Shown here: positions 1-64,000 of the stretch, piece after piece
Position numbering within the stretch: the first letter of the stretch is position 1
Layout of the letters: each line of letters starts with the position of its first letter
Origin: a virus
Virus record (IMG/VR): IMGVR_UViG_3300028399_000005
Coordinates: 1 to 64,000 of that record
Length of the DNA stretch: 64,000 nt
Reading direction: 5' to 3' (one strand)
Position numbers and translations under genes: made by a program
The notes under the pieces: generated by a model
Told to the model about the DNA's origin: nothing
What the model saw: only the letters and a program-made list of their open reading frames with translations
The model's database searches: none

Positions 1-392
1 CCGCAGATGGGAGACTTCCTGAACAGCCCGCCAACGAACACTTTTGAGCTGTTCAGATCGGCACCGCAAACGTCGCAATTGCGCTCGTACTTGGACTTGC
101 GGTACCTCTTTATTTTGAAGTCCCCTTCTCGGACGATTTCGGGGATTTCGGCAACGGCGCGCTGATAGGCGTGTTCCCGCCTATTCTGAATCATTTCTTC
201 CTCGGTTAGGAAGACTGGGTGCACGAGTGCATCACAAGTAAAGCACTCGTACGCGCCATTGAAGATCATTTGCAAGTGCTCAAAACAAGTAGGGCAAGCG
301 GGCTTGTAGCCTCTTGCCACCATTTCTACTTGAATTTGAAATAGATTTACAGCCTGTGCAGTTTTTTCTCGAAGGTCTTTGAGGTCTGTCAT
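1..392 (-). CDS. Zn-ribbon hypothetical protein, runs off the window edge
   Basis: ATG at 392 directly after a class I promoter; manual translation MTDLKDLREK...CPTC...CFTC...CDVC. Confidence 0.7.
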   Translation of the reverse strand, partial: MTDLKDLREKTAQAVNLFQIQVEMVARGYKPACPTCFEHLQMIFNGAYECFTCDALVHPVFLTEEEMIQNRREHAYQRAVAEIPEIVREGDFKIKRYRKSKYERNCDVCGADLNSSKVFVGGLFRKSPIC

Positions 393-502
393 CAATATAC
401 TATAGGAAACAATAATATATAAAAGTTGTGGTAAAAAACATGAGATATTCATTGTTCTAACGGGAAGAATCGTATAAAAACGGCGCAACGCTGAGTGCCA
501 CA

Positions 503-1057
503 ATGAATGAACAGCAGTACTCGAAGCTATACGACCTCTTGCGAGAAGAAGGCAGGATCGAGTATTACTCGCTCGAAGCCTCGAAGAACAAGGTCGCCCT
601 CTACGAGCACTTTCTTACCGAGAACTCGATCATCCAGACGAACAAGGTGATCGAGGCGAGGAAGTGGCGGGCGAAAAAAACGATCGAAGCCGTGCGCTAC
701 TATTTCATGAAAGAGATCGCCGACCTTGCCCATCAGCGCCTCGTCAAGCACGAGAAAAAAGCACGCCTCGAAGAGCTCGAAGAGCGAGCCTTCATGTGCC
801 AGTCTGCCCTCAAAAACTTGGAAAACCTCAGCAATAGCATCGTCGTTTCTTTTCTTGATCCGCACGAAGCGTCGTGGGTGTTTTTCTACATGTCCACGCT
901 TGCGACGCTCACGCCAGAAAAAGTCCAAACGTATAATGACGTTGTGTTCTCGCTCGCAATCGAGGAAATATGGTTCTGGGCGTGGAAGTACCGCCAGATC
1001 GGGCGCCCAGCCGTGAACGCCTTCAAGGTCATGTACCGAGACAAAGCAGAGATTTAG
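503..1057 (+). CDS. hypothetical protein
   Basis: 184-aa ORF preceded by GTTCTAACG box (454) and a TATA-like element. Confidence 0.75.
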   Translation: MNEQQYSKLYDLLREEGRIEYYSLEASKNKVALYEHFLTENSIIQTNKVIEARKWRAKKTIEAVRYYFMKEIADLAHQRLVKHEKKARLEELEERAFMCQSALKNLENLSNSIVVSFLDPHEASWVFFYMSTLATLTPEKVQTYNDVVFSLAIEEIWFWAWKYRQIGRPAVNAFKVMYRDKAEI

Positions 1058-1069
1058 TTTTCTGGCACT

Positions 1070-2674
1070 TCAAAGATTAAGGTTCGAGACGAAGAGGAAG
1101 CCCTTGCTGGATTCCTTCCATCCTTCGACGGCTTTTAGGAGCGCCATCACGGTGTCCGTGTGGGGTGCGACGCTCAAATACTTGTTCTTGTCGGGGTCGT
1201 AGTACCAACCCGCAAGCTCGTCTTTGAGGATCTGCATTTCTTCCCGACCGATCTTGTTCCCGACGGCGAAACGGAGCCTGTTCGTCTCGAAGAGCGGGAG
1301 CAACGAAGGAATGCCGTGCTTGTCGTCGTGCTTCTCGATGCCCGTTTTCGACTGGATCACTGGAATGCGGTAGTCGCCGACGATTCGAGGGTCTGTTGCA
1401 AGGTCTGCCCAGAGCTCTTGGAACTGGTTCGTCTCAATCACGACTTTTCTCGCCTCGTAGCGCTTCGCCATTTCGACGAGCTTCTTGAGCTTCCACGAAT
1501 AGTTTTTGTTGTGCGTTTTCGGGACTCTGAACACTTCTCGGATGATAGCGTAGCCAGGCTCTTCGCTCGTACGCCGAGAACCGCTGTAGCGCCCGAACGT
1601 CTCGATCGCTACGTAGACAGTCCACGAGGCTTTCTCGTCCGTCCCACGGGCGAGGTCGACGCCGATGAACACAACGCCGTCCTCGGCGTGGTGCGCTGGC
1701 GTATCCATGTCGCAAGCGTCGAGCAACGAATACGGGAAGATGCTCGCCTCGTCGGAGAGAGGCATGCAGAGGTATTCCCGTGCGAAGCGGATCTCGCCTT
1801 GGTCGATGCGTTGCTCTTCGAGGTACCACTTTGGGCGGACTTTGGGCCAGAGGGCGTTCCCGTTCTCGTCGAGCGCCGAGTAGCGGGCGCCCACGTAAAC
1901 GCCTTGCTCGACTTTTTCGAGGAGTTTCGCCAAAAGGTCGTCGTGGCGCAACGGCGTCCCCACGACGGCGATCCTCGTGCCAGGCGTGAGCATCCCGACG
2001 AGGGTCTGGAAGTAGAGTTGCTCGATCAGCTTCGGGCTCACGTATTGCTTGTCGGTCAAAAGGTCGTCGCAGAGGATCAAGTGCGGGTGCTTCCCGCGGA
2101 GCCCCGAGATGAGCGCCTTGCTCTTAAGGATCGATCCGTTCGAGAGCTCCGTGATGAAAGCGCTTTCCCGCACGATCCGTATCGGAAGATTGAGGCGCCG
2201 AAGCGCTATTTTCAAGTACTTTCGGAAATTAGCGTCCCCGCTCGCGTGCCACTCGTCCGCCTGGTCTTGCGAGAACGAGACTTGCAAGATGTAGAACCCC
2301 TTGACGTCCGAGTCCTCGCTCATGTCGTCGAAGAGCGTCGCCACGGAGTGTAGCTTGTCTTTTTCGAGGTCTCGCTCGAGCCGTAGCCCCGTGAGCTTTG
2401 CGTACTGCTCTGGGAAGATCATCGCCCAGACGGCGAAGACTTGGAAGAACGTGCTTTTCCCGTGCCCTCTCGGCGCCATGATGACGGCTCGCCCTTTCTT
2501 GTGGGTCATGAACTGGTACCATTCTCTGTGAAAATCGGGGAAGTCGAAGCGCATGATGTTTTCTACGAAGTAGCGGAAGCTTCTCTTCGCAGATTCCACG
2601 TGCGCCCTAAACGACACTATGTGGCTTTGATGTGCTCTCATTTGTTGTGCTTTCGACATTTTTTCGGGTTTCAC
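1070..2674 (-). CDS. terL: terminase large subunit
   Basis: Walker A APRGHGKS, LRGKHPHLILCDD Walker B, VVGTP coupling motif, RNase H-like nuclease GVDLA and C-terminal HTDTVMAL. Confidence 0.95.
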   Translation of the reverse strand: MKPEKMSKAQQMRAHQSHIVSFRAHVESAKRSFRYFVENIMRFDFPDFHREWYQFMTHKKGRAVIMAPRGHGKSTFFQVFAVWAMIFPEQYAKLTGLRLERDLEKDKLHSVATLFDDMSEDSDVKGFYILQVSFSQDQADEWHASGDANFRKYLKIALRRLNLPIRIVRESAFITELSNGSILKSKALISGLRGKHPHLILCDDLLTDKQYVSPKLIEQLYFQTLVGMLTPGTRIAVVGTPLRHDDLLAKLLEKVEQGVYVGARYSALDENGNALWPKVRPKWYLEEQRIDQGEIRFAREYLCMPLSDEASIFPYSLLDACDMDTPAHHAEDGVVFIGVDLARGTDEKASWTVYVAIETFGRYSGSRRTSEEPGYAIIREVFRVPKTHNKNYSWKLKKLVEMAKRYEARKVVIETNQFQELWADLATDPRIVGDYRIPVIQSKTGIEKHDDKHGIPSLLPLFETNRLRFAVGNKIGREEMQILKDELAGWYYDPDKNKYLSVAPHTDTVMALLKAVEGWKESSKGFLFVSNLNL

Positions 2675-2794
2675 TTTGTCTGTGGGCGTTTTTAAGGATT
2701 CGTCTCAGTGCTTCTTTTTTCCGTAGTGAACGGAGAGAGGCTCACGATTTAGCGTGTCGCACGTAGAAGACGAGAAGCCTTGTAGTCCCCGTAG

Positions 2795-3625
2795 ATGATT
2801 TTTTAAAATTTTTTATCTTTTTTCGCGCATTTTTTCGAGAATCATGAAATCCAGTTTTTGGGTAGAAGAAGCTTCCTTCTCGGAGAATCGACGATTATTT
2901 TTTATTTTTCAGTACCCCCCGCGGTAGCCTATAGAATCAGGAATCCTACTACTAAGCCCTAAGACCCCAGAATTTTCAAAAAAAGAACCAAAAAACCTAC
3001 TATTTTTTAGATTCTTTTTTTTCAATATTTCGCGTTATTTTTCACATTATTTTCAATATCTTACTTTGCTCGGAGGCTTTCCCTTTTTTCATTTTTTACT
3101 ATTTTCCTATTATTTTTTTATTATTTTCAATACTATATACGATAGAATACTAAATCCATAACCTTTAAATATTAGCCCAATATATAATTACTAATATAAT
3201 ATATCATATATTATAATATATGATTCTCAGCTATTCCCGAAATCGGCGCCCCCTATAATAATATAATATCTAGTACAGCAGGCGGAAAACGACGTTGTCT
3301 ATCGAGGGGGGTACTGAAAAAAATAAAAAAATATAGTGATTTTTTAGAATTTAAAAGATTCAGACCGCCAGAAGCAATTCTAAAAAATGGAAAAAAAGTG
3401 AAAAATAACGCGAAAAATATGAAAAAAATACTTCAAGGGGCGACGGCGCAAAAATCGAACGTCGTGGGAGATTCCCTCTCTTCATCAGCGTCTATCGCAC
3501 CCCCCATTGAAAAATAAAAAAATAATCATCAATTTTTCAAAATTTAATACCTAAGGCGAATGTAAGACCATTTTAGAAATTGAAAAGAATATGAAAAATA
3601 ACGCGAAAAATATGAAAAAAATGTT
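2795..3625. repeat. AT-rich iteron-containing region A (inverted copy of 50893-51696); candidate origin or packaging region
   Basis: No ORF; repeated boxes TTTCGCGTTATTTTTCA and GATTATTTTTTATTTTTCAGTACCCCC in both orientations around an AT-rich centre. Confidence 0.85.
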
Positions 3626-3770
3626 TCACGGTGTGTAGCTCGATTTTGCGGGCACGGCTTCCCCGTTAGAACGGGGCGATTCTCTTATATTTTACGTCTC
3701 TAAGGCTTACACGAGCGGTTTCTCAACGGGCGTTCTCGCCTGTTCGGGCAAGCTCAAGAGATGATGAAGA

Positions 3771-4016
3771 ATGAAACGTAGAAGAACAAACTGGGAAAAC
3801 AGATTCTACGAAATCCTACTGATGGTCGCCGTGTGGCAAGTCCTTTTGCTACAAGTTCTGTACCTCGCCATCATCGAGGGCGAAATGTCGTTGTACTGGG
3901 GATTCTTCAAGCTAAGCGCTCTCGCTTTCTTCGTGTTCCTCGTGGCGGAAGGCGTTTCTTTCCTTCGGGACAAGCGCAAGGCGACCCAAGAAGCCGATCT
4001 CGGCGTTCTCATATAG
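3771..4016 (+). CDS. small membrane protein (2 predicted TM helices)
   Basis: Two hydrophobic stretches, basic N-terminus; class II promoter box at 3664. Confidence 0.65.
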   Translation: MKRRRTNWENRFYEILLMVAVWQVLLLQVLYLAIIEGEMSLYWGFFKLSALAFFVFLVAEGVSFLRDKRKATQEADLGVLI

Positions 4017-4028
4017 GTTTGCGAGGAG

Positions 4029-4667
4029 ATGCGCATGGCGGTAAAATACTATCTGGGTACGAAGAAAGACAAGGAAGAATTCTTGCAACGGATGGAACGG
4101 CTCTTTGACCACATGGTGCTTACGGATCGAGTGATCATCACGACCGAGGAGTGGACTGGGAAAATAGAGGGGCCAAAAGAAGGGGAGAAATTTATCAAGT
4201 ACTTTCGTCCCTTGGTACCAACGGAGTTCATCCATCATCAATCGTACAATGTTTTTGCGTTGAATTCCGATGAGTTCGCAATCATCGGCGTAAAGACATT
4301 GGAGACGAGCGACAAGATACGAAAGGAACGCAAAGACGCCTGGCGAAAGAAAGAGCTTCTCACCGAGGAAGAGATCAGAGCTTCGTGGGCTTCGAAGGAG
4401 AAGGAAAACGCTGAGAAGGGAACCGAGGGACTGAAAACAATCAATAAAGTAGGTGATAGTAAAATGGAAGAAAACAATGGAAAGTATCTTGTTGTCTATA
4501 TGGAGAATCGGGAACTGATTTTCAATTTCTACGAGTCGTCGGAGCAAGTCGTCGATTTCTTGCGATCGGTCGAACTTGAACAAGTAGGCGAGACGATCTT
4601 TGTCTTCAAGGCGGTCGATGGAAGGATCGCCCAAGTTCGGGTCTCGCTGTCCTTGGTCGAGAGCTGA
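4029..4667 (+). CDS. hypothetical protein
   Basis: 212-aa ORF with GAGGAG RBS. Confidence 0.7.
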   Translation: MRMAVKYYLGTKKDKEEFLQRMERLFDHMVLTDRVIITTEEWTGKIEGPKEGEKFIKYFRPLVPTEFIHHQSYNVFALNSDEFAIIGVKTLETSDKIRKERKDAWRKKELLTEEEIRASWASKEKENAEKGTEGLKTINKVGDSKMEENNGKYLVVYMENRELIFNFYESSEQVVDFLRSVELEQVGETIFVFKAVDGRIAQVRVSLSLVES

Positions 4668-4711
4668 GCTTTTCGTCGCCACTGCTAAACCTTCAAATAG
4701 CCTTTCTTCCA

Positions 4712-4984
4712 ATGAACGACCAAGAAACGATTAAAGGTGAAACAAAAATGGTTCTTTTCGACAAACTTATTCGGAAGCCCGAGAAATGCGCCACGTGCGG
4801 GCACGAGCGTGGCTACCATTTTCGGGACAAGGTGTGCGACAAGTGCAGTGATGCGTTGAACGGTCTTCTCGCCAAGAGCAAGAAGATCCACTATCGGGAC
4901 TTGAAGCGCTATCGTTGCGCCGACAATTACGTGTATCGGCTCGCCGAGAACAGGCTCCGATCAACGACGAAACCGTTGAAGTAG
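4712..4984 (+). CDS. small Zn-finger protein
   Basis: CATC...CDKC; AGGTGA RBS suggests the start is 4748. Confidence 0.6.
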   Translation: MNDQETIKGETKMVLFDKLIRKPEKCATCGHERGYHFRDKVCDKCSDALNGLLAKSKKIHYRDLKRYRCADNYVYRLAENRLRSTTKPLK

Positions 4985-5079
4985 CGTCGTGTATCCTCGC
5001 CATAGCGCTTTTCCGAGAAAAAAGCGCTGTTATAACGACGCATTGGTTTTTTATATTTTCGCCGAGTCTTTTCTATTAA

Positions 5080-5379
5080 ATGAAGCTCGAAGATATTTTC
5101 GCCTGGTTCGAAGAAGAGCCAGAGCTATGGAAGGCCTACGTCCTTAGGGAACGGCTTGCGTACTTTCGAGCGCTGATGAAACGAAAAATGCTTCTCTGCC
5201 CCGTTTGCGGTTCCTACATAAAAGCGGTCGAGTACAACAACACGGGCGCTCTTTGGTGCGATTCGTGCGCCAAGTGGCTCGACAGCGAATCTGCCGTGAT
5301 AGTTGCTGGGGAGCCAAATAACCAAGGTTATCGGGGCGAGAAGGAAAACTCAATTCTTCAAAAAATATTGAGAGAGTGA
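5080..5379 (+). CDS. Zn-ribbon protein
   Basis: CPVC...CDSC; class II promoter box at 5029. Confidence 0.7.
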   Translation: MKLEDIFAWFEEEPELWKAYVLRERLAYFRALMKRKMLLCPVCGSYIKAVEYNNTGALWCDSCAKWLDSESAVIVAGEPNNQGYRGEKENSILQKILRE

Positions 5380-5383
5380 AAAC

Positions 5384-5605
5384 ATGAAAGGAAAGAATGG
5401 TTTGAAATGTAGACATGCCCGCGTCCACGGCGCGCACTTGGTCGACTACTTCAAAGGAACGAACATGCAAGGACTGGCTTATATTTCCGTCGAAGCGACG
5501 TGCCTCGATTGCAATTCCCTCGTGGTCATGAAAGGCACGGTGATGATCGAAGAATCGCCGACAGTAATCATCGGCGAAGAGGTTCGAGTGGTGCAAAATG
5601 AATGA
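5384..5605 (+). CDS. small hypothetical protein
   Basis: Tightly packed in operon; CxH...CxxC. Confidence 0.55.
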   Translation: MKGKNGLKCRHARVHGAHLVDYFKGTNMQGLAYISVEATCLDCNSLVVMKGTVMIEESPTVIIGEEVRVVQNE

Positions 5606-5873
5606 GCAAGAAGCCGTGAGCGGGGCGCCCATCGAGTACGTGCGAGAAGTGGACTCTTGCGTCGCAGGCTCACTCGTCCACGTGGGCGCCGAGGGGAAAG
5701 TAGATCACTACTTCGACTCGGCGTTCAGTGTCGAGATGTTGCGAGAGCTCCGCGAGCGAGGGGAAGCAAAGACGTACTACCGAGAGATCCTCATCTGCCC
5801 GATTTGCAACAAGTTGTTCCGCTTCTCGATCTTGCTCAGCGAGATCGGCAATAAAAACAAGGCGAAGGGGTGA
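5598..5873 (+). CDS. small hypothetical protein
   Basis: Overlaps upstream stop; CPIC motif. Confidence 0.6.
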   Translation: MNEQEAVSGAPIEYVREVDSCVAGSLVHVGAEGKVDHYFDSAFSVEMLRELRERGEAKTYYREILICPICNKLFRFSILLSEIGNKNKAKG

Positions 5874-5882
5874 TGGCGAAAA

Positions 5883-6677
5883 ATGGTCGAATACAAGCAG
5901 ACCCGCGTGGAACTCATAGACCGCATGGGGGACGACTTGGCGATCGTGAACTCCGCTCGCATGAGTTTTGGGCGGGGCGACGCGTCCGAGCGGTCGCAAG
6001 AAGAAAACGAACGATTGATTCGCTACCTCTGGTGGCACGGCCACCACACCCCGTTCGAGATGGTTCAGTTCGTGTTCGAAGTCGAGTGCCCGATCTTCGT
6101 AGCGAGGCAGATCATGCGCCACAGGGCGTTCTCGTACAACGAGGTGTCTCGGCGCTACACTGACGACGACGTGGCGTTCTACGACTATCGTTTCCGATCA
6201 AAAGACACTTCGAAAACGAAGCAAGGGAGCGGGATAGTCCTCGGGCGCGTGTCGTGGAACGCGAAGATCTACGGGGACGCCGACATTATTTTTCGCAACA
6301 CTCGGTACTTGTACCGTCGCCTCGTCGAGCAAGACAACGTTTCCCCCGAGACCGCCCGTGTCGTCCTACCCATCAACGCAATGACGAAGTTCTACATGCG
6401 CGCCGATCTCCGTAACTTGTTCCATTTCCTCGAGCTCCGCATGGACGAGCACGCCCAAGCGGAGACTCGAACCGTGGCGTATCGGATCGCCACGATCGTG
6501 AAAAGCGTCGTCCCGCTCGCCTGGAAAGCGTTCGACGAGAAGCGAAGACTCGACAACGTTATTCGGCGGGAAGGCTATGCAATCTTCAAACGAAACAACG
6601 GCTTCGAATTTAGCGAGTTCCTTGCATGGCTACGCGATAGCATCCGAAAATACGCCGAGGAGTTGGAAAGCAAATGA
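5883..6677 (+). CDS. thyX: flavin-dependent thymidylate synthase
   Basis: GHHTPFE, RHRxxSYNEVSRRY ThyX motif, ARVVLP, HAQAETR. Confidence 0.95.
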   Translation: MVEYKQTRVELIDRMGDDLAIVNSARMSFGRGDASERSQEENERLIRYLWWHGHHTPFEMVQFVFEVECPIFVARQIMRHRAFSYNEVSRRYTDDDVAFYDYRFRSKDTSKTKQGSGIVLGRVSWNAKIYGDADIIFRNTRYLYRRLVEQDNVSPETARVVLPINAMTKFYMRADLRNLFHFLELRMDEHAQAETRTVAYRIATIVKSVVPLAWKAFDEKRRLDNVIRREGYAIFKRNNGFEFSEFLAWLRDSIRKYAEELESK

Positions 6678-7123
6678 GGCTCTTGGACAACTTCGTGTTG
6701 CGGTTCGTCGCCCTCGACAAGTTCTCCGACAGCATGATCAACGAGCAAGGCGTCAAGATCCACGCCTACTACCATGGCATCGAGATCGTGGACAAGGACA
6801 CCATGGGCTCGATCTACCCCGTGATCAAGAACGGCGTCGTCGTGGCTTACGCCATGAAGCGCGTGCGGGTCTTCGTCCGCTTCTACGTCCCGTTCTCGCC
6901 CGTCGCAAGCGACACGTTTGCCTACGAACGATTGCGCCGAGAACGGTCGGAAGGAGCTCTAACCAAACTAATGGCTTTCCTCGTCGAGAACGCCGACGAG
7001 ATCGTCGAAAAAGCCAGCAAGCCAGTCGTGCGGGAAAGCCTCGTGTTGCTGTCCGTCGTCCCCGACAACGACTACTTGCTCGAGTACGACCCAGAAAAAG
7101 ACGAGGTGGCAGAGGATGAGTAG
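6674..7123 (+). CDS. hypothetical protein
   Basis: ATGA coupling to thyX. Confidence 0.7.
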   Translation: MRLLDNFVLRFVALDKFSDSMINEQGVKIHAYYHGIEIVDKDTMGSIYPVIKNGVVVAYAMKRVRVFVRFYVPFSPVASDTFAYERLRRERSEGALTKLMAFLVENADEIVEKASKPVVRESLVLLSVVPDNDYLLEYDPEKDEVAEDE

Positions 7124-7493
7124 GAACGGCAAGGTCTCGAAGTGGTTCGGCGTCCCGTTCTTGTCGCTCGAGGTCGAGAAAATGACCTCGAAGGACGTGA
7201 TCGACCTTTGGGTCGAGAACGGGAAGAAGCTCCCGAAACTCCAATACGTCCGCTCGTTCGTCATCCTTCAAGAAAGTCCCGACAAGTTCTCGTGCTGGCG
7301 GTGCGGGGGAAGGAACGCTCTCTGCAAGGTCTGGCTCACGAACGGCGTCGTCGGAGTCCTCTGCTGGGAGTGCGTGCGGGAACAAGCCTACTTCAACGCC
7401 CCGCTCGCACAAATTCGTAGGATCCGAAAGATAACCAAATCAGCGGGTGGTAAGAGTGCCAAAAAACGCAAACGGCGAAAAGGTCATGTTTAA
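7116..7493 (+). CDS. Zn-binding hypothetical protein
   Basis: CWRC...CWEC, basic tail, overlapping operon gene. Confidence 0.65.
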   Translation: MSRNGKVSKWFGVPFLSLEVEKMTSKDVIDLWVENGKKLPKLQYVRSFVILQESPDKFSCWRCGGRNALCKVWLTNGVVGVLCWECVREQAYFNAPLAQIRRIRKITKSAGGKSAKKRKRRKGHV

Positions 7494-7611
7494 GGTCTCG
7501 AAGCACATGCTCGAGAAAATCGACGAGCTCATAGAGAAAAACGGCTACAAGAACCGCGCCGACGTGGTTCGCGAAGCCGTCAAGAACCTAATCGAGAAAG
7601 AGCTCGAATAA
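7456..7611 (+). CDS. ribbon-helix-helix (CopG/NikR-like) DNA-binding protein
   Basis: Not in the ORF track (51 aa); manual translation ...VMFKVSKHMLEKIDELIEKNGYKNRADVVREAVKNLIEKELE fits the RHH pattern. Confidence 0.75.
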   Translation: MPKNANGEKVMFKVSKHMLEKIDELIEKNGYKNRADVVREAVKNLIEKELE

Positions 7612-7684
7612 CTTTTCTCCTTCTTTTTTCCTTCAATCGTTCTAACGGGAATCAAAGCTTTTTAACCGTCGAGCCAAACGAAAA

Positions 7685-8713
7685 GTGATGATACAGCAAT
7701 CGCAAGAACAACAGCCCTTGAACGAAAAATACCGCCCAAAGACGCTCGACGAAGTGATCGGCCAAGACGAGGTCGTCGAAGCGATCAAGAACGTGCTTCA
7801 AGCGGGCTACACTTCGCACTTTCTCTTCGTCGGCGCCCCTGGGTGCGGAAAAACAACGATCGCCCAGATCGTGGCGAACATGATCCTCGAAAAACGACAA
7901 TCAGACAGCGTGGTCGACGAGGGAGCGATCTTCATGACGAACGCCTCGGACGATCGGGGGATAGACTACGTGCGGGACGTGATCCGCCACAAGATCGAGC
8001 AAGAACGGTTCTTCGTGATCATCCTCGACGAAGCGGACGCCCTCACCTACCAGGCGCAAGACGCTCTTCGCGGGCTCATGGAACTCGCTGGCAAGCGAGG
8101 GAAGCCCTTTATCCTCACGGGGAACTACGAGAACCGCTTCTCGCCCCCGATCCTCAGTAGGTGCATGGTCTTCAAGTTCCGCAAGCTCTCTTGGAAAGAA
8201 ATCGGTTTCCGCTTGCTCGAAATCGCCGAGAGCGAGGGGATCGAGGTTCCGCAAACCCCCGAGTACGCCCAGTTCTTCAAATTCATCTCCGAGCGGGCGG
8301 ACGGAGACCTTCGGGAAGCAATAGACTACTTGCAAAGCGCCATCTACGTCGACGAGAACGGCGAGAAGCGAATCAACACGAGCATCGCCGTCCAACAACA
8401 AAAACCCAAAGAAATGCTCAAGCAGTTCTTTGCCCTCGTCCGCCGAGGAGAGACCGAGGGGATCGTCAGCGACGTTCGCCACATCGAAGAGCTCCTTCAA
8501 GATGGTAAGCTCCTGCCCGACGACATCGTGAAAACCGCCTACGAGTGGGTGATCGAAAGCAAGCTCTCCGATGAAGAGATTCGCAAACATATCATAGCGA
8601 TCGCCGACACCGAGGCGCGTCTCAAGCTCGGGACGCAACCAATCATCCAGTTCGCCTACCTCATTTCCAGAATCTACCAGAACGCCCTCGAAGCAAACGG
8701 TGGTGCTCGCTGA
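7685..8713 (+). CDS. rfcS: replication factor C small subunit (clamp loader)
   Basis: EKYRPKTL, GAPGCGKTT, NASDDRGIDYVR, ILDEAD, SRC, GDLR motifs. Confidence 0.93.
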   Translation: MMIQQSQEQQPLNEKYRPKTLDEVIGQDEVVEAIKNVLQAGYTSHFLFVGAPGCGKTTIAQIVANMILEKRQSDSVVDEGAIFMTNASDDRGIDYVRDVIRHKIEQERFFVIILDEADALTYQAQDALRGLMELAGKRGKPFILTGNYENRFSPPILSRCMVFKFRKLSWKEIGFRLLEIAESEGIEVPQTPEYAQFFKFISERADGDLREAIDYLQSAIYVDENGEKRINTSIAVQQQKPKEMLKQFFALVRRGETEGIVSDVRHIEELLQDGKLLPDDIVKTAYEWVIESKLSDEEIRKHIIAIADTEARLKLGTQPIIQFAYLISRIYQNALEANGGAR

Positions 8714-9618
8714 TGGAAAACATCCCTCAAGACTCGCTCTTGATCTCGTTCTCGCAATTCGCTCTTCTCGAACAGTGCGAGCGAAAATGGTTCTACAAGT
8801 ACATTCGCCTCATTCCCGAGCCGATCGAGGACTCGAAATACCTCGTCCTCGGGAAAGCACTGCACGGCGCTTTCGAACGCACCCTCGCCTTCCTCGCTGG
8901 GCAAGTCGCCACGACGAACGACGCGAAGAAAGCCTTCCTTGCAAGTCTCGAACGAACGCTCGAGGAAATCGAAGACGTGGACTCCGCCACGAGGAGCTTT
9001 GTCGAAGAACGTATTTTCACCGTCGTTCCGACGCTGACGTCGCTCGTGGCGAAGTACTCGCACGTGGCTCAAAGACAAGGGATCGAGAAATACGTCCAGT
9101 ACGAAGTGCCACGCGGGCTCTACGAGAAAAGCGCCCTCGACAGCATGCTCGTCCCATTGTTCGACGACGAGCGCAACGAGGTCATCGACTGGATTCGCCC
9201 AGAACGCGTCATTTTCCGCGGATACGTCGATCTTTTCACGTCAAAGGGCGACGTGATCGACTGGAAAACAGGGCGCCCCTCTCCGCAGAAAATCCAAAAA
9301 TACTCGAAACAAATCCAGACATACGCCTACGTGCTCCGAGAGCTCGGCGAAACCGTGCGGAGCGGGAAAGTCGTGTTCATCGAGAACGGGAGCGAAATCG
9401 ACGTCCCCGTCGACGAGGGCGTCTCTCGTCAAATCGCCGAGAAAGTGTTCCGAAGTCTCATCGACGCCTACGAGCGCCAAGTGCAACCACGCCTCTTCAA
9501 GAAGACAAAGAACGAGTTCGCCTGCAAGTGGTGCGGGTACGCATGGGTCTGTCAAGCCCAAACTTCAAAAACCCTTATCCCGCTTATTAGGAATGAAGCA
9601 CTCGGTGGTCTGTTATGA
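8713..9618 (+). CDS. Cas4/RecB-like PD-(D/E)xK nuclease
   Basis: N-terminal SFSQ...C, GYVD...DWKTG, QxxxY, C-terminal CKWC...C (Fe-S type). Confidence 0.85.
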   Translation: MENIPQDSLLISFSQFALLEQCERKWFYKYIRLIPEPIEDSKYLVLGKALHGAFERTLAFLAGQVATTNDAKKAFLASLERTLEEIEDVDSATRSFVEERIFTVVPTLTSLVAKYSHVAQRQGIEKYVQYEVPRGLYEKSALDSMLVPLFDDERNEVIDWIRPERVIFRGYVDLFTSKGDVIDWKTGRPSPQKIQKYSKQIQTYAYVLRELGETVRSGKVVFIENGSEIDVPVDEGVSRQIAEKVFRSLIDAYERQVQPRLFKKTKNEFACKWCGYAWVCQAQTSKTLIPLIRNEALGGLL

Positions 9619-10073
9619 AGCCGTACTATGTTGGTAACATACGATTGTCTCTCGCCGTCCGAGAAGAGCGCGAAGAAAAATTCAGTTGCGCGTTCGCAAC
9701 AGACTTTGACGGAATCACAGCTAACGACATTGAGAAACTTCTTGATCACTACGAGAACAAATGGGGAAAACAAGTCGACTTCTTGCTCTCTAAGTTCATC
9801 AAGGATATGTACCCCGTCTCCGTGAACGTCAATATGTCCATGACCGTGATCCCGTTCATGAACAAGAAATCCAAGAGAAGAGCCCTCAAACTCACGTCCA
9901 AGCGGAAAGACAGCGAAGAGCTGGGAATGTCCACGATCATGATCGGCTCGCTCGTCCAAGACGCTTTCGACGAACTGCGAGAAACGTTCAGAAGGCACAT
10001 AGACATTCTCGACAACTTCATGTATGCAGGCGTGGACGTCGAAGGCGCTGACAGCCTCTTCGACATGGCATAG
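9615..10073 (+). CDS. hypothetical protein
   Basis: ATGA coupling to the nuclease gene. Confidence 0.7.
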   Translation: MKPYYVGNIRLSLAVREEREEKFSCAFATDFDGITANDIEKLLDHYENKWGKQVDFLLSKFIKDMYPVSVNVNMSMTVIPFMNKKSKRRALKLTSKRKDSEELGMSTIMIGSLVQDAFDELRETFRRHIDILDNFMYAGVDVEGADSLFDMA

Positions 10074-10126
10074 CCCCGTTATTACGGCGCGAAATGCTTT
10101 TATTCTTCCCTTGCGAACCATATCTT

Positions 10127-10204
10127 GCGAGCAACGAGAGAGACAATATTAGTTGTGGCCTTTAACTATTTTTCGTCTCGTGGTGCTTCGCCCTCGTTGC
10201 TCGT
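10127..10204 (+). ncRNA. candidate structured small RNA
   Basis: Own class II box (10077) plus TATA; perfect 11-bp closing stem CGAGCAACGAG/CTCGTTGCTCG with inner stems; pyrimidine-rich downstream. Confidence 0.45.
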
Positions 10205-10360
10205 GCTCCCTCCCCCATCTATCATTCCCAAGTCCCTCGTCGTCGCCTTCTCCTTCCCCGCCTTTTCTCCTTTTTCCGTAAAAACCGCTCTTTTATGCGA
10301 TACATTAATAATATTCCGCAAAAAATATTCAAGCGCAAAACGAAGCAAAGGTAATGCCGT

Positions 10361-10762
10361 ATGAGTGGAAACGTAGTTGTAAAAATCGCTTTGAACCAAG
10401 ACGTCAGCCTTAGGGACGCCGACAATGACGTGTATGTTTTGAGGGCAGGGAAGTACCATGCAACCGACCCGCAAATCGCTCAATTATTGCTCACCAAGGT
10501 AGCGAGCGGGGTAAAGTTCGTAACAAAGCCCGCAGAAGCCGAGGAAGCAAAGAAATACCCGAAACTCGTCCTCGGCGACGGCAACAGATTGAAAGTCCTC
10601 GAATCCAGCCCGCAATTGCAAGCCGAGCTTGCCACAAGCCCCCAAGAAACACCCCCAAAAGAAGAAGCAACGGCGCCCCCAGGCCAGAGACAAACCCAAG
10701 AACAAGCACCCAACACCCAGCAAGTCGCCCCTACAGCCCCTTCCGAAGAGGCAAAAAAGTAG
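10361..10762 (+). CDS. hypothetical protein with Pro/Gln/Glu-rich tail (possible virion protein)
   Basis: 133-aa ORF with codon style like the capsid genes. Confidence 0.7.
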   Translation: MSGNVVVKIALNQDVSLRDADNDVYVLRAGKYHATDPQIAQLLLTKVASGVKFVTKPAEAEEAKKYPKLVLGDGNRLKVLESSPQLQAELATSPQETPPKEEATAPPGQRQTQEQAPNTQQVAPTAPSEEAKK

Positions 10763-10764
10763 AA

Positions 10765-10947
10765 GTGGCGATCAAGGGGATCGCCGAGAACCAAACGCTC
10801 GTTGTCTCGGAGCGAAAGCTTCTCGAGCAACAAGAACGGCTGATCCGCCGACAAGCGATCCTCGCGAACGAAATAATCGACCTAAAACGTCTCATCGACC
10901 AAGTGTCGAAAACGCTCGTCGAGCAACGGTCGACGAAAAAAGATTAG
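10765..10947 (+). CDS. small coiled-coil protein
   Basis: Starts 2 nt after previous stop; heptad pattern. Confidence 0.55.
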   Translation: MAIKGIAENQTLVVSERKLLEQQERLIRRQAILANEIIDLKRLIDQVSKTLVEQRSTKKD

Positions 10948-11025
10948 CGATTTCTTAGGCGTTTAAGAAAACAATTTTTAAGCTTTTTTCTCGAAGGAAC
11001 AATAGACATTCTACGGAGTGTTTCC

Positions 11026-11859
11026 ATGCAAGGAGAAGAAGACAATCTACAGCAAGCAAAAGATTCTCGTGCGCAACAATCGGACGAAATCCTCGAGCTC
11101 GCCCTCGACCAGATCCGTGGCGAGGACGGTGAGGACGAAAAAGAAATTGTGCTCTCGGGCGACGAGATCATCGAGAAGCTCTTCGACATCCAACAGACCA
11201 CGACCGACCAGTACATCATGGTCGTGCGGGAGCTCAAGCAAACCGTCGCCCTCATACGGGACTTCATCGAGAAAGCCGACACGAGCAACGAACGCCTGTT
11301 CGAGGTCATAAGCACCATGAAGGACGAGCTCAACACGAACGTCGTCAGAATCCTCGACTCGGTCGTGAACATGCTCTCGGAGCTCACGGTCTTGTCGGGG
11401 AGCATCTCGCAAAAAGTCGACGAGCTCGCTGGCACAAAAGACCTCGGCGCCCCCGACGAGGGCGACCCGCTATGGACGGTCGGGCAAAAAATGATCATCG
11501 ACGCCCTCGCAAAGATCCACTCGATCCTCAGCGGAAGGCCTGGGAGCGAGTTCGTCGAAGCGCTTAACGACTACGCGATCAAGACAGTCGGGAGCGGGCG
11601 GAAAGTCGACGAGCACTTCAACCGCTGGCAACAAGAGCGATTCTTTGCCGAGTTCGTGCTCGACGTTGCGAAGCGCTACAACTACCCCGACCAAGTCGTC
11701 CCGATCTTGCTCGCTTTCGTCGTCGCTTTCATCGCCTTGCGGACGAGGACACCGCTCTTCGCTTCGACGGGGCTTTCCGTGGCGATCGAGAAGTACATCG
11801 CTTCGAACGTTCGAATCGATAAAAAAGAAGAAGGGGAAAAGGCGGGAGAGGATCAGTAG
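11026..11859 (+). CDS. hypothetical helical protein with C-terminal hydrophobic segment
   Basis: 277-aa ORF with genome-typical codon use. Confidence 0.75.
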   Translation: MQGEEDNLQQAKDSRAQQSDEILELALDQIRGEDGEDEKEIVLSGDEIIEKLFDIQQTTTDQYIMVVRELKQTVALIRDFIEKADTSNERLFEVISTMKDELNTNVVRILDSVVNMLSELTVLSGSISQKVDELAGTKDLGAPDEGDPLWTVGQKMIIDALAKIHSILSGRPGSEFVEALNDYAIKTVGSGRKVDEHFNRWQQERFFAEFVLDVAKRYNYPDQVVPILLAFVVAFIALRTRTPLFASTGLSVAIEKYIASNVRIDKKEEGEKAGEDQ

Positions 11860-12044
11860 CGATTGTTGCACCACTCGCACGGGGCGTCCCCTATGCAGAG
11901 GCAACAATCAAGGCGCTCTTGGGAGCGCCAATATAACCGCCTGCACGAGTGCCCGCAAGCGTAGCATCTTTTGACCCGTCTGCGGTACCGCAACGGCTCA
12001 GAAAAGATATAGCTATACGATCCAGATAGCAAATCGGTCGTCAT
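11853..12044 (-). CDS. small Cys-rich protein (class I promoter)
   Basis: Leaderless ATG after class I promoter; CYAC, CCLC, CEWC. Confidence 0.55.
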   Translation of the reverse strand: MTTDLLSGSYSYIFSEPLRYRRRVKRCYACGHSCRRLYWRSQERLDCCLCIGDAPCEWCNNRY

Positions 12045-12117
12045 CAAGATATTATAGTATATTAGAATATTTAATTTTTGTGGTAAAAAATGTGGCGGGG
12101 AAGCGAGGCTGGGGGTG

Positions 12118-12390
12118 TTAGTGAGAGACGACTTCAACATATACCATGTCCCCGACCCCAGCGGGGGTTACGGGGAGCCATTCGATTATTGGCATGTTAA
12201 ATACTTGCAGGGCTTCTGCAAGCTTTTTCTTCGCCTCGTCGATTCTGTCGGGGCTGACCATGACCCCGACTTGGAGCCTCTCCGAATTAGGATCGGCTAA
12301 ATCTGTCCGTATGAGCACCGCATGAGCTGGTGCTCGGATGTATCGCATGAGAAATTTTTCAACACGTTGATAGGCGTATTCGTTTGTCAT
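12118..12390 (-). CDS. hypothetical protein (class I promoter)
   Basis: Leaderless ATG after class I promoter. Confidence 0.7.
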   Translation of the reverse strand: MTNEYAYQRVEKFLMRYIRAPAHAVLIRTDLADPNSERLQVGVMVSPDRIDEAKKKLAEALQVFNMPIIEWLPVTPAGVGDMVYVEVVSH

Positions 12391-12515
12391 CAATATAATA
12401 TACGTAAGGGTATTATATAAAGGTTGTGGTAAAGGTAAGAAGCGAAACGAAAATATGGACAGGCTTGCTAAAAAAGAAAAAAAGAAGAAGGAAGGCGGAG
12501 AAGGCGCTGGGCGCT

Positions 12516-12836
12516 TTACGCGACCCTTTCGAGAAGACCGAGGTCGTACCCGATCTCCTCGAGCTCCTCGACGGAGTTTATGACAACCCCTTCGGGGAGC
12601 CTTCTCTTGAGCTTGAAGACCAGGGCTTTGTCCCCAGTCTCCATGGCTATTTGGAGACGATTCGCTGGGACTTCGATGCCCAGCAACTTCGTGAGGGCTT
12701 CCGCCGTGGCAACATGCCCGACGGCGCTCTCAAACCCGCCCGCAAGGAGCTCACGGGCGTCTTCCACGCTTATGGGGGAGAACTTGTATTCTCCCCAAGC
12801 GGTGATGATCGGGGCGTTCAACACGTAGATCGTCAT
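12516..12836 (-). CDS. acrIII-1: DUF1874 / STIV B116-like protein, AcrIII-1 family cA4 ring nuclease (anti-CRISPR)
   Basis: IYVLNA, FESAVGHVATA (catalytic GH), ANR, GDKALVFKLKRRLPEG are family hallmarks; 106 aa. Confidence 0.85.
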   Translation of the reverse strand: MTIYVLNAPIITAWGEYKFSPISVEDARELLAGGFESAVGHVATAEALTKLLGIEVPANRLQIAMETGDKALVFKLKRRLPEGVVINSVEELEEIGYDLGLLERVA

Positions 12837-12937
12837 CAATACATATTATGTGATGATATTATATAAAGGTTGTGGTGCACGAATAGTAGTTATAACGGCG
12901 GGAATAGTTCAAAAACGAATCGGAGCAATCAAAGCAT

Positions 12938-13360
12938 ATGACGCGAGAAAAACCGTCAGCACTGAAAGGGGCGATCGTTGCATATTGCAACATTTGCCTG
13001 CACCCGCTAATGTTCTCGAGAAGGCTCACGAAGTTCTGCCATGCATGCGGGAACGTGATAGACGAATCAGATATTACCCTTGAAAAGCCTGTTTTTCAAC
13101 CGAAAACAGCGTTACCGCCATCAATACAAGAACTTTATGTAACCGATTTCGTCGCCACACTCGGGCATCTATTACGAATCGGTACTACGGGAATTCATCA
13201 TCTTGGTTTCAAGCTTTCAAGATACAAGCTCACGGAGATCAAGAAAATTAAATCAAAAGTGCGAAAGAACGACGCTGAGCTCGTCCTCAAGCTTGGTTTC
13301 ACGAACAAGGAGCTTCTAAAGGCTCAAAACGCCCTCAGCGTACTAACCATCACGGAGTGA
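12938..13360 (+). CDS. Zn-ribbon protein
   Basis: CNIC...CHAC; class II box at 12889. Confidence 0.7.
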   Translation: MTREKPSALKGAIVAYCNICLHPLMFSRRLTKFCHACGNVIDESDITLEKPVFQPKTALPPSIQELYVTDFVATLGHLLRIGTTGIHHLGFKLSRYKLTEIKKIKSKVRKNDAELVLKLGFTNKELLKAQNALSVLTITE

Positions 13361-13367
13361 TCAGTGA

Positions 13368-13883
13368 ATGGACGAGAGTATCGATCCAGAGGAACTGCTG
13401 TTCAATTTCTCAGATATGGATATAGACATGGCTCATCGTGTTGAAGACAACCCGTCAAAGTACGTCAAGTTAGTCTCGAAATTCTCCGTTGATTTCTTCA
13501 TTGACCCTAAGATGTGGGCCTTCCCGCTATCGATCGAGTTCAACTACGCAAAGCGCGACCGCGACGACGAGGCCGAGCGAAGAAAGCCGTACTACATGAC
13601 GTTCGTGCTCTACATCACGATCCTTTGTTTCACGCTACGCTTCTCCCTCGAACAAGAAGAAAAAATCGTCGGAGACCTCAAGTGGGCGGTCTATTTGATT
13701 CTCGACTTCTACTATCGCGACGCTCTTGACAGGCTTGAAAGAGCCGACATTATCGCCGAGATTGCGAGAAACTGGGACGTCTCATACATCAAGGTTGCGA
13801 ACGCTTTCAGTGAGCTCAAGTATCACATCGAAGTCATGCGGAGAATGGATAAAATAAGGTATCGGCGGAAAAATAGGATTTAG
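13368..13883 (+). CDS. hypothetical protein, possible C-terminal HTH
   Basis: 171-aa ORF; IIAEIARNWDVSYIKV. Confidence 0.65.
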   Translation: MDESIDPEELLFNFSDMDIDMAHRVEDNPSKYVKLVSKFSVDFFIDPKMWAFPLSIEFNYAKRDRDDEAERRKPYYMTFVLYITILCFTLRFSLEQEEKIVGDLKWAVYLILDFYYRDALDRLERADIIAEIARNWDVSYIKVANAFSELKYHIEVMRRMDKIRYRRKNRI

Positions 13884-13941
13884 TTTTTTACTCCCTTTCC
13901 TAAGAACTTTTTTAATTTTAAGGGCGGATTCTTTAACAAGC

Positions 13942-14637
13942 ATGAAAAAACTACGATCTATCGCCAAAAAAAGCAAGCAAAAAGACCCGCCCAGCCCGTT
14001 CGGGATCTTGGACGAAATTAGGGACGTAAAGAACCTCACGTTCGGCGACATCACGCGCCTCTTCTTCGAGCAGAACGTGCGCGAGCAAATCAAGATCTTC
14101 GGCGACCCAGAGTTCTTGAAATACCTCGTGATCTCGATCATCGTCTTGTACTTCAAGTCCGCCTGGGATGGTTTCGTGCAAGGAGACCTTCGAGCGGTCT
14201 TCGTCCTCGTCGTGCTTTTCGCCATCTACGTAGCCTTGCACGCGTTAAACCTCAAGGAAAAGCGATGGAAAGCGTCGCTCATGAAGTCGATCGTGAACTT
14301 CAAGTATTTCGTGGATCACGTCGACCCAGGGATTGCGAACCCCCACGAGAAAATGCAACACGCCGTGATCGCTCTCGCCGACGAGAACTCGCCCCTCGTG
14401 CGGGACTACGTGATCAAGCTCATTGCCACGTTCGGGCGGGAGCTCAAGGAAAACGTCGGCGACTTGAAGACCGAGCTCGACGAGACCGCCGAGATCGTGC
14501 GGGACATGAACGAGAAGATCCAAGACATCGTGTTGAACATCGACGTTGCTGACAGGGAGCTCGCCGAAAAGAGAGCGCAAACATTCGTCGACCTTGCGAA
14601 AAAAGAACTCGAAAAACGATTGTTTCCTAAGAGATAA
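13942..14637 (+). CDS. membrane protein (2 TM) with C-terminal coiled coil
   Basis: Two hydrophobic helices followed by a heptad-rich tail. Confidence 0.7.
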   Translation: MKKLRSIAKKSKQKDPPSPFGILDEIRDVKNLTFGDITRLFFEQNVREQIKIFGDPEFLKYLVISIIVLYFKSAWDGFVQGDLRAVFVLVVLFAIYVALHALNLKEKRWKASLMKSIVNFKYFVDHVDPGIANPHEKMQHAVIALADENSPLVRDYVIKLIATFGRELKENVGDLKTELDETAEIVRDMNEKIQDIVLNIDVADRELAEKRAQTFVDLAKKELEKRLFPKR

Positions 14638-14674
14638 TGAGAAAAAAAGAAGGGGGAGGAGGTCGTGGCGGGGA

Positions 14675-15079
14675 CTAAGAAGACGCCATGTCGATGACGC
14701 TCGACAAGACTTCGAGGTTGCATCGAACGGCGCGCTCGAGCCTCCAATGAAGAGGCTCGGAGTTGAGGATGTCGAGAAGCGATGCATAGATGATGCGTAG
14801 GCTCCTCGCGGAGAGGTTGTTGCGCCATTCGTCCATGCCTTCGACGTTGTAAAGAATGAAGTCGAAGGCGCTGTACATCCCCCCGTACATCATTCTCCCG
14901 TATGCGAGCATTTCGATTACTCGCACTGGGAGAAGTGCAAAGACTGCTGGGGGAATGTATAGGTAGATTCTGATTACTCTTTTTCCTCTCTCGTAAGCCA
15001 CGACGAACCCGATGTCGTGGCGATCTCCCGCCTCGCGGGAGAGATGATGATCGGGTAGATGCCTATCACAATATCTCAT
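14675..15079 (-). CDS. hypothetical protein (class I promoter)
   Basis: Class I promoter at ~15085-15126. Confidence 0.7.
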   Translation of the reverse strand: MRYCDRHLPDHHLSREAGDRHDIGFVVAYERGKRVIRIYLYIPPAVFALLPVRVIEMLAYGRMMYGGMYSAFDFILYNVEGMDEWRNNLSARSLRIIYASLLDILNSEPLHWRLERAVRCNLEVLSSVIDMASS

Positions 15080-15271
15080 ACTTCCTCAATATATTATAGG
15101 AAGTGGTAATATATAAAGGTTGTGATTTAGGTAAGAATAGTTGCGACGTCCGATTATCCGCGATCACGGCTTCGACGGGACGCCACGAGCGCCCTTAAAG
15201 TCGAAAAATTCGCCGAAAAACTGCGCAAAGTATATAAATGAACCCCCGCGCAAAAACAAAGTGAGACGCTT

Positions 15272-16576
15272 ATGAGCAGACTTCTACAGCAGAACCGTGC
15301 AAAGCCGAAGCCCACACAAAAACAGCTATTGGGAATTATCAAGCGTCTCGATACTTCAAAAATTAAATCCATTAAAGAGCTTCTACCGAAAAACCTCGAG
15401 GACGTCTACAAAGACCCCCTCGCACCACCGATCGACGAGCTCGACCCGAAAACAATGAGGCTCGTCCCAGGAATCGCTTCTCTCATGGTGCAAGACCGAG
15501 AAGGGGACATCATCGTCCCGAGAGCATTCGTCCGATCGCTACCGACGTACATGAAGAACCCCGTCTTACGCTACAACCACGAAAACGGGACAGTCATCGG
15601 GCGAGTCCTCTTCGCATGGGTCGATGACGACGGTCTCAACATCATCGCCGAGATCGCCCGTGGCGTGAACGAGGACGACCTTCCAGAGAAGATCTGGAAC
15701 CTAATCAAGCAACGTATGCTCCGAGCGTTCTCGATCATGGGCGCCGTAAACGACTACGAGTACCTCGAGGACTCCGAGTACGGGGGGTACCTCATCAAAG
15801 ACCTCGAACTCATGGAGATCTCGGTCGTGGACATCCCAGCGAACCAAGAAGCTCTTTTCAGTGTGCTCGAGCGAAGTATCGAACTCAAACGCAAAATGAG
15901 CAAAAAGAAAGGTGAGAAAATGACAAAAGTCGAAAAAGACGCAAGCGTCGAACCTACTCCCACTGAGCCTCAACAAGCGCCTGTCATCGAGGAACAAGTC
16001 ATCGAACAGGCGCAAGCCGAGGAAGCTCCCGTCGCTCAAGAGACGACCGAAATGCCACAAGACGCTCAACAAGAAAGCGAGGCACCCGTCGAGCTTTCAA
16101 GCGAGCAAGAACAAGCACTGCTCGCAAGCATCTTGTCGCAAGTCGTCGAGCAACAAGAGCGCCTCGTCGAGGAGAACAGGCAAACGCGGGAACAACTCGC
16201 CGAACTGCGGGAATTGCTTGCACAGCAACAAGCACAGCAAGCACAACCCCAGATCGCCGAGGTAAGCGCTTCCGCAAAGCCCGAAACAAAGAAAGAAACC
16301 GAAACAGAGCCCGAAGCGGTAAAAACACCGCAAACAGTCAAATCCCAGCTACTCGGAGAACTCGTCATCGTGTCAAAGAAAGAGCTACAGCAACTCGTCG
16401 AACAAGCCGTCGAGAAGCGCCTCGCAAACCTCAATATCGAGAAGAACGTTTCAACCGTCGTTCGGAAAGCCGTGGACTCTGGCGCAATCCAACACGAAAT
16501 CGTGCCGTCCCGTAGCGAAACAGAAGCCGTCGGGCTGTCCAAGGCAATAGAGCTCATGTTCACTCGCCGAGAGTGA
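15272..16576 (+). CDS. HK97-type prohead protease with acidic/Gln-rich scaffold-like C-terminus
   Basis: DREGDII, YNH...IG, AFSIMG, ELMEISVVDIPAN; directly upstream of the MCP. Confidence 0.92.
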   Translation: MSRLLQQNRAKPKPTQKQLLGIIKRLDTSKIKSIKELLPKNLEDVYKDPLAPPIDELDPKTMRLVPGIASLMVQDREGDIIVPRAFVRSLPTYMKNPVLRYNHENGTVIGRVLFAWVDDDGLNIIAEIARGVNEDDLPEKIWNLIKQRMLRAFSIMGAVNDYEYLEDSEYGGYLIKDLELMEISVVDIPANQEALFSVLERSIELKRKMSKKKGEKMTKVEKDASVEPTPTEPQQAPVIEEQVIEQAQAEEAPVAQETTEMPQDAQQESEAPVELSSEQEQALLASILSQVVEQQERLVEENRQTREQLAELRELLAQQQAQQAQPQIAEVSASAKPETKKETETEPEAVKTPQTVKSQLLGELVIVSKKELQQLVEQAVEKRLANLNIEKNVSTVVRKAVDSGAIQHEIVPSRSETEAVGLSKAIELMFTRRE

Positions 16577-16608
16577 GGAACACAACCAAAAAGGAGTGAG
16601 AAAGAAAA

Positions 16609-17787
16609 ATGGCTCAACCAACCCCGAAAACAATCAAAGAAAGCGCCCCAAAGTGGCAAAGAAGCATCTTCAAGGACTTGAACCTTGATTCGAACCAAGC
16701 CTACGCCTTCGCAAGCGAGTTTTGGCATGGCGTGCCCCCAGGCACCCCATGGTGGGGCGTCAAGAACGCAAAAATGGGCGCGGGGCTCGACCCCGAGAAC
16801 TTCCAACGAGAAGTCGTCGACGCTTTCGCCAAGAGGCTCGCCAAGTATGGTGAGGAGACACTGCGAAAAACGCTCACACTCACGGGTGCGACCGTTTTCG
16901 TGCCAACGATCATCGACCCAAAGGTCGTCGACATCTTGCGCCGTGAAACCCCGTTCACCGCATTCGTTCCAAAGTACACCACGTACACCACGACCTCGAA
17001 GGTGAACGTCCGCACTGGGCGAACCAGCCCAGCGTTCTACTCTGGCGACCAGACCGCCGAGTTCACACCATCACCATCAACCTACAAGGCCGTGGACATC
17101 GACGTCAAGTTCCTCTACAACCCCGACGCCGTCGTGCTCCCAGCAATCGCTGGTTCACAGCTTACAACCGATATTTACGCTCAAGAGATTCAAGCATCAT
17201 TCATCGACCTCATGCGAACCAAAGAAGAAGCCCAGCTCCGAGCTCGAAAAGCTTCGGGCACAGAGACGTGGGGCGGGTTCTTGACAGCCGACGCGAACGC
17301 ATGGGACGGTGTATTCAAAGCGCTCTTCAACTTTGACGCTTCCGAGAGCATGGATCACTACGTAGAACTACCCTCTGGTGCTTCCATTAGCATCTCCCAC
17401 ATGGAGCAGATCATCGAGAAAGTCGAAACCCAAGGCGCAATGGTCGACGCGTTCTTCTGCGACCTTGCGACCTTTAACCAGCTACGAGGACAAGCCCGCT
17501 TGCAACAGCGCCTGTCCCAAGGAGACCTCTCAATCGGTGCGCCACGAAGACGCTTCTTCTTCGACGATATCCCCGTCATCGCCACGACACAACTTCCCGT
17601 AACCTCTGGCCAGCGAGCATTGATCGGGCTAAGCCTCGAATCTGTGCGAAGCGACATCCTCATCCCAGAGACCTTGCGAGAAGTCGCCCAGAACATGAAG
17701 CCCGTCAAGGAGTTCTTCTGGATGGCTTACGAGGCGTTCACGCTCGTCTCTGGCTGGTGGTGCGCTGGGTTCGTCGGCGGAACATAA
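16609..17787 (+). CDS. major capsid protein (HK97 fold)
   Basis: 392 aa, follows protease with strong RBS; VPTIIDPKVVD and FDDIPVI patterns. Confidence 0.85.
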   Translation: MAQPTPKTIKESAPKWQRSIFKDLNLDSNQAYAFASEFWHGVPPGTPWWGVKNAKMGAGLDPENFQREVVDAFAKRLAKYGEETLRKTLTLTGATVFVPTIIDPKVVDILRRETPFTAFVPKYTTYTTTSKVNVRTGRTSPAFYSGDQTAEFTPSPSTYKAVDIDVKFLYNPDAVVLPAIAGSQLTTDIYAQEIQASFIDLMRTKEEAQLRARKASGTETWGGFLTADANAWDGVFKALFNFDASESMDHYVELPSGASISISHMEQIIEKVETQGAMVDAFFCDLATFNQLRGQARLQQRLSQGDLSIGAPRRRFFFDDIPVIATTQLPVTSGQRALIGLSLESVRSDILIPETLREVAQNMKPVKEFFWMAYEAFTLVSGWWCAGFVGGT

Positions 17788-17816
17788 GCGTAGGATCGTA
17801 GGAGCGTGATAACAAC

Positions 17817-18077
17817 ATGACAGAAGTCGAGATCCCTGGGCAACCCCTCGTCCGAATCTACACGGGGACGCTTGCCAGCGGGACAGTATCTTTCGAGACA
17901 ACGTTCAAGGAGATCTACGGCGCAGTTCCGTTCTTCAACACTGCTACACCGCCCGCCGAAGGGCTCGGAGTGCAAATCGCCGACGGTGCCGACGGCGTGA
18001 ACAAGAAAGTAACTATCACCTCGAGCAACGCAACTTCTACGGCGAACGTAGGGATCGTTGTCTTCGGAAGACACTAA
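17817..18077 (+). CDS. putative capsid decoration protein
   Basis: Small beta-rich ORF after the MCP, followed by a T-rich terminator. Confidence 0.55.
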   Translation: MTEVEIPGQPLVRIYTGTLASGTVSFETTFKEIYGAVPFFNTATPPAEGLGVQIADGADGVNKKVTITSSNATSTANVGIVVFGRH

Positions 18078-18145
18078 AAAACCCTAAAAAGCGCCACGAG
18101 GGATCGTAGCGCTAAAATTTCTTTTTTCTTCTTTTTCAAAAAAAA

Positions 18146-18775
18146 TCAGTGCGAGGAACAGCCGTACACGCTACGGTGCAAGTGATCGGCTTTTTCCCGC
18201 AACGAGTTGAGCTTCGAGTTCGAGACGAAGTAGTCGCTTTCAACGCGCTTTTTCTTGAAAGTCAAGAGGTCGCCTTCTTTTCCCGAAACGTAGAACAACG
18301 TGCGGAACGCTGGCTCGACGGACATGTAGATCGCCAAGTGGTCTTTGAGGGCGCTTACCGCCACGAAATCTGGGCCAAGCTTTCTAACAGCCCAAGAATG
18401 CGCCTCGGACAAATCGTCGAATTCATAAAACGAGTAAGGTCGAGGCATGACCACTACGGCGCCGTCAGTGCTCATGAAGAGCACTTTCGTCCCTTTCTCA
18501 ACGCATAACTGGCTGACAATACTTGCCAGCAACGAGTGCGATATACGCTTGTGAACGAAAATGTAAGGGAACGCGCTATGGGAAGCTTCTCTGACTACGT
18601 AGCCTTCCGCGAGAGTTTCTTGCGTCTTTGCAATGATCGTCTTGCGTGCCTCTGTGCTGTACCCAAACGTGCCCGTTACTTGAACGCCGTACCCGTTCCG
18701 CGCTTCTCCCGCCACGAGTGCGACGACCTCGGAAATGGGCAGTTGTTTCTCAATGCTTTCTTGTTCGCTTGTCAT
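18146..18775 (-). CDS. hypothetical protein
   Basis: 209-aa ORF; class II box at 18842. Confidence 0.7.
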   Translation of the reverse strand: MTSEQESIEKQLPISEVVALVAGEARNGYGVQVTGTFGYSTEARKTIIAKTQETLAEGYVVREASHSAFPYIFVHKRISHSLLASIVSQLCVEKGTKVLFMSTDGAVVVMPRPYSFYEFDDLSEAHSWAVRKLGPDFVAVSALKDHLAIYMSVEPAFRTLFYVSGKEGDLLTFKKKRVESDYFVSNSKLNSLREKADHLHRSVYGCSSH

Positions 18776-18843
18776 ATTTCATTCCTCAGTGGAAAAGTCT
18801 TGTGTAAAAAATAACGTTTGTATTATTAAACCGTTGTGGGGCG

Positions 18844-19620
18844 TTAGAACAAGTCGTCATTGAGGCGCTTCGTGTAGAGCATGTCCAAGAATCGCTGTCC
18901 GATCGCCGAGAAGTACTCCTTCGATTTCTCGAACAAGATCGGGCGCCGATCGAGCGTAGACGCGACAAACCCAGTCATGCCCGAGCCAGCGAAGGGGTCG
19001 AAAACAACGTCGCCAGGGTTCGAGCTCGTCAAGATCACGTCTTGAAGGATCTCTCGAGGCTTTTGTGTGGGGTGCAGTTTCTCGCTCGGCGGGTGCAAGA
19101 CCCAGTAGCCCTTGCACCGCTCATACGTGTAGTTGAACGTGGGCTTGCCCTTCTCGAAGTAGAGCAAGAACTCGATCGAGGAAAGCCATGCCCGCTTGAA
19201 GAACCGAGGGGTGGGGTTCGGTTTTATCCAGACGAGCACGTTCTTGAGGGAGAAGCCCGCCCGCTCGAACGCGTCGAACCACCATCCAGTCATGGTCTTG
19301 TTCACGAAAACATAGCAGGCGGTGTCTTGCTTCAAGATTCTGAAAAACTCCCTTGCAAGGAGCTCTATTTGCTCTTGCGTGATGCCGTCCCATTCCTTGA
19401 TCGCGTCGTGGTTATCCCGCAACGATCTCCAACGATCGACTTGTTGCGGGTCGTTGAAATTCACACCATAGGGCGGGTCTGTCAAAATGAGATCTATGCT
19501 TTCTGGCGGTAGTTTCTTGATCGCTTCGTAGGAATCCACGTTCGCTACAAAAGAATCGGCTTTCTTTGAGAAAAAGTCGCGAATGCTTTTTTCAAGTTCG
19601 TAGATGTCTTGTGGTTGCAC
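18844..19620 (-). CDS. DNA N4-C/N6-A methyltransferase (beta class)
   Basis: TDPPY ... HPTQKP ... VFDPFAGSG motif order. Confidence 0.93.
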   Translation of the reverse strand: MQPQDIYELEKSIRDFFSKKADSFVANVDSYEAIKKLPPESIDLILTDPPYGVNFNDPQQVDRWRSLRDNHDAIKEWDGITQEQIELLAREFFRILKQDTACYVFVNKTMTGWWFDAFERAGFSLKNVLVWIKPNPTPRFFKRAWLSSIEFLLYFEKGKPTFNYTYERCKGYWVLHPPSEKLHPTQKPREILQDVILTSSNPGDVVFDPFAGSGMTGFVASTLDRRPILFEKSKEYFSAIGQRFLDMLYTKRLNDDLF

Positions 19621-19671
19621 AAAGAAAAAATGGCGGGGAGAATTAAAAAGCGGTGCGACGCGTTATAACGA

Positions 19672-20013
19672 TCACTTCGAGGTGTAGAACTCCAAGAGCT
19701 TGGCGAACTCGAGCGACTCGTCGAATTCGTACATTGAGCTCAGCGCGTTTATGATGATGCGTCGAATTCGAAGGAAACGCTTGGAGCTGTCGATATGGGA
19801 CGATTTGGAGAATCTGCCGAGCTCGTCCCCTTCGGCATTTTTGAGCACAACAACGTAGTGTAGCTTGTTGTTGTACACCTCGATTTTCGCGAGCCCCTCT
19901 GGGAGGAACTCGCCGAGGGAGATCCCCTCGATTTTCTCTATGGCGCGGATGACGCGCTCATAGTCTTCAAGAAGTATAATGCTTATGAAATACCCTCTGC
20001 TTGCGGATATCAT
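19672..20013 (-). CDS. hypothetical protein (class I promoter)
   Basis: ATG at 20013 after a degenerate class I promoter. Confidence 0.6.
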   Translation of the reverse strand: MISASRGYFISIILLEDYERVIRAIEKIEGISLGEFLPEGLAKIEVYNNKLHYVVVLKNAEGDELGRFSKSSHIDSSKRFLRIRRIIINALSSMYEFDESLEFAKLLEFYTSK

Positions 20014-20066
20014 ATGTCTATTATACTCATTGTAATATTTAAACATTGTGTAATATTACGAAGGGA

Positions 20067-20429
20067 TTAGTCGAGTCCTCTCTTGAGCTCGACTTCGATC
20101 ATGCTTCTGATCCCTCGTCCGAGGAGCTTTCGAATGCGAGGATCGGACGCTTCTTTCCCGCGAGCGAACATGTGGCGCCCAGGCACCCAGCGACCACCAA
20201 CGGACATGTGCCCGTACTCGACGTAGGGTGCGTACTCGACGTTCGTGCCGACGAAGCCCTCAATATTGTTGTCCCGCGTTAGGATCGGCCCACGCTTTGT
20301 TATCGACGAACGCAGGCGACCCGTGTCGACGGGCGTTCTTATCACTATTTGGCGTTGTAGCTCTTCGAGAGCACTGTCGAACTGTCTTAATAATTCCCGC
20401 AAGAACCTTCTTTCGTCAAAAACGGTCAT
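20067..20429 (-). CDS. HK97 gp10-like neck/tail completion protein
   Basis: TPVDTGRLRSSI, VGTNVEYAPYVEYGH motifs. Confidence 0.88.
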   Translation of the reverse strand: MTVFDERRFLRELLRQFDSALEELQRQIVIRTPVDTGRLRSSITKRGPILTRDNNIEGFVGTNVEYAPYVEYGHMSVGGRWVPGRHMFARGKEASDPRIRKLLGRGIRSMIEVELKRGLD

Positions 20430-20513
20430 TCTCGCTATGAAAAACGAAGTTATGAATAATAAGTCTATCGAAGAAAAAAACGGCGGGGAATCGGGCAAAA
20501 ATCGCTCTTAGAA

Positions 20514-21071
20514 TCAAAAATAGATCACGAACTTGGAGAGTTCGTGGTCGATGAGATAGTAGTGGAACTCACTTCTGTTCTCATCGATCTCGAGCTCGGC
20601 GTAAAGCACGTCCTTGATGACTCTTGCGAGCCATAGTCTGTGCTTGGGAGATCCTCTTCTGATCGAGCCAGCGATCTTGATCCTCAACCCGAGGCTTCTA
20701 ACTCTTGGACTGTTGATATAATCGTTGTCGTCAAGCGACTCGAAGCTCATGTCGGCCATAAGACCGCCATGCTCGAGGTCGCGGGCACCGTCGAAGTAGA
20801 CGTGGTAAGCGTAGTACGGCTCATAGTCGTCGTCGTAGCTATAGTCATCAACGGCGGAGTAGTCGATCTCCTTGATGTTGTTTAGGCTGGCACTGGGGTC
20901 GATTCTCGCCATGAGAGAGCTTGCGAATCTTAGCGCTCTCTCCTTGTTCGCGTCGGAGAAGAGGTAATAACCTACCTCTCCGTCGATATTGACTATATGG
21001 ACGGGGTCGCCCCCGTCCTCAGACATCACGATAAGTGATATGTCAAGTCCCTTGTGGAATAATCCTATCAT
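20514..21071 (-). CDS. acidic hypothetical protein (class I promoter)
   Basis: Leaderless ATG after class I promoter. Confidence 0.7.
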   Translation of the reverse strand: MIGLFHKGLDISLIVMSEDGGDPVHIVNIDGEVGYYLFSDANKERALRFASSLMARIDPSASLNNIKEIDYSAVDDYSYDDDYEPYYAYHVYFDGARDLEHGGLMADMSFESLDDNDYINSPRVRSLGLRIKIAGSIRRGSPKHRLWLARVIKDVLYAELEIDENRSEFHYYLIDHELSKFVIYF

Positions 21072-21130
21072 CAAGAAAGTATAGGAAGTGATAATATAAA
21101 AAGGTTGTGGTCTATATGTGTTTTTCCCGA

Positions 21131-22747
21131 TCAAATGAGTGGGGCGATGAATAGAACAACGGTCTTCCCATCGAGGGAGCCCGCCTCATCGCCGTCATCG
21201 CCATCTCCGAAAAGATCGTCGGCGCTCTCCTTTCTCGGAATCTCCCATGCAACGCCCATGATCGCAGTGTCCTTCAAGTCGGCGTCCGTATCAGCCAAAC
21301 CAGGGGTCTCCGTGTAGCAAATGAAGGTCTTCGACGGGGCGACGCCGACTCGCTTCCAGACCTCGAACAGCGAGCTCGTGAAAATATGGCGATCAAAAAA
21401 GATAGACTTCGAAGAATCGGGGTAGCGGAAATACTGGAAATACGCAAAAGGCAGTTCAAGGATTTCTGCGACGAAGTACTCCTCGACGACGTCCTTGAAA
21501 CGCAACCAGTCGTTTTCTTTCCCAAGAGAGTAATCCCAGAGACTGCTCTCTTCGAGAGGCAGAACGAAGTCTTGCCATCGCTCTTTTGGGTCGAAAGTTG
21601 AAAGGGCGTTTTCGAACGCCAAAAAAACCGTAGTATCCCCGAAAGTGTGTTTTGCGTGAATTTGCACGTTGTCAAACCGTTTGCGAATACTTTCTAAAAC
21701 ATCATCGAGCTTTTTTGACAACACAACAACGCTCGAAACGTTGTCCGCCGAGTAAAAGCTCTTAAACTCGACCGCCCCGCCTAAGAACATAAATTGTTGA
21801 ATAATGAAAGCCCTTGAGGACGGCTTGAGGTTCGTATTGCACCAAATATGCTCGTTGATCACTCGGGGGAACGTCCGAGACAAGCTCTCATAGAAATCGA
21901 AGACCGTGCTCACGGGCTTTCCCTTGACAGCCTTGGCCTTCGCCCGATTGAAAGCATTGAGCGTCGGGAACGTCGTGTATTTCTTTTGTTTGAATGATGT
22001 TGCTTTCGTTTCTAAGAAAAGCCGTAGCAACCAGTCCAACGCCTCGATCTGGTCTCTTTCTTCGTTTGGAGCTGGGAAGAACTCATCGACGAGCGAGGAC
22101 ATCTTCATCTCGTAGTCAGCTTCTCGCCGAATCGCCTTCGTGCCGTGGAACGCCCTCGAAACAACGGTACCACGAATGTTTGCAGGCGAGTGGCGCAACG
22201 CAACACCGAGAGCTCTGAACGGTTTCTTGTCTTCCTTGATGCTCGCGAGCAATTTGCGAGCGGAGTGCATCGTGTCGTTCGAACCAGCGAGCATGAAGTC
22301 AAGAGCGACGAGGTTCAGAGCGTGCTTGTCCGCAAACGCCTTGAGGATGATGGCGCTCTTTGATACGAAAACGCCGAACCCTTGCTCGAGCTGTTGCTTG
22401 TCGTCGTCATCCAGCTCTTGTTCTTTCTCTTCTCGCTTCTTCCAACGCTTCTTGAGAAATATCATGACGAGCTTCTCGAAGTCAAGGTCGTAGAACTTGC
22501 GCAACCCGTCCTCAATCCACGCGCTGTCTGGGTCGAGGGCGCATCGTTTGATCGCAATGTCGAACATCTTGAACAAGTCGAACAGCAAGGCAAAAACGAC
22601 TTCGTCTTCGTGTTTTTGGATCAGCCGAACCTCGTCGGCGAACGTTGGTTTCTTCCTCGAGGCGTCTCGCAAGGCGTCCTTGTAGGTTTGGAGCAAGGAT
22701 CGAAGGTCTTGAGACGCCCGATCAAGGTATGGTTCTATCGTTGCCAT
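21131..22747 (-). CDS. hypothetical protein (538 aa)
   Basis: Long ORF; class II box at 22788. Confidence 0.8.
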   Translation of the reverse strand: MATIEPYLDRASQDLRSLLQTYKDALRDASRKKPTFADEVRLIQKHEDEVVFALLFDLFKMFDIAIKRCALDPDSAWIEDGLRKFYDLDFEKLVMIFLKKRWKKREEKEQELDDDDKQQLEQGFGVFVSKSAIILKAFADKHALNLVALDFMLAGSNDTMHSARKLLASIKEDKKPFRALGVALRHSPANIRGTVVSRAFHGTKAIRREADYEMKMSSLVDEFFPAPNEERDQIEALDWLLRLFLETKATSFKQKKYTTFPTLNAFNRAKAKAVKGKPVSTVFDFYESLSRTFPRVINEHIWCNTNLKPSSRAFIIQQFMFLGGAVEFKSFYSADNVSSVVVLSKKLDDVLESIRKRFDNVQIHAKHTFGDTTVFLAFENALSTFDPKERWQDFVLPLEESSLWDYSLGKENDWLRFKDVVEEYFVAEILELPFAYFQYFRYPDSSKSIFFDRHIFTSSLFEVWKRVGVAPSKTFICYTETPGLADTDADLKDTAIMGVAWEIPRKESADDLFGDGDDGDEAGSLDGKTVVLFIAPLI

Positions 22748-22820
22748 CGTCGAGGATTCGAAGCGATCGCTTAAAAACCGAACTAAACGTTATAACGATG
22801 CCTCATTATTATATAAGCGA

Positions 22821-23135
22821 TTGTGGGATAGAACAATGATAGCTATGCTCGTACGAATATACGTTTTCGCAGGAATCACTTACGGTGAGGAAGAACACAT
22901 CAAGACGCTGGTTCGAGAAAACATTGTTTCTCGTTCCAAGAAGTTCAAGCGAAACAAGCTCGCTATTCGTGCCACGCGAGAAGAAACATACGCGTTGTTC
23001 GAGTTCGACATCGTGCGCTACGATGACTACAAGCCTGGGTTGCAACGAATCAAGTATGCACTCGAAAAGGACGGCTATAACGTCATGATCGAGCTCTTTA
23101 GCAAGCGGGACAACACCGTCGTGCGAAGGCTTTGA
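22821..23135 (+). CDS. hypothetical protein upstream of polB
   Basis: ~100-aa ORF co-oriented with polB; start probably 22836-22845. Confidence 0.6.
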   Translation: MWDRTMIAMLVRIYVFAGITYGEEEHIKTLVRENIVSRSKKFKRNKLAIRATREETYALFEFDIVRYDDYKPGLQRIKYALEKDGYNVMIELFSKRDNTVVRRL

Positions 23136-23147
23136 CAAGGTGGTACC

Positions 23148-25724
23148 GTGGCGAGAAAGCTTCCCTACCCGTTGTACAAAGTTCTGCGCATAGACCACGA
23201 CGAAACGGACGAAGCGGGGCTCGTGATAAGTGCTTTGCGGGAAGACGGTACGAGAGTGCGTTTCTTCGTCAAGAACTTCAAGCGCTACTCGTTCGTCAAG
23301 AAAAGCGACTATGAACGCCTCGGGATCGGTCGATACATCGGGAACAACGATCTCCCCGTGGTCGTCGAAGAGGAAGGATTTAGGTTCCTTCTCGACGGCG
23401 AAGAAGTATATACGCTCAAAACACGCAAACCCGTCGTCCTCTCAAAAATGAAGGAAAGGTTCGGTGCGGACGTAATACACCAAGCGGACGTGCTCTACCC
23501 GACGGCGTTCATGGTCTGGATCGGGCTCAAGCGGTTCTTCTACCTCGAGAACGCCGCGTTGCTCGCAATGATGGGCGACGACCACGGCTCGGAAATAGAC
23601 TACCGCCAGATAAAGCCTGTAGCGGACGAGGACGTCCCAGCGGAGCGACGATTCATCTTCAAGCACCGCGTCGCCTACGTGGACATCGAGGTCTTGCCGA
23701 AAGAAGGCTCGGTCTCGTTCATCGACGTGGAAAAAGCCGAGGAACCCGTGCACGTTGTGAGCGTGGTGATCCGTGGCGAGGACAAAGACGTCGAACGAGT
23801 GTTCCTTCTCACAAGTGATCGTCGGCTCGTCAAGCATGGAACGACAATGCGCCACAAGTTCTACGACGTTGATTGCGAGATTCTCTTCGTCGCAAACGAG
23901 CGAGAAATGCTTTTGGCCCTCGACAAGACGCTCGCAGAGGTTACCGTGGTCTCGTTCTGGAACTTCAAGTTCGACGTGCCGTACTTGACCAAGAGAGCGC
24001 AAAAGCTCGGTGTTCGCCTCGATTTCTTGCGGGAAGCGATGATCTTCGACGCAATGATCGCTTTCTCGAAGTATCAACGTATAGACAGCTATCAGAAGCT
24101 CAAGAGTGTATTTGACTTCTTGCAAAAGTTCCGAGCGTCCGAGTTCGAGAAATTGCCACCGCAGTTCCGCACGGAAATAGGAAAGCGCTACATCGACGCA
24201 AGGCGTTCGCAGTCGGGGTCTTCTGCGATCACGGACGTTCGCTCGGGGAAAGTAGCCGAATACTTGTTCTACTCGTTCTCGGACGTGCTCGACATGTGGG
24301 CGCTCGACGAGGTTTGCGGGACGGACAGCTTCTTAGGGCTCATTGACGCCATCGGCCTCGCCGACCCGCTCGACGTTTTCATGCACTCGTCCACGCTCGA
24401 CCCCGTTCATTTGTTCTTCGCCATGCGCCACAAGGTCGCTTCCCCGAGCAAGATCCGAGACCGCAAGGAAGAAGTCATCCGCGGGGCGATCGTCTTCGAG
24501 CCGAAAGTCGGGTTGCACGAGAACGTGCTCGTGCTCGACATCTCGCACTACTACCCCTCGATCATTCTCTCGAAGGAAGTCAGCCCCGAGAACGTGCCTG
24601 GCAGGGAGAACAACCCTCGCATGTTCGACGGGCAGTTCTTCCTCGTTGCGTTCATGGAGCGCATGCTCAAGCTACGCTACCACTACGAAGCGTTGCGAGA
24701 TGCTACCGACGACCCTATTTTGAAGGATCGCTACGCGAAGGAAGCGTGGCGAGTGAAAACACTCACCTCGGGTGAATGGGGCTACATTGCTTCCGAGAGG
24801 AACCGCTACTATGCGGGCCACGTGAAACGAATCATCCTCGAAGAATCGAGGCGGGGGATCCAGAGAATCGCCGATTTTGTGAAAACGCAAGGCGTTGAGC
24901 TCATCGGCGGGGACACCGATTCCGTGTTCGTGCAGATCCTCGGCGAAGCAACGGTCGAGAGAATCCGCTCGCTCGAGCAAGCTATCAACGCGATGCTTGA
25001 CGATTATTGCAGAGAGCAAGGATACACTCAAAAGATCAAGCTCAAGGCGGAAAAGCTCGGCGGGCGAATGCTCATCACGCGCAAGAAGCGCTACGCAATG
25101 ATGATCGTTTGGAAGCAAGGGGACGCCGAGATCAAGCCCCTCGAGCAAGGAAAGCTCTACGTCAAGGGGCTCGACCTCGTCCGTGGCGACACCCCGCTCG
25201 TGGCAAAACATCTCCAACAAAGAATTCTTGACAAGATACTCAAAGAGGACGTAGAAAGCGCTCTTTCGTTCTTCGTCGATTATTACCACTCGATCGAGAA
25301 AAAGGCTCGAGAACTCCGAAAAAACGGCAAAAACAAGGACACCGAGTTCATAGAATCAATCGCTGTTCCGATCAACTTCAAAGCCGAGCTCGAGAGTTAC
25401 AAGAAAGGAACGTCATTCCATACGTACGCCAAGAGCGCAAGCGTCTGGAACGAGAGATTCCCAGATGAGCAAATCGGCGCACGGACGAAGTGCTTCGTCG
25501 TGTATTTCACGGACACGTACGATCAAGCATATCGTGGCCTCGATCGCGTCGTTTTCACGAACTCGGCCCTCGTGGATTGGAGCAAGTTCGAGATCGACGT
25601 TCGAAAGCACTTCGAGATCGCCGTGATCCGCAAAGTCTCGCTCCTCTTCGACAGCGTCGGCTATGACGAGGACAAGCTTCTCTCGCGGATCGCTGGCACC
25701 GTGGGAGCGGAAGACTTGTTCTGA
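23148..25724 (+). CDS. polB: family B DNA polymerase
   Basis: ExoI DIE, ExoII NFKFD, motif A DISHYYPS, motif C GDTDS, KKRY, KGLDLVR. Confidence 0.95.
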   Translation: MARKLPYPLYKVLRIDHDETDEAGLVISALREDGTRVRFFVKNFKRYSFVKKSDYERLGIGRYIGNNDLPVVVEEEGFRFLLDGEEVYTLKTRKPVVLSKMKERFGADVIHQADVLYPTAFMVWIGLKRFFYLENAALLAMMGDDHGSEIDYRQIKPVADEDVPAERRFIFKHRVAYVDIEVLPKEGSVSFIDVEKAEEPVHVVSVVIRGEDKDVERVFLLTSDRRLVKHGTTMRHKFYDVDCEILFVANEREMLLALDKTLAEVTVVSFWNFKFDVPYLTKRAQKLGVRLDFLREAMIFDAMIAFSKYQRIDSYQKLKSVFDFLQKFRASEFEKLPPQFRTEIGKRYIDARRSQSGSSAITDVRSGKVAEYLFYSFSDVLDMWALDEVCGTDSFLGLIDAIGLADPLDVFMHSSTLDPVHLFFAMRHKVASPSKIRDRKEEVIRGAIVFEPKVGLHENVLVLDISHYYPSIILSKEVSPENVPGRENNPRMFDGQFFLVAFMERMLKLRYHYEALRDATDDPILKDRYAKEAWRVKTLTSGEWGYIASERNRYYAGHVKRIILEESRRGIQRIADFVKTQGVELIGGDTDSVFVQILGEATVERIRSLEQAINAMLDDYCREQGYTQKIKLKAEKLGGRMLITRKKRYAMMIVWKQGDAEIKPLEQGKLYVKGLDLVRGDTPLVAKHLQQRILDKILKEDVESALSFFVDYYHSIEKKARELRKNGKNKDTEFIESIAVPINFKAELESYKKGTSFHTYAKSASVWNERFPDEQIGARTKCFVVYFTDTYDQAYRGLDRVVFTNSALVDWSKFEIDVRKHFEIAVIRKVSLLFDSVGYDEDKLLSRIAGTVGAEDLF

Positions 25725-25737
25725 GAGGTAGGTTCAC

Positions 25738-26619
25738 ATGACAGAAAAAGAAGGCAACAATGTCGAAATTCCCCGAATAACCCCTGTTTTCGCCCCGTTA
25801 GAGCCACTTGACAGCAAGACCCGAACAAAAGATCGGCCAAAAAGAAAACCCTCGAAAAGACGCAAAAAGCGGGCAATTTCGAGGGCGAAAAAGACCGCCC
25901 CGAAAGTAGTCATCACGATCGACGTCCGAGAGCAAGGAGCGTCGAAAATCCAACATTTCCTACGGTCGAAAGGCTGGGACGTTCGTCTCAAGATGATCCC
26001 CGTGGGCGACTATATCGTGGAAAGCGACGAGGGCGAATACGTCATCATCGAGCGGAAAACCGCCCCCGATTTGTTCCGTTCGCTCATCGATGGTAGACTC
26101 GATTTGCAGATCACGGAGCTCGGCGCCCACGAGCACTCGATCGTGGCGATCGTCGGGAGCGCCTACGATCCTCGGGCGAGCGAGAGCATGCGGAACGGCG
26201 AGTTCCCGCAACGAGTGGTCAGCGTCTTGACGAGCTTGGCGGTACGCGTGCCCGCCACGGGCTGGCGTCCGAGCTTGCTCTTCTTACGTAACGAGAACGA
26301 CTTCATGCTCTCGCTCGACTACATCGCTCGCTTGCTCCGAGACCGCCGTATCTATCGAGAAGAGCCCGCAACGCTCTTTCGGAGCTTGCAGAACCCGAGA
26401 AAGTCGATTGACGCGAAAGACCCCCGCCTCGTGCACGCGGTGCGGGTGCGGATCATCTCGAGCATCCCAGGCATCGGGCGCAACATTGCGAGCGAGATCT
26501 TGCATCATTTCGACGGCTCGCTCGAAGCGGTGTTCTCGGCGACGGTCGATCAATTGGAAAAAGTGCGTGGAATAGGAGCAAAACGGGCGATGATGATCTG
26601 GAACTTTCTTCATTCGTGA
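25738..26619 (+). CDS. XPF/ERCC4-family structure-specific nuclease with HhH2
   Basis: IDVRE, GDY, IERKT...D; C-terminal IPGIG and VRGIG HhH pair. Confidence 0.92.
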   Translation: MTEKEGNNVEIPRITPVFAPLEPLDSKTRTKDRPKRKPSKRRKKRAISRAKKTAPKVVITIDVREQGASKIQHFLRSKGWDVRLKMIPVGDYIVESDEGEYVIIERKTAPDLFRSLIDGRLDLQITELGAHEHSIVAIVGSAYDPRASESMRNGEFPQRVVSVLTSLAVRVPATGWRPSLLFLRNENDFMLSLDYIARLLRDRRIYREEPATLFRSLQNPRKSIDAKDPRLVHAVRVRIISSIPGIGRNIASEILHHFDGSLEAVFSATVDQLEKVRGIGAKRAMMIWNFLHS

Positions 26620-26651
26620 AAAAGTGCGGGCGGGGAAGTTTTTTGTTCTTT

Positions 26652-27608
26652 TTACCAAGTTGCGTCTTCGAACTCTTCGGCGATTACGAAGAGATCGGCG
26701 GTTAGGTCAGTAAAGGCATAGAACATACCGTATTCCTCGATTGCCTCGTCGACACGGGCGACGTATTCTGCGACGAGTTCATCGTCGTCGGATTCCTTGT
26801 TGAAGAACTTGATGAGTTCTTCTTTGATTAGTTTCTTGAATTTCTTGAAAGCGTCGAAGTCGGGGTCGGTGTAGAAAACGTATCTGCGCCCCCATGGGGT
26901 GTTGCTCTCATAAGGGTCTTCGCTTGCGTCGACGGTCTTGATGAGACCAGCCTCTTCTAAGACGTCGACCATGGGGATGCTGTCGTGGATGGAGATGACT
27001 TCGGTGCCTGTCTCGATGTCGTAGTCGGAGTCCGCAAACCCCATGTAGTGCTCACATGGGATGAAGACTCCTTCCCAGACTGTATTGGGAGTTCCGTCGT
27101 CGTGGTACCCAATTATTTCTTGGCGGGTGTCATACAATGGTTCTTTGCACACTGGACAGTAAATGTTCGGCGCAGAGCCATTCTTGAGAAGTCCGTCAAA
27201 AGGCTTATAACCCTCGAGTGAGGGATTCTCTCGGAGTTCGTGGATGATGAACTCCCATATTATTCTAACTCGCAACCTCTTTCCAATGTTCTTCGCCCTG
27301 GCGATGGGATGATTTGTGTATTCTCTTTCCCATCCCAGGGGGTTTTGATGGGTTGCGAGGTAGAAATGTAGGTATTCATTGATGGCGATCTCGTGGCATG
27401 TTGCCACTTTATGAAAAGTGTTGAGGTTCGCCACGAAATCGGAAAGGTCGCGATCGAGCTCGATTGCGGTCTTGATCACGCGCAGAAGGTATTCGTGCGC
27501 GTGCTTGTAGTAGAGAGGCACAAGAGCCTCTCGGGCGTATCTCTTTAGTTTTTTAATTGATGGGGCGATTTGTTTTAATTGTTCGAGCGGTGGCATTTTC
27601 TTTGTCAT
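26652..27608 (-). CDS. hypothetical protein (class I promoter)
   Basis: Leaderless ATG at 27608; CPVC...CEH. Confidence 0.75.
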   Translation of the reverse strand: MTKKMPPLEQLKQIAPSIKKLKRYAREALVPLYYKHAHEYLLRVIKTAIELDRDLSDFVANLNTFHKVATCHEIAINEYLHFYLATHQNPLGWEREYTNHPIARAKNIGKRLRVRIIWEFIIHELRENPSLEGYKPFDGLLKNGSAPNIYCPVCKEPLYDTRQEIIGYHDDGTPNTVWEGVFIPCEHYMGFADSDYDIETGTEVISIHDSIPMVDVLEEAGLIKTVDASEDPYESNTPWGRRYVFYTDPDFDAFKKFKKLIKEELIKFFNKESDDDELVAEYVARVDEAIEEYGMFYAFTDLTADLFVIAEEFEDATW

Positions 27609-27731
27609 CAATATAATATAGGAAGTGATAATATATAAAGGTTGTGGTAAAGACATGTTTTGATCCTTCTTTGGATGTATAATAGCGATAGTTTTTTATA
27701 AAGGTGGTTGGAATATGAGTATGAGAAGAAT

Positions 27732-27852
27732 GGGGCAGTAGCTCAGCCTGGGAGAGCGCGCGAGTAAAGCCCCCTTGCGCGCGCCACTCTGCGCACAGCA
27801 GATTGAGGGGGCCTCAGTGTAGTCGCGGGTTCAAATCCCGCCTGCTCCACCA
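27732..27852 (+). tRNA. tRNA-Ala-like RNA with a greatly expanded anticodon arm (121 nt)
   Basis: Acceptor GGGGCAG/CTGCTCC with G3.U70, A73 and encoded CCA; D arm GCTC/GAGC; T arm GCGGG-TTCAAAT-CCCGC; upstream TATA and downstream T-run. Confidence 0.85.
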
Positions 27853-28428
27853 CTTTTTTTGTGAAACAAGCCTAAACCCCGCCATCGTCTCGATGAGGTA
27901 ACTTCTCGTCGGTTTTCTTTGTGCAGATAACAATATTTTCGCAATTCTTTCTCGGATTCTTGCACTGCCCGAATGACTACGAAAAAAATGGCACTACAAG
28001 TATCCAGAACATACTTCAGGATTTTTTCGATTTTTCGGGGCAAAAACCCGAACTTTTTCGTTGAAAAAATCAGTTTCCAAGACAAAAAGTATAATTTCAC
28101 GATTAAGATTTTCAAAAAACTTAATGATTTACCTCAGTTTCCTATGAAAAGTATATCTTGAATACTCGAGCATATGTTTCATGGCGTGATACAAGCTATT
28201 GCAACAGAAATAATTATCGCCATTTCTTCTCGCATGTTTCAAGACCCGTGATACAAATATGAACTTAGAAAACAGTTCGGAACGTATCGAAAACAAAGAA
28301 GTCGAATAGCATGGCAGGATCCTACACAAGTTATGCATTTTTTCATATTCGCGCGCTCCGCACTTGTACTTACAAAATATTTCTTGTTACCACAACCTTT
28401 ATATATTTCTCATTCCTATAGTATATTG

Positions 28429-28902
28429 ATGACTGGACAAACAACTCTTGAAGAGTTTGCTCTTCGCCTCATCCCCGTGGGCGAAGAGATCGAAGTTGTT
28501 GTGAAAAAAGACGGGAAAGTAGTCGACTATGTCCCCGTCTTTCGAAAAGATAAAGCGAATTTCGTCCTCGGCACGTTCGAGGGTGTCGTCGAAGTCGAAG
28601 GCAAAACACCGCGCCAGGCGTTAAACGCGGTCAAACGTACACTCAAACAAACCTATGGCATTGTCAAATCGCGACGCAGACTACACACCGTCGACGTATC
28701 CCTCGAGCAGAGAGTCCTCGACTATATCGGGGACTACGACGAGTGGGTGCTCGTCTTCGACATATACGAACGCTACGATGTCGGGGTCTCGGAACTCATC
28801 GACGCTATTAAGAAGCTACACGAACAAGGAAGAATCGACGTGGCGGGCGGAATAACACCCCCGCCGATCCCAGCGAGCATGGCGCTCATCCGAAGAATCT
28901 AA
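28429..28902 (+). CDS. hypothetical protein with possible C-terminal winged helix (class I promoter)
   Basis: Leaderless ATG at 28429; SELIDAIKKLHEQGRI. Confidence 0.7.
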   Translation: MTGQTTLEEFALRLIPVGEEIEVVVKKDGKVVDYVPVFRKDKANFVLGTFEGVVEVEGKTPRQALNAVKRTLKQTYGIVKSRRRLHTVDVSLEQRVLDYIGDYDEWVLVFDIYERYDVGVSELIDAIKKLHEQGRIDVAGGITPPPIPASMALIRRI

Positions 28903-28908
28903 ACCCTC

Positions 28909-31900
28909 TTACTTCCCGCCTTCTGTTTTTTCTTCTGGCTCGCAATCACAAAGCGAGTATGCTATCGCAACCGCCTGTTCTCTGCTCATCCGCGGGTTCT
29001 CTTCAAGAATTATAGGGATCTTGCGAGAAACGCAGTCATCAACGCTCTCGTTGCGCCGACGCTCGCAACGCTTCTTCTTTTTGGCGCTTTCTTTGGCTTT
29101 CTCGGCCCAGGCGTCATAGTACTTGGCGAACTCTCGAAGGATCGCCTCGTCGCTCACGCTCTCGTGGATTCTGAGCACGGAGCGGAGCAACGAAGCAAGC
29201 GCGCTAAAAAGACGCTTGGATCGCTCGAGCTCGCCTTGCGAAGCATAGGAGCGAGCGGTCTCTGCGACCTCGACGACGATCGGCAAAGCGCTCTCCGCGG
29301 GGATCGGCGCCGTGGGCGTGCTTTGCGGATTCTCGAGCCCCTCGATCTTCGCGATCATCGTGCAACGACAATTCGGATGGATCGGCGGGCGGTTCTCCAA
29401 GTCCTTGATCGAGTACTCCGTCCCGTGCAAGGGCTCGCAGATCGGGCACACCCGCTCGTCTCGCCAGGCGAGGAAGATCCATTCCTTGATGCCCGCCCGT
29501 TCCATTGCTCGTTGTTTCGAGAGATTCGAAGCGAACAAGACCTCGGTGCGGGCGATGGTCTGTGCACGCTTCGTGGGGACGTCCGCCACGCGGGAAATTC
29601 TTCGGGCGATTTTGGGAATGCCTTCGCCAGCCTTGATGCCTTCTATGATCTCGTAGCGCAACTGTTGCTCGATGTCGAACGACACGGAGTCCGCAACGAG
29701 CAGTTTCCGCGTCTCGAGGATCTTTACGGCGTCCTCGTCGACAACGTCGAAAACGTCTGGGAGTTCTTGAATGACGGGTTTGCCGTTCTCGTCGATCACG
29801 AGGCTGACGCCGAGGACGAGCGCCTTGTCCAAGAACTCGTCAAGGACGTCTTGGAGCTCTTGCTCGACCCGTTGCACGAACTGTCGAATGTCTGGATCGT
29901 CCCGAATGCGGATGTATGCTTGTTCCTCATCCATGCTTGCGTAGCGCGTGGCGAGCTTCTTGTCAATGCCGAGCTCTTGGCGAAGTTGCGCTATTTTTCG
30001 ACGAATCGCCCTGGAAAATGCCAAGACGAGCGTTTTTATGCCCCTTAGTGCTCTGCGTAACAGTTCCGATCTGTTCTCGATCTTGGCGACGTTTCGGCGC
30101 TTTTTCTTGACCGTTTTCGGCTTGCTACGGTGCTTGTTCTTGGCTACCCGTTCCTTCGGTCGCCACTCGCTGATATAGAACGACGACGGCAATAATTCGT
30201 CGCTCGAAAGGGCTGGGGCGATCCCTTGCTTCTCGAGCAAGTCCGCGTAGTAGTTGAGCTTCTGATAGCTCCAACGCGGGAATCGTTGGCGGAGCACGCG
30301 CATGATCTGTTTTCGCTCCGAAGTGATTGTTTTCTCGACGAGGGCTTTTTTGAGCCATGCCTCGATCTTCTTTGCGAATTTGCGCTGGTCTTGAGCGTTC
30401 GGATCATCGGGCTTCGCTTCCTCGCCTTCGTCGTCCTCTTGCTCCTCAATGTTTTCTTCGTCGAGCTCGTCGCCTTGTTGCGAATCTTCATCATTGTTTT
30501 CATCGCTCGGTTCTTCTTGGCCAGGCGTTTCTACGACCTCGTAATCGGGGAGCCCGAAGAGCTCGGGGTCTCGCTGGATCGCTTCTTGGAGCCAAATGTT
30601 GAGGTCGAACGGGGCGTTGCCCCAAGGGACGGGGTCGAGCCCGAGCTCAGTTCTGACCTCGTTCACGGTGATCAAGCCCGAGCGAAGTTTTTGCGAGATC
30701 ACGGACTGCTTGCGGAGCTCTTCCTCGGCTTCCTCGTCAATGATCCATCGAAACTGCACGCGCTTCTCGTCGTCGAACTCGGGAATTATTTCCCTGTTGA
30801 TGAGTTCCTCGAGGTGCTTGAGCAACGGTTTGATCGTCGCTCGGCGCATGACGTGCTTTTGCTCGTAGCCCACGGCTTTGTTCACGGTGTCCGTGAGCCC
30901 GAGCTCGGACGGCGTGATGAGGAAAGCACTCATGACAATCCGTTGGAAGAACTCGAGCTCGTCGAGGAGCATGATCTCCTTGCGGGAAAACGTGAGCGGG
31001 ATAAATTTAAGGTCTCCCTCGCTGTCCGCACCGACTACGGGGAGCTTGTACGGTTGTCCTTCGACTTCCGACTTCCACATGTCTCGGAACGTCTCGAATT
31101 GTTCGAGCGAGCCGAAAATCGCAATGATTCCTTGCGGGATGTCGCCCTTGTCGTGGAACTTCTCAACGTTCTCGACGATCCGCACGAGCGACTCGACGAC
31201 TTGTTTCACGCTTTGGAGCGGAGACCAGCCGTAGAGCGAATACGTCGTGTCGTGGCGGGCTATCCAGACAATCTCCCTGTTCGAGAAAAACTCGATCTTG
31301 CCTCGGAAAGGATTCAGTTGCCAATAACCGATGACGACGCCGTTCGCGTCGACTTGCTTGACGAACGTTGCCCCGTCCACGGCGAACAATTCTTTCAACA
31401 GTCCAGCGGGGGCGTCGAGCGGGACGTATTGGATCGTGGTCTGCGCACTCTCGGTCTCGAGCGCCTTGTAAGCCCGAGGGTCGAAGTTCTTGACGATAAC
31501 ACCTTGGTCGAGTGTGAGCAAGTCATAGATCCCCTTGCGCAAGACTTCTTTCAAGCTCTCTTCGTTGGCGTTCACGGTCTCGAAGAACTGCGTGATCTCT
31601 TCGATCAGATCGGCGGTCTTCGCAGAATCGTCGAGCGGGTTCGTCGGCACGATCTCGTACGGAAAGCTCAAGACCTCGTTGATGATCAAGCTCGTGCACC
31701 GTTGCACCCAGACCGAGCCCGCAAGCGCCCGCAAGTTCGCATGGTCGACGAATTGCTTCGCCGAGACGCCGAGCTGGGACGCCATTCGCCCGATCGCTTG
31801 CTTTCGGCTGACGTTTGCGAACTGCTCGGACACAAGGGACTCCGACATTGGTTCCACGCCAAAGATCGTGCCGAGATTGAAAATGAACTTCGAAACGTCG

Positions 31901-31983
31901 CTAACGTCGTCCTTCCCGTTCGTCGGGACGGGCTTCGTCTGCGCTTTCTCGGCTTGGGCTTGGGCGGGTTCTTCTTCGCTCAT
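28909..31983 (-). CDS. portal protein fused to a Mu gpF / SPP1 gp7-like minor head domain
   Basis: N-terminal HK97 portal features (YGWSPL, PSELG, ITVNEVR); C-terminal RAQTIARTE, DERVCPIC, PPIHPNCRC. Confidence 0.92.
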   Translation of the reverse strand: MSEEEPAQAQAEKAQTKPVPTNGKDDVSDVSKFIFNLGTIFGVEPMSESLVSEQFANVSRKQAIGRMASQLGVSAKQFVDHANLRALAGSVWVQRCTSLIINEVLSFPYEIVPTNPLDDSAKTADLIEEITQFFETVNANEESLKEVLRKGIYDLLTLDQGVIVKNFDPRAYKALETESAQTTIQYVPLDAPAGLLKELFAVDGATFVKQVDANGVVIGYWQLNPFRGKIEFFSNREIVWIARHDTTYSLYGWSPLQSVKQVVESLVRIVENVEKFHDKGDIPQGIIAIFGSLEQFETFRDMWKSEVEGQPYKLPVVGADSEGDLKFIPLTFSRKEIMLLDELEFFQRIVMSAFLITPSELGLTDTVNKAVGYEQKHVMRRATIKPLLKHLEELINREIIPEFDDEKRVQFRWIIDEEAEEELRKQSVISQKLRSGLITVNEVRTELGLDPVPWGNAPFDLNIWLQEAIQRDPELFGLPDYEVVETPGQEEPSDENNDEDSQQGDELDEENIEEQEDDEGEEAKPDDPNAQDQRKFAKKIEAWLKKALVEKTITSERKQIMRVLRQRFPRWSYQKLNYYADLLEKQGIAPALSSDELLPSSFYISEWRPKERVAKNKHRSKPKTVKKKRRNVAKIENRSELLRRALRGIKTLVLAFSRAIRRKIAQLRQELGIDKKLATRYASMDEEQAYIRIRDDPDIRQFVQRVEQELQDVLDEFLDKALVLGVSLVIDENGKPVIQELPDVFDVVDEDAVKILETRKLLVADSVSFDIEQQLRYEIIEGIKAGEGIPKIARRISRVADVPTKRAQTIARTEVLFASNLSKQRAMERAGIKEWIFLAWRDERVCPICEPLHGTEYSIKDLENRPPIHPNCRCTMIAKIEGLENPQSTPTAPIPAESALPIVVEVAETARSYASQGELERSKRLFSALASLLRSVLRIHESVSDEAILREFAKYYDAWAEKAKESAKKKKRCERRRNESVDDCVSRKIPIILEENPRMSREQAVAIAYSLCDCEPEEKTEGGK

Positions 31984-32010
31984 TTCGAATCATCTCTCTC
32001 GGGCGGGTTA

Positions 32011-32541
32011 TTATTTTTTCGAGTCGCTCGGTAGCTTCTTGCTCGCCTTCTTCGCAATTGCGACGAGTTCTTGGTGCGGGGCGGGTGGCTCTTTCACGAC
32101 TTTCGGCGCTTTCGACGGAGCCTTGCGTTTCGGCTTTTCTTTCGCCTTCTTCGGCTTATCTTTCTTCTCTTCCTTCTTTTCTTCTGGCTCGGGTTCTTCC
32201 ACGTCCGTTTCGTCCGTCTTCGAGGGTTCCGCCGTCTTGACGCCGTCGCCGTATTTTCGGCGCAAATCGTAGCGTTCTTTTCGTGTCTGCCCGTCGGGGT
32301 GCTTGCAGGCGAGATTCGTGCACCACACGGAAATCTCGACCCATGATTTCTTCGCCTTAGGGTCGTGGAAAAACTCAACGCCCGTAATCATCTTGTTGCC
32401 CGTGCAACCCTTCGCGTCGCACGAGAACTTCCGATGTGAAACCATCGGGATCATGGTGCTGGCGTAGTAATGATCGTAACTCTGCCCTGGCACTCGGGAT
32501 CGTGTAAAACCATACGTTTTGTTTTCTTTCTTGTTGCTCAT
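32011..32541 (-). CDS. Zn-binding protein with Lys/Glu-rich tail
   Basis: CDAKGC...CTNLAC; in operon with the portal. Confidence 0.7.
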   Translation of the reverse strand: MSNKKENKTYGFTRSRVPGQSYDHYYASTMIPMVSHRKFSCDAKGCTGNKMITGVEFFHDPKAKKSWVEISVWCTNLACKHPDGQTRKERYDLRRKYGDGVKTAEPSKTDETDVEEPEPEEKKEEKKDKPKKAKEKPKRKAPSKAPKVVKEPPAPHQELVAIAKKASKKLPSDSKK

Positions 32542-33008
32542 TCTAATCGCTCCTTTTTGCTTTCACGGATTCTTGCGCTGGTCTCTTGCTGGTGCAACCA
32601 TGCCACGAACTCTGGGAGCAGTTCCTCGTGCCTCTCCGCGAGGAACGCCACGACGTTCTCCGCCGTGATGATCGCCTCGTTCTCTTGAACGTTCTCGGCG
32701 TCTTGGTCTTCTTGACCGTAGCGGATAAGGATCAGCGAGGTCTGGCGGATCTCTCGGATCAAGTCGAGCGCCATGCGGAGATTCTGCGGTTTCGAGTAAT
32801 CCGCGGTCATCTCGATCTTTGCGAGCATCTCGGTAAGGCTTCGCAAGATGACCCTATTGATGTCGAGGACATTGTTCGTGCGCTCGATCAGCGTTGCGAT
32901 GTTCGTCTGCACTGGGAGGTCGATGGCGGGCTCTGGCTGTTGCTTCCCTGGCGGGCTGGTGTCTTCGAAAAAATCGTCGAAATCGTCAGCGCTCATTATA
33001 TCGTTCAA
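32538..33008 (-). CDS. helical protein, possibly terminase small subunit
   Basis: First gene of the portal operon; function inferred from position only. Confidence 0.4.
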   Translation of the reverse strand: MNDIMSADDFDDFFEDTSPPGKQQPEPAIDLPVQTNIATLIERTNNVLDINRVILRSLTEMLAKIEMTADYSKPQNLRMALDLIREIRQTSLILIRYGQEDQDAENVQENEAIITAENVVAFLAERHEELLPEFVAWLHQQETSARIRESKKERLE

Positions 33009-33074
33009 CTATATAAAGAAAAAACTATATAATAGTAATGATAAAATGGCGGGAGAGGAAAAAAGATAGCCGTG

Positions 33075-34394
33075 CTACAAGTAGCCGAGCTGTTTTTCGG
33101 CGGAGAACAAGCCGAACACCCGTTTTCTGTGTTTCTGGCGCAGACCGAGCATCTTCCGAGCGAAGTCTTGGAGCGAGAACCCAGCGTTGGCTTCCTTCTC
33201 CGCGTCGCCGAGAAAATCGAACAAGATCTTGCTAAACGGCGACCCTTCCACGGCGAGAGCGAACGCTTTCCGTTGCTCATCGGCGGGGGCTTGGTTCTTC
33301 CGATTAACGCCTTCCTTGAACGCTTGCACCGCCTTCTCGTACATTACGCCGACAAGCGTCTCAACCTCGGCGTATCGTTGTTTCACGGCGTCGCCGAAGT
33401 TCGTGTGCACGATCTCGTAGAAATCTCTGCTCCCCTCGGCGAGGTCTCGCAGAATCGCCTCGAACATCTCGAACCCGCTCTGCTGGCGCACTCTCGAGAG
33501 CAAGAAGAACTCTTCCTTCTTGATTTTTAAACGGTTTCCGTTCGCGTCCCTCGCAACGAACCCCTCTTCGTCTTTCTCTAAGTCTCCGAGCAACTCGAGG
33601 GCGTAGTTGATGTTGTCGGCTGGTATGCGTCTCGGTCTCAGTGCGCCGATCATGCCAGCGACGCCGTCGAGTGTGTTTGCCTTCGTGATCTCCGCCCTGT
33701 AAGACTCGTTCTGGCCCGCAACGCGCATCGTGAGCAACGCCGTTTGGTGCTTGTCGTAGCGAGTAACGAGGCTGTGGCGACTCCAGTGCGGGAACATGAC
33801 CTCGAAAGCGTAGGTGAATCGCTTGCTCAAGAGATCGTCGAGCTGGTCAAGGCTGACGTCGAGCGCCGTCAAGAAACCGTCGACGAAATCGATGTCGGCG
33901 GGGATCTTGTTCCGCGTGGCGAAAACCCAATCACCACAGTAGTAGAAAACGTTGAGTAATGTACCATCGAACTTCGTCTCGAGCCACGCCCGCTCCCAAT
34001 CGAAGTCGACGTGGCGCCCTTCTTCCTCGTTGTAATTGAAGAACCGAGGGAAGGCGAGGGCTACATAGTTGCCCTTGGCGTCCACGACGAGCCCGCGCAT
34101 GACTTGGAACAGGGGTTCTCGGCGCACGAGCCTCGTCAGCCCAAGATTCGTGTTGAGTTTCATGGTCTGGCGGTAGTTGAGCAAGAACAAGTCCTTCTCG
34201 GGGTGTTGCCGAACGTTGATGCCAAAGATGAAAGCATCGAGATAGTCCTCGGCGTAGTATCTGCGCCCCTCGTGGTAGTACATGTTGCCGTCCCGCTCGT
34301 CGAACACCGAGACCTTGCGCTTGGGGAAGGCTTTCTTCTCGACGAGGCGGGCGAGCATCTCGTACTGCAACATTTCTTCGATCTTGTCTGTCAT
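33075..34394 (-). CDS. T4 Rnl1-like RNA ligase
   Basis: AFPRFFNYNEE, motif I KFDG, EGFV, KIK. Confidence 0.88.
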   Translation of the reverse strand: MTDKIEEMLQYEMLARLVEKKAFPKRKVSVFDERDGNMYYHEGRRYYAEDYLDAFIFGINVRQHPEKDLFLLNYRQTMKLNTNLGLTRLVRREPLFQVMRGLVVDAKGNYVALAFPRFFNYNEEEGRHVDFDWERAWLETKFDGTLLNVFYYCGDWVFATRNKIPADIDFVDGFLTALDVSLDQLDDLLSKRFTYAFEVMFPHWSRHSLVTRYDKHQTALLTMRVAGQNESYRAEITKANTLDGVAGMIGALRPRRIPADNINYALELLGDLEKDEEGFVARDANGNRLKIKKEEFFLLSRVRQQSGFEMFEAILRDLAEGSRDFYEIVHTNFGDAVKQRYAEVETLVGVMYEKAVQAFKEGVNRKNQAPADEQRKAFALAVEGSPFSKILFDFLGDAEKEANAGFSLQDFARKMLGLRQKHRKRVFGLFSAEKQLGYL

Positions 34395-34457
34395 TATTGA
34401 AAAATACGTATAAAAAATATATAAGAATTGTGTGATGTTGGAACAAGGCGGGAGAAG

Positions 34458-35289
34458 CTACCATTCGCCGAGCTCCTTTTCGATCCGCTCCCTCGCCATG
34501 TCGACGTATTCTTGCTTGACGTCGATCCCGATGAACAATGCGCCTCGTCTCACGGCACAGGCGCCGACGGTACCGCTACCCATGAACGGGTCGAGCACTG
34601 TGGCTTCTACCGCAAACTCGCTCCCGCAACCACATGACGGCTCGTAGCGGGCGAGGACTCGTTGTTTCTTGAGACTTTCAAGAATGTTCCTCTTCGTTAC
34701 CGAAGGGTCTTGCGCCAAGTGCTTCTCGTACTCCTTCAAAGCAACACCGCCGTATTTTTCGACGTCTCCGTCGTCTCCCACGATCCGCTTGTATTCGTAA
34801 ACGGGGACGAAGGGCGCCTGGCAGTGCGAGCACACGAACGGCGGTAGCGAGGTCGCCATGATTTTCTCGACGAGTTTCTCGGGGAAAACAGCCACGTGCG
34901 CTCCCTTGTAAGAAGCCGTGGGGATGACCCAAGTGCTCCGTCCGAGGCGCTTAGGCTTCGCAACCAAGGCTTTGCCCTTGTAGTAATACTTCGAACTCAG
35001 CTCTTCGTAGAACGTCGCATAGTAATACTTGGGTTGTTTCACGAACATGGTTACAATTGTTCGAATCAGTTTTCGTTCCGTCGTAGAACACTGGCTCTGT
35101 TCCGTAGGAGCGCAGTCCATAGTACGGTGGCGATGTTACGACGAGGTGCACGTTCTTACCGTCTTTTTTTAGTTTTCTTAATTCTTCCAAGGCGTGCCCA
35201 CGAATGAGTTTCGTTTTTGGGTTTTTCTCAATGCGTAGCCTCGATCTTCGTGAAATCGCTTCTTCCTCTGATAAAAATGGTCTCCCCAT
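34458..35289 (-). pseudogene. DNA methyltransferase with internal deletion and frameshift
   Basis: TSPPY in one frame, HVAVFP...DPFMGSGT in another; the usual middle segment is absent at ~35045. Confidence 0.75.
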
Positions 35290-35358
35290 GGATAAGAAAA
35301 GAAACAACTAAAAATAAAAAACAAGCGAGGCGTTATAACGCCTGCTAAAAAGAGCACA

Positions 35359-36228
35359 CTACTTCTTCGCGTTTTTGACGATTCGCATGAGGTTGTCCTC
35401 GGTCTTGTGCGGATCGTAGGCGACGCGCACGAGCAAAACCCTATTGTTCCGCCATGTTTTTGGAACGACGACGTGCGCCCCGCTCGAGAATTTCTTGACC
35501 TCGGCTTCCTTGATCTCGATGTCGGGGAGCATCTTGTGCCCCCGTTCCTTGAAGTACTTGCGGATCTTCTCATCAACGCCGTCCCGAATGATTGAGGAAA
35601 GCCAGATCCGCACCGCTCGCTCCGTCTCATAGATCGCGTAGAACGCAATGTCGAGGTCGAACACGTCCGTGTAGGCGATCGCTCTCACGATAGGGAGTGA
35701 GTATCGCTTGCTAAGGATGAGCAACGTCATGTCTCGGTAGTTCTTGTCGCCAGAGAATTCCACATAGTCCGCTATCATGCGCTCCAATACTGTGTTCGCA
35801 ATGTTCGGGAAAACGTCGAACCCTATCTCCTTGATGATCTTTTCCACTTTTTCGTAGGCGTGGCGCCTGAAGTCCTCGTAGTACCTCGGCGAGTCCTCGA
35901 GCTTGTTGAGGATCGCAGAGACGAGATCGACCCCCCACGTTTGCAAGAAATTGCCCTCTCCTTCGACGACCATGACTATGTTGCCGTCTTTGTCATAGAC
36001 TTCGAGTTCTCGGCGCCAAGCGTCGAACTTGATAGTTTTTGCATAGACTGGGAGAGTGTATTGCTCGATGAAGTCGTCTTGATCGGCTTCGTCCTCGATA
36101 GTTTCGAGGACGTCCTCAAGCGCCTCGAGGTATATTTTATTGGGGATGTGGAATTTCCTTCCAGACAATTTAGAGTCTCCGAGTCGCATCATGCCTCGCT
36201 TTAGCCATCCCTTCGGATTCTCCATCAT
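35359..36228 (-). CDS. hypothetical protein with C-terminal DUF2080/AbrB-like motif
   Basis: EVKKFSSGAHVVVPKTW...VLLV; GAGGTGA RBS before 36228. Confidence 0.65.
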   Translation of the reverse strand: MMENPKGWLKRGMMRLGDSKLSGRKFHIPNKIYLEALEDVLETIEDEADQDDFIEQYTLPVYAKTIKFDAWRRELEVYDKDGNIVMVVEGEGNFLQTWGVDLVSAILNKLEDSPRYYEDFRRHAYEKVEKIIKEIGFDVFPNIANTVLERMIADYVEFSGDKNYRDMTLLILSKRYSLPIVRAIAYTDVFDLDIAFYAIYETERAVRIWLSSIIRDGVDEKIRKYFKERGHKMLPDIEIKEAEVKKFSSGAHVVVPKTWRNNRVLLVRVAYDPHKTEDNLMRIVKNAKK

Positions 36229-36590
36229 GCATTCACCTCTTTCTTGGGTTGATACCAGAAGCGGAAATAATGCATTAAATATTCGGCAAAAGGCTCTTCC
36301 AAGAACTTTGCAAGCATTTGGTCGAATGACTCTTTTCGCCATTCGATGTTGGCGATTCGTTGTCTGTGAATGTACACCCGTGCGGGGTGCGCTTGCCCGC
36401 AGTGAGCGCACTCAAGCAACGCTGGGACGTAAATGTAGCTTCGACGGAGTTTCGGCGGTGTCGGCACGTAGTCATGGAAGCGGTATACTTGCCTCGTTTT
36501 GCCGAGAAACGTCGTCTTGAGCTCTACAAGCTCGCCTGTCGCCCCGCAAGGGGGCGTAGCTCTGAGTTGAAAAACGTCATAACTCATCAT
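36225..36590 (-). CDS. Zn-binding hypothetical protein
   Basis: PCG...CAHC; coupled to the downstream gene. Confidence 0.65.
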   Translation of the reverse strand: MMSYDVFQLRATPPCGATGELVELKTTFLGKTRQVYRFHDYVPTPPKLRRSYIYVPALLECAHCGQAHPARVYIHRQRIANIEWRKESFDQMLAKFLEEPFAEYLMHYFRFWYQPKKEVNA

Positions 36591-36731
36591 ATATATGTAT
36601 ATATATGCGATATATAACTATTTTTGTTTATTAAAACAATGGATGAGCTGGGGGTCTCTTCGCGGTTAAGTGGGGTATGTCTTTATCACAACCTTTATAT
36701 AATACTGTTTCCTATATTATATTGAGGAAAC

Positions 36732-37031
36732 ATGTATAAGCGAGCAAAGATCGATTACGGAAAGATTGACGAATTCAACATGAGCCCCGTCGAAGAAATA
36801 ATCATCGACGAGCTCAAGGACTTCGGCTTCGAGACGGCGTACTACGAAGACGCCGTTTTCACGAAGAACGAACGCGGACAGCTCGTCATCCGCGTTCCGA
36901 AATTTAACGAGCTCTATGACTCCAAGAACTTAATCGCCCTCAAACTAATTCAGAAGTTCTTAGAGGACGCACGCATCTACAGCAGGCTCGTCTCAATCCA
37001 AGACGAATTCCAACTCGTCTTCGAACAGTAA
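36732..37031 (+). CDS. hypothetical protein (class I promoter)
   Basis: Class I promoter at ~36685-36725. Confidence 0.75.
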   Translation: MYKRAKIDYGKIDEFNMSPVEEIIIDELKDFGFETAYYEDAVFTKNERGQLVIRVPKFNELYDSKNLIALKLIQKFLEDARIYSRLVSIQDEFQLVFEQ

Positions 37032-37064
37032 TAGCCATACTTCTCCTTCTTCTTTTCTCCGTTT

Positions 37065-38090
37065 TTAGCCCGTTTTTCGCATTCTTTTCAACGCATGCTT
37101 CTTCTCGAGCCACTCGCGGGTCTTACGAACGTGGTACGCCGTAATTTCTTGCTTGAAGTCAAGCCAGCGAAGGTACGAGAAAAGCTCGACGATCTCGTGC
37201 TCCGTCAGCCCCGCTTCGAGAAGGAAAGCCGTTGCGCTCACCCTCGCCTGGTGGTCGGGGTTCAACGCGGAGATCCGTTTCACGAGCGTTTTCGGCATTA
37301 CTCGCCCAAAGAAACGAAGAACAGCTTCTCGAGACGTTTTCTCCTCGAAATCGAGCATTGCTACTTGTTTCTGCTCTAAAGCGACGTTCGAAATCTCGAC
37401 AGAGCGGGTTTCCTCGATTTCGAAAGCGTACCCCTCGTACTCGTTCACGAGCTTTCCCAGCGAGACTTTGCTCCCCGCCCCACACGGCGCGACGAAATCG
37501 TCGATGTCCTCGACGTTCGTCGTGAGAAAATCAATGAAAGAAACAGATTCTTCGATTTGTGTATTCGTCGCCACGTAACAAAAACTGTTCGTGTCGTAGC
37601 GGTACGTCCCTGGGATGCGCGTCAAGCGTCGTAAGTCCCCGTGCACGTGCGGGTCGGCGCTTTCGAGCTCGAGCTTCGCCACGATCCCGTTCTGCGCTTG
37701 CAACACGCTCGAGACCACGCTCGACATGTTCTGGGGGTTCACGAGCACGGGTTCGAGAGAGACATAGACGTGGAATCCTTTCTTCCCCGAGAAAACGACA
37801 AAGTGTTCGACTCCTTGCTCGTGCAACTCCGCGTCGAGCATTTTCATGTCCCGATACGCGCTCGCACCGTCGAGGTCGAAAAAAAGTTTGTCCACGACGA
37901 TCTCGGGGTAGGAATACACAGAAACGAACTTCGGGCTCTTGTGCGGGCTTTTCGCCACGAGCTCAAGGATCTGCTTCTGCGAAGAAACGGGGTATGGTAA
38001 CCTTGCAGGGAAGCCGACTTCCCGCCGTTGTGTTTTCGAAGTTGGAAAAAGCGCCTTGAGGGCGTTCTTGAGGTGTTCCCGCAAGATCAT
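37065..38090 (-). CDS. priS: archaeo-eukaryotic primase with fused PriL/PriX-like C-terminal domain
   Basis: FFDLD, FSGKKGFHVY, RLTRIPGT; C-terminal HQARV...DFKQEITAYHV. Confidence 0.88.
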   Translation of the reverse strand: MILREHLKNALKALFPTSKTQRREVGFPARLPYPVSSQKQILELVAKSPHKSPKFVSVYSYPEIVVDKLFFDLDGASAYRDMKMLDAELHEQGVEHFVVFSGKKGFHVYVSLEPVLVNPQNMSSVVSSVLQAQNGIVAKLELESADPHVHGDLRRLTRIPGTYRYDTNSFCYVATNTQIEESVSFIDFLTTNVEDIDDFVAPCGAGSKVSLGKLVNEYEGYAFEIEETRSVEISNVALEQKQVAMLDFEEKTSREAVLRFFGRVMPKTLVKRISALNPDHQARVSATAFLLEAGLTEHEIVELFSYLRWLDFKQEITAYHVRKTREWLEKKHALKRMRKTG

Positions 38091-38749
38091 CTCATCACCT
38101 CGACGCGTTGCTTCTTCGAGAGCGCAATGAATTCGGCGAGCCTCTCGCTGAGAAAATGCTCCCAATTGCGGGCAAGACTGTGATATATGATCTTGAAGTC
38201 CCGTCCATGAGCGTCCTTCTTCGGGGTGATATATACGTGTAGCGCGTGAGCAACTTCATGAAGGATCGTGTCGACGATCTCGTACGCTTTTGTTGTAGCG
38301 ATCCTACCACTTTTGAACGAGTTTACGTAGATTTTGATCATTGATTCGGCGGGATCGTTGAAATGTTGACCGTAGTATGGTTTTTTCTCCAAAGAAAACT
38401 CTATCGGGAGCGCCAGGCTGGCCGATCTTACGGCACAAAATCGCGGGTCGTGGAAGAAATGCTCGAACATCGTCATCGCGAAGATTCGGGGGAGCGGGAT
38501 TAGGGCGATTTTTACGAGCGACGGTAGCCGTTCGATCGCCCCGCGAAACTCGATCGCTACTCTTAGCCACTTGAAGGGGAAGAACTCAACGTTGATTGAT
38601 CGCCCGTCGTCGCTTATCTCGATTTTCTCATGATACGGTTCGAACGTTTTTTTCAAGAAGTCCGTCGGTTTTAGCCCGAGTCTTCGTTTCCATTCTTCAT
38701 GTTCGTATGGCGTGAAACACTTCATTGGGCTACGTTTCGTGGCGATCAA
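38087..38749 (-). CDS. SprT-like zinc metalloprotease
   Basis: TILHEVAH...HGRDF. Confidence 0.75.
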   Translation of the reverse strand: MIATKRSPMKCFTPYEHEEWKRRLGLKPTDFLKKTFEPYHEKIEISDDGRSINVEFFPFKWLRVAIEFRGAIERLPSLVKIALIPLPRIFAMTMFEHFFHDPRFCAVRSASLALPIEFSLEKKPYYGQHFNDPAESMIKIYVNSFKSGRIATTKAYEIVDTILHEVAHALHVYITPKKDAHGRDFKIIYHSLARNWEHFLSERLAEFIALSKKQRVEVMR

Positions 38750-38791
38750 TAAAAAAATAATCGCTCGTTAGAACGGAAGGGCGGAAATAGC

Positions 38792-39247
38792 TTAGATTGC
38801 GTCGTAAACGACGAATTCCACGAAATTGCTTCCTTCGAGCCTGTGAACCAGTATTGCTGGGTTCTCGATCTTCGCCCTCGCAAAAGCGTCGCTATACATG
38901 AATCGGAACACTTCGAGCAACGCAAAATCAACGACCCGCTTGTATCGTTGGTACAACGTTATGAACATGTCTTTGACGACGTTGATGTCTGGGATGTCGT
39001 GAATGCGCGGTAGCGCAAGAACCTCGAACGAGCTTGGGCGCACCCGAACCTCGCTCTGGAACATGAAGAACATCAAGAGCCAGTCTATGACGAATTTTTT
39101 GTGGTTGAAGACATGCTCTGCTTCTTGCAAGTAGTACAACTGACTGACGGTTCGTATCCCTTCGATCTCGTCCGCAAACTTCTCGTCTATTAGTTTCCTT
39201 ACTTCTTTCTCAATTTCGTCGAGCGATTGAAGTTTCCTTTTTGTCAT
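38792..39247 (-). CDS. hypothetical protein
   Basis: 151-aa ORF; class II box at 39288. Confidence 0.7.
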   Translation of the reverse strand: MTKRKLQSLDEIEKEVRKLIDEKFADEIEGIRTVSQLYYLQEAEHVFNHKKFVIDWLLMFFMFQSEVRVRPSSFEVLALPRIHDIPDINVVKDMFITLYQRYKRVVDFALLEVFRFMYSDAFARAKIENPAILVHRLEGSNFVEFVVYDAI

Positions 39248-39309
39248 ACTTGAAAAAAGCGAGGATATAATAAAAAAGATTGCCCGCCGTTCTAACGGCG
39301 AGGGCGTTG

Positions 39310-40233
39310 CTACTCTGCCAAAGAAGAAGGATTAGAAGGAGGCAACATGGCTGTGATCTGTGTCGGGGGCAACGTAGCGCCGTTCACGATCTCGCTGTTG
39401 GCCCAGAAACGGATATTGTTAATAGTTTCTTTTTCTTCGTACACAACACCTATAAAATTGAATTCTGGCGCGACAATGGTCTTCAACGCACCTTCTACGT
39501 ATGGTGCCCGTATGAATTCGGAATATGCTATTGGGGGGAAACCAGCGCTTTCACCGAGTTGCTTGAGCTCGCCTGTAGTAACGGTGTGGGCGACTACGTC
39601 GTTTCTGAGGATGCTCTCTTGCGTGATGTTGTAATCCGCGCCGAGAGAGATCTGCCCCTTGAAATCAACACCCAAGATTAGGTTCGCGTTCTTGTTTGGG
39701 AGCCAGGGACTGAAGTCGGCGGACACAACCTCAAAGACGAACCATGGGAATCTCTCGTAAATAGACCTTGGGAGAAGAAATGGTTCTATACGAGTTTGCG
39801 AGAACTTGCTCGGGCGTAGGTCTTCGACGGAGCGCAACGCAACAATGATGTAGCGGTCGGGGCGTTCCGCGTCCGAGATCTTCAAGAATCCTTCTTTTTC
39901 CACTGCGAACTCAATGATCTCTGCGTCCCGCATCGCTTTCTTGAAGAAATCGTAGGCGTCGCTGGTCTTGAAGGCGATGTCTATGCAGTCCCCTTCGAGG
40001 GAGCTGGGATCTTCGGGGGCGTCGAGCTCTATCGGGAACTCGAGGGTCTCGGCGACTTCTTGCGGGGCGAAACCCAAGAGCAAGAGATCCACAAGGTTTG
40101 CGTTCGTCGCGAGGATACCGTTCTTCGTGAGCTTTAGGAGCAACACGGGGTCTCCGATCCTCAAGAACGCCTCGGTTGTGTTGTAGGGTAGCGAGAACCG
40201 CAACCCTTCCAGGGAGAGTTCTTGTTCTATCAT
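39310..40233 (-). CDS. probable divergent PCNA-like sliding clamp
   Basis: LKLTKNGILATNANLVDLLLL and FFKKAMRDAEIIEFAVEKEGFLKI echo PCNA segments; RFC genes are present. Confidence 0.5.
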   Translation of the reverse strand: MIEQELSLEGLRFSLPYNTTEAFLRIGDPVLLLKLTKNGILATNANLVDLLLLGFAPQEVAETLEFPIELDAPEDPSSLEGDCIDIAFKTSDAYDFFKKAMRDAEIIEFAVEKEGFLKISDAERPDRYIIVALRSVEDLRPSKFSQTRIEPFLLPRSIYERFPWFVFEVVSADFSPWLPNKNANLILGVDFKGQISLGADYNITQESILRNDVVAHTVTTGELKQLGESAGFPPIAYSEFIRAPYVEGALKTIVAPEFNFIGVVYEEKETINNIRFWANSEIVNGATLPPTQITAMLPPSNPSSLAE

Positions 40234-40343
40234 GCGTTTTGTTCTTCCGAGGGGAGAAATAAAAACGCAACGTCCCGTTATAACGAAGAGACCGAGCGAT
40301 AAAAAGGAAAGGCGGGGAAGGGAGCTCGTCGGCGAGGGTGCGA

Positions 40344-40901
40344 TCAATCGAGTGGCTCAAGGTAGTAGTCCACAACGTGCCCCCCGCTCGGGGTGGCGTT
40401 GTAGCCTACCTTGACAGCATCGGGGTTTTGCGGGGCATTGATGACGGTCTTGTGCGATGTGAACTTCGAGCGGTACGGCTTGATAACGTAGTGCGGAGCG
40501 TCATTTTCGTCGGCGAATCTTGGCTCTCGGACGGAGATGACGGTAACAACGTCGTCGTCGGCAGGCTCTGGCTTGTAGGCGAGGACTTGGTTCTCGCTCA
40601 TTCTCGTGCTCGAACAGACGGTGCTGAGTACTTGCGCTTTCTTGGTGTAGCTTAGGCGGACTTGTTGGTTCACGTAGATCGTTACGGGCACGGCTTCCCC
40701 GCGCATCAGTGCTTCGACTATGCTTTCGTCCTCAAATTTGAAGACTGGCCCAGCTCTGACGGCATAGCCTTGTTTTACATAGTACTTGTTCCCGCTCGCT
40801 TTGACGAGCTCGAGCGACGGGTCGAGCGATAAGACGCAATCGACCCTTCGTTTGGTTCTCTTTGTTTGTTTGGTTCGATTTCTTACTTCATCTATGTTCA
40901 T
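40344..40901 (-). CDS. hypothetical protein
   Basis: ATGA-coupled operon gene. Confidence 0.7.
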   Translation of the reverse strand: MNIDEVRNRTKQTKRTKRRVDCVLSLDPSLELVKASGNKYYVKQGYAVRAGPVFKFEDESIVEALMRGEAVPVTIYVNQQVRLSYTKKAQVLSTVCSSTRMSENQVLAYKPEPADDDVVTVISVREPRFADENDAPHYVIKPYRSKFTSHKTVINAPQNPDAVKVGYNATPSGGHVVDYYLEPLD

Positions 40902-41161
40902 TCTTTACCACCTTTTTCTTTTTCCTTGACGAGTTCGTCCGCTTGTTTGATGAAACGGCGGAGTTTCTCGTCGACAGAAGCGTAATACTCGAGTGTTTCT
41001 CTCGAGATTTCGTACGCCTCGTTGGCGTCATCGTTGAGGCTTGCAATAGCCTCGCCGATCTCTTCCTCTGTACCATAAATGTAGTACAGAGTGGCGTCGC
41101 TGAGGACGATCTTGCCGTCCTCAATGGGGTGCTTGCATAGGAACGCTAGTCGTTTACTCAT
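40898..41161 (-). CDS. hypothetical protein
   Basis: AGGTGA RBS before ATG 41161. Confidence 0.65.
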   Translation of the reverse strand: MSKRLAFLCKHPIEDGKIVLSDATLYYIYGTEEEIGEAIASLNDDANEAYEISRETLEYYASVDEKLRRFIKQADELVKEKEKGGKE

Positions 41162-41187
41162 TTTCGACTCACCTTTCCGCTCTATCT

Positions 41188-41751
41188 CTAAAACTTGAAA
41201 TAATAGAGGTAGAGGTTGTTCGTCATGGGCACGTGCACGTTTCGGAAGAACACGCGCAAGAACCGCTCGGTTACTCGCGTGCTCATCCCGAGGTGCAACG
41301 CGATGTTCCTTCTCGTGGGGACTCCGTCGAACGACCGAACCCTTTCGAGAAGGCTCACAAAGAAGCCAGGGGACATGCTGGCTGTTGCATGCTCCTTGAT
41401 GGCTTCGATGATCATTTTCTTCCGCCCAGAGTAATTGATTGTAAAAACTCTGGGAGAAAGTTGGTAGTAGCGTGGGTTGTTGCGTAGCATCTTCTTGGCG
41501 GTTACGTGGCTGACTCCCTTCTTCTTCGCGTACCAACTTGCGGAGAAAACGAAGATAGAAGGGATAGAGTGGATCGTCTCGTTGCAGACCTCTGCCCAGC
41601 GGATCTTGAGGTACTGAGCTGAGAGGTAGAACGAACGCGGTATTGTTGAGTAGAAGACCCTATACTGCCTGTTTTTTACTTTTATCGTTTTCACGGGCTC
41701 GCGGTGGCGCTTGTACGCCAGAGTCTGTTTTTCGTCTCGTGGTATGATCAT
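41188..41751 (-). CDS. basic protein with C-terminal HTH (class I promoter)
   Basis: TRRNIALHLGMSTRVTERFL; leaderless start. Confidence 0.65.
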   Translation of the reverse strand: MIIPRDEKQTLAYKRHREPVKTIKVKNRQYRVFYSTIPRSFYLSAQYLKIRWAEVCNETIHSIPSIFVFSASWYAKKKGVSHVTAKKMLRNNPRYYQLSPRVFTINYSGRKKMIIEAIKEHATASMSPGFFVSLLERVRSFDGVPTRRNIALHLGMSTRVTERFLRVFFRNVHVPMTNNLYLYYFKF

Positions 41752-41862
41752 CAATTACATTATTACACATTGTATTATTTAAAGGTTGTGGTAATAAGAT
41801 GTTGTCCGCCCGTCGTTATAACGGTTCTTCAATCTTTTATTATCGGCGGCGAAAAGATACCC

Positions 41863-43842
41863 ATGAACGAACAAGACGAATCATTCGACCCAGAGAAAGT
41901 AGTAGCGAAAATTCTCGATCTTGCGCCGAAAACAGTCCTCATCATGGGAAAGATCGGCGAGGACGAAAGAAAGGCGCTTGAGCGCCACATCAAGGAAGAA
42001 TTCAAGAAGAGCGCCGAAAAGGAGAACGCCCACGCAGAACTACTCGGTTTCGCGGACTACTACGGACGGCACCAAAAATACGAAAAAACGAAGAAAGCAT
42101 TCGGCGACCGAATCGTCGAAGCCCTTGACAGAATCGCAACAAACCAAATAGTCGACATTCTCGAAGTGTACCGCCCATTGTTGCTCTCGAAATATTACAA
42201 CTTTACGCACTTGAACAAAAAAATAGACGGGAGGATCGCAGACATTCTCGTCCCCACGAATTTCGAGCGAGTCTTTCTATCTACACTGTTCGTCGGCGAA
42301 ATAACGCACTTGGCAACAGGCGCCGAGCTCGTGGGGAGTATTTCCCGTCCAGACCTCGAATTCAAGGCGAAAGAAAGCGATTTCGACGTTCGGGCGTTTT
42401 CCACGCACGAACTCACGTTCGCAACGGCGGTCGGTTTCACGCTCGAAAAAGTGTTCAAGCGTTTGCTCGCACGCGTTACGCAAACGGCGTATGAGAACGA
42501 CGTGCCAAACGTCGTGGCGACCGTTGATCGGTTCGTAGCGTCGATTAAAGGACGAGAACTCTTGCTCGAGCTCGTCGAAGACCCTGGCTTCGACTTGCAA
42601 GTGCGGGAATGGGAGAGCCTCGGAATGCTCGATGAGTCAGTCATCGATCCTCGAGAAGCCGTCCGCGAGCACGCCCTTCAAGAACCGACGGCGTCTTTCC
42701 GAACGTTGTTCTTGCCCTTCGACTCAAGGTTTTTCTCCCGCGAGAACAAACAACGCATGCTCGACCTCTTCGAGCATGATAAAGACGGTGCTGTCCTCGT
42801 CGGCGATAGCTACGTGGCCTTGCGCGTGCTTGCGGATGACGCTACCATTAACAAGAGCTTCGTCCAGACCATTTTCATCGATCCGCCGTTCAACAAGCCG
42901 AACGAGGCGAACTACAAGTATAGCGTCAAGATCGGCGACGACGTCTGGATTGCCATGCTCCGCTCAAGGCTTCGGCTCGCAAGGGAGCTCTTGCACGAGA
43001 CGGGCTCGATCTTCGTTCGATGCGACTATGAGGGCTCTCACTACGTCCACCTTCTTCTCGACGAGATTTTCGGCAAGAAGAATTTCCGCAACGAAATCGT
43101 CGTCAAGCGCTCGAACCGCATCAAGAGCCCGACGTCTCGCTTCTTGTCGTGGCACGACGTTGTGTTCTTCTATGCGAAAAGAGCGGACAGAGCTTTTTTC
43201 AAAGAGCTTGTCGTCGATGAAGAGGCACGCAATGGCTGGCGGGGAATGGACATGCCAGGCGATTCTTACGAGGTCGTCCCCTCGGGGCTCGAGTCATTAT
43301 TCGAGCCGTGGATGCTTGAGAAAGACTCTTATGAACAGACAGTTACTCGTGCGAGGCTGTTCTTCGGAAAACCTATCATGCCCCCGCCAGGGCGCAGATT
43401 CCCTTCCCAAGCAAAAATCAACGAAGAGATCGAGAAGGGCAATATTCGCTTTTCTCGCTCGGGGCGCCCGTTGATCCGCAAGCGTGGCTACAAGGTGCTT
43501 ACCGACGATTGGACGGACATTTTCGGCTACAAGAACCGCTTCGGGTTCACGACGGAGAACAGCGAGGAACTGCTACGACGCGTGATCATGGCAACTTCGA
43601 AGGAAGAGGACGTTGTGCTCGACTTTTTCGCTGGTAGCGGGACGACCCTTGCCGTGGCGCACAAGCTCGGGCGAAAATGGGTCGGCGTAGAAATCAACGA
43701 CCACGCTTTCGAGGTGCTCATCCCCCGCATGAAGAAAGTGCTGTTCTACGACGAAGGAGAGATCAGCTCGTTGAAAGAAGTCAGAGAAAAATACAACAAA
43801 CGCCGAGCTGGCGGGGTCTTCTACTATTACTCTTATGAATAG
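41863..43842 (+). CDS. large adenine methyltransferase (type III Mod-like, beta class)
   Basis: IDPPFN, DEIFGKKNFRNEI, VLDFFAGSGTT; no Res gene adjacent. Confidence 0.9.
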   Translation: MNEQDESFDPEKVVAKILDLAPKTVLIMGKIGEDERKALERHIKEEFKKSAEKENAHAELLGFADYYGRHQKYEKTKKAFGDRIVEALDRIATNQIVDILEVYRPLLLSKYYNFTHLNKKIDGRIADILVPTNFERVFLSTLFVGEITHLATGAELVGSISRPDLEFKAKESDFDVRAFSTHELTFATAVGFTLEKVFKRLLARVTQTAYENDVPNVVATVDRFVASIKGRELLLELVEDPGFDLQVREWESLGMLDESVIDPREAVREHALQEPTASFRTLFLPFDSRFFSRENKQRMLDLFEHDKDGAVLVGDSYVALRVLADDATINKSFVQTIFIDPPFNKPNEANYKYSVKIGDDVWIAMLRSRLRLARELLHETGSIFVRCDYEGSHYVHLLLDEIFGKKNFRNEIVVKRSNRIKSPTSRFLSWHDVVFFYAKRADRAFFKELVVDEEARNGWRGMDMPGDSYEVVPSGLESLFEPWMLEKDSYEQTVTRARLFFGKPIMPPPGRRFPSQAKINEEIEKGNIRFSRSGRPLIRKRGYKVLTDDWTDIFGYKNRFGFTTENSEELLRRVIMATSKEEDVVLDFFAGSGTTLAVAHKLGRKWVGVEINDHAFEVLIPRMKKVLFYDEGEISSLKEVREKYNKRRAGGVFYYYSYE

Positions 43843-44600
43843 CGCTTTTTGGGTTTGCCGACCACTCGGTCTCGCCATAAAAACAGCCCGCTCGTTTCCT
43901 TGCTCCCGAAGTGGTTGAACTCGCTGTCGAAAAACGTCGAGAGACGGGCGTTCTCCCATCCACCGTTGATTCTGGCGAGCTTTTCATAGACGGACGGCAC
44001 GGGGACATCGTGCTCGACAATGTAGGCCCAGACGTCTTTCGCCGTCCACTCGGCGATCGGGAACGCCGTGTCCGTGAACCCGCTCTTTTTCGGTTCTATC
44101 CACGTTCCCGTGCGTCGCTTCGCCTCGGCGATCCGCGCTCGGCGCTTCTGGGACTCTTGGGATCGTAGACCGAGGAAACAGACGTCCCAGCCGTGGCGTT
44201 TCACGGCTTCCGACAAACGGGGGAAAAACGGCGATTTAGCGATGTGTGATTCTCTTGCGGACGGTTTATCGCCCCCAGGCCTTTTCTCGTAACTATGGCG
44301 AGAAAAAGGGGCAATCTGGTCAATTCCTTGCAAGATCTCTTTCTCGATCCAACGGGGGATCAACCATTCGCCGTAGTCCCAGTGGCGAACCCAGACGTCC
44401 CTCTTGTACTGGACGACGAGATGGAGCATCGCCATGGAGTCCTTCCCGCCAGAGACGGCGACATAGGGGTTTTGATAGCTCGCCAAGACTCGGCGAATGA
44501 ACGAGCGGGACGTGGCTACCTTGCGCCGATACTCCGACGTGTTCGTGTGTAGGAGAAAGCCAGCGATGACGGGTTTCGGCATGAATTTGGACGGTTTCAT
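43833..44600 (-). CDS. cysH: CysH/PAPS-reductase-like protein of a type IV-B CRISPR locus
   Basis: PP-loop VSGGKDS, GLRSQES, PIAEWTAKDVWAY; ATG at 44600 overlaps the csf3 stop. Confidence 0.88.
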   Translation of the reverse strand: MKPSKFMPKPVIAGFLLHTNTSEYRRKVATSRSFIRRVLASYQNPYVAVSGGKDSMAMLHLVVQYKRDVWVRHWDYGEWLIPRWIEKEILQGIDQIAPFSRHSYEKRPGGDKPSARESHIAKSPFFPRLSEAVKRHGWDVCFLGLRSQESQKRRARIAEAKRRTGTWIEPKKSGFTDTAFPIAEWTAKDVWAYIVEHDVPVPSVYEKLARINGGWENARLSTFFDSEFNHFGSKETSGLFLWRDRVVGKPKKRYS

Positions 44601-45391
44601 TGCGCAAGACCTATTTTTTGCTTTACTTGGGCGGAGAGCTCGCACTTTGCGCCGACGGGGACGCACGCGTCGATGTTTCGTCTGTCCCAGTACGGCGGTT
44701 TCCAGGCGAGGTAGGCGAAGTCGTCGTATTCGTCGCAGTAGCGCGTCGGGATGGGTCGTAGCGCTTCTTTTGTTTTCGGGTTCCAGAAGCTCGCCTTGTC
44801 GGGGTTTGGCTTGATCTCGACATGGCTGACTTCGCCGAAGCCGTAGGCGGTCTTTTTCCCGAGCCCCGTAACGTGTGCTATGAGCGATAGCAAGGAGTAG
44901 GGCTTCGCCTCGACGAAGACGTCGGCGTATCGGGCGGAAATGTAGGGGATTCTGATCGAGTAGTTCTTGAACGTCCCAGAGCCGAGGCTGATCTTGCTCT
45001 TCTTCCCGCCGATCTTGTGGGCGTCTGGCTCGTGGAAGCGTTTGTAAACATACTCGATGTTCGCCCGCTCCTCGACGTTGATGAGCTTCCCGTCGGCGTC
45101 CTTGAATAGGATGACAGAGGAGTGATAGAAGTACGTTTGGCGGATTGGCATGGGCAACGCTCGGACGCGCTTTCCGAGGGGGTCGTTCGAGGGGAGCATG
45201 TAGTAGTCTTGCCCGAGGGTGAGGCGGAGCAACATGTGCGCCACGAGCCCGTCGAAGTTGATCCACGGGTGCGTGATCATGACGGGCGCTTTCAAGTGGA
45301 ACCGCACGAGGACGTGCGCCCACTCTTCGCCTTTGAGCGTGGCGTAGTACTCCGTCGGCGTGTCCGCGAGCAAGTATTGCCGTAGGAACAT
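44597..45391 (-). CDS. csf3: type IV Cas5-like subunit
   Basis: FDGLVA, Gly loop GLGKKTAYGFG, RPIP, PPYW. Confidence 0.85.
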   Translation of the reverse strand: MFLRQYLLADTPTEYYATLKGEEWAHVLVRFHLKAPVMITHPWINFDGLVAHMLLRLTLGQDYYMLPSNDPLGKRVRALPMPIRQTYFYHSSVILFKDADGKLINVEERANIEYVYKRFHEPDAHKIGGKKSKISLGSGTFKNYSIRIPYISARYADVFVEAKPYSLLSLIAHVTGLGKKTAYGFGEVSHVEIKPNPDKASFWNPKTKEALRPIPTRYCDEYDDFAYLAWKPPYWDRRNIDACVPVGAKCELSAQVKQKIGLAQ

Positions 45392-45395
45392 AGCG

Positions 45396-46286
45396 TCATC
45401 CCTTCTTCTTGAACGATGAGAAATCGATTTTCTGGGCATCAATCGCCTGCAAGAGCGCCAAGATGTCGTCTTGATTTTCTTCGACGAATCTTAGATACGT
45501 TTCTTCTTTTCCGAGTGCGCTCAAGGCAGTCTTGTCGTAGTCTGGACGCAACGCGCCGAGCCCGATGCTTGACTTCCCGCCGACGTAGCAATTGTTCTCC
45601 CAGATTCGGAACGCTCTTCGGAAGAACGCTTCTTCGACGGGCGTGGGGTCTTCGAGGACGAAAGCGTGCGTCAGCCTCGTGCCAGGGATCAAGACCTCGT
45701 ATTCGACGAGCATTTGTTGTGCTTGTTCGCCTTCGTCCCGCTCGGCTCTGAGCTCGTCTTTGCGGGTCTGGTAAGTGTCGCTCATGAGCTCGTGGAAACT
45801 GAATTCGGCGCCCCTAACCGTTGAAGGGTCGAACGTGATCCCTTCGAGCTCCTTGCAGATCGGGAAAGCGTTCATGACCTTGAGCTTTCCCGTGAACGCT
45901 TGGTTGAGGAAGGACGAGCCGAAAACACTAATGGGGGGCAAGAGGTATCGGATGGTCTTCCTCGCTTCGAGGTTGAGCGTCCCGCTGTCCTTCGAGGACA
46001 CTTTCTCGAGGTTCCCGCCCGAGTAGAAAAAGTGGTAGAGTCTGGCGGTCTCGAATCGGTGTCTTTGGCCCTCTCTGTAGCCCACGAGGTCGAGGAAGTC
46101 CTTCATGACGAGGCGTCGCAGGCGCCCTCTGATTGCATTTCCGCTGATGTAGGGCACTTCTTGGATCCCCTTGTTCGTGATCATTTCGATTCTTCGGAAC
46201 CCGATCGTGGATCCCGTTTTTTCGTTCCCGCCGTGGTGGACGGGGGAAAGAGCTGTCAATATTCCGCTGATTTTAATTGTCTTCAT
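45396..46286 (-). CDS. csf2: type IV Cas7-like backbone subunit
   Basis: ALSPVHHG, VPYISGNAIRGRLRR, SVFG, GGKSSIGLG. Confidence 0.9.
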   Translation of the reverse strand: MKTIKISGILTALSPVHHGGNEKTGSTIGFRRIEMITNKGIQEVPYISGNAIRGRLRRLVMKDFLDLVGYREGQRHRFETARLYHFFYSGGNLEKVSSKDSGTLNLEARKTIRYLLPPISVFGSSFLNQAFTGKLKVMNAFPICKELEGITFDPSTVRGAEFSFHELMSDTYQTRKDELRAERDEGEQAQQMLVEYEVLIPGTRLTHAFVLEDPTPVEEAFFRRAFRIWENNCYVGGKSSIGLGALRPDYDKTALSALGKEETYLRFVEENQDDILALLQAIDAQKIDFSSFKKKG

Positions 46287-46312
46287 TCTTTTTTTCTCAA
46301 CTCCTTTTGTTC

Positions 46313-46648
46313 TTACTTTTCATGGCACGAGCAATAGCAACCGAAGGCTTTGTAGCTCACGTTGCATCGCTCGGTGCATCTTCTGTCCGAGTGATGGCGA
46401 AACTCGAACTTTTTCTTGAGCGTCCACTTGACCTTTCTCGGCGAGTAGCCTACCGAGAAAAGCCCTTCGTGGGTCTTTTCTGTGGCAACGATCTCTTGGA
46501 AAAGCTCGTATTTCTCGAGCTCGCCGACGAGCGAGGAGACAACTTCCCGCAAGCGGTTCGTGATCTCGCTCGCCACGATTTGGGCGAGGAATACAAGATC
46601 GTCCCGTGATTCTTCGCCGTGCATTGTTTCTTCCGTTTCTTCCGTCAT
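46313..46648 (-). CDS. hypothetical protein inside the csf operon
   Basis: ATGA-coupled to the cas11-like gene; C-terminal Cys/His cluster. Confidence 0.6.
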   Translation of the reverse strand: MTEETEETMHGEESRDDLVFLAQIVASEITNRLREVVSSLVGELEKYELFQEIVATEKTHEGLFSVGYSPRKVKWTLKKKFEFRHHSDRRCTERCNVSYKAFGCYCSCHEK

Positions 46649-47073
46649 TCTTCATCATCCTTTGCTTTTCGTTGCTTTTCCTTCCGCTTCTCGCGTAGCA
46701 ACTGCGAGTATCTTCGAGCGAGCATCACGCAGAGCTGGGACTCCGTGCGGACGGTGTCGAGGAACTCGTCGGCGTATTTCTCCGCCTCGAGGATGAGCTC
46801 TGGCTCATCATGGAGCGCTTGGATGCTCAGCTGGTTGCAGAGCTTGTTCACGAACTTTGCAACGGTCGGCTTGCGGGAAGAGTTCTTGATTCTGTGCTCG
46901 AAAATGTCCGTGGCGATCTTGGACGTGCTCATCTGGTGCCAGTTCACTTGGTAGTAGACCCTTCCGAGAAGGGCGGAGATGAGCTCGTACACTCGCTTTT
47001 TTCTTGGCGAGACCCACGAGAGGTCTTGGCCTGGCAATATTTCTTCGAGGCTAAAAGTAGATTTCTGCGCCAT
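46645..47073 (-). CDS. cas11: type IV-B small subunit (Cas11-like)
   Basis: Helical 142 aa between csf1 and csf2; FVNKLCNQLSI. Confidence 0.65.
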   Translation of the reverse strand: MAQKSTFSLEEILPGQDLSWVSPRKKRVYELISALLGRVYYQVNWHQMSTSKIATDIFEHRIKNSSRKPTVAKFVNKLCNQLSIQALHDEPELILEAEKYADEFLDTVRTESQLCVMLARRYSQLLREKRKEKQRKAKDDEE

Positions 47074-47824
47074 AGACTTCGCCTTCTTCTTCTTTCTTTC
47101 GTTTTTTCGATTGCTTCTCGGGCTTCTTAGTATCTTTGCGGAGCGTCTTCATGGTCGTGAGCTTCTTCGGCGTATCCGTGCACTTGACGACGAGCTCCCA
47201 GGCGGGGTTCCCCGCGAACTTCTTCGCCTCGTAGTAGTGCTGTATCGCCCCGACCTCGACGAGCGTCTCGATGATCGAGCTGTTGGTCTCGAGCGTTTCG
47301 AGGCGCTTCTTCCCGAAAAATGGCATGAGCGCGTCGACGAGTCCCGTGATTTTCTCGTAGCTTCGTGGCGTGAACCGTGCGACGTCTTCTTCGAAGATCA
47401 CGACGAATCTGTTGATTGACCCCTCGTTCGACGGCGTGTTGATGGCGAACGGGTTCACGATCCATCCGTGCTTCTTGAAGCTCTTCGTTACGAAGATTGC
47501 GAAGGGCTCGTTTCGAGCGAGCGCTTCGGTGAGGACGTCCCGAAACTCGTTGAACTTGAACGCCTTGAACCTTGCGGGGGAAACAACCCAGTTCGTTTTT
47601 CGGACTGTCGCTTCTTTGAGCGCCCCCGCACAAAAAACGCAGAGCCCGTGGCCCGCTTTCAAGTGCTGGAATCCCGTGAAATTGCCCGAGACTACTCTCT
47701 TGATGTCCACGAGCTCGTCGACGGTCTCCATGCAAATATAGCACCTACCGTGGTGCTTTTCGCCCGAGATTGGCTCGATCATTTTTGCTTGTGCGAGCAG
47801 GCGTGGTATTGTGAGAATCATCAA
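47051..47824 (-). CDS. csf1: type IV large subunit (Cas8-like)
   Basis: N-terminal CYIC...LCVFC Zn finger, PFAIF...KKHGW; first gene of the operon. Confidence 0.8.
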   Translation of the reverse strand: MMILTIPRLLAQAKMIEPISGEKHHGRCYICMETVDELVDIKRVVSGNFTGFQHLKAGHGLCVFCAGALKEATVRKTNWVVSPARFKAFKFNEFRDVLTEALARNEPFAIFVTKSFKKHGWIVNPFAINTPSNEGSINRFVVIFEEDVARFTPRSYEKITGLVDALMPFFGKKRLETLETNSSIIETLVEVGAIQHYYEAKKFAGNPAWELVVKCTDTPKKLTTMKTLRKDTKKPEKQSKKRKKEEEGEVYGAEIYF

Positions 47825-48158
47825 GCAATCGACGATTTATCGAGAATCGCTGTATAATAGCCTTGCTCGCCGTTATAACGATACTTTTCTTTCTTTAGGT
47901 GAACTTGTTATAACGAGGCGAAAATCGTTTAAGAATCGGGCGGAAAACATACAAATATGAAGATCGAAAAACTATCAAGATACTTTAGAAAAACAGAAGC
48001 GCGCCAGAGACCCATGAGCGGTTTTCAGAAGCACGTTCGCGCGTTCCGTCGTTTCCGATTTCGTGCGGTCATGTCTTCATAGGCGAAGTAGGCAAAGAAA
48101 GGAAAAAAGGGCGGAGCAGAGCTCCGAAAGGCAAAGGCGGAGAGGAAGCGGTAGGCGC

Positions 48159-48290
48159 TCAGAGCTCGAGGTTGTCGAAGAATTCGCTAAATAAGACCGC
48201 TAAGAGCTCATCGTCGAACTCTGACAGCGCCTTCGCTTCGTAAAGCTTTGAAGAATTGTCGTCTTTTGAGAAGTTGTCGTTCTCGCTCAT
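48159..48290 (-). CDS. 43-aa acidic peptide (leader cassette 1)
   Basis: ATG after class I promoter and structured leader. Confidence 0.6.
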   Translation of the reverse strand: MSENDNFSKDDNSSKLYEAKALSEFDDELLAVLFSEFFDNLEL

Positions 48291-48344
48291 GGTACATCCC
48301 TGTCGTCGGGCGGGTCTCCTTCCCCCTTGCGGGGGTAACCCACC
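48291..48344 (-). promoter_or_regulatory. conserved structured 5' leader, copy 1
   Basis: GGTGGGT-TA-CCCCC-GCAA-GGGGG-AAGGAG-ACCCGCC-CGACGAC. Confidence 0.75.
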
Positions 48345-48550
48345 AATATAATATAGGAAGGAGAAATATAAAAAGGTTGTGGTAAAGGTAATCAATATGT
48401 TTGTATTTTTCTGATAAAAAATAAGAGAAACTTGGCAGGCGGTTTATTACAAAAAAATGACAAAAAATAGCGCGACGGAAGCGGTAGCAAAGAAAGAAAA
48501 GAAGGGGCGAAGCAAAGCTCCGCAAAGTTAGGAAGGCAAAGTTGAAGGGC

Positions 48551-48958
48551 TTATAAGTCCAGTTTTCTACCGTATGCTTCGAGGAGCGCCGTAAGCTCCA
48601 AATCTATTAGGCCTCTCTCATTTGAGAGGAAGCCCAATAGATTCAAGGTATGGCGGGCGTCTAAGAAGTCGTCCACCTTCGATCGGAAGGCGATCCGAAG
48701 GAAGGTATAGACGATGTGGTAGGCGAGGTCTCGGGCGGTCATGCCCTTCGTCTCATAGACCGCTTGTGCGAGCTCGAAGGCTCTCACAATGGTCTCGTTC
48801 ATCTCGGCTTCGAACTCTTCTGGATTCATGCGTTGCGATAGCGCAGACGCAATGAAGTCCTGGAAGAGCCCGTCTATTTCGTTCAAAGCGTGCTCGTCTA
48901 TCGGGGCGTCGCCCGATAATGGACGGACACGCTTAGCGTCGAACGTTTCGTCTGCCAT
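48551..48958 (-). CDS. acidic helical protein (leader cassette 2)
   Basis: ATG after class I promoter and structured leader. Confidence 0.75.
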   Translation of the reverse strand: MADETFDAKRVRPLSGDAPIDEHALNEIDGLFQDFIASALSQRMNPEEFEAEMNETIVRAFELAQAVYETKGMTARDLAYHIVYTFLRIAFRSKVDDFLDARHTLNLLGFLSNERGLIDLELTALLEAYGRKLDL

Positions 48959-49013
48959 AGTCCATCTCTCCGTCGTCGGGTGGTGTTCCTTCCCCGCATG
49001 GGGGTGCACCACC
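48959..49013 (-). promoter_or_regulatory. conserved structured 5' leader, copy 2
   Basis: GGTGGTG-CA-CCCC-CATGC-GGGG-AAGGAA-CACCACC-CGACGAC. Confidence 0.75.
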
Positions 49014-49094
49014 AATATAATATAGGAAGTGGTAATATATAAACTTTGTGGGAAATTGGTAGATAATTGCACTCTAAAAGTGTTGCGAGGAGCA

Positions 49095-49190
49095 AGAAAA
49101 CGAATCTCGCCTGTCCGCCCGCTGGGGGTGGCGGGTGTTTACGTCAATCAAACGTCTATTCTTTTAGACAAGCGACTGATTGGGGTACTA
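49095..49190 (-). ncRNA. candidate pseudoknotted small RNA
   Basis: TATA-like element ~25 nt upstream; CAATCAG/TTGATTG, TCGCTTGTC/GACAGGCGA and CCCGC/GCGGG pairings. Confidence 0.4.
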
Positions 49191-49336
49191 TTTACGCCAA
49201 TTTGAAAAGTTGCTAATTAATAAAGGAATTAATTAACAAAACTTGCAGGGAATTCTGCGTGCGGAAAAATATAATCATTAAAAAACGGCGATCGATCGAA
49301 TCAAGGAAAGAAGAAGGCGAAGAAAGGCGGGGTTTG

Positions 49337-49738
49337 TCAAAGGTTGTTATAAACTATCTCGAGCGCTCTTCGGATTGTGAGTGTCTTCGGTGGGCGCTTG
49401 TAAGGGGCGTAGCCGACGTCCCATACGAGCGTCCCTCGAATGCTAACCCGTGCACTCCCCTCGAAGAGGAGCTCGTCGTCTGGACTGTACGCCTTGACAA
49501 CGATGTCGTGCACGGTAACGCTGTATTCCGTGCCAGGCCATGGTCTGCCCTTGTAGCGCTCGACTTCTACAAGGGCGATCTCGAGCCGTACCGAGCCCTT
49601 GTTCGAGTCCACGAAAAGCGTGAGCTCGTCAAGGGCGTCGTAGTCGTCGCGTAATACGAGGGCTACCCCCTCGAAGCCGTTCCCAGCCACGAAGGAGTAG
49701 CCCTTCAACTTAGAGTTATAGGCTAACTTCATTCTCAT
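49337..49738 (-). CDS. beta-rich hypothetical protein (leader cassette 3)
   Basis: ATG after class I promoter and structured leader. Confidence 0.75.
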   Translation of the reverse strand: MRMKLAYNSKLKGYSFVAGNGFEGVALVLRDDYDALDELTLFVDSNKGSVRLEIALVEVERYKGRPWPGTEYSVTVHDIVVKAYSPDDELLFEGSARVSIRGTLVWDVGYAPYKRPPKTLTIRRALEIVYNNL

Positions 49739-49790
49739 AGTATCACCGTCGCCGAGCGAGTCTCCTTCCCCCATAAGGGGGTAACCCGCT
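49739..49790 (-). promoter_or_regulatory. conserved structured 5' leader, copy 3
   Basis: AGCGGGT-TA-CCCCC-TTAT-GGGGG-AAGGAG-ACTCGCT-CGGCGAC. Confidence 0.75.
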
Positions 49791-49894
49791 AATATAATAT
49801 ACGCAACGGTAATATATAAGTTTTGTGGGAATTTGGTTAGAAGATGCGTAAAAAATATGAAAAAAATGTGCAAAAATATGAAGCATAAATCATG

Positions 49895-50251
49895 CTAAGA
49901 ATGATGACGAACGCCTTGTTCGCGAAGGTCGTCGATGACCTCGGCAAGCATCTCTTGAGCCTCGTCGATGGTCGCAAGCATCCCTTCGAGGACGGCGAAC
50001 TCGTCGAGCTCGGGGTTCCCAGAAAAGACGCGAACCCAAGGAACGACGGGCATCATGACGAAATCGTCGTAGCGCAGAACTGCGATGACTTTCTCAGTCG
50101 TCTTGTCCTTGACCGTAGCGGTCTTCGCAGTGCGTTCGTACTCTATAATTACCCTGTCAAATTCCTCAACAGCATCGAGCGCTTGGTATATCCTATCTAT
50201 AACGACATTGCTAATGTCGAACGACGATTCTATATAGATCTGTTTCATCAT
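49895..50251 (-). CDS. acidic hypothetical protein (class I-like promoter)
   Basis: Leaderless start after a degenerate class I promoter. Confidence 0.7.
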   Translation of the reverse strand: MMKQIYIESSFDISNVVIDRIYQALDAVEEFDRVIIEYERTAKTATVKDKTTEKVIAVLRYDDFVMMPVVPWVRVFSGNPELDEFAVLEGMLATIDEAQEMLAEVIDDLREQGVRHHS

Positions 50252-50354
50252 GACTAATAATACCAGCCCAGAATACAAAAACTTTGTGGAATTTAAAACC
50301 AGCTATAAGAGAACACCACAAAATCTAAATATTTCAACTTCGCATAGTATATTG

Positions 50355-50873
50355 ATGAAGACCAGATTACTATCCAAGGGCGGATGGCGTATCCACGTCG
50401 TCGCCATGAAAATACTTGAAGAATTCATGCCACGCACGATCCCTTGCCCCGCGTGCGGACAAGGGGAAGCAACGCTCGACCCAGACTTCTCGGGCGAACG
50501 CCCTACCGTAGCGTACGCCCACGAGGGCCACAAGACCACAACTGACGTTTTCGACGACGGTCTCAAACAAAAATTCGAGACCGCCCGCGAGCTGTTCCGC
50601 GAGCTACGGCTCGCCTCGCTGGCGGACGTGTTCGAGCTCACCGAAAAACAAACCCGAGCACTCGAAAAACTCGTCAAAGAAGAGTTTCTCCGACATGTAG
50701 CCGACGGGGGCTTTCGAGGGTTCTCCGAGAGGAACGGCCCGATCGACCGCCACTATCTCAGAGCGTTGCGCAAGAAAGGGCTCTTGCGCCACGAAAACGG
50801 TAAATACTTGACTAAGGACTGGGTCGCCACGTACGTGGTCGTCTTCGGAGTGGAATCCCCGATCGGGCTCTGA
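50355..50873 (+). CDS. Zn-ribbon plus winged-helix hypothetical protein (class I promoter)
   Basis: CPAC; LRALRKKGLLRHENGKY. Confidence 0.7.
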   Translation: MKTRLLSKGGWRIHVVAMKILEEFMPRTIPCPACGQGEATLDPDFSGERPTVAYAHEGHKTTTDVFDDGLKQKFETARELFRELRLASLADVFELTEKQTRALEKLVKEEFLRHVADGGFRGFSERNGPIDRHYLRALRKKGLLRHENGKYLTKDWVATYVVVFGVESPIGL

Positions 50874-50892
50874 CGCGTCGACAGGCGGTGTA

Positions 50893-51696
50893 CTATTTTT
50901 TTCATATTTTTCGCGTTATTTTTCATATTCTTTTCATTTTTTAATTCCTATCGAGAAGGTCTGAATCTATTAAATTCTAAAGAATCGATGATTATTTTTT
51001 ATTTTTCAATGGGGGGTGCGATAGGCATAATTATGTTCCTCGAGAATCTACGAAGCGCCGAAACTCGGAAAAACAGCAACAAGAGATTTTTTTGACTTTT
51101 TCGCGTTATTTTTCACATTCTTTTCAATTTCTAAAATTGTTTCTTACGCTTTGAACCCTTTAAATTTTGGATTTCCCATGATTATTTTTTATTTTTCAGT
51201 ACCCCCTGCGATAGGCATGCCCCATTGGTGCCCCCTATAATAATATAATATAGGGTACAGGCAGTGGCGGTTTCGGGAATAGTTTGGAATCATATACTTT
51301 AGTATATGATATATAATTAAGAATAAGAATCTGGGTTGATTCTAACCTATCGTATATAGTATTGAAAATAATAAAAAAATAATAAGAAAATAGTAAAAAA
51401 TGAAAAATTAGAAGCCCTTGTAGGCATTTAGAAAACTGAAAATAATGTGAAAAATAACGCGAAATATTGAAAAAAATAAACTTGGAATATAGGGTATGAT
51501 TTTTGCTTTTTTCTTAGTTTTTTAGGGTTTCAGGCTTTGGTATTAGGAATCAAGAATCTATACGCGATCGCGGGGGGTACTGAAAAATAAAAAATAATCG
51601 TCGATTCTTTGGAGTCATGAGTTGAGCGTTGTGTTTATTGCGATTCATGATTCTGAAAAAAATGCGCGAAAAAAGGTAAAAAATTTTAAAAAATCG
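50893..51696. repeat. AT-rich iteron-containing region B (inverted copy of 2795-3625)
   Basis: Same boxes in mirror order, e.g. 51572 GGGGGGTACTGAAAAATAAAAAATAATCGTCGATTCT is the reverse complement of 2885-2920. Confidence 0.85.
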
Positions 51697-51882
51697 TTTG
51701 TGCGGTCGAGGGGCTGTCTTCTCAAAACTCGGGGCTGTAGTCGCGAAAAACAAGAGATTGGCGGGGCGAGTTTTCGGCGACCCGCGATTGATTGTGGGAA
51801 ACACGAACATCTACGGACGCTCCGAAACCTCGTTCTAACAACTCGTAACCGTTTTTTAAGCGGTTTTCGAGAGTAGCACAGA

Positions 51883-52431
51883 ATGATGCTCGATAATGCA
51901 AGACTCGATGAAATGATTAGAAGAGCCCGTGAACGGCGGGAAAAGCGAGAAAAAGCGATACTGCAAGAAATAACGCGCAACGCGAGGACGCCACGGTTCT
52001 TCCCCGTTGCCGAGCGCCACATTGGCGAGGGCCTCAAGCGGGAGTTCTTGAACTCCGCAGAAGCTCGGAAGATGCCTCGCACGCTTATCGACCTCGTGGA
52101 AAACGTTGCCCCCTCGGCGAAGCCGATTTTTTCAAAGTACACGCTCAGCATTCGCCCGCTCCCGAAGTGGATCGGGGAGCGCAACTGGCAGGCGCTGACG
52201 AAGTACTACAAGCAGTGGTGGTTCGAGTGGCGGGACAGAATCTGGCTCTTCCATGCGGGGAGCAGTGCGTTGCAGTTGCGGGACGTCTATCGTCTCGAGG
52301 TCGTGGCGGAGCACGAGAGGCTCCCGATCGGCGGGATTTTGTTGCTCGAGCTCTATCGCATGGGGCGCCCCGCCCGCAAGTACTGCAACAAGAAAGGAAT
52401 CCCGTACTATGATTATTTGACACTTCCGTGA
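51883..52431 (+). CDS. hypothetical protein
   Basis: 182-aa ORF; class II box at 51831. Confidence 0.7.
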   Translation: MMLDNARLDEMIRRARERREKREKAILQEITRNARTPRFFPVAERHIGEGLKREFLNSAEARKMPRTLIDLVENVAPSAKPIFSKYTLSIRPLPKWIGERNWQALTKYYKQWWFEWRDRIWLFHAGSSALQLRDVYRLEVVAEHERLPIGGILLLELYRMGRPARKYCNKKGIPYYDYLTLP

Positions 52432-52523
52432 AAACGGGAAAATAATATGTTTTTTTTAGTCGCTCGTTAGAACGATAATAAACGCTATTATAATTTCTGT
52501 TTAAAAACGCATTTTGGTGAGAA

Positions 52524-53676
52524 ATGGGAATCCGATTCATTCCAAAAAAAGAATGTGATGTGGGTTTAGCTCGAAATGGAGTATTGGACTTCGGTAAAAA
52601 GAAACTTCCTACTCCCTTTCTTTGGTTTGGCTTATCAAATCGAGAATCTGTAGTTTTTCAAAAAACAGTATTTGAAAGTGCGATGATCGAAGGAATCATG
52701 GCAAATGCATACGACCTTATGTTTCAAGATAGGACTGGCTCTCGAACTGAAATGGTCAAAGAATTGTCTCGCTCAGGGCTCGTAGTAAAATGTGATAGCG
52801 GGGGTTACCAAATACTTAAGAGAGGGAAAAAAATCGATCGATCCAAAGTTCTGAGGTTTCAAGAAGATTTGAATTGCGATTTGATGGTTCAACTCGATTA
52901 TCCCATATTAGGTTCTGATCCTCGAGAACTTAAGAAAAAACATATTGATAAAACCCTCAATAATCTGGAATATGCTTTGAAAACAGCTAATCGTCCAGAA
53001 AGAATTGTTCCAACTATTCATGGACACGATTCCGAGTTATTGCGTTATCAAGCAAAAAAAAATTACAGATCTCCTTGGCGAAACCCCGCCTATTATTAGT
53101 GTTGGTTCTTTGGTTCCTCTACTTTTTAATTCAAAAGGAGCAAAAGGGGTTGGAGGTAAAGCAAAAGCTTTGGAAGTTATAAGGATTGTTCGAAAACTTT
53201 TTCCAAAAACAATGATTCATGCTCTCGGTATTGGGGGCGCTCTTACATATCTCGCTATATATTTTGGCGCAGATAGTTTCGATAACAACGGTTGGATACA
53301 AAAAACTGGTTTCGGCGTAATTCAAGTTCCTGGATCATCGGATCGGTTTCTTGGAACCCCGCCGAATGGCAGAAAGAAAATTGATACTGACGAAATAGCC
53401 TATCATAGATGGCTTGAATGTGTGTGCCCAGCTTGTAGGAGTTCTTCTAATAGAAGTGTATTCATTGGACGAGATGAGAGCGCAAGGCTAAATCGAGGAA
53501 TACATAACGCCTATACATTTCAAGCGGAAATTTGGAGAGTAAGGAGATATATCCATGAAGGCCAATATATCAACTTTATAAAAGAGAGAATGAAAAATTC
53601 TATATATTTGCGGATTTTACAAGAGGAATTAAATCGTAACGATCATGAAAAAATATTTAACGATGTGTGGTTTTAG
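52524..53676 (+). pseudogene. tRNA-guanine transglycosylase (TGT/DpdA) family gene split by a frameshift in an A9 run
   Basis: TP, CDSGGYQ, QLDYP in ORF1; HALG, DSFD, CxCxxC...HN in ORF2; removing one A at 53054-53062 joins them. Confidence 0.8.
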
Positions 53677-53801
53677 ACCGAGAAACTGTTCAGTTTATTT
53701 AGATACTATGATCCAAATATGAAGAATTTTTAGCGTTTTTTTAGTAGATCGTTAGAACGAGACCTTACGTTTTTATTGTGTCGCCACGAATAGCCGAAAG
53801 A

Positions 53802-54686
53802 ATGTTTTCGAAACAAGCAGTAGTCCTCGACGTTCACGACGAGATCCGCGAGAAGCTCAAGCGGATCTATCAAGAGTTTTATCCGCCAGTGCTCCTTGAC
53901 GGACAGCCAGGCGCTGGGAAGACGTTCCTCGCCAAGCGAGTGGCGCAAGAACTCGGGTACGACCTTATCGAGGTGAACGCCTCGATGAACACGACGCAAG
54001 CGCAGATCGACCGCCTCAAGGACATCGCCTCGATCCAACGCGACGAGCCGACAGTGCTCTTGCTCGACGAGATCGAGTCCACGTTCACGAGCGAGGAGAT
54101 CGCCGATCTCGTGGACTTCGTTGCGATGAATGGGCGAGCGAACAAGATCATGCTCGTGGCGACGGCGAACAACGCCTGGCGATTGTCGAACGCTATCCGC
54201 GAGAAGTTCTCCGTCATCAAGCTCCGACAGCCCACGTTGCGCGAGGTTCGCTCGGCGCTCAAGAAAGCGCGGGTCAGCCTCGACGGGCAGTTCATCACCC
54301 GCGATTTGCGCCAGCTCGTCCGATCCATAGAGCTTCAGAAAAGGGGCATATTGCCCCGAGAATCGACGGACGCGACGTTCGCCGTATCTTTTTCCACGGT
54401 TTCGGATTTCGTCGCAGGATCGATCGAAAAACGGCAAAATATCATGGACGACGGGAAGCTTTATCGTCTGCGCCCCGCGATCGAGAAGTGGCTTGTTTAC
54501 AACGCCCTCGCCGAGACTATCATGAAGAAGCACACGATCGAGTGGCACGAGACGCTCGAGCTGTTGTCGCTCTACGACGCCCTCGGGCGCAACAAGAACG
54601 TGCTCTTGACGCTCCCTCGCTTCTCGATCGGGTTCGGCGAGCTAAAGCACCCGACGCAACTTTTTAGGCAAGGCAAGAATCAATAG
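53802..54686 (+). CDS. rfcL: RFC large subunit-like AAA+ ATPase
   Basis: LLDGQPGAGKT, LIEVNAS, LLLDEIE, ATAN, DLR. Confidence 0.75.
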   Translation: MFSKQAVVLDVHDEIREKLKRIYQEFYPPVLLDGQPGAGKTFLAKRVAQELGYDLIEVNASMNTTQAQIDRLKDIASIQRDEPTVLLLDEIESTFTSEEIADLVDFVAMNGRANKIMLVATANNAWRLSNAIREKFSVIKLRQPTLREVRSALKKARVSLDGQFITRDLRQLVRSIELQKRGILPRESTDATFAVSFSTVSDFVAGSIEKRQNIMDDGKLYRLRPAIEKWLVYNALAETIMKKHTIEWHETLELLSLYDALGRNKNVLLTLPRFSIGFGELKHPTQLFRQGKNQ

Positions 54687-54827
54687 ACAATGGGGTCGTA
54701 ATTTCGTGATAGCGTTCGATTTCCGCCCGATTCTTCGACGAAAAATATTTTTCCGACCAATTCTTCGTTCGGCGAAGAACTCACAAAGAATCGCAAAAAA
54801 TCGCACAAAAACAAGGAGTGAATAAAA

Positions 54828-56285
54828 ATGACGAAAAATAAGAGCAAACGAAAAAAAGTAGTCAAAAACACGGAGACGCAAAACACTCGCACGTATTCGG
54901 ACGTGCGCCGAATCAACGACGAGGAGATGCGGAAGATCCTCGAGGGCGTCGGGATGACGCCCCGCCACGAGGACGAGTGGTTGCGCGTGGCACGGCGCCA
55001 CGAGATATTGAACGAGGGCGTAGAGCTTTTCATGAGTACTTCGGACATGAGTCCGAAGATCGCCGTTACGGCGACGCTCATGAGCCTCGCCTCGATGACC
55101 CGTCGAGAGCAACGCGTCGTCGTCATGCAAGGGTCGCCACATCTCAACCTCTGGGCGACCGTGATCGGGATCTCGGGATGGGCTCGGAAGACGACCGCCG
55201 AGAAGATCTTGACGAAGCTCGTGAAAGAAGCGGAAGGGGAGTTTCTCCCCGCAAATTTCACGCCAGAAGCCATCATCTCGCACCTCTCGAAGAAGGCGCA
55301 AGGGCTTATCGTGAAAGACGAGATCTCGGGGCTCATAAAGGCGTTCCGCAAAGACCACAACGCGGATCTTCCCGAGGTGCTGAGCGAGATCTACGAGTGC
55401 AAGGATCGCGTCGAGCGCCACACGATCAGCCGAGGGCTCGAAGTCGTCGAGAACGCCTACGTGAACTGGTGGGGCGGGACAGCCGTGCACTACATCCGCC
55501 TGTTGCGGGACGATGACTGGAACCAAGGGTTCATGCATCGTTGGATCTATTGCCTCGACATCGACCTCATGCAGAAGAAAGTGCGCCCGCTGGTTTTCAC
55601 GTCCGCCGAGCTCGACACCCGCATTCAAGACTTTGCGCAGACCTTGAAGAAGGTGCGGGAAGTCCCCGTCGAGACGCTTATCCCCGCCGAGAAGACGAAG
55701 AAGTTCAAGACGCTCGAGCAAGAAAGCTTCGAAAAAGCGAAGCAGTACTATTCTCGGGACATTTTCGACATTGCGCACCCGTACTTTGCCAGGGTGCCGA
55801 TCACGACGCTCAAGATAGCGGGGATCTTGCAAGTAGCAGACCTCGCTGGGAAGGGGAGCACGCTCGAACAGTTCGTCATCACGCCCGAGATCATGGACTT
55901 GGCGAGCGACCTCATGCGCTTGTACTTGCAAGAATTCGAAGCCCTCGTGGCGATCTTCAAGCGGACGGCGATCAGCGCACCGCCGACGACGGATCGGCGC
56001 AACCTCGGGTACTTCATCGAGACGCTCCGAAGCCTTGGGGGCGTTGCGAGGCAACAAGAGCTCCTCACGGCGCTCGGTTTTTCCTATGCGAAGTACCAGA
56101 AGCTCCTCGACACGCTCGTCGAGCGGGGGGACGTGGACGTCGGAAGGGTCGCAATTTCGGATCAGAAAGGAGCACCGCCCCGCCTCATCTGGCTCCGTTC
56201 CTATGCCTCGAACCTCGGCGACGCCGAGCAACTGTGGGTCGAGACGAAGGAGCTCCGAGACAAGGCATTGCGGGTCAAGAGTTGA
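54828..56285 (+). CDS. DUF3987-like AAA+ protein with C-terminal winged helix, putative replicative helicase
   Basis: NLWATVIGISGWARKTT, FTPEA, KDE, GFMHRW. Confidence 0.65.
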   Translation: MTKNKSKRKKVVKNTETQNTRTYSDVRRINDEEMRKILEGVGMTPRHEDEWLRVARRHEILNEGVELFMSTSDMSPKIAVTATLMSLASMTRREQRVVVMQGSPHLNLWATVIGISGWARKTTAEKILTKLVKEAEGEFLPANFTPEAIISHLSKKAQGLIVKDEISGLIKAFRKDHNADLPEVLSEIYECKDRVERHTISRGLEVVENAYVNWWGGTAVHYIRLLRDDDWNQGFMHRWIYCLDIDLMQKKVRPLVFTSAELDTRIQDFAQTLKKVREVPVETLIPAEKTKKFKTLEQESFEKAKQYYSRDIFDIAHPYFARVPITTLKIAGILQVADLAGKGSTLEQFVITPEIMDLASDLMRLYLQEFEALVAIFKRTAISAPPTTDRRNLGYFIETLRSLGGVARQQELLTALGFSYAKYQKLLDTLVERGDVDVGRVAISDQKGAPPRLIWLRSYASNLGDAEQLWVETKELRDKALRVKS

Positions 56286-56338
56286 TTCGTTACAACGCCC
56301 CGCTTTCTTTTTATATTATTGCTAATCGTTTTTCAATC

Positions 56339-57265
56339 ATGGAACACTTGGTTTTTCATGCGGAAGAAAAAGACGGAAACGTCCGTTACCGATCAACGAA
56401 ACGAAACGACGTCGGGTCTCTCCGCACCACGGAAATGCGGAACACAGTCCTCGTTGGCTCGTTCACCCAGACGGCGATTCCGATCGAGTGTCTTGAGCTA
56501 ACGCCTCTTATTTCGGAACGATTGCATTATCACTTGGAATTGTGTAATTGCGAAGAGATGGCGCCAGAATATGGGCCACCTTATATTCTCGAACGAAACT
56601 ACAGCGAGGGCTACGTCAAAGCAATGTGGCGGGACGATTTTTGCGTAAACTGCAAAGCGGTCTTTCATTCGTTGGAAGACATCAAAGACCCGCTCTATGG
56701 TAATCCTTCGTTGCTCTTCGTGATCATCTACTACGATCCCGATTCGAAGAAGACCGAGCTCGTCATCACGCGCCAATATTTCCGTTATTTGGCGTTCGAC
56801 ATCATGCGAAGAAAGAACCTTGCGAGAGACCAGCTAAAAGTCGTCATGGCGACGAGATGGTTCTACGTCAAGAAACCGATCCTCGAACTTGAATTTCTCT
56901 TCGACGGCAACATTGAGAAAGACTTGTTCGACTACGGCGGAGACGATATGTTCGATGACCTCACAAAGAAGAAGTTCGAGGAAAGCACGTTTTCCTACGT
57001 GCGCTACGTCGGAAAGCGACCGATGGGGCAAACCGAGACGTTGGAACTGTCATTCCAAGAGTTATTAGACGAAATAAAAAAGTGCGACCTTGGAACGATG
57101 TTTTATCACAGGGAGTTTTTCTTGCATTACGGCGGGCAAAAAATCCCCGCAAGGAAAACATTTGCATACGTCCCCGTTTCTGCGTACTTGAACGCAAAAG
57201 AGCTCGAAGCGGGCTATCGCTTTACGAAAAGACCGCGTAGAGCAGTTTTGTCTGTCGTCCCTTGA
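56339..57265 (+). CDS. hypothetical protein
   Basis: True start at ATG 56339 after class II box 56288 and TATA. Confidence 0.7.
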   Translation: MEHLVFHAEEKDGNVRYRSTKRNDVGSLRTTEMRNTVLVGSFTQTAIPIECLELTPLISERLHYHLELCNCEEMAPEYGPPYILERNYSEGYVKAMWRDDFCVNCKAVFHSLEDIKDPLYGNPSLLFVIIYYDPDSKKTELVITRQYFRYLAFDIMRRKNLARDQLKVVMATRWFYVKKPILELEFLFDGNIEKDLFDYGGDDMFDDLTKKKFEESTFSYVRYVGKRPMGQTETLELSFQELLDEIKKCDLGTMFYHREFFLHYGGQKIPARKTFAYVPVSAYLNAKELEAGYRFTKRPRRAVLSVVP

Positions 57266-57325
57266 CTCCCTTGATGGTTAAAGTGAGTAAAAAGTCGGTT
57301 TAGTAAAAGCAAATAATTAAAAAAG

Positions 57326-57450
57326 TGGCGGTGCTCGCGAGCCTCGCACTCGCTCTCCTTTTCGGGCAGAGCCACCTTCTGCCCTATCCGCTTCCCCCGC
57401 GTGGTGGCTTGGGCGGGTTTCACGGAAAGGAGCGGGCTATTCCCAGCACC
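57326..57450 (-). ncRNA. tRNA-like RNA (125 nt) with CCA end and a kissing-loop domain in place of the anticodon arm
   Basis: GGTGCT/AGCACC acceptor, G discriminator, CCA, then T-run; T arm GCGAG-TGCGAGG-CTCGC; inner stems pair cleanly. Confidence 0.7.
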
Positions 57451-57589
57451 ATGTTTATGTATTATCCCCCTCTATTATATGTTTTTCGGTATTTAAAAAT
57501 TTTATGCTCCATTTGTCTCATTATAACGCTGAGCAATCATTTAATATGGCGGTACCGAGGCAAGAGACAAACGATTCGAGGTTCTGTGA

Positions 57590-57754
57590 ATGAAAACAAC
57601 AGTCATAAAAGAAATCCCAGACCCTTGCCCGATTACGGGAATAAACTGCTTTACGAAGAGAATTGCAAGCTCAGCGGACATATACATCGACAGGGGCTGT
57701 CCAGTTCTGGCTGACGACAAAAACTGTGATTACGTCATCCGAGAAGACAAATAG
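57590..57754 (+). CDS. 54-aa Cys-containing peptide
   Basis: Manual translation MKTTVIKEIPDPCPITGINC...; class II-like box at 57520. Confidence 0.45.
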   Translation: MKTTVIKEIPDPCPITGINCFTKRIASSADIYIDRGCPVLADDKNCDYVIREDK

Positions 57755-57855
57755 TTCCCCATAGTGTTTTCCTTTTTGTTATAACAAAAACCGTTTCTCG
57801 TTATAACGGGAAATAATCATTTAATAACTCGTATTCAACATTTGGATTGATCCAC

Positions 57856-58899
57856 ATGACAAGCGAAGGAGACTTTTTTGCCATGGTAGAAAAGAAGAGC
57901 GAATCTAAAAAGGAGCCCGCCAAGGCACCCGCCGAGGCAAACCAAGCGCAACCCCCCGCTTCGGCGGAACCAAAGCCCGCGGTCGCTCCGCAGACGACAG
58001 CACAAGCAGAGCTCTCGCTCTCGCAAGAGCTCATGGAAGACTTGCGTAACAAAGCAATAGAATTCGGCATTGATTTCACGGAAGTCGTGAAAATCGCCCA
58101 GTCAATCCTTGCAGACCCAGCGCTACAAGCACAAAGCCCCAAGCTCCGAGACCGCCTCGTGGCTGTGAACGTCAAAGTGCGCCTGCAACAAAAGCAAAAA
58201 ACAAAGCAAATACCATTCTTGCTAATCGGGAAGGACAAGAACTACTGGAAATCGAGCGGGAACATCTCTGGGAACGCCTACGGCATTTTTACAATCGAAG
58301 AGAACGGCGAGACCTCGCACTACCTCGGCAGAATCTCGCTCAACGGCGAGGACGTCGAGAAACTCAACAAAGCCATCCTACTCGCACGGTACACCCCCTA
58401 CGTCGAAATCCCCGAGAAGCGGGACAACGGGACGAACTTCCTCGTGGCGTTCTCAAACGAGCTGACCGATTTCGAAAATCCAGAGGTCTTGTCCATCTCT
58501 TATCCAGACTTGCTTGAGCGAGCCCTCGGGATCAGCCTCGCCTACAAGATCGAGGGCGAGGGCGGGTGCGGTCTCTCCGCCCTAAACGACAAGGGCTACC
58601 CGCTCCCATACGACCTCAAGGCGCTCTTAGTCATTGCTCAAAGCCCCCGCAAGATCGCTTCCACGCCCGACGACCTAAGCGTGAAAATCTCTACCCATGT
58701 GGCGACCGCCTTCTCGCTCGAGGGCGACGAGCAGATCCAACTATGGATTCCAGACTTCCCAGAGTTCTTGAACTACGCACCCCTCAAGGAGCCATTGCTC
58801 GTGCTCGGCACTATCGCCGAGAGGCGCAAGAAGAACCAGTACAGCGACGAGAACTACGTGATGAACGTCATCGCCGTCGTCCCACTGAGCGACTATTAG
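57856..58899 (+). CDS. putative single-stranded DNA-binding protein (OB-fold-like)
   Basis: Beta-rich C-terminal region, disordered N-terminus, upstream of a Sak4-like ATPase; function inferred. Confidence 0.5.
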   Translation: MTSEGDFFAMVEKKSESKKEPAKAPAEANQAQPPASAEPKPAVAPQTTAQAELSLSQELMEDLRNKAIEFGIDFTEVVKIAQSILADPALQAQSPKLRDRLVAVNVKVRLQQKQKTKQIPFLLIGKDKNYWKSSGNISGNAYGIFTIEENGETSHYLGRISLNGEDVEKLNKAILLARYTPYVEIPEKRDNGTNFLVAFSNELTDFENPEVLSISYPDLLERALGISLAYKIEGEGGCGLSALNDKGYPLPYDLKALLVIAQSPRKIASTPDDLSVKISTHVATAFSLEGDEQIQLWIPDFPEFLNYAPLKEPLLVLGTIAERRKKNQYSDENYVMNVIAVVPLSDY

Positions 58900-58915
58900 T
58901 GTCGCCCGCGGAGGT

Positions 58916-59905
58916 GTGAGTGTGTCGAAAAAGCCCCAAGAAAGCGAGGGAGACTTCTTCTCGGCGATCGCCCCAGTGAAAAAGCCTGGGAGCACTTCGT
59001 CGGCGAGCGAAGCCCCCTCGCAACCCCCAGCCCAGACGGCGGTCGTTGCCACGCCCGCGAGCAAGGAACTACGAAAGCAAGCGATCCGAGACGAAGTAAG
59101 GACGGCGAAGCAACGAATCCGTGCCGAGCACGCACCGCCAGAAGGCCCGTCGCTGTTCCCCGTCCCCAAGCGGGCGACGATCACGATCTACGGCGCCAAG
59201 GGAAGCTCGAAGACCATGCTCTCGACCTACATCGCCCTTGCGTCGAGCAAGGGAAAGATCCTCATCATCACGTTCGAGACAACCGCCACGCGCAACACGA
59301 TCGACCAGTTCTTCGACAAGTTCAAGGACAGAATCGACGTCTTAAGCCTTGACAGGCTCTTCGACTTCAATGACTCCGACGAAATGCTCAAGACCATGAG
59401 CGTCGCCGTGGACACGATCCTTGACGAGCTCCGAACCGCCGAGCAGAACCCCTACTCGTGGGTCATCCTCGAGGGCTTGCAAGAACTCAACCAAGTCGCC
59501 GAGGGCAAGATGCGCTACATGAACCAGCTCACCGCCTATCAAGGCGTCAAGAATCGCAACCTCTGGAAGGAGCGAAAGCTCTACCTCACGCAGATCTACA
59601 AGGCAATGCACCGAGCTTCGAAGAACGGCGTTATTTTCACGAGCCAAGAAGTAACGATCGAGGACGAGGACGGCAATCGGAAAGAGCCCGCATGGTACGG
59701 GATCATCAAGGAGCAGACGGACATCACAATCGAGACGAGGAAGAAAGTGGACTTTGGCTTGCAAGACTCGCAAGTGCGGTTTTTCGCAATCATACGGGAC
59801 GACAAGATCACGGGCAAAACGGGGCAATGCGAGGTAACGAACAAACCACAGGCGATCGTGGAATGGTTCCGTTCGGCGCAGAAGCCGTTCGAAATCGTGC
59901 TCTGA
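58916..59905 (+). CDS. RecA-fold / AAA_24 (Sak4-like) ATPase
   Basis: IYGAKGSSKT Walker A, WVILEG, VIFTSQE. Confidence 0.7.
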   Translation: MSVSKKPQESEGDFFSAIAPVKKPGSTSSASEAPSQPPAQTAVVATPASKELRKQAIRDEVRTAKQRIRAEHAPPEGPSLFPVPKRATITIYGAKGSSKTMLSTYIALASSKGKILIITFETTATRNTIDQFFDKFKDRIDVLSLDRLFDFNDSDEMLKTMSVAVDTILDELRTAEQNPYSWVILEGLQELNQVAEGKMRYMNQLTAYQGVKNRNLWKERKLYLTQIYKAMHRASKNGVIFTSQEVTIEDEDGNRKEPAWYGIIKEQTDITIETRKKVDFGLQDSQVRFFAIIRDDKITGKTGQCEVTNKPQAIVEWFRSAQKPFEIVL

Positions 59906-59906
59906 G

Positions 59907-60161
59907 GTGTGCGCCATGGTCTGGTACTACGTGAACTGCCGAAAATGCGGGGTCAAATGGGTCGGCACTGAAAGGCAGAAGGACGACGAAGTCGCCCGCC
60001 ACGAAAAACTGGCGAAGTACGGGCTTTGCAAGCCCAAGAACTTGAAGGTCGAAGTCTGGAAGTGCGAGCGGTGCGGAGAACCGTACCGTCCGACTCTCAG
60101 CCCGCTGGTAACGTGCAAAAAGTGCTCTTCTCAAGCAAATAAACATTACTTGAAGAAATGA
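59907..60161 (+). CDS. Zn-finger protein
   Basis: CRKC, CERC, CKKC; GAGGTG RBS. Confidence 0.65.
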   Translation: MCAMVWYYVNCRKCGVKWVGTERQKDDEVARHEKLAKYGLCKPKNLKVEVWKCERCGEPYRPTLSPLVTCKKCSSQANKHYLKK

Positions 60162-60178
60162 AAAGGTGATGAAAGAAA

Positions 60179-60616
60179 ATGCAATATGTCCCACAGTCTT
60201 ATTTCGCAACGCCTGCGGACAGAATGCTCGAGCTTTATGAATACCAGCTCTGGCTCAAGGAACGCCTCACCAAGCACGAGTGCGCTATTTGCAACGGCCC
60301 GATCACGTTCGACACGTTCTACGTAACGCTCGACTCTGCGAAAGCCGTCAGCGTCGAGCTTGCGTTCCGCTTCCTAACCTCGCACGTCGAGCCACAGCGA
60401 TACGACCTTGTTCTTTGCAAGCGTTGCTTCAACGAGACCAGAAAGGCAGTCCTCGACAAGATAGCCGTTCTTCGCCGAGAAAGCGAGAAAACGAAGCACC
60501 TCAATGATTACCTTAGGACGACGAAAAAGAGCCTCGAATCCGCTCAAAAATACCTCGAAATGAAGCTCGAAGAAATCAAGGAAGAGAAAGAGCAAAAAGC
60601 AGAGAACGACGACTAA
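60179..60616 (+). CDS. Zn-finger plus coiled-coil protein
   Basis: CAIC...CKRC, heptad tail. Confidence 0.7.
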   Translation: MQYVPQSYFATPADRMLELYEYQLWLKERLTKHECAICNGPITFDTFYVTLDSAKAVSVELAFRFLTSHVEPQRYDLVLCKRCFNETRKAVLDKIAVLRRESEKTKHLNDYLRTTKKSLESAQKYLEMKLEEIKEEKEQKAENDD

Positions 60617-60639
60617 AACTAAAGAAACGAGGTGATAAC

Positions 60640-60741
60640 GTGAACGAAGTAGACGAGGACTTGATTCTAAGAATAATACTGTTTTTAAACATAATCTTCT
60701 GGTTCGCGATCGGAGTGATACAAAGCGAGAAGAGACGATGA
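60640..60741 (+). CDS. 33-aa single-TM peptide
   Basis: GAGGTGA RBS, GTG start, LILRIILFLNIIFWFAIGVI. Confidence 0.45.
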   Translation: MNEVDEDLILRIILFLNIIFWFAIGVIQSEKRR

Positions 60742-60765
60742 TGTAGTTGTTGAAGACCCGTCTCA

Positions 60766-61344
60766 TTAGTAAACCGTGTGGACAAGCCAGCGCCTGTATG
60801 GTTTCAAGAACTCCTTGAGGTCGTCGGGCAAGAGCTCTTTCTCCGTGAACGAGACGCTCGCATCGGCGAGCTTCAACGAGTCCGCCCCGCCCGTGTGCTG
60901 GTGCGCCCGAAGCCTTTCGTAGAGGCGCACCACGATTTCTATGATCACGTTTTTAACGGCGTCGGGGACGGTTTCCCCGCCCCACGTGTAGACGATTTCG
61001 ACGTTCTGATTGCCGTCCTTGATTCTGCCATCCTTGAACTTTATCTTGCCCGTTTGCTTGTACACGTAATAGTCCGTGCCTTCCGTGAGCGTTTTCGTCC
61101 CGACCTTGATGTTCGTAACGCTCGAGATCGGGGCGTAGCGGGTGTAGTAGTAAACCCTGGAAGAATCGCCGTCCCATTTCTCGGTCTCCGTCGTGAGCGA
61201 GTTCCACTTGCGCCGACAAAACGTGTCCACGGCGCCCTCGACCCGCACGATCATGTCGTTTACGGCAGTCTGGTCGTTCGAATCGAGCGTTACGCCGAGC
61301 CTTGTCTGGACTTCTATTACTGTAACATATCTTGGGGTCGCCAT
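60766..61344 (-). CDS. head-tail adaptor (gp6/gp15-like)
   Basis: YVTVIEV...VDTFCRR, YTWG...VPDAVK, LPDDLKEFLKPYRR. Confidence 0.85.
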   Translation of the reverse strand: MATPRYVTVIEVQTRLGVTLDSNDQTAVNDMIVRVEGAVDTFCRRKWNSLTTETEKWDGDSSRVYYYTRYAPISSVTNIKVGTKTLTEGTDYYVYKQTGKIKFKDGRIKDGNQNVEIVYTWGGETVPDAVKNVIIEIVVRLYERLRAHQHTGGADSLKLADASVSFTEKELLPDDLKEFLKPYRRWLVHTVY

Positions 61345-61441
61345 GCTATGTAGTATAGCGTCGCGAGAATTTATAGTTTTATGCTTTTAAATGAGCGACT
61401 ACAAAATGGAAGAAAAAGAAAGGAGAGGAAACGAGGAAACC

Positions 61442-61798
61442 TTAGCTTGCGACGAGGTCTCGGAGCGGGATTCTGTAAACACTGAACCCGCCATGTCTCT
61501 TCCACGGGTTGAAGTAATACCCGTGGCTCTCGGGCGACTCACGCCAGGGCGGGAGATAGACCTCGTACATGTTTCGCTTTAGGTTCTCGGGTAGGTGCGG
61601 GAAGGGTTTCCGTGAGGAAATAACCCACATTCCGCGCTTCTTGTCATGGAGCACCTTCCCTCGGATTCCGAGGGAACGATTAAGCTCTCGAAGCTTATTC
61701 AGATATATTTCAACGGAAGGGGGCATGTCCTTCCGAATCCACAGCGGACTCTTTTTAGAGCCCAGATTTAGATAGACGTCATACATTACTGGGTGCAT
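61442..61798 (-). CDS. basic hypothetical protein (class I promoter)
   Basis: Leaderless start after a class I-like promoter. Confidence 0.65.
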   Translation of the reverse strand: MHPVMYDVYLNLGSKKSPLWIRKDMPPSVEIYLNKLRELNRSLGIRGKVLHDKKRGMWVISSRKPFPHLPENLKRNMYEVYLPPWRESPESHGYYFNPWKRHGGFSVYRIPLRDLVAS

Positions 61799-61911
61799 CA
61801 AAATACTATACGCACCACTAATATATAAGAATTGTGCTTCTTCTACGATTGTGCGTTATAACGGTGGGGATGGTTTTTATTGAGTGTATTGCAAACGAAA
61901 AACGAGGAAGT

Positions 61912-62148
61912 GATGTTTTAATGCAGAGAGGCAGAATCTTGTGTCCAAAGCACTTGAAGGTTTTCCAGGCGGAGAAGAACGGTGTAACCGTCCGCTATGG
62001 CTATTATGCGGGGTATTTCCACGCCGACATCATGCGTTGCCCCGTCGAGGACTGCGACATGCGGGTCATCACGGGGCTCGGCGAAGAAATCTTCGACCCA
62101 GACTTCGAGCCCGAGATAAGCCCCACAAAACCTTATCTAAACGATTGA
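61912..62148 (+). CDS. small Zn-binding protein
   Basis: CPKH...CPVEDC; class II box at 61854. Confidence 0.6.
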   Translation, partial: DVLMQRGRILCPKHLKVFQAEKNGVTVRYGYYAGYFHADIMRCPVEDCDMRVITGLGEEIFDPDFEPEISPTKPYLND

Positions 62149-62226
62149 TCCTCGCCCGTTTTTTTTTTGCATGCGTTTATCACAACCTTTATATATTTCT
62201 CCTTCCTATATTATATTAGAGGAAGT

Positions 62227-62826
62227 ATGAGAGCGGGAAGATTTATATCGAGCCAAGAAGTTATCGCCCTAACGCGGGGCGCAATCAGCCCCATCAACGA
62301 TAGAGATGGGGTTTACTTCTTCATCGAACCTCAATCGGTCGTTGAGCTTAGCTTGCACACGAGGCATTTCCTCGTGGTCGCCGAGCTCGACGAATATCGA
62401 CAAACAATAGCCTCTTACGTCAGAGACGTTTTCAGAGGCGAGGACATCTGGGAGCAAACAGATGAGGTCGTTGCCCCCCAATACGACCTTTCCGCCGTCA
62501 GAGCCATTTACTTGAGCGCAAATGTCATCGTTGCGCTCGTCGAAGAATATGGCTACATGACGAACAGCATCATCGAATTCGCCCAGCAACACTACGAGAG
62601 AGCCTTACAACAGCTCTCTCAAATCGAAGAGCCAACGTCTGTTGAGATCAGCCTCGAGCTCTTCTATGCGCTCGAAGAGCTGATCGAGAATGGCATCGAA
62701 GTCCAGTTCGTTGATAACTGGGCCGTTTCAGAAGCCTTCGCAGTCAGTATGAACAGGCTTCTGAACTTTGACGGACTCGACGAGAACGAGGCGCTGATCG
62801 ACAGATTCATGAGCTTGATAGAATAA
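62227..62826 (+). CDS. acidic hypothetical protein (class I promoter)
   Basis: Class I promoter at ~62180-62220. Confidence 0.75.
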   Translation: MRAGRFISSQEVIALTRGAISPINDRDGVYFFIEPQSVVELSLHTRHFLVVAELDEYRQTIASYVRDVFRGEDIWEQTDEVVAPQYDLSAVRAIYLSANVIVALVEEYGYMTNSIIEFAQQHYERALQQLSQIEEPTSVEISLELFYALEELIENGIEVQFVDNWAVSEAFAVSMNRLLNFDGLDENEALIDRFMSLIE

Positions 62827-62864
62827 AAGCCCCTCGCCCTATCCTTCTTTTTTCCAACCTTCGA

Positions 62865-63899
62865 TCAAAGATGTTCTTGCTTCTTGATTCGATCAGCGAT
62901 GGGTATTAGTGCGCCGAACGCCATGGCGAAGTAGGTTTGCCACGTAAATCCTAAAAAACCATTCTTTTCTTCGCTCCCAGCGCCAAACACGACGGCTTCT
63001 TGGACGGAGTAGCTCTTGAGCTCGCGCTCGATCACGTCGGTCGCCTGTGCGAGCTTCTGCCCAGCAAAGGCGCCGAGTTCGACCGAGCGAAGCGACGCCC
63101 CGCGATCGTTCAACCCCAGCGAAGGAACGAAGTAGCGCACGATCTTCTCGGAAATAGGAAGACCAATGCCCAAGGCGTAGGTTCGCTGTATCTCCATGAT
63201 CTTGGTGTTTAGCTCGACGGGACGGCCATACCCGCGGATGACGACCGTCAGCGCCTTCATGCTCACGGTCGCCGTGAGGTTCACCGCCTGCACGCTCGTC
63301 CCGTTGTATGTCGTGGTGAACTCCGCCGAGGGGACGTAGTTAATGCGGAAGTTCGCAATCACGGTAACATTGGTATTCGTAGGATCGACGGACTGGTCAA
63401 TGATGAAGTCCATTGCGACCTCGACGGGCTCTTGGTTCACGACAGCGACGGACGGGGACTGCCCCATGGTGTAGAGGTTGTACGCATACGTGCCAGTGTC
63501 ATTCGCTACCGTGGCGAAGCTCGCGTCGAGCGTTGCGAGCCCGCTCTGGTAGAGCAAGAAAGCTCCCCGTTGCGACAAAAGCACATGCTCGAGCGTGAAA
63601 TTGGTTATGGCGACACGCAACGTGTAGCCGTCGTCAGTTACTGCTTCGGCGCCGAGGAAGAACAAAGAATCGTTCGTGCTCACTTCGACTTGAAAGGCGT
63701 TGAGCTGGTTCGGATTGGCATAGTCTGGGCGCCCATCGTACGAGGCGAGCACGGAGTAGCTCGTGCCGTCCGTGAACACCCAGTTGTCGTTCACGTTGAT
63801 CTTGACGATCTGGGCGCCTGCTCCCGCAAGGAGCGAGGTGCCCATGATCACCAATAAGAAGGCGAGTAGCCACAATTTGTTGAACTTTGAAATTGTCAT
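62865..63899 (-). CDS. secreted, C-terminally anchored surface glycoprotein
   Basis: Signal peptide, multiple N-x-S/T sequons, C-terminal GFLGF plus TM and basic tail. Confidence 0.75.
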   Translation of the reverse strand: MTISKFNKLWLLAFLLVIMGTSLLAGAGAQIVKINVNDNWVFTDGTSYSVLASYDGRPDYANPNQLNAFQVEVSTNDSLFFLGAEAVTDDGYTLRVAITNFTLEHVLLSQRGAFLLYQSGLATLDASFATVANDTGTYAYNLYTMGQSPSVAVVNQEPVEVAMDFIIDQSVDPTNTNVTVIANFRINYVPSAEFTTTYNGTSVQAVNLTATVSMKALTVVIRGYGRPVELNTKIMEIQRTYALGIGLPISEKIVRYFVPSLGLNDRGASLRSVELGAFAGQKLAQATDVIERELKSYSVQEAVVFGAGSEEKNGFLGFTWQTYFAMAFGALIPIADRIKKQEHL

Positions 63900-64000
63900 C
63901 GTTTATCTATTATGCTAATGAGAATATATTAAGTTATTTCTAATTCACATATTGGAAATGTGCCCAAAATCGTTAATCAAAGTAATCGTTCTTGAGCTTT

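Follow-up and report, generated by a model that had tools for sequence, protein, structure and literature searches.

Leadered gene units beside a type IV-B operon

The 64-kb window (the whole stretch of DNA that was analyzed, 64,000 nt) derives from an uncultured tailed virus, probably with an archaeal host. Its portal protein has remote matches only, at no more than 29% identity, and a phage collection yielded no DNA match to the virus. Elsewhere in the window, the ORF at 12426-12866 matched no Pfam family at E ≤ 0.001. Next to a type IV-B operon lie 3 adjacent small-gene units, all on the minus strand and self-contained, which are built in the same order: a class I promoter, a hairpin of 35 to 36 nt, a CGRCGAC tail, a linker with a Shine–Dalgarno (SD)-like stretch, the ATG, the open reading frame (ORF), and a T-rich 3′ end. 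The features, in the direction of transcription, are as follows.

49792..49836, minus strand: unit 3 class I promoter, with an upstream box, a TATA-like box, and an AT-rich proximal element, in the same 39-nt geometry as 9 other promoters of the genome
49755..49790, minus strand: unit 3 leader hairpin, with P1 of 7 bp, loop UA/AAGGAG, P2 of 5 bp, and P2 loop UUAU (model R1, 61.7 bits)
49739..49754, minus strand: unit 3 tail CGGCGAC and linker with SD-like GGTGAT
49337..49738, minus strand: unit 3 ORF, 133 aa, beta-rich, no family; ATG at 49738, end at 49337
49015..49059, minus strand: unit 2 class I promoter, 39-nt geometry
48979..49013, minus strand: unit 2 leader hairpin, with P1 of 7 bp, loop CA/AAGGAA, and P2 of 4 bp (model R2, built without unit 2, 36.8 bits, E 8.9e-8)
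48959..48978, minus strand: unit 2 tail CGACGAC and linker with SD-like GGAG
48551..48958, minus strand: unit 2 ORF, 135 aa, predicted five-helix bundle, no family; ATG at 48958, end at 48551
48490..48523, minus strand: unit 2 terminator-like hairpin (stem 48523-48507) and T/C-rich run, of repeat family D11, common to unit 1
48346..48390, minus strand: unit 1 class I promoter, 39-nt geometry
48309..48344, minus strand: unit 1 leader hairpin, with P1 of 7 bp, loop UA/AAGGAG, P2 of 5 bp, and P2 loop GCAA (model R1, 62.9 bits)
48291..48308, minus strand: unit 1 tail CGACGAC and linker with SD-like GGGAT
48159..48290, minus strand: unit 1 ORF, 43 aa, very acidic, no family; ATG at 48290, end at 48159
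48095..48126, minus strand: unit 1 terminator-like hairpin (stem 48126-48112) and T-rich run, of repeat families D6 and D11
43833..47824, minus strand: type IV-B operon of csf1, cas11, a 112-aa ORF, csf2, csf3, and a cysH-like gene (context, outside the element)

A first-pass annotation, made from the letters alone, had described 3 units that share a promoter and a covarying leader but carry unrelated ORFs, and every part that it described is present. The leaders, which it gave as about 53 nt, measure 54, 55, and 52 nt in units 1, 2, and 3 when counted from the start of P1 up to, but not including, the ATG (48344-48291, 49013-48959, and 49790-49739), and the 3′ hairpin with U-rich trailer that it ascribed to units 1 and 2 was recovered in both, as the stems listed above, each followed by its T-rich run. 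The units can also be called cassette-like, as had been proposed, because each has its own promoter and terminator.

The 3 ORFs are indeed unrelated to one another (E 0.67 by BLASTP among them) and have no match in Pfam, NCBIfam, or PADLOC; in PHROGs, the only match to any of them is a sub-threshold one for the unit 3 ORF (E 0.031). The unit 2 and unit 3 ORFs have one relative each, at 93% and 92%, and a single-protein search of IMG/VR returned no relatives for these 2 ORFs, for Csf2, or for the putative capsid protein. The structure model of the unit 2 ORF (pLDDT 66) has no fold match in the PDB at E ≤ 0.001; that of the unit 3 ORF is poor (pLDDT 48), and this protein bears a weak, single-blade likeness to WD40 repeats.

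Ten promoters of the virus have an identical 39-nt geometry. Seven of them run directly into an ATG, and the other 3 are those of units 1 to 3; looser matches to the class I promoter add 4 further leaderless cases, which bears out the earlier claim that most other class I genes are leaderless. The first P1 base of each unit occupies the place that the ATG holds in the 7 leaderless promoters, and from this geometry we infer that transcription starts at the first P1 base, whose pair is itself among those that covary (G-C, G-C, and A-U). A search for RNA runs that contain the stretch turned up none. An SD-like stretch lies 3 to 9 nt upstream of the AUG in all 3 units, and GGTGA and AGGTG rank among the commonest 5-mers upstream of the virus’s gene starts.

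Covariation and sequence constraint in the leader hairpin

The P1 arms reported by the first-pass annotation (GGTGGGT/ACCCGCC, GGTGGTG/CACCACC, and AGCGGGT/ACTCGCT) proved correct letter for letter. All 21 of the 21 P1 cells pair across the 3 units, and 4 of the 7 positions carry compensatory, both-sided changes; for the conserved secondary structure, 35 of 35 cells are paired, with 4 pairs changed on both sides. When the 3′ partner was slid by 1 to 3 columns, 46% to 63% of cells paired and no position showed a both-sided change. In a Monte Carlo control in which the observed numbers of substitutions were placed at random, all 7 P1 pairs were kept in about 1% of trials, with a like result for both comparisons made (unit 1 to 2 and unit 1 to 3), and in a shuffle control, which is coarse with 3 sequences, the observed values were reached by 16 of 500 shuffles. 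These statistics are thin because the family consists of 3 paralogs and one ortholog that is about 90% identical. Folding energy does not differ significantly from that of shuffled sequences (z −0.9 to −1.7).

Change is distributed very unevenly along the units. Between units, 7 to 16 of 46 positions differ in the promoters and 2 to 5 of 7 in the P1 arms, against 0 to 1 of 6 in the internal loop and 0 to 1 of 7 in the tail; the P2 stems show no difference. The fixed internal loop and variable P2 loop of the earlier description were both found again, all 4 P2 loop positions varying among the units. P1 and the P2 loop vary freely whereas A9, P2, AAGGAR, and the tail hardly change, a contrast that points to recognition by a factor, although part of the identity among units could stem from recent duplication or gene conversion rather than from selection. 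This architecture, with its covariation and its constraint, is directly visible in the aligned units, and the comparison supports the view that the leader is a genuine structured element under sense-strand constraint.

In predicted folds, the hairpin is the minimum-energy structure even at 75°C, its loop is about 80% to 90% unpaired, and the tail is 66% to 89% unpaired in units 1 and 2 versus only 30% to 41% in unit 3 (at 37 to 75°C). The predicted hairpin leaves the SD-like stretch and the AUG uncovered, so a simple mechanism in which an operator blocks the ribosome is not evident, and the earlier labels of the leader as “protein-binding” and as a “translational operator” are interpretations.

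A related virus, about 90% identical, offers a limited view of how the units change (its contigs, from run X2, cover 27 of the 30 bins of the stretch). The differences listed, 40 of 129, include a 3-nt, frame-keeping deletion at 48250 in the unit 1 ORF. Its unit 3 SD linker differs, and its unit 2 ORF has 8 changes in the 25 codons that adjoin the conserved leader. The proteins called in the relative extend through the leader and are identical there over 18 residues in unit 2 and 10 in unit 3. We reject the leader as a coding peptide: unit 2 lacks one G in P2, so that its conserved letters, retained as nucleotides, fall in another frame than those of units 1 and 3.

Distribution of the element

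Among the sources searched, the element is confined to this virus and its relative of about 90% identity. A covariance model built from units 1 and 3 (R2) recovers unit 2 at E 8.9e-8 and finds nothing besides the units in the 64-kb window at E ≤ 0.01. The leaders do not belong to a known Rfam element, as the first-pass annotation had supposed in calling the motif new: no Rfam 15 family matches any of them, the single match in the whole window at gathering score is a tRNA (27732-27849), and the 4 weak matches obtained at E ≤ 10 over 48050-49900 do not overlap a leader. A strict pattern for the core had no matches in IMG/VR. In a set with one genome per prokaryote species it had 19, scattered in G+C-rich bacteria and 2 archaea; the element is absent from these, and a possible outer stem in 1 of the 19 is at chance level. 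A relaxed core in IMG/VR led to 80 loci examined of the 84 stretches reported, where the element is again absent; an outer stem of at least 6 occurs at 1 of the 80, an AT-rich locus without the promoter. Core matches occur in 69 of 401 sampled genomes of one archaeal phylum, and those present in multiple copies belong to a different, dispersed element.

We also looked for an RNA that might pair with the leader. Exact complements of the loop core occur in the virus only at the hairpins themselves, and complements with one mismatch occur at 2 unrelated places; the duplex energies of the leader with 2 tRNA-like RNAs lie within about 1 sd of shuffles.

The same approach was extended to type IV-B loci of IMG/VR and JGI metagenomes, 18 in all, that are related to the present one and have Csf2 proteins 37% to 54% identical. 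Model R1 and the promoter and loop motifs were run on all 18, and a full-architecture descriptor on the 10 IMG/VR loci. Neither the model nor the motif scans found the hairpin; over all sources, model R1 gave 2 sub-threshold partial matches, of which the related locus L017 accounts for one (11.9 bits, E 3.9). Exact-seed scans for close-spaced repeats in all 18 loci and for dispersed repeats in the 5 closest likewise brought up no repeated hairpin of a comparable kind next to csf1. The first-pass annotation had suggested a link to the Csf complex and type IV-B systems; this link is one of adjacency only.

A putative leader read by a trans-acting factor

The reading that we prefer, at a probability of roughly 45%, is that the hairpin and tail form a new, lineage-specific, cis-acting 5′ leader, read by a putative factor, that places 3 accessory genes under common post-transcriptional control. 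A class I promoter, which would normally give a leaderless mRNA, would in these 3 adjacent units give a leader of 52 to 55 nt instead, whose first 35 to 36 nt, beginning with the very first transcribed base, would form a hairpin of two helices. These helices, P2 and a P1 that can vary provided its bases still pair, would serve as a scaffold and present a fixed, purine-rich, asymmetric loop (YA / AAGGAR), followed by the fixed and presumably single-stranded CGRCGAC tail and then by the SD-like stretch before the AUG. The loop, P2 stem, and tail together may then be what a single trans-acting factor recognizes, most likely a protein, of either the virus or its host, and this factor could give the 3 mRNAs a common fate, in translation rate, stability, or both, unlike that of the leaderless class I genes. 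We see the existence and identity of such a factor, and the direction of its effect, as the conjectural part of this proposal.

Little is on record about structured cis-regulatory leaders of archaeal viruses, and our literature search, incomplete in its coverage, turned up no report of such a shared leader in one. A single promoter type here appears to serve 2 modes within one virus, leaderless and hairpin-led with an SD-like stretch, and may offer a compact natural system for the study of leaderless versus leadered initiation, or of mRNA decay, in an archaeon that is probably thermophilic. With a length of only 43 nt and a clean separation between scaffold and recognition parts, the motif should be easy to test and might make a useful regulatory part.

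Flush 5′ hairpins are classical bacterial mRNA stabilizers, and an unlikely but still appreciable alternative is that the leader is a passive module of this kind, shielding the leadered mRNAs from 5′-end-dependent decay with no dedicated factor, its exposed loop possibly serving as an SD-like standby site where the small ribosomal subunit could wait. Like those stabilizers, the viral hairpin would sit at the 5′ end of its transcript, beginning at the inferred first base, with an accessible SD downstream; its predicted stability at 75°C, the open SD-like stretch and AUG of the predicted folds, and the partial likeness of the loop to SD-type motifs upstream of the virus’s genes all fit. Stabilizer hairpins are not sequence-constrained, however, and since pairing alone suffices for such a function, the near-invariance of A9, P2, AAGGA, and the CGRCGAC tail in the viral leader would be left unexplained. 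The standby role is weakened in its turn by the last loop base, R, which makes for a poorer SD-like match in unit 2, and an internal loop of 6 nt would be a poor site for an intermolecular helix of 5 to 6 bp. It is highly improbable that selection acts instead at the level of DNA, through a repressor whose operator is +1 to +36 or through recombination at a folded single-strand site that exchanges ORF cassettes. An inverted repeat does lie right at the predicted transcription start, and the 3 units do have the same ends around unrelated ORFs, but the P1 half-sites differ and yet stay complementary, although a DNA-binding protein that reads sequence has no need of this. The 2 G-U pairs, in units 1 and 3, are valid on the sense strand only (they become A-C mismatches on the opposite strand, where 6 of 7 pairs remain), and no recombinase was recognized near the units among the ORFs scanned.

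In class 1 CRISPR repeats, the 3′ part consists of a stem-loop and then about 8 nt of tail, a layout that the hairpin with its fixed tail resembles. If this hairpin were a stand-alone repeat, with a tail of 7 to 8 nt, the array-less type IV-B complex could assemble on the 3 mRNAs, with Csf3 on the tail and Csf2/Cas11 along the RNA that follows. We consider this very unlikely, and the same holds for its fuller version, in which the array-less system would have hairpin and tail as its specific RNA partner: with Csf3 docked on the tail at the hairpin’s base and Csf2/Cas11 polymerized over the SD-like stretch and start codon, the complex would serve as a programmable translational repressor or RNA chaperone of viral accessory genes. 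The units adjoin a complete csf1-cas11-csf2-csf3-cysH operon, 270 nt downstream (PADLOC: Csf1 9.5e-21, Cas11 9.2e-24, Csf2 4e-65, Csf3 1.7e-43; the cysH-like protein has a PAPS-reductase domain), a type IV-B complex has been found on heterogeneous RNA (PMC7937560), and another archaeal virus is described as carrying type IV-B with a two-repeat mini-array (10.1101/2023.08.24.554615). Against this, adjacency is the sole link: the units have their own promoters and terminators, a terminator-like site closes unit 1 ahead of the operon, and a different promoter region, apparently the operon’s own, was read by eye at 47825-47960, with a palindrome at 47871-47880. The lack of a copy in the 18 related loci or the rest of the genome, and of repeated hairpins beside csf1 in the loci scanned, also counts against it, as do the absence of any recognized Cas6-like gene and the position of the element in mRNA leaders rather than in a spacer-repeat context. 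Were the leader a Csf partner, it would open type IV-B function to experiment, but the present evidence does not favor that reading. We give very little credence to the related idea of a decoy, in which the hairpins would mimic host CRISPR repeats and titrate host Cas6, Cas5, or Cas7 early in infection. The viral solitary repeat units, or RNA anti-CRISPRs, described in PMC10651486 lie directly downstream of promoters, often beside anti-CRISPR genes, and are alike in being promoter-proximal hairpins with a short conserved 3′ flank, several copies, and cas-like neighbors; the 3 copies here, moreover, stand behind a strong, repeated promoter. Unlike the units in that account, the present element is the leader of protein-coding mRNAs, every copy being fused to an ORF with an SD-like stretch, and its outer stem, which extends past the would-be repeat, covaries, which is uncharacteristic of repeats. 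Neither the virus nor the 401 sampled genomes of one archaeal phylum yielded an array with the core pattern.

For the preferred reading of a leader recognized by a factor, the nearest functional parallels are RNA-phage coat-protein operators, lambda boxB, and HIV TAR, small hairpins in which a single protein, from virus or host, reads a fixed bulge or internal loop on scaffold stems. TAR-like elements start at the first transcribed base, as the viral leader would. The viral leader has no sequence or family relation to any of these; its host is probably archaeal, its 3 copies stand on different genes, and its factor is putative. Closer in host is the kink-turn hairpin in the leader of archaeal l7ae mRNAs, described as a translational switch operated by L7Ae (PMC5539422, PMC6298567), which is likewise a short 5′-leader stem-loop near the SD, in which an asymmetric, purine-rich internal loop separates 2 helices. 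In contrast to it, the viral hairpin has a 2+6 rather than a 2+5 loop, is G+C-rich and predicted to be stable without protein, and leaves the SD outside. A kink-turn, the site bound by L7Ae/L30e, was accordingly rejected: one extra purine before P1 gives the 2+6 loop, which is the wrong size, and tandem G:A / A:G pairs are impossible because the 2n position is U or C. With P2 taken as the C helix, 1b:1n may be G:A, and 2b:2n A:U in units 1 and 3 or A:C in unit 2.

Architecture of the three leader-bearing units

Three consecutive small accessory genes (units 1, 2 and 3) carry a structured 5′ leader that is new and has a very narrow distribution. They share a 90-nt block, repeat family D1 of the window, with 64-77% identity, in which a class I promoter is followed by the leader, and all leader features lie on the minus strand. 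Each leader comprises an outer 7-bp stem (P1), an internal loop, an inner stem (P2) and a CGRCGAC tail, followed by a linker of 9-13 nt and an ATG.

48344-48291, minus strand: leader of unit 1
49013-48959, minus strand: leader of unit 2
49790-49739, minus strand: leader of unit 3
49337-49738, minus strand: ORF of unit 3

Leader features in the three units
Feature; unit 1; unit 2; unit 3
P1 arms; GGTGGGT/ACCCGCC; GGTGGTG/CACCACC; AGCGGGT/ACTCGCT
Internal loop, 5′ side; UA; CA; UA
P2; C-run pairing with G-run; C-run pairing with G-run; C-run pairing with G-run
P2 loop; GCAA; AUGC; UUAU
Internal loop, 3′ side; AAGGAG; AAGGAA; AAGGAG
Tail; CGACGAC; CGACGAC; CGGCGAC
SD-like stretch in linker; GGGAT; GGAG; GGTGAT

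GGTGA and AGGTG are among the commonest 5-mers directly 5′ of starts in this virus, and the ribosome-binding signal in the linker is therefore the one that this virus commonly uses. Homologous sites made of a hairpin and a T-run (repeat families D6 and D11) close units 1 and 2, in agreement with the shared 3′ hairpin and U-rich trailer noted in the first-pass annotation; at the end of unit 3 the sequence reads as a T/C-rich stretch. Unit 1 and unit 2 each have a copy of the 11-nt word CTACCGCTTCC (minus strand) in the 3′ region, at 48138-48150 and 48478-48488 respectively, the copies being on opposite sides of the two terminator hairpins.

The ORFs behind the leaders were described from the outset as unrelated, and comparison bears this out (E 0.67); all three are orphans, with no match in Pfam, NCBIfam or PADLOC. 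Unit 1 encodes a 43-aa acidic peptide, and the unit 2 product is predicted to form a five-helix bundle (pLDDT 66). The unit 3 protein is beta-rich with a faint resemblance to one WD40 blade, and may be a lone beta-propeller-blade-like fold. Its residues 68-128 weakly match single blades of large WD40 proteins (E 3e-7 to 6e-4), at many stretches per target.

Covariation, strand and transcript start

A structure-aware alignment was built without unit 2 as input, from a covariance model of units 1 and 3 only (R2). All 35 of its 35 cells pair; four of the seven P1 pairs change on both sides, one changes on one side and two are invariant, as is P2 across the three rows. Together with the D1 block, this confirms the earlier claim of three units with a common promoter and a covarying leader. 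When the 3′ partners were shifted by 1-3 columns, pairing fell to 46-63% with no two-sided changes, and in a shuffle control, coarse with only three rows, 16 of 500 shuffles equalled the observed values. Placing the observed numbers of substitutions randomly in both P1 arms kept all seven pairs in 0.98% of Monte Carlo trials for unit 1 against unit 2 and in 1.2% for unit 1 against unit 3. A covariance model had been proposed as a check, and R2 recovers the left-out unit 2 (36.8 bits, E 8.9e-8) and, with filters off, nothing else in the window at E <= 0.01; under the model from all three leaders (R1), the units score 50.7-62.9 bits and the next match 14.1. Folding energies are unremarkable against shuffles (z = -1.7, -0.9 and -1.7); G+C-rich shuffles fold well too.

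The P1 half-sites vary between units with complementarity kept, which fits an RNA helix and not a sequence-reading DNA-binding protein. G-U occurs in 2 of 21 P1 cells, where the opposite strand would have A-C. Reading the conserved letters as peptide was rejected, since one G is missing in P2 of unit 2 and puts AAGGAR and the tail in another frame. In predicted folds at 37-90 C, the loop is mostly unpaired, the tail is open in units 1 and 2 and less so in unit 3, and the SD-like stretch and AUG are 38-85% and 41-86% unpaired; at 75 C the hairpin is still the predicted minimum-energy fold.

Ten promoters in the genome have an identical 39-nt geometry, of which seven have ATG directly after the last promoter base, and looser promoter matches add four further leaderless cases, so the statement that most class I genes are leaderless holds. 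The remaining three of the ten are units 1-3, where the first P1 base occupies the place of the ATG. Pair 1 of P1 covaries (G-C, G-C, A-U), which is relevant only if that base is transcribed; taken with the promoter geometry, this suggests that the hairpin most likely sits flush with the 5′ end of the transcript.

Distribution and likely host

Contigs from a second vent run match in 27 of 30 bins with ~80-99% identity, and a 2,374-bp ENA contig codes for counterparts of the unit 2 protein (93% identity) and the unit 3 protein (92%). The called proteins of this related virus start within the leaders, so the leader can be compared through its encoded residues. For unit 2, 18 of 18 leader-encoded residues are the same, and the first 25 codons of the ORF hold 8 changes; for unit 3, the first 10 leader-encoded residues are the same, and the SD linker has one change and one insertion. 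This comparison of encoded residues lends modest support to purifying selection acting on the hairpin and tail.

The core pattern occurs three times in the virus's own genome, always at the units, with no control matches, and an R1 search of the record's last 20 kb yielded no further copy. No Rfam family matched the leaders, and the placement of the motif outside known Rfam elements stands. In IMG/VR, the strict pattern had no matches, and among 80 of the 84 reported stretches with the relaxed core, the one with an outer stem of at least 6 was AT-rich and without a promoter. A set of one genome per prokaryote species gave 19 strict matches in scattered taxa, one with a possible outer stem, a number at chance level. 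The family comprises only three copies and one near-identical ortholog; the motif is clean and open to testing, in a setting about which little is known. A dispersed element of unlike architecture, with core CCCC-N3-GGGG-AAGGAG, is present in genomes G351, G098, G149 and G321 of the sampled archaeal phylum (loci L048-L067); it has a 7-bp stem CTTCCCC/GGGGAAG, CGAC before it and a second hairpin GCACC..GGTGC after it, in up to 9 copies per genome, three of them within 300 bp in G098.

The IMG/VR record is linear, 83,942 bp in total and ~77% complete, and the window covers its bases 1-64000. The virus encodes a portal-MuF fusion, a prohead protease and a terminase-like protein, along with a family B DNA polymerase, a primase-polymerase-like protein, a nuclease with ERCC4 and helix-hairpin-helix, an RFC-like clamp-loader subunit (Rep_fac_C domain) and a Cas4-like nuclease. 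For the 146-aa ORF at 12426-12866 (plus strand), Pfam gave no family at E <= 0.001. The replication genes are of the archaeal/eukaryotic kind, and both runs containing this DNA, with no RNA run among them, are labelled hydrothermal vent metagenome; it is therefore likely a tailed virus of an archaeon, probably a thermophilic one. A bacterial host may also apply, because the start falls on the same base when the promoter is read as sigma-70-type. Near its end, at positions 82200-82440, the record has a 7-nt unit, GTAGAAA on the minus strand, repeated in tandem over long stretches.

The type IV-B operon and possible roles of the leader

The adjoining operon encodes a complete type IV-B set, with Csf1 (9.5e-21), Cas11 (9.2e-24), Csf2 (4e-65) and Csf3 (Cas5; PADLOC, 1.7e-43). 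The csf3 frame overlaps a 496-aa fusion-like ORF, which is better read as two genes, Csf3 and CysH-like. Csf1, Cas11, a 112-aa ORF without a family, Csf2, Csf3 and the CysH-like protein form a complete array-less operon in a tailed virus that is probably archaeal.

43833-44603, minus strand: CysH-like PAPS-reductase gene (~255 aa), 3′ of csf3
44597-45442, minus strand: csf3
47563-47584: 22-nt match to the unit 1 P2 region, within csf1
47871-47880: palindrome CGTTATAACG, read by eye in the operon's apparent promoter region

The promoters differ between units at 7-16 of 46 positions, the P1 arms at 2-5 of 7, and the P2 loop varies at 4 of 4 positions; AAGGAR and the tail differ at only 0-1 of 6 and 0-1 of 7, and A9 and the P2 stems not at all. 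P1 is thus a scaffold, and the sequence constraint on loop, P2 and tail suggests recognition by some factor. We tentatively favor common post-transcriptional control through a putative factor reading these parts (probability roughly 0.45). Second in rank, and unlikely, is a passive role as stabiliser or standby site. A k-turn has a bulge, usually of 3 nt, and after it tandem G:A pairs (in the excerpted text of PMC6298567); it was rejected here, 2n being U or C and the loop 2+6. If the leader were instead a solitary repeat unit or RNA anti-CRISPR, its position would fit, since the promoter-proximal placement agrees with the units described in the available portion of PMC10651486, but in a sample of 401 genomes from a single archaeal phylum no array had the core pattern. 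A trans-RNA partner sought within the virus was not found.

That the type IV-B complex binds the leader, which the first-pass annotation had suggested as one of two options, is considered very improbable. The units adjoin the operon, a stem-loop followed by a fixed ~8-nt tail offers a formal resemblance, and the idea retains some room because the RNA recognised by Csf3 is undefined in the accessible text of PMC7937560. However, the units possess their own promoters and terminator-like sites, with an apparently different promoter region at the operon, and comparison with related loci does not support the tie. From 170 Csf2 relatives at E <= 0.001, we took loci with flanks from IMG/VR (10; Csf2 38-46% identity) and JGI metagenomes (9; 37-54%), one duplicate leaving 18 distinct. 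Across these and the rest of the virus, R1 gave only 2-3 sub-threshold partial matches in all sources, a single one in a related locus (L017; 11.9 bits, E 3.9) and the others in the rest of the virus. Neither a descriptor scan of 10 loci nor a motif scan of the related type IV-B loci found the leader architecture, and the latter found no class I promoter. The match within csf1 (82% identical, with an exact 11-mer in common; family D9) is probably coincidence, ~0.1 such matches being expected by chance.

A scan of the related loci for close-spaced repeats returned only a CRISPR array, which lies at the far end of its locus (L020 69-230), ~6 kb from csf2; its ~30-nt repeats, spaced 65-67 nt, are unrelated to the hairpin. 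A scan for dispersed repeats covered the five closest loci. One of them, from a metagenome, is flanked by two copies, 6 kb apart (L018 635-665 and 6694-6724), of another small hairpin, with unlike hairpin loops, each followed by an SD-like stretch and ATG. These copies may represent a repeated leader that belongs to that element itself.

Follow-up and report, generated by a model that had tools for sequence, protein, structure and literature searches.

A 125-nt segment on the minus strand of a tailed virus from a hydrothermal vent, at positions 57326-57450 of the window (the 64,000-nt stretch of DNA analysed here, part of a record of 83.9 kb), is very probably a real, selected and strand-specific gene for a structured and putatively transcribed RNA, as judged from its sequence, its fold and a single change along its 125 nt in a second strain. 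With about even confidence, we propose an independently transcribed viral small RNA built on a tRNA frame, which would join tRNA-like ends to a loop-locked three-way junction and act as a decoy or scaffold. It cannot read codons and is not a decoding tRNA.

All stems and loops named in a previous sequence-only reading of this DNA were found on the minus strand of the segment; in the following, RNA positions are 57451 minus the window coordinate. The acceptor-like stem pairs GGUGCU (positions 1-6; 57445-57450) with AGCACC (116-121; 57330-57335) with a mean pair probability of 0.98. These 6 bp are followed by a G7/G115 layer, and on the 3' side by the unpaired G122 and an encoded CCA (123-125; together 57326-57329). 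The D-like mini-hairpin GGG-AAUAG-CCC (7-17; 57434-57444) has neither U8 nor G18G19 and falls short of a 4-bp D stem. The spacer helix S stands where an anticodon stem would be; it pairs CUCCUU (19-24; 57427-57432) with AAGGAG (91-96; 57355-57360), and can be drawn as 7 bp, CUCCUUU (19-25)/AAAGGAG (90-96), with U25 alternatively opening the arm A helix. It enters a three-way junction, with no 7-nt loop at that place, in agreement with the earlier claim that the anticodon loop is absent. The T-like arm GCGAG-UGCGAGG-CUCGC (98-114; 57337-57353) precedes the 3' strand of the acceptor-like stem.

Two arms leave the junction. In the minimum free energy (MFE) fold, arm A (25-64; 57387-57426) consists of UCCGU/GCGGA, an internal loop GAAA/GGAA, CCCGC/GCGGG and a 12-nt loop, with mean pair probabilities of 0.91 and 0.97 for its two helices. 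Its apical hairpin, CCCGC (34-38)/GCGGG (51-55) with the loop CCAAGCCACCAC, had been described as the whole of hairpin A; the stem stands, but the description was incomplete, as the fold contains an extra 5-bp helix, UCCGU (25-29)/GCGGA (60-64). Arm B (67-87; 57364-57384) is formed by GGGCAGA (67-73)/UCUGCCC (81-87) with a 7-nt loop, AGGUGGC, and a mean pair probability of 0.94. The exact complementarity reported between the loops was recovered: GCCACC in loop A (43-48; 57403-57408) against GGUGGC in loop B (75-80; 57371-57376).

The predicted fold has 37 pairs, all canonical and one of them G.U, and its seven helices have mean pair probabilities of 0.91-0.98 at 37 C. The minus strand reaches -58.4 kcal/mol (z -2.76), a value equalled by 1 of 200 shuffles, while the plus strand reaches -54.2 kcal/mol (z -1.22), equalled by 26 of 200. 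In a post hoc test, the loops could form 6 consecutive Watson-Crick pairs with each other in 1.0% of loop shuffles, and in 0.5% of random loops matched to the RNA in composition (P 0.005-0.01). The GCCACC/GGUGGC duplex would contribute -11.9 kcal/mol. We consider it slightly more probable than not that this pairing occurs in some mode, and the data equally allow pairing between molecules and an intramolecular kiss. At 80 C, the D-like, S and T helices are no longer favoured in the nearest-neighbour model, so a hyperthermophile host would require tertiary contacts, modification or protein.

Conservation was assessed on one contig of a second strain from another study, which covers 57173-57687. 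The only change within the RNA is A41>G (57410), 2 nt upstream of GCCACC. In comparison, the 3' spacer (57266-57325) differs at 11 of its 60 nt and carries a 9-nt insertion (Fisher p = 1.9e-5), and all listed flanks together have 28 changes in 308 nt (p = 0.001). The 3' edge of conservation coincides exactly with the T run. These strains are well diverged, as is evident from the neighbouring plus-strand ORF, where 6 of the 8 changes at its end (57214-57247) are at third codon positions. The RNA thus appears to be under strong purifying selection, as read from this one pair of strains. The region upstream is conserved alongside it, with 1 change in the ~80 nt of 57451-57529 and 0 in 57467-57529, so part of the signal could instead reflect a tract of recent recombination; a single strain comparison demonstrates conservation, not structure.

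The conserved upstream region includes two TATA-like boxes on the same strand (57473-57495), ATATAATA at 57480-57473 and TTTTTAAATA at 57495-57486. Judged by archaeal promoter spacing, one of them is placed for a possible start at G1 (the centre of ATATAATA lies ~26 nt before it), in which case an RNase P cut, as implied by the tRNA-like maturation suggested earlier, would be unnecessary. Downstream, the T6 run said to follow the CCA is present (57324-57319) but not directly adjacent, a single C (57325) intervening; this C + T6 (57319-57325) is a likely oligo-T terminator. In the second strain the 9-nt insertion splits the T run, with T5 still directly after CCAC. Among the sequencing runs listed for this stretch, none is recorded as RNA. 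The same ending, CCA-C-T6/7, is found in a tRNA-like gene at 27732-27852. Among 26 sites with CCA followed by a T run in the 83.9-kb record, only these two RNAs combine a GC of at least 0.64 with an MFE of -55 or lower; another such site, 35325-35454, was rejected as a further RNA, being inside a coding ORF. Two ORFs overlapping the element, 57325-57714 on the plus strand and 57214-57423 on the minus strand, were rejected as protein-coding from the codon-position pattern of the strain changes. The first is not a constrained gene, because its changes fall mostly at codon positions 1 and 2. The small ORFs tested have no Pfam match.

The likeness to tRNA is limited to the top half. The earlier reading suggested that tRNA finders may miss the RNA, and neither ARAGORN nor the Rfam tRNA model reports it. 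ARAGORN found 0 genes in the window; when introns were allowed and the threshold was set to 90%, none of its 15 calls was at 57326-57450, and the 283 calls at an 80% threshold were left out of account. For RF00005 at E ≤ 10, the sole match in the record is 27732-27849, and searches of 801-nt and 137-nt pieces containing the RNA returned no match. The consensus tRNA has a 7-bp acceptor with a discriminator base and CCA, U8, a D arm whose stem is 3-4 bp and whose loop contains G18G19, an anticodon arm of 5 bp with U33 and the anticodon in a 7-nt loop, and a T arm with G53-C61 and T54-Psi55-C56-R57-A58. Here the T-like arm has a 5-bp stem with a G-C pair closing the loop UGCGAGG, which keeps 4 of the 5 consensus positions (U, C, G and A at 1, 3, 4 and 5) and has G at the Psi55 place. 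The D-like hairpin directly follows the acceptor strand, without linker nucleotides 8-9, and has a single G in its loop. Given this reduced hairpin, the G/G seventh acceptor layer and the G at T-loop position 2, tRNA enzymes may refuse the RNA; that the top half is read by at least one tRNA-handling protein is, in our judgement, an evenly balanced possibility.

The gene at 27732-27852 encodes a sibling RNA, tRNA-Ala-like (RF00005, 42.2 bits) and with a 59-nt insert. Both RNAs have a promoter-like region of their own and an encoded CCA with C and a T run behind it; in both, a 6-7 bp helix at the anticodon-stem place bears a larger distal domain, and an apical loop contains a GCCAC motif. On the other hand, the sibling has a textbook acceptor (G3.U70, A73) and textbook D and T arms, and it retains the Ala anticodon triplet UGC, buried in an extended arm, all of which the present RNA lacks. 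The inserts of the two RNAs have no sequence similarity. The sibling's D and T arms were found in archaeal genomes only (17 of 17 loci), 5 of these being Thermococci tRNA-Ala.

The host is probably a heat-loving archaeon. Archaeal-style proteins in the record include an RFC-like clamp loader, an ERCC4+HhH protein and PolB, and a Thermococci host is suggested by two features only, the arms of the sibling RNA and the G+C content. The virus also encodes an Rnl1-type RNA ligase and a 534-aa large-terminase-like protein, the latter with a weak match to the N-terminal domain. The RNA sits in a 580-bp intergenic region adjoining primase/helicase-like and clamp-loader genes. Its neighbours are replication genes and orphans, with a head-tail adaptor gene ~3 kb away, and they encode no tRNA-processing enzyme and no obvious protein partner. 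Motifs containing GTTATAAC are repeated near the RNA, and the 31-nt repeated motif is a promoter-like box of neighbouring genes, with no overlap with the RNA. Relatives of the virus were also sought. Among 5.8 billion clusters, the capsid protein has only one relative at 98% and one at 37%, and it was not found in the 133 Thermococci genomes and the GenBank phages searched. For the downstream protein the sole relative is at 97%, and the long ORF 55541-57265 has none that we found. IMG/VR yielded no relative when searched with the flanking ORF, the capsid protein or an alignment of 3 capsid sequences.

For the RNA itself, blastn against GenBank phages and PLSDB plasmids returned only chance matches of 22-37 nt. 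Degenerate RNA patterns had 0 matches in IMG/VR, JGI metagenome contigs and GTDB genome contigs; each pattern fixes its length and no fewer than 14 bases, and would therefore pass over relatives that have diverged or carry indels. With a covariance model built from the single sequence, which detects close relatives only, the RNA scores 161 bits in its own record and the next match is 15.8 bits, in coding DNA. At E ≤ 1 the model found nothing in 5 archaeal genomes, 133 Thermococci and 40 genomes of another archaeal class, and in 151 genomes of one archaeal class it gave one chance-level match (20 bits, 59 nt); the three class sets cover 324 archaeal genomes. Since homologues were not found in the collections searched, no base pair is backed by covariation. 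The suggestion of an undescribed class did not gain a second member in IMG/VR, JGI, GTDB, GenBank phages, PLSDB or the 324 archaeal genomes. No Rfam family matched at gathering score or at E ≤ 10, and among the titles and abstract openings returned by a literature search we found no such RNA in an archaeal virus.

Other readings of the element have to be weighed against the tRNA-framed decoy or scaffold. It is unlikely, in our view, that the RNA self-assembles, with the loops of separate molecules pairing "hand in hand" in the manner of phi29 prohead RNA (pRNA), an RNA needed for packaging that binds the prohead/portal, and the resulting dimers or rings docking on a viral machine (portal/packaging motor or replisome) with the terminal helix pointing outward. 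The arms are unequal (~14 layers against 7 bp), which makes an intramolecular coaxial kiss geometrically strained and was counted for self-assembly, and the RNA lies among replication genes with the head-tail adaptor gene nearby. Like phi29 pRNA, it is a ~120-nt three-way junction with mutually complementary loops, closed by a 5'/3' helix, in a tailed virus (PMC5066667). However, the pRNA loops pair via about 2-4 bp compared with 6 here, and that RNA belongs to small protein-primed Bacillus phages, while the present genome has 84 kb with a clamp loader, PolB and a large-terminase-like protein. A CCA end and a T-like arm are also foreign to pRNA. Despite the shared architecture, we rejected membership in the pRNA family (RF00044 in Rfam), as the Rfam search at E ≤ 10 gave no pRNA match. 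If the RNA did self-assemble, no molecule resembling packaging RNA would have been known before it outside Bacillus phages.

A wider version of this idea takes in the sibling as well and is equally improbable. The two would represent an undescribed kind of archaeal-virus RNA, in which a tRNA end, chargeable or CCA-bearing, is joined to a self-complementary fork. Intermolecular GCCACC/GGUGGC dimers or rings would then dock on a viral machine, or multivalently soak up a tRNA-binding defence or translation factor.

Somewhat less credible is a chargeable, anticodon-less tRNA-like RNA, again together with the sibling, whose synthetase would ignore the anticodon and which, charged or uncharged, would feed or block a tRNA-dependent process, for instance as bait for a defence nuclease or toxin directed at tRNA. 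The encoded single-base discriminator with CCA and the 5'/3' helix stacked on the T-like arm agree with charging, as do the canonical tRNA-Ala acceptor G3.U70 of the sibling and its D/T arms as in Thermococci tRNA-Ala. G73 together with a long extra arm also resembles the anticodon-independent type of identity used for serine. The Rnl1-type ligase of the virus is also consistent with such a role; the T4 enzyme of this type repairs cleaved tRNA. Nevertheless, arm B leaves the junction 6 bp from the core and not at the variable-arm position, the D-like hairpin and the G/G layer differ from every tRNA, and anticodon nucleases cannot use a decoy without an anticodon loop. The acceptor stem occurs in the tRNAs of 0 of 133 Thermococci genomes, on which ground we also rejected a copy of a Thermococci tRNA acceptor.

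That the element is no RNA gene at all, being a DNA-level hairpin site close to an origin or a regulatory region within the replication module, or else a chance G+C-rich island, we regard as very unlikely. Its place in the intergenic region beside the primase/helicase-like and clamp-loader genes, with the GTTATAAC-containing repeats nearby, would fit such a site, and the two strands differ by one G.U pair only. Against this, fold significance differs between strands, the 3' conservation boundary is exactly at the T run, and the 31-nt repeat does not reach the RNA. TATA-like boxes precede the element and a T run follows its encoded CCA, an ending common to a bona fide tRNA-like gene.

A pre-tRNA that becomes an ordinary tRNA once its insert is spliced out, as a single archaeal intron or several, is highly improbable. 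Archaeal tRNA introns exist, some at non-canonical places, two Wolframiiraptor tRNA-Ala genes are longer there and the sibling carries its 59-nt insert. However, when single excisions were made with starts at 21-100 and lengths of 10-89, ARAGORN recognised a tRNA in 0 of the 2,926 products, while the two arrangements like a bulge-helix-bulge (BHB) with a full 4-bp centre clash with helices of >0.9 probability and yield no tRNA, and no intron removal restores the D arm, as the D-like hairpin lacks G18G19.

In the decoy or scaffold that we favour, the acceptor-like 6-bp stem and the G/G layer would stack on the 5-bp T-like arm, with the unpaired G and the encoded CCA next to them. This top half would imitate the part of tRNA gripped by end-processing and CCA-handling enzymes and by many tRNA-binding proteins, so that the RNA would have defined ends resistant to nucleases and could reach partners that bind tRNA. 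In the place of the anticodon arm, the 6-7 bp spacer helix would bear the three-way junction as the working part, whose two arm loops may join in the 6-bp helix GCCACC/GGUGGC to form a rigid, sequence-constrained platform. Its most likely role during infection would be to bind a protein of the host or the virus, as a decoy or scaffold in the shape of a tRNA. The non-coding RNAs of archaeal viruses are nearly unexplored, and this one is unusually well defined, with gene-like flanks and all but one nucleotide kept between diverged strains. It joins a tRNA end to a junction domain predicted to be locked by its loops, and offers a concrete, small and presumably thermostable target for structural work.

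Several known RNAs share parts of this architecture. The analogy with the SRP Alu domain, in which helices 3 and 4 have loop-loop tertiary pairs next to helix 5, does not go beyond topology, as no SRP family matched in Rfam at E ≤ 10, and 5S membership was rejected for want of an Rfam match. Bacterial tmRNA has a tRNA-like domain that retains the acceptor stem, the T arm and CCA; its D arm is reduced, and in place of an anticodon arm a long helix leads to further domains. Unlike it, the present RNA has no G3.U70, tag frame or pseudoknot ring. We rejected tmRNA on the third acceptor pair, which is U-A, and on an ARAGORN tmRNA search that returned 0; to our knowledge, archaea have no tmRNA. As in the L2-L3 contact of the lysine riboswitch, neighbouring junction arms are joined by loop-loop pairing, putative here. 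The purine-rich GAAA/GGAA internal loop could bend the longer arm A, although it is a symmetric 4x4 loop, unlike the standard kink-turn with its 3-nt bulge and tandem G.A. For its contact, the riboswitch needs a kink-turn in the longer of the two arms (PMC3082890). Besides, the riboswitch is a cis-acting ligand sensor in a leader, while the RNA here would be a free small RNA.

The closest precedents have a tRNA body that serves other ends. Engineered, vector-encoded tRNA scaffolds keep the tRNA-derived top half and replace the anticodon stem-loop with a foreign RNA, the host recognising the remainder (PMC3753655), and the vtRNAs of gammaherpesvirus 68 are virus-encoded, tRNA-like small RNAs that are not aminoacylated and not for decoding (PMC4337559). 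The present RNA has in common with the former the replaced anticodon arm and with the latter its viral, non-decoding nature. Both keep canonical D and T arms, whereas the present RNA has a 3-bp mini-hairpin for a D arm and no match to the tRNA model; in the TMERs of the herpesvirus, the miRNA hairpins follow the tRNA and are not inserted within it; and the hosts are E. coli or eukaryotic, in contrast to that of an archaeal-type virus. If tRNA enzymes do handle the RNA, archaeal viruses, like herpesviruses and RNA engineers, would be borrowing the tRNA body as a passport.

All the elements described in the sequence-only reading were found on the minus strand at 57326-57450. The 125-nt RNA is closed by a 6-bp terminal helix (GGUGCU/AGCACC) and contains a D-like mini-hairpin (GGG-AAUAG-CCC), the helix CUCCUU(U)/(A)AAGGAG at the place of the anticodon stem, hairpin A (CCCGC/GCGGG, loop CCAAGCCACCAC), hairpin B (GGGCAGA/UCUGCCC, loop AGGUGGC) and a T-like arm (GCGAG-UGCGAGG-CUCGC). 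Its gene ends in an unpaired G, CCA, one C and T6; the CCA and T run had been reported correctly, while the C between them was overlooked. ViennaRNA reproduced every one of these helices and added UCCGU/GCGGA, so that arm A comprises 5 bp, a GAAA/GGAA internal loop and another 5 bp. All 37 pairs are canonical, including one G.U, with mean pair probabilities of 0.91-0.98 per helix (37 C). The minus strand has an MFE of -58.4 kcal/mol (z -2.76, 1 of 200 shuffles as good) and the plus strand of the same locus -54.2 kcal/mol (z -1.22, 26 of 200). In the energy model at 80 C, the acceptor and arm B are retained and the D-like, anticodon-place and T helices are lost, a point of relevance should the host be hyperthermophilic.

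The two hairpin loops are exactly complementary, as had been claimed (GCCACC at RNA positions 43-48, GGUGGC at 75-80). In a post hoc test, a 6-bp match of this kind appeared in 1.0% of loop shuffles and in 0.5% of random loops with the RNA's composition; the energy of the duplex is -11.9 kcal/mol. In X2, a sequencing run of another study holding a second strain of the virus, A41>G would permit 8 contiguous loop-loop pairs (G41-C82), for which stem B would have to give up its two top pairs; this single post hoc event is compatible with pairing of the loop A and loop B segments. Since the arms are unequal, an intramolecular kiss would need a bend in arm A. In the lysine riboswitch, the L2-L3 lock relies on a kink-turn in the longer arm (PMC3082890); the purine-rich 4x4 internal loop of arm A might serve as the bend here, although it is not a standard kink-turn. 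On the other hand, the loops could pair between molecules instead, as the complementary loops of phi29 pRNA do (PMC5066667). The pentamer GCCAC recurs in loop A (57403-57408), at the RNA 3' end (G-CCA-C, 57325-57329) and in the apical loop (~27781-27785) of a sibling tRNA-Ala-like gene of this virus, and the RNA's own GCCA end is complementary to loop B (..UGGC), much as a tRNA end is to the bulge of a T-box; both the recurrence and this complementarity may be coincidence.

One X2 contig covers 57173-57687. The RNA carries 1 change in 125 nt (57410 T>C, the A41>G of loop A) and the upstream block (57451-57529) 1 in 79 nt. There are 8 changes in 117 nt at 57530-57646, 11 in 60 nt plus a 9-nt insertion in the 3' spacer (57266-57325), where the T run is split with T5 kept after CCAC, and 8 in 34 nt at the converging ORF end (57214-57247), 6 of them in third codon positions. 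By Fisher's test, the RNA differs from the 3' spacer (p = 1.9e-5) and from all these flanks together (p = 0.001). The RNA and its promoter region are therefore strongly constrained, loops and junctions included. Covariation was not seen, since there are zero stem changes between the two strains. Since the conserved block extends beyond the 125 nt, a recombination tract may account for part of the conservation. At 57687-57786, in the segment that separates the small ORF from the following promoter box, X2 has 98 nt swapped for 106 unrelated nt.

As anticipated, tRNA finders overlook this RNA: ARAGORN gives no tRNA or tmRNA at the locus. The sole Rfam match at gathering score is the tRNA-like gene at 27732-27849, with none on the 125-nt RNA, and at E <= 10 the 801-nt and 137-nt searches returned no tRNA, tmRNA, SRP, 5S or pRNA match on it. 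RF00005 at E <= 10 matched the sibling and nothing else. No tRNA in 133 Thermococci genomes shares the acceptor stem, and no homologues were found in IMG/VR, JGI metagenomes, GTDB genomes, GenBank phages, PLSDB plasmids or 324 archaeal genomes. The virus itself has hardly any relatives in the databases: only two were found for its capsid protein (98% and 37%) and only one for the protein downstream of the RNA (97%). An intron-bearing tRNA was rejected, with 0 of 2,926 single-excision products called tRNA (start 21-100, length 10-89) and no bulge-helix-bulge compatible with the stable helices.

The sibling (27732-27852, plus strand) is a much better tRNA (RF00005 42.2 bits, G3.U70, A73, CCA), with D and T arms identical to archaeal tRNAs at all 17 of the genome loci that have them, five of which are Thermococci tRNA-Ala(CGC). 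In place of the anticodon arm it has a 6-bp helix that leads into a longer irregular arm (UAAA bulge, 8-bp G/C helix and apical hairpin), burying the UGC triplet. The same excision test gave 884 tRNA calls in 2,628 products with inconsistent anticodons, and no clean bulge-helix-bulge was found in it. Both genes end in ...CCA-C-T6/7, being the only such CCA/T-run sites with GC >= 0.64 and MFE <= -55 among 26 examined in the record. They have a design in common, not a sequence. The sibling's D/T-arm pattern also retrieved two tRNA-Ala genes on contigs of Candidatus Wolframiiraptor allenii (L011, L017), with extra sequence directly 3' of the D arm, likely non-canonical introns.

The virus record (83,942 bp, classed linear, estimated 77% complete, the window being part of it) comes from a hydrothermal-vent metagenome. 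Its structural genes (portal fused to a Mu-F-like domain, prohead protease, head-tail adaptor, and a weakly matching large terminase) and replication/repair genes (family-B DNA polymerase, two RFC/clamp-loader-like ATPases, ERCC4+HhH, ThyX, Cas4-like nuclease) indicate an archaeal-style tailed virus. No link to the 125-nt RNA was shown for an Rnl1-type RNA ligase (33075-34394, minus; PHROG 562, E 9e-27), a TGT-like C-terminal fragment (53005-53676, plus), possibly a DNA 7-deazaguanine transglycosylase, or a RAMP protein adjoining a PAPS-reductase-like protein (43833-46286, minus).

The RNA gene lies inside a 580-bp gap. One flank is an orphan ORF with its end at 57265, itself preceded by a DUF3987 primase/helicase-like gene (54828-56285); the other is a small Cys-rich ORF (54 aa, 57590-57754), beyond which come a second orphan and a Sak4-like ATPase. 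The first orphan (55541-57265, TTG start, no homologues) overlaps the DUF3987 gene on the plus strand in a different frame; its 3' end is coding, since strain changes are biased to third codon positions, and the real start is probably located beyond 56285. A TATA-like box, ATATAATA (57480-57473, minus), has its centre ~26 nt ahead of G1, a spacing typical of archaeal promoters, so transcription may begin with the fold's first nucleotide; another, TTTTTAAATA (57495-57486, minus), would add a 14-nt leader. Neighbouring protein genes have a different 31-nt repeated box, TCTCRTTATAACG...AATCATTTAATA (57516-57546 and 57796-57826, plus, 81% alike), preceding the Cys-rich ORF and an orphan gene with its start near 57856. 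The virus probably uses it as a promoter or regulator box of its own. Palindromes of GTTATAAC cluster at 57778-57813.

Likeness to tRNA was judged against the tRNA consensus. A CCA end and a T-like arm are present, the 5'/3' helix being stacked on the 5-bp hairpin (12 layers if G7/G115 stack), with a G-C pair closing the 7-nt loop, U, C, G and A at loop positions 54, 56, 57 and 58, and one discriminator base before CCA. U8, a true D arm with G18G19 and Psi55 (G instead) are gone, and the anticodon arm is absent, as noted before. Resemblance to tRNA is therefore confined to the top half. The earlier interpretation as a possibly undescribed tRNA-like class stands in part: this is a real, selected, structured RNA, but with no homologue found it is an orphan, and to call it a class would be premature.

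We suggest that it is a new form of the tRNA-like viral RNA theme, a non-decoding small RNA on a tRNA frame. The minihelix-GCCA end would give defined, protected ends and access to tRNA-binding proteins, while the forked domain, held by the loop-loop helix, would be the working surface, binding a host or viral protein as its decoy or scaffold. The use of a tRNA body as a handle has precedents in engineered tRNA scaffolds (PMC3753655) and in the vtRNAs of gammaherpesvirus 68, which are not aminoacylated (PMC4337559).
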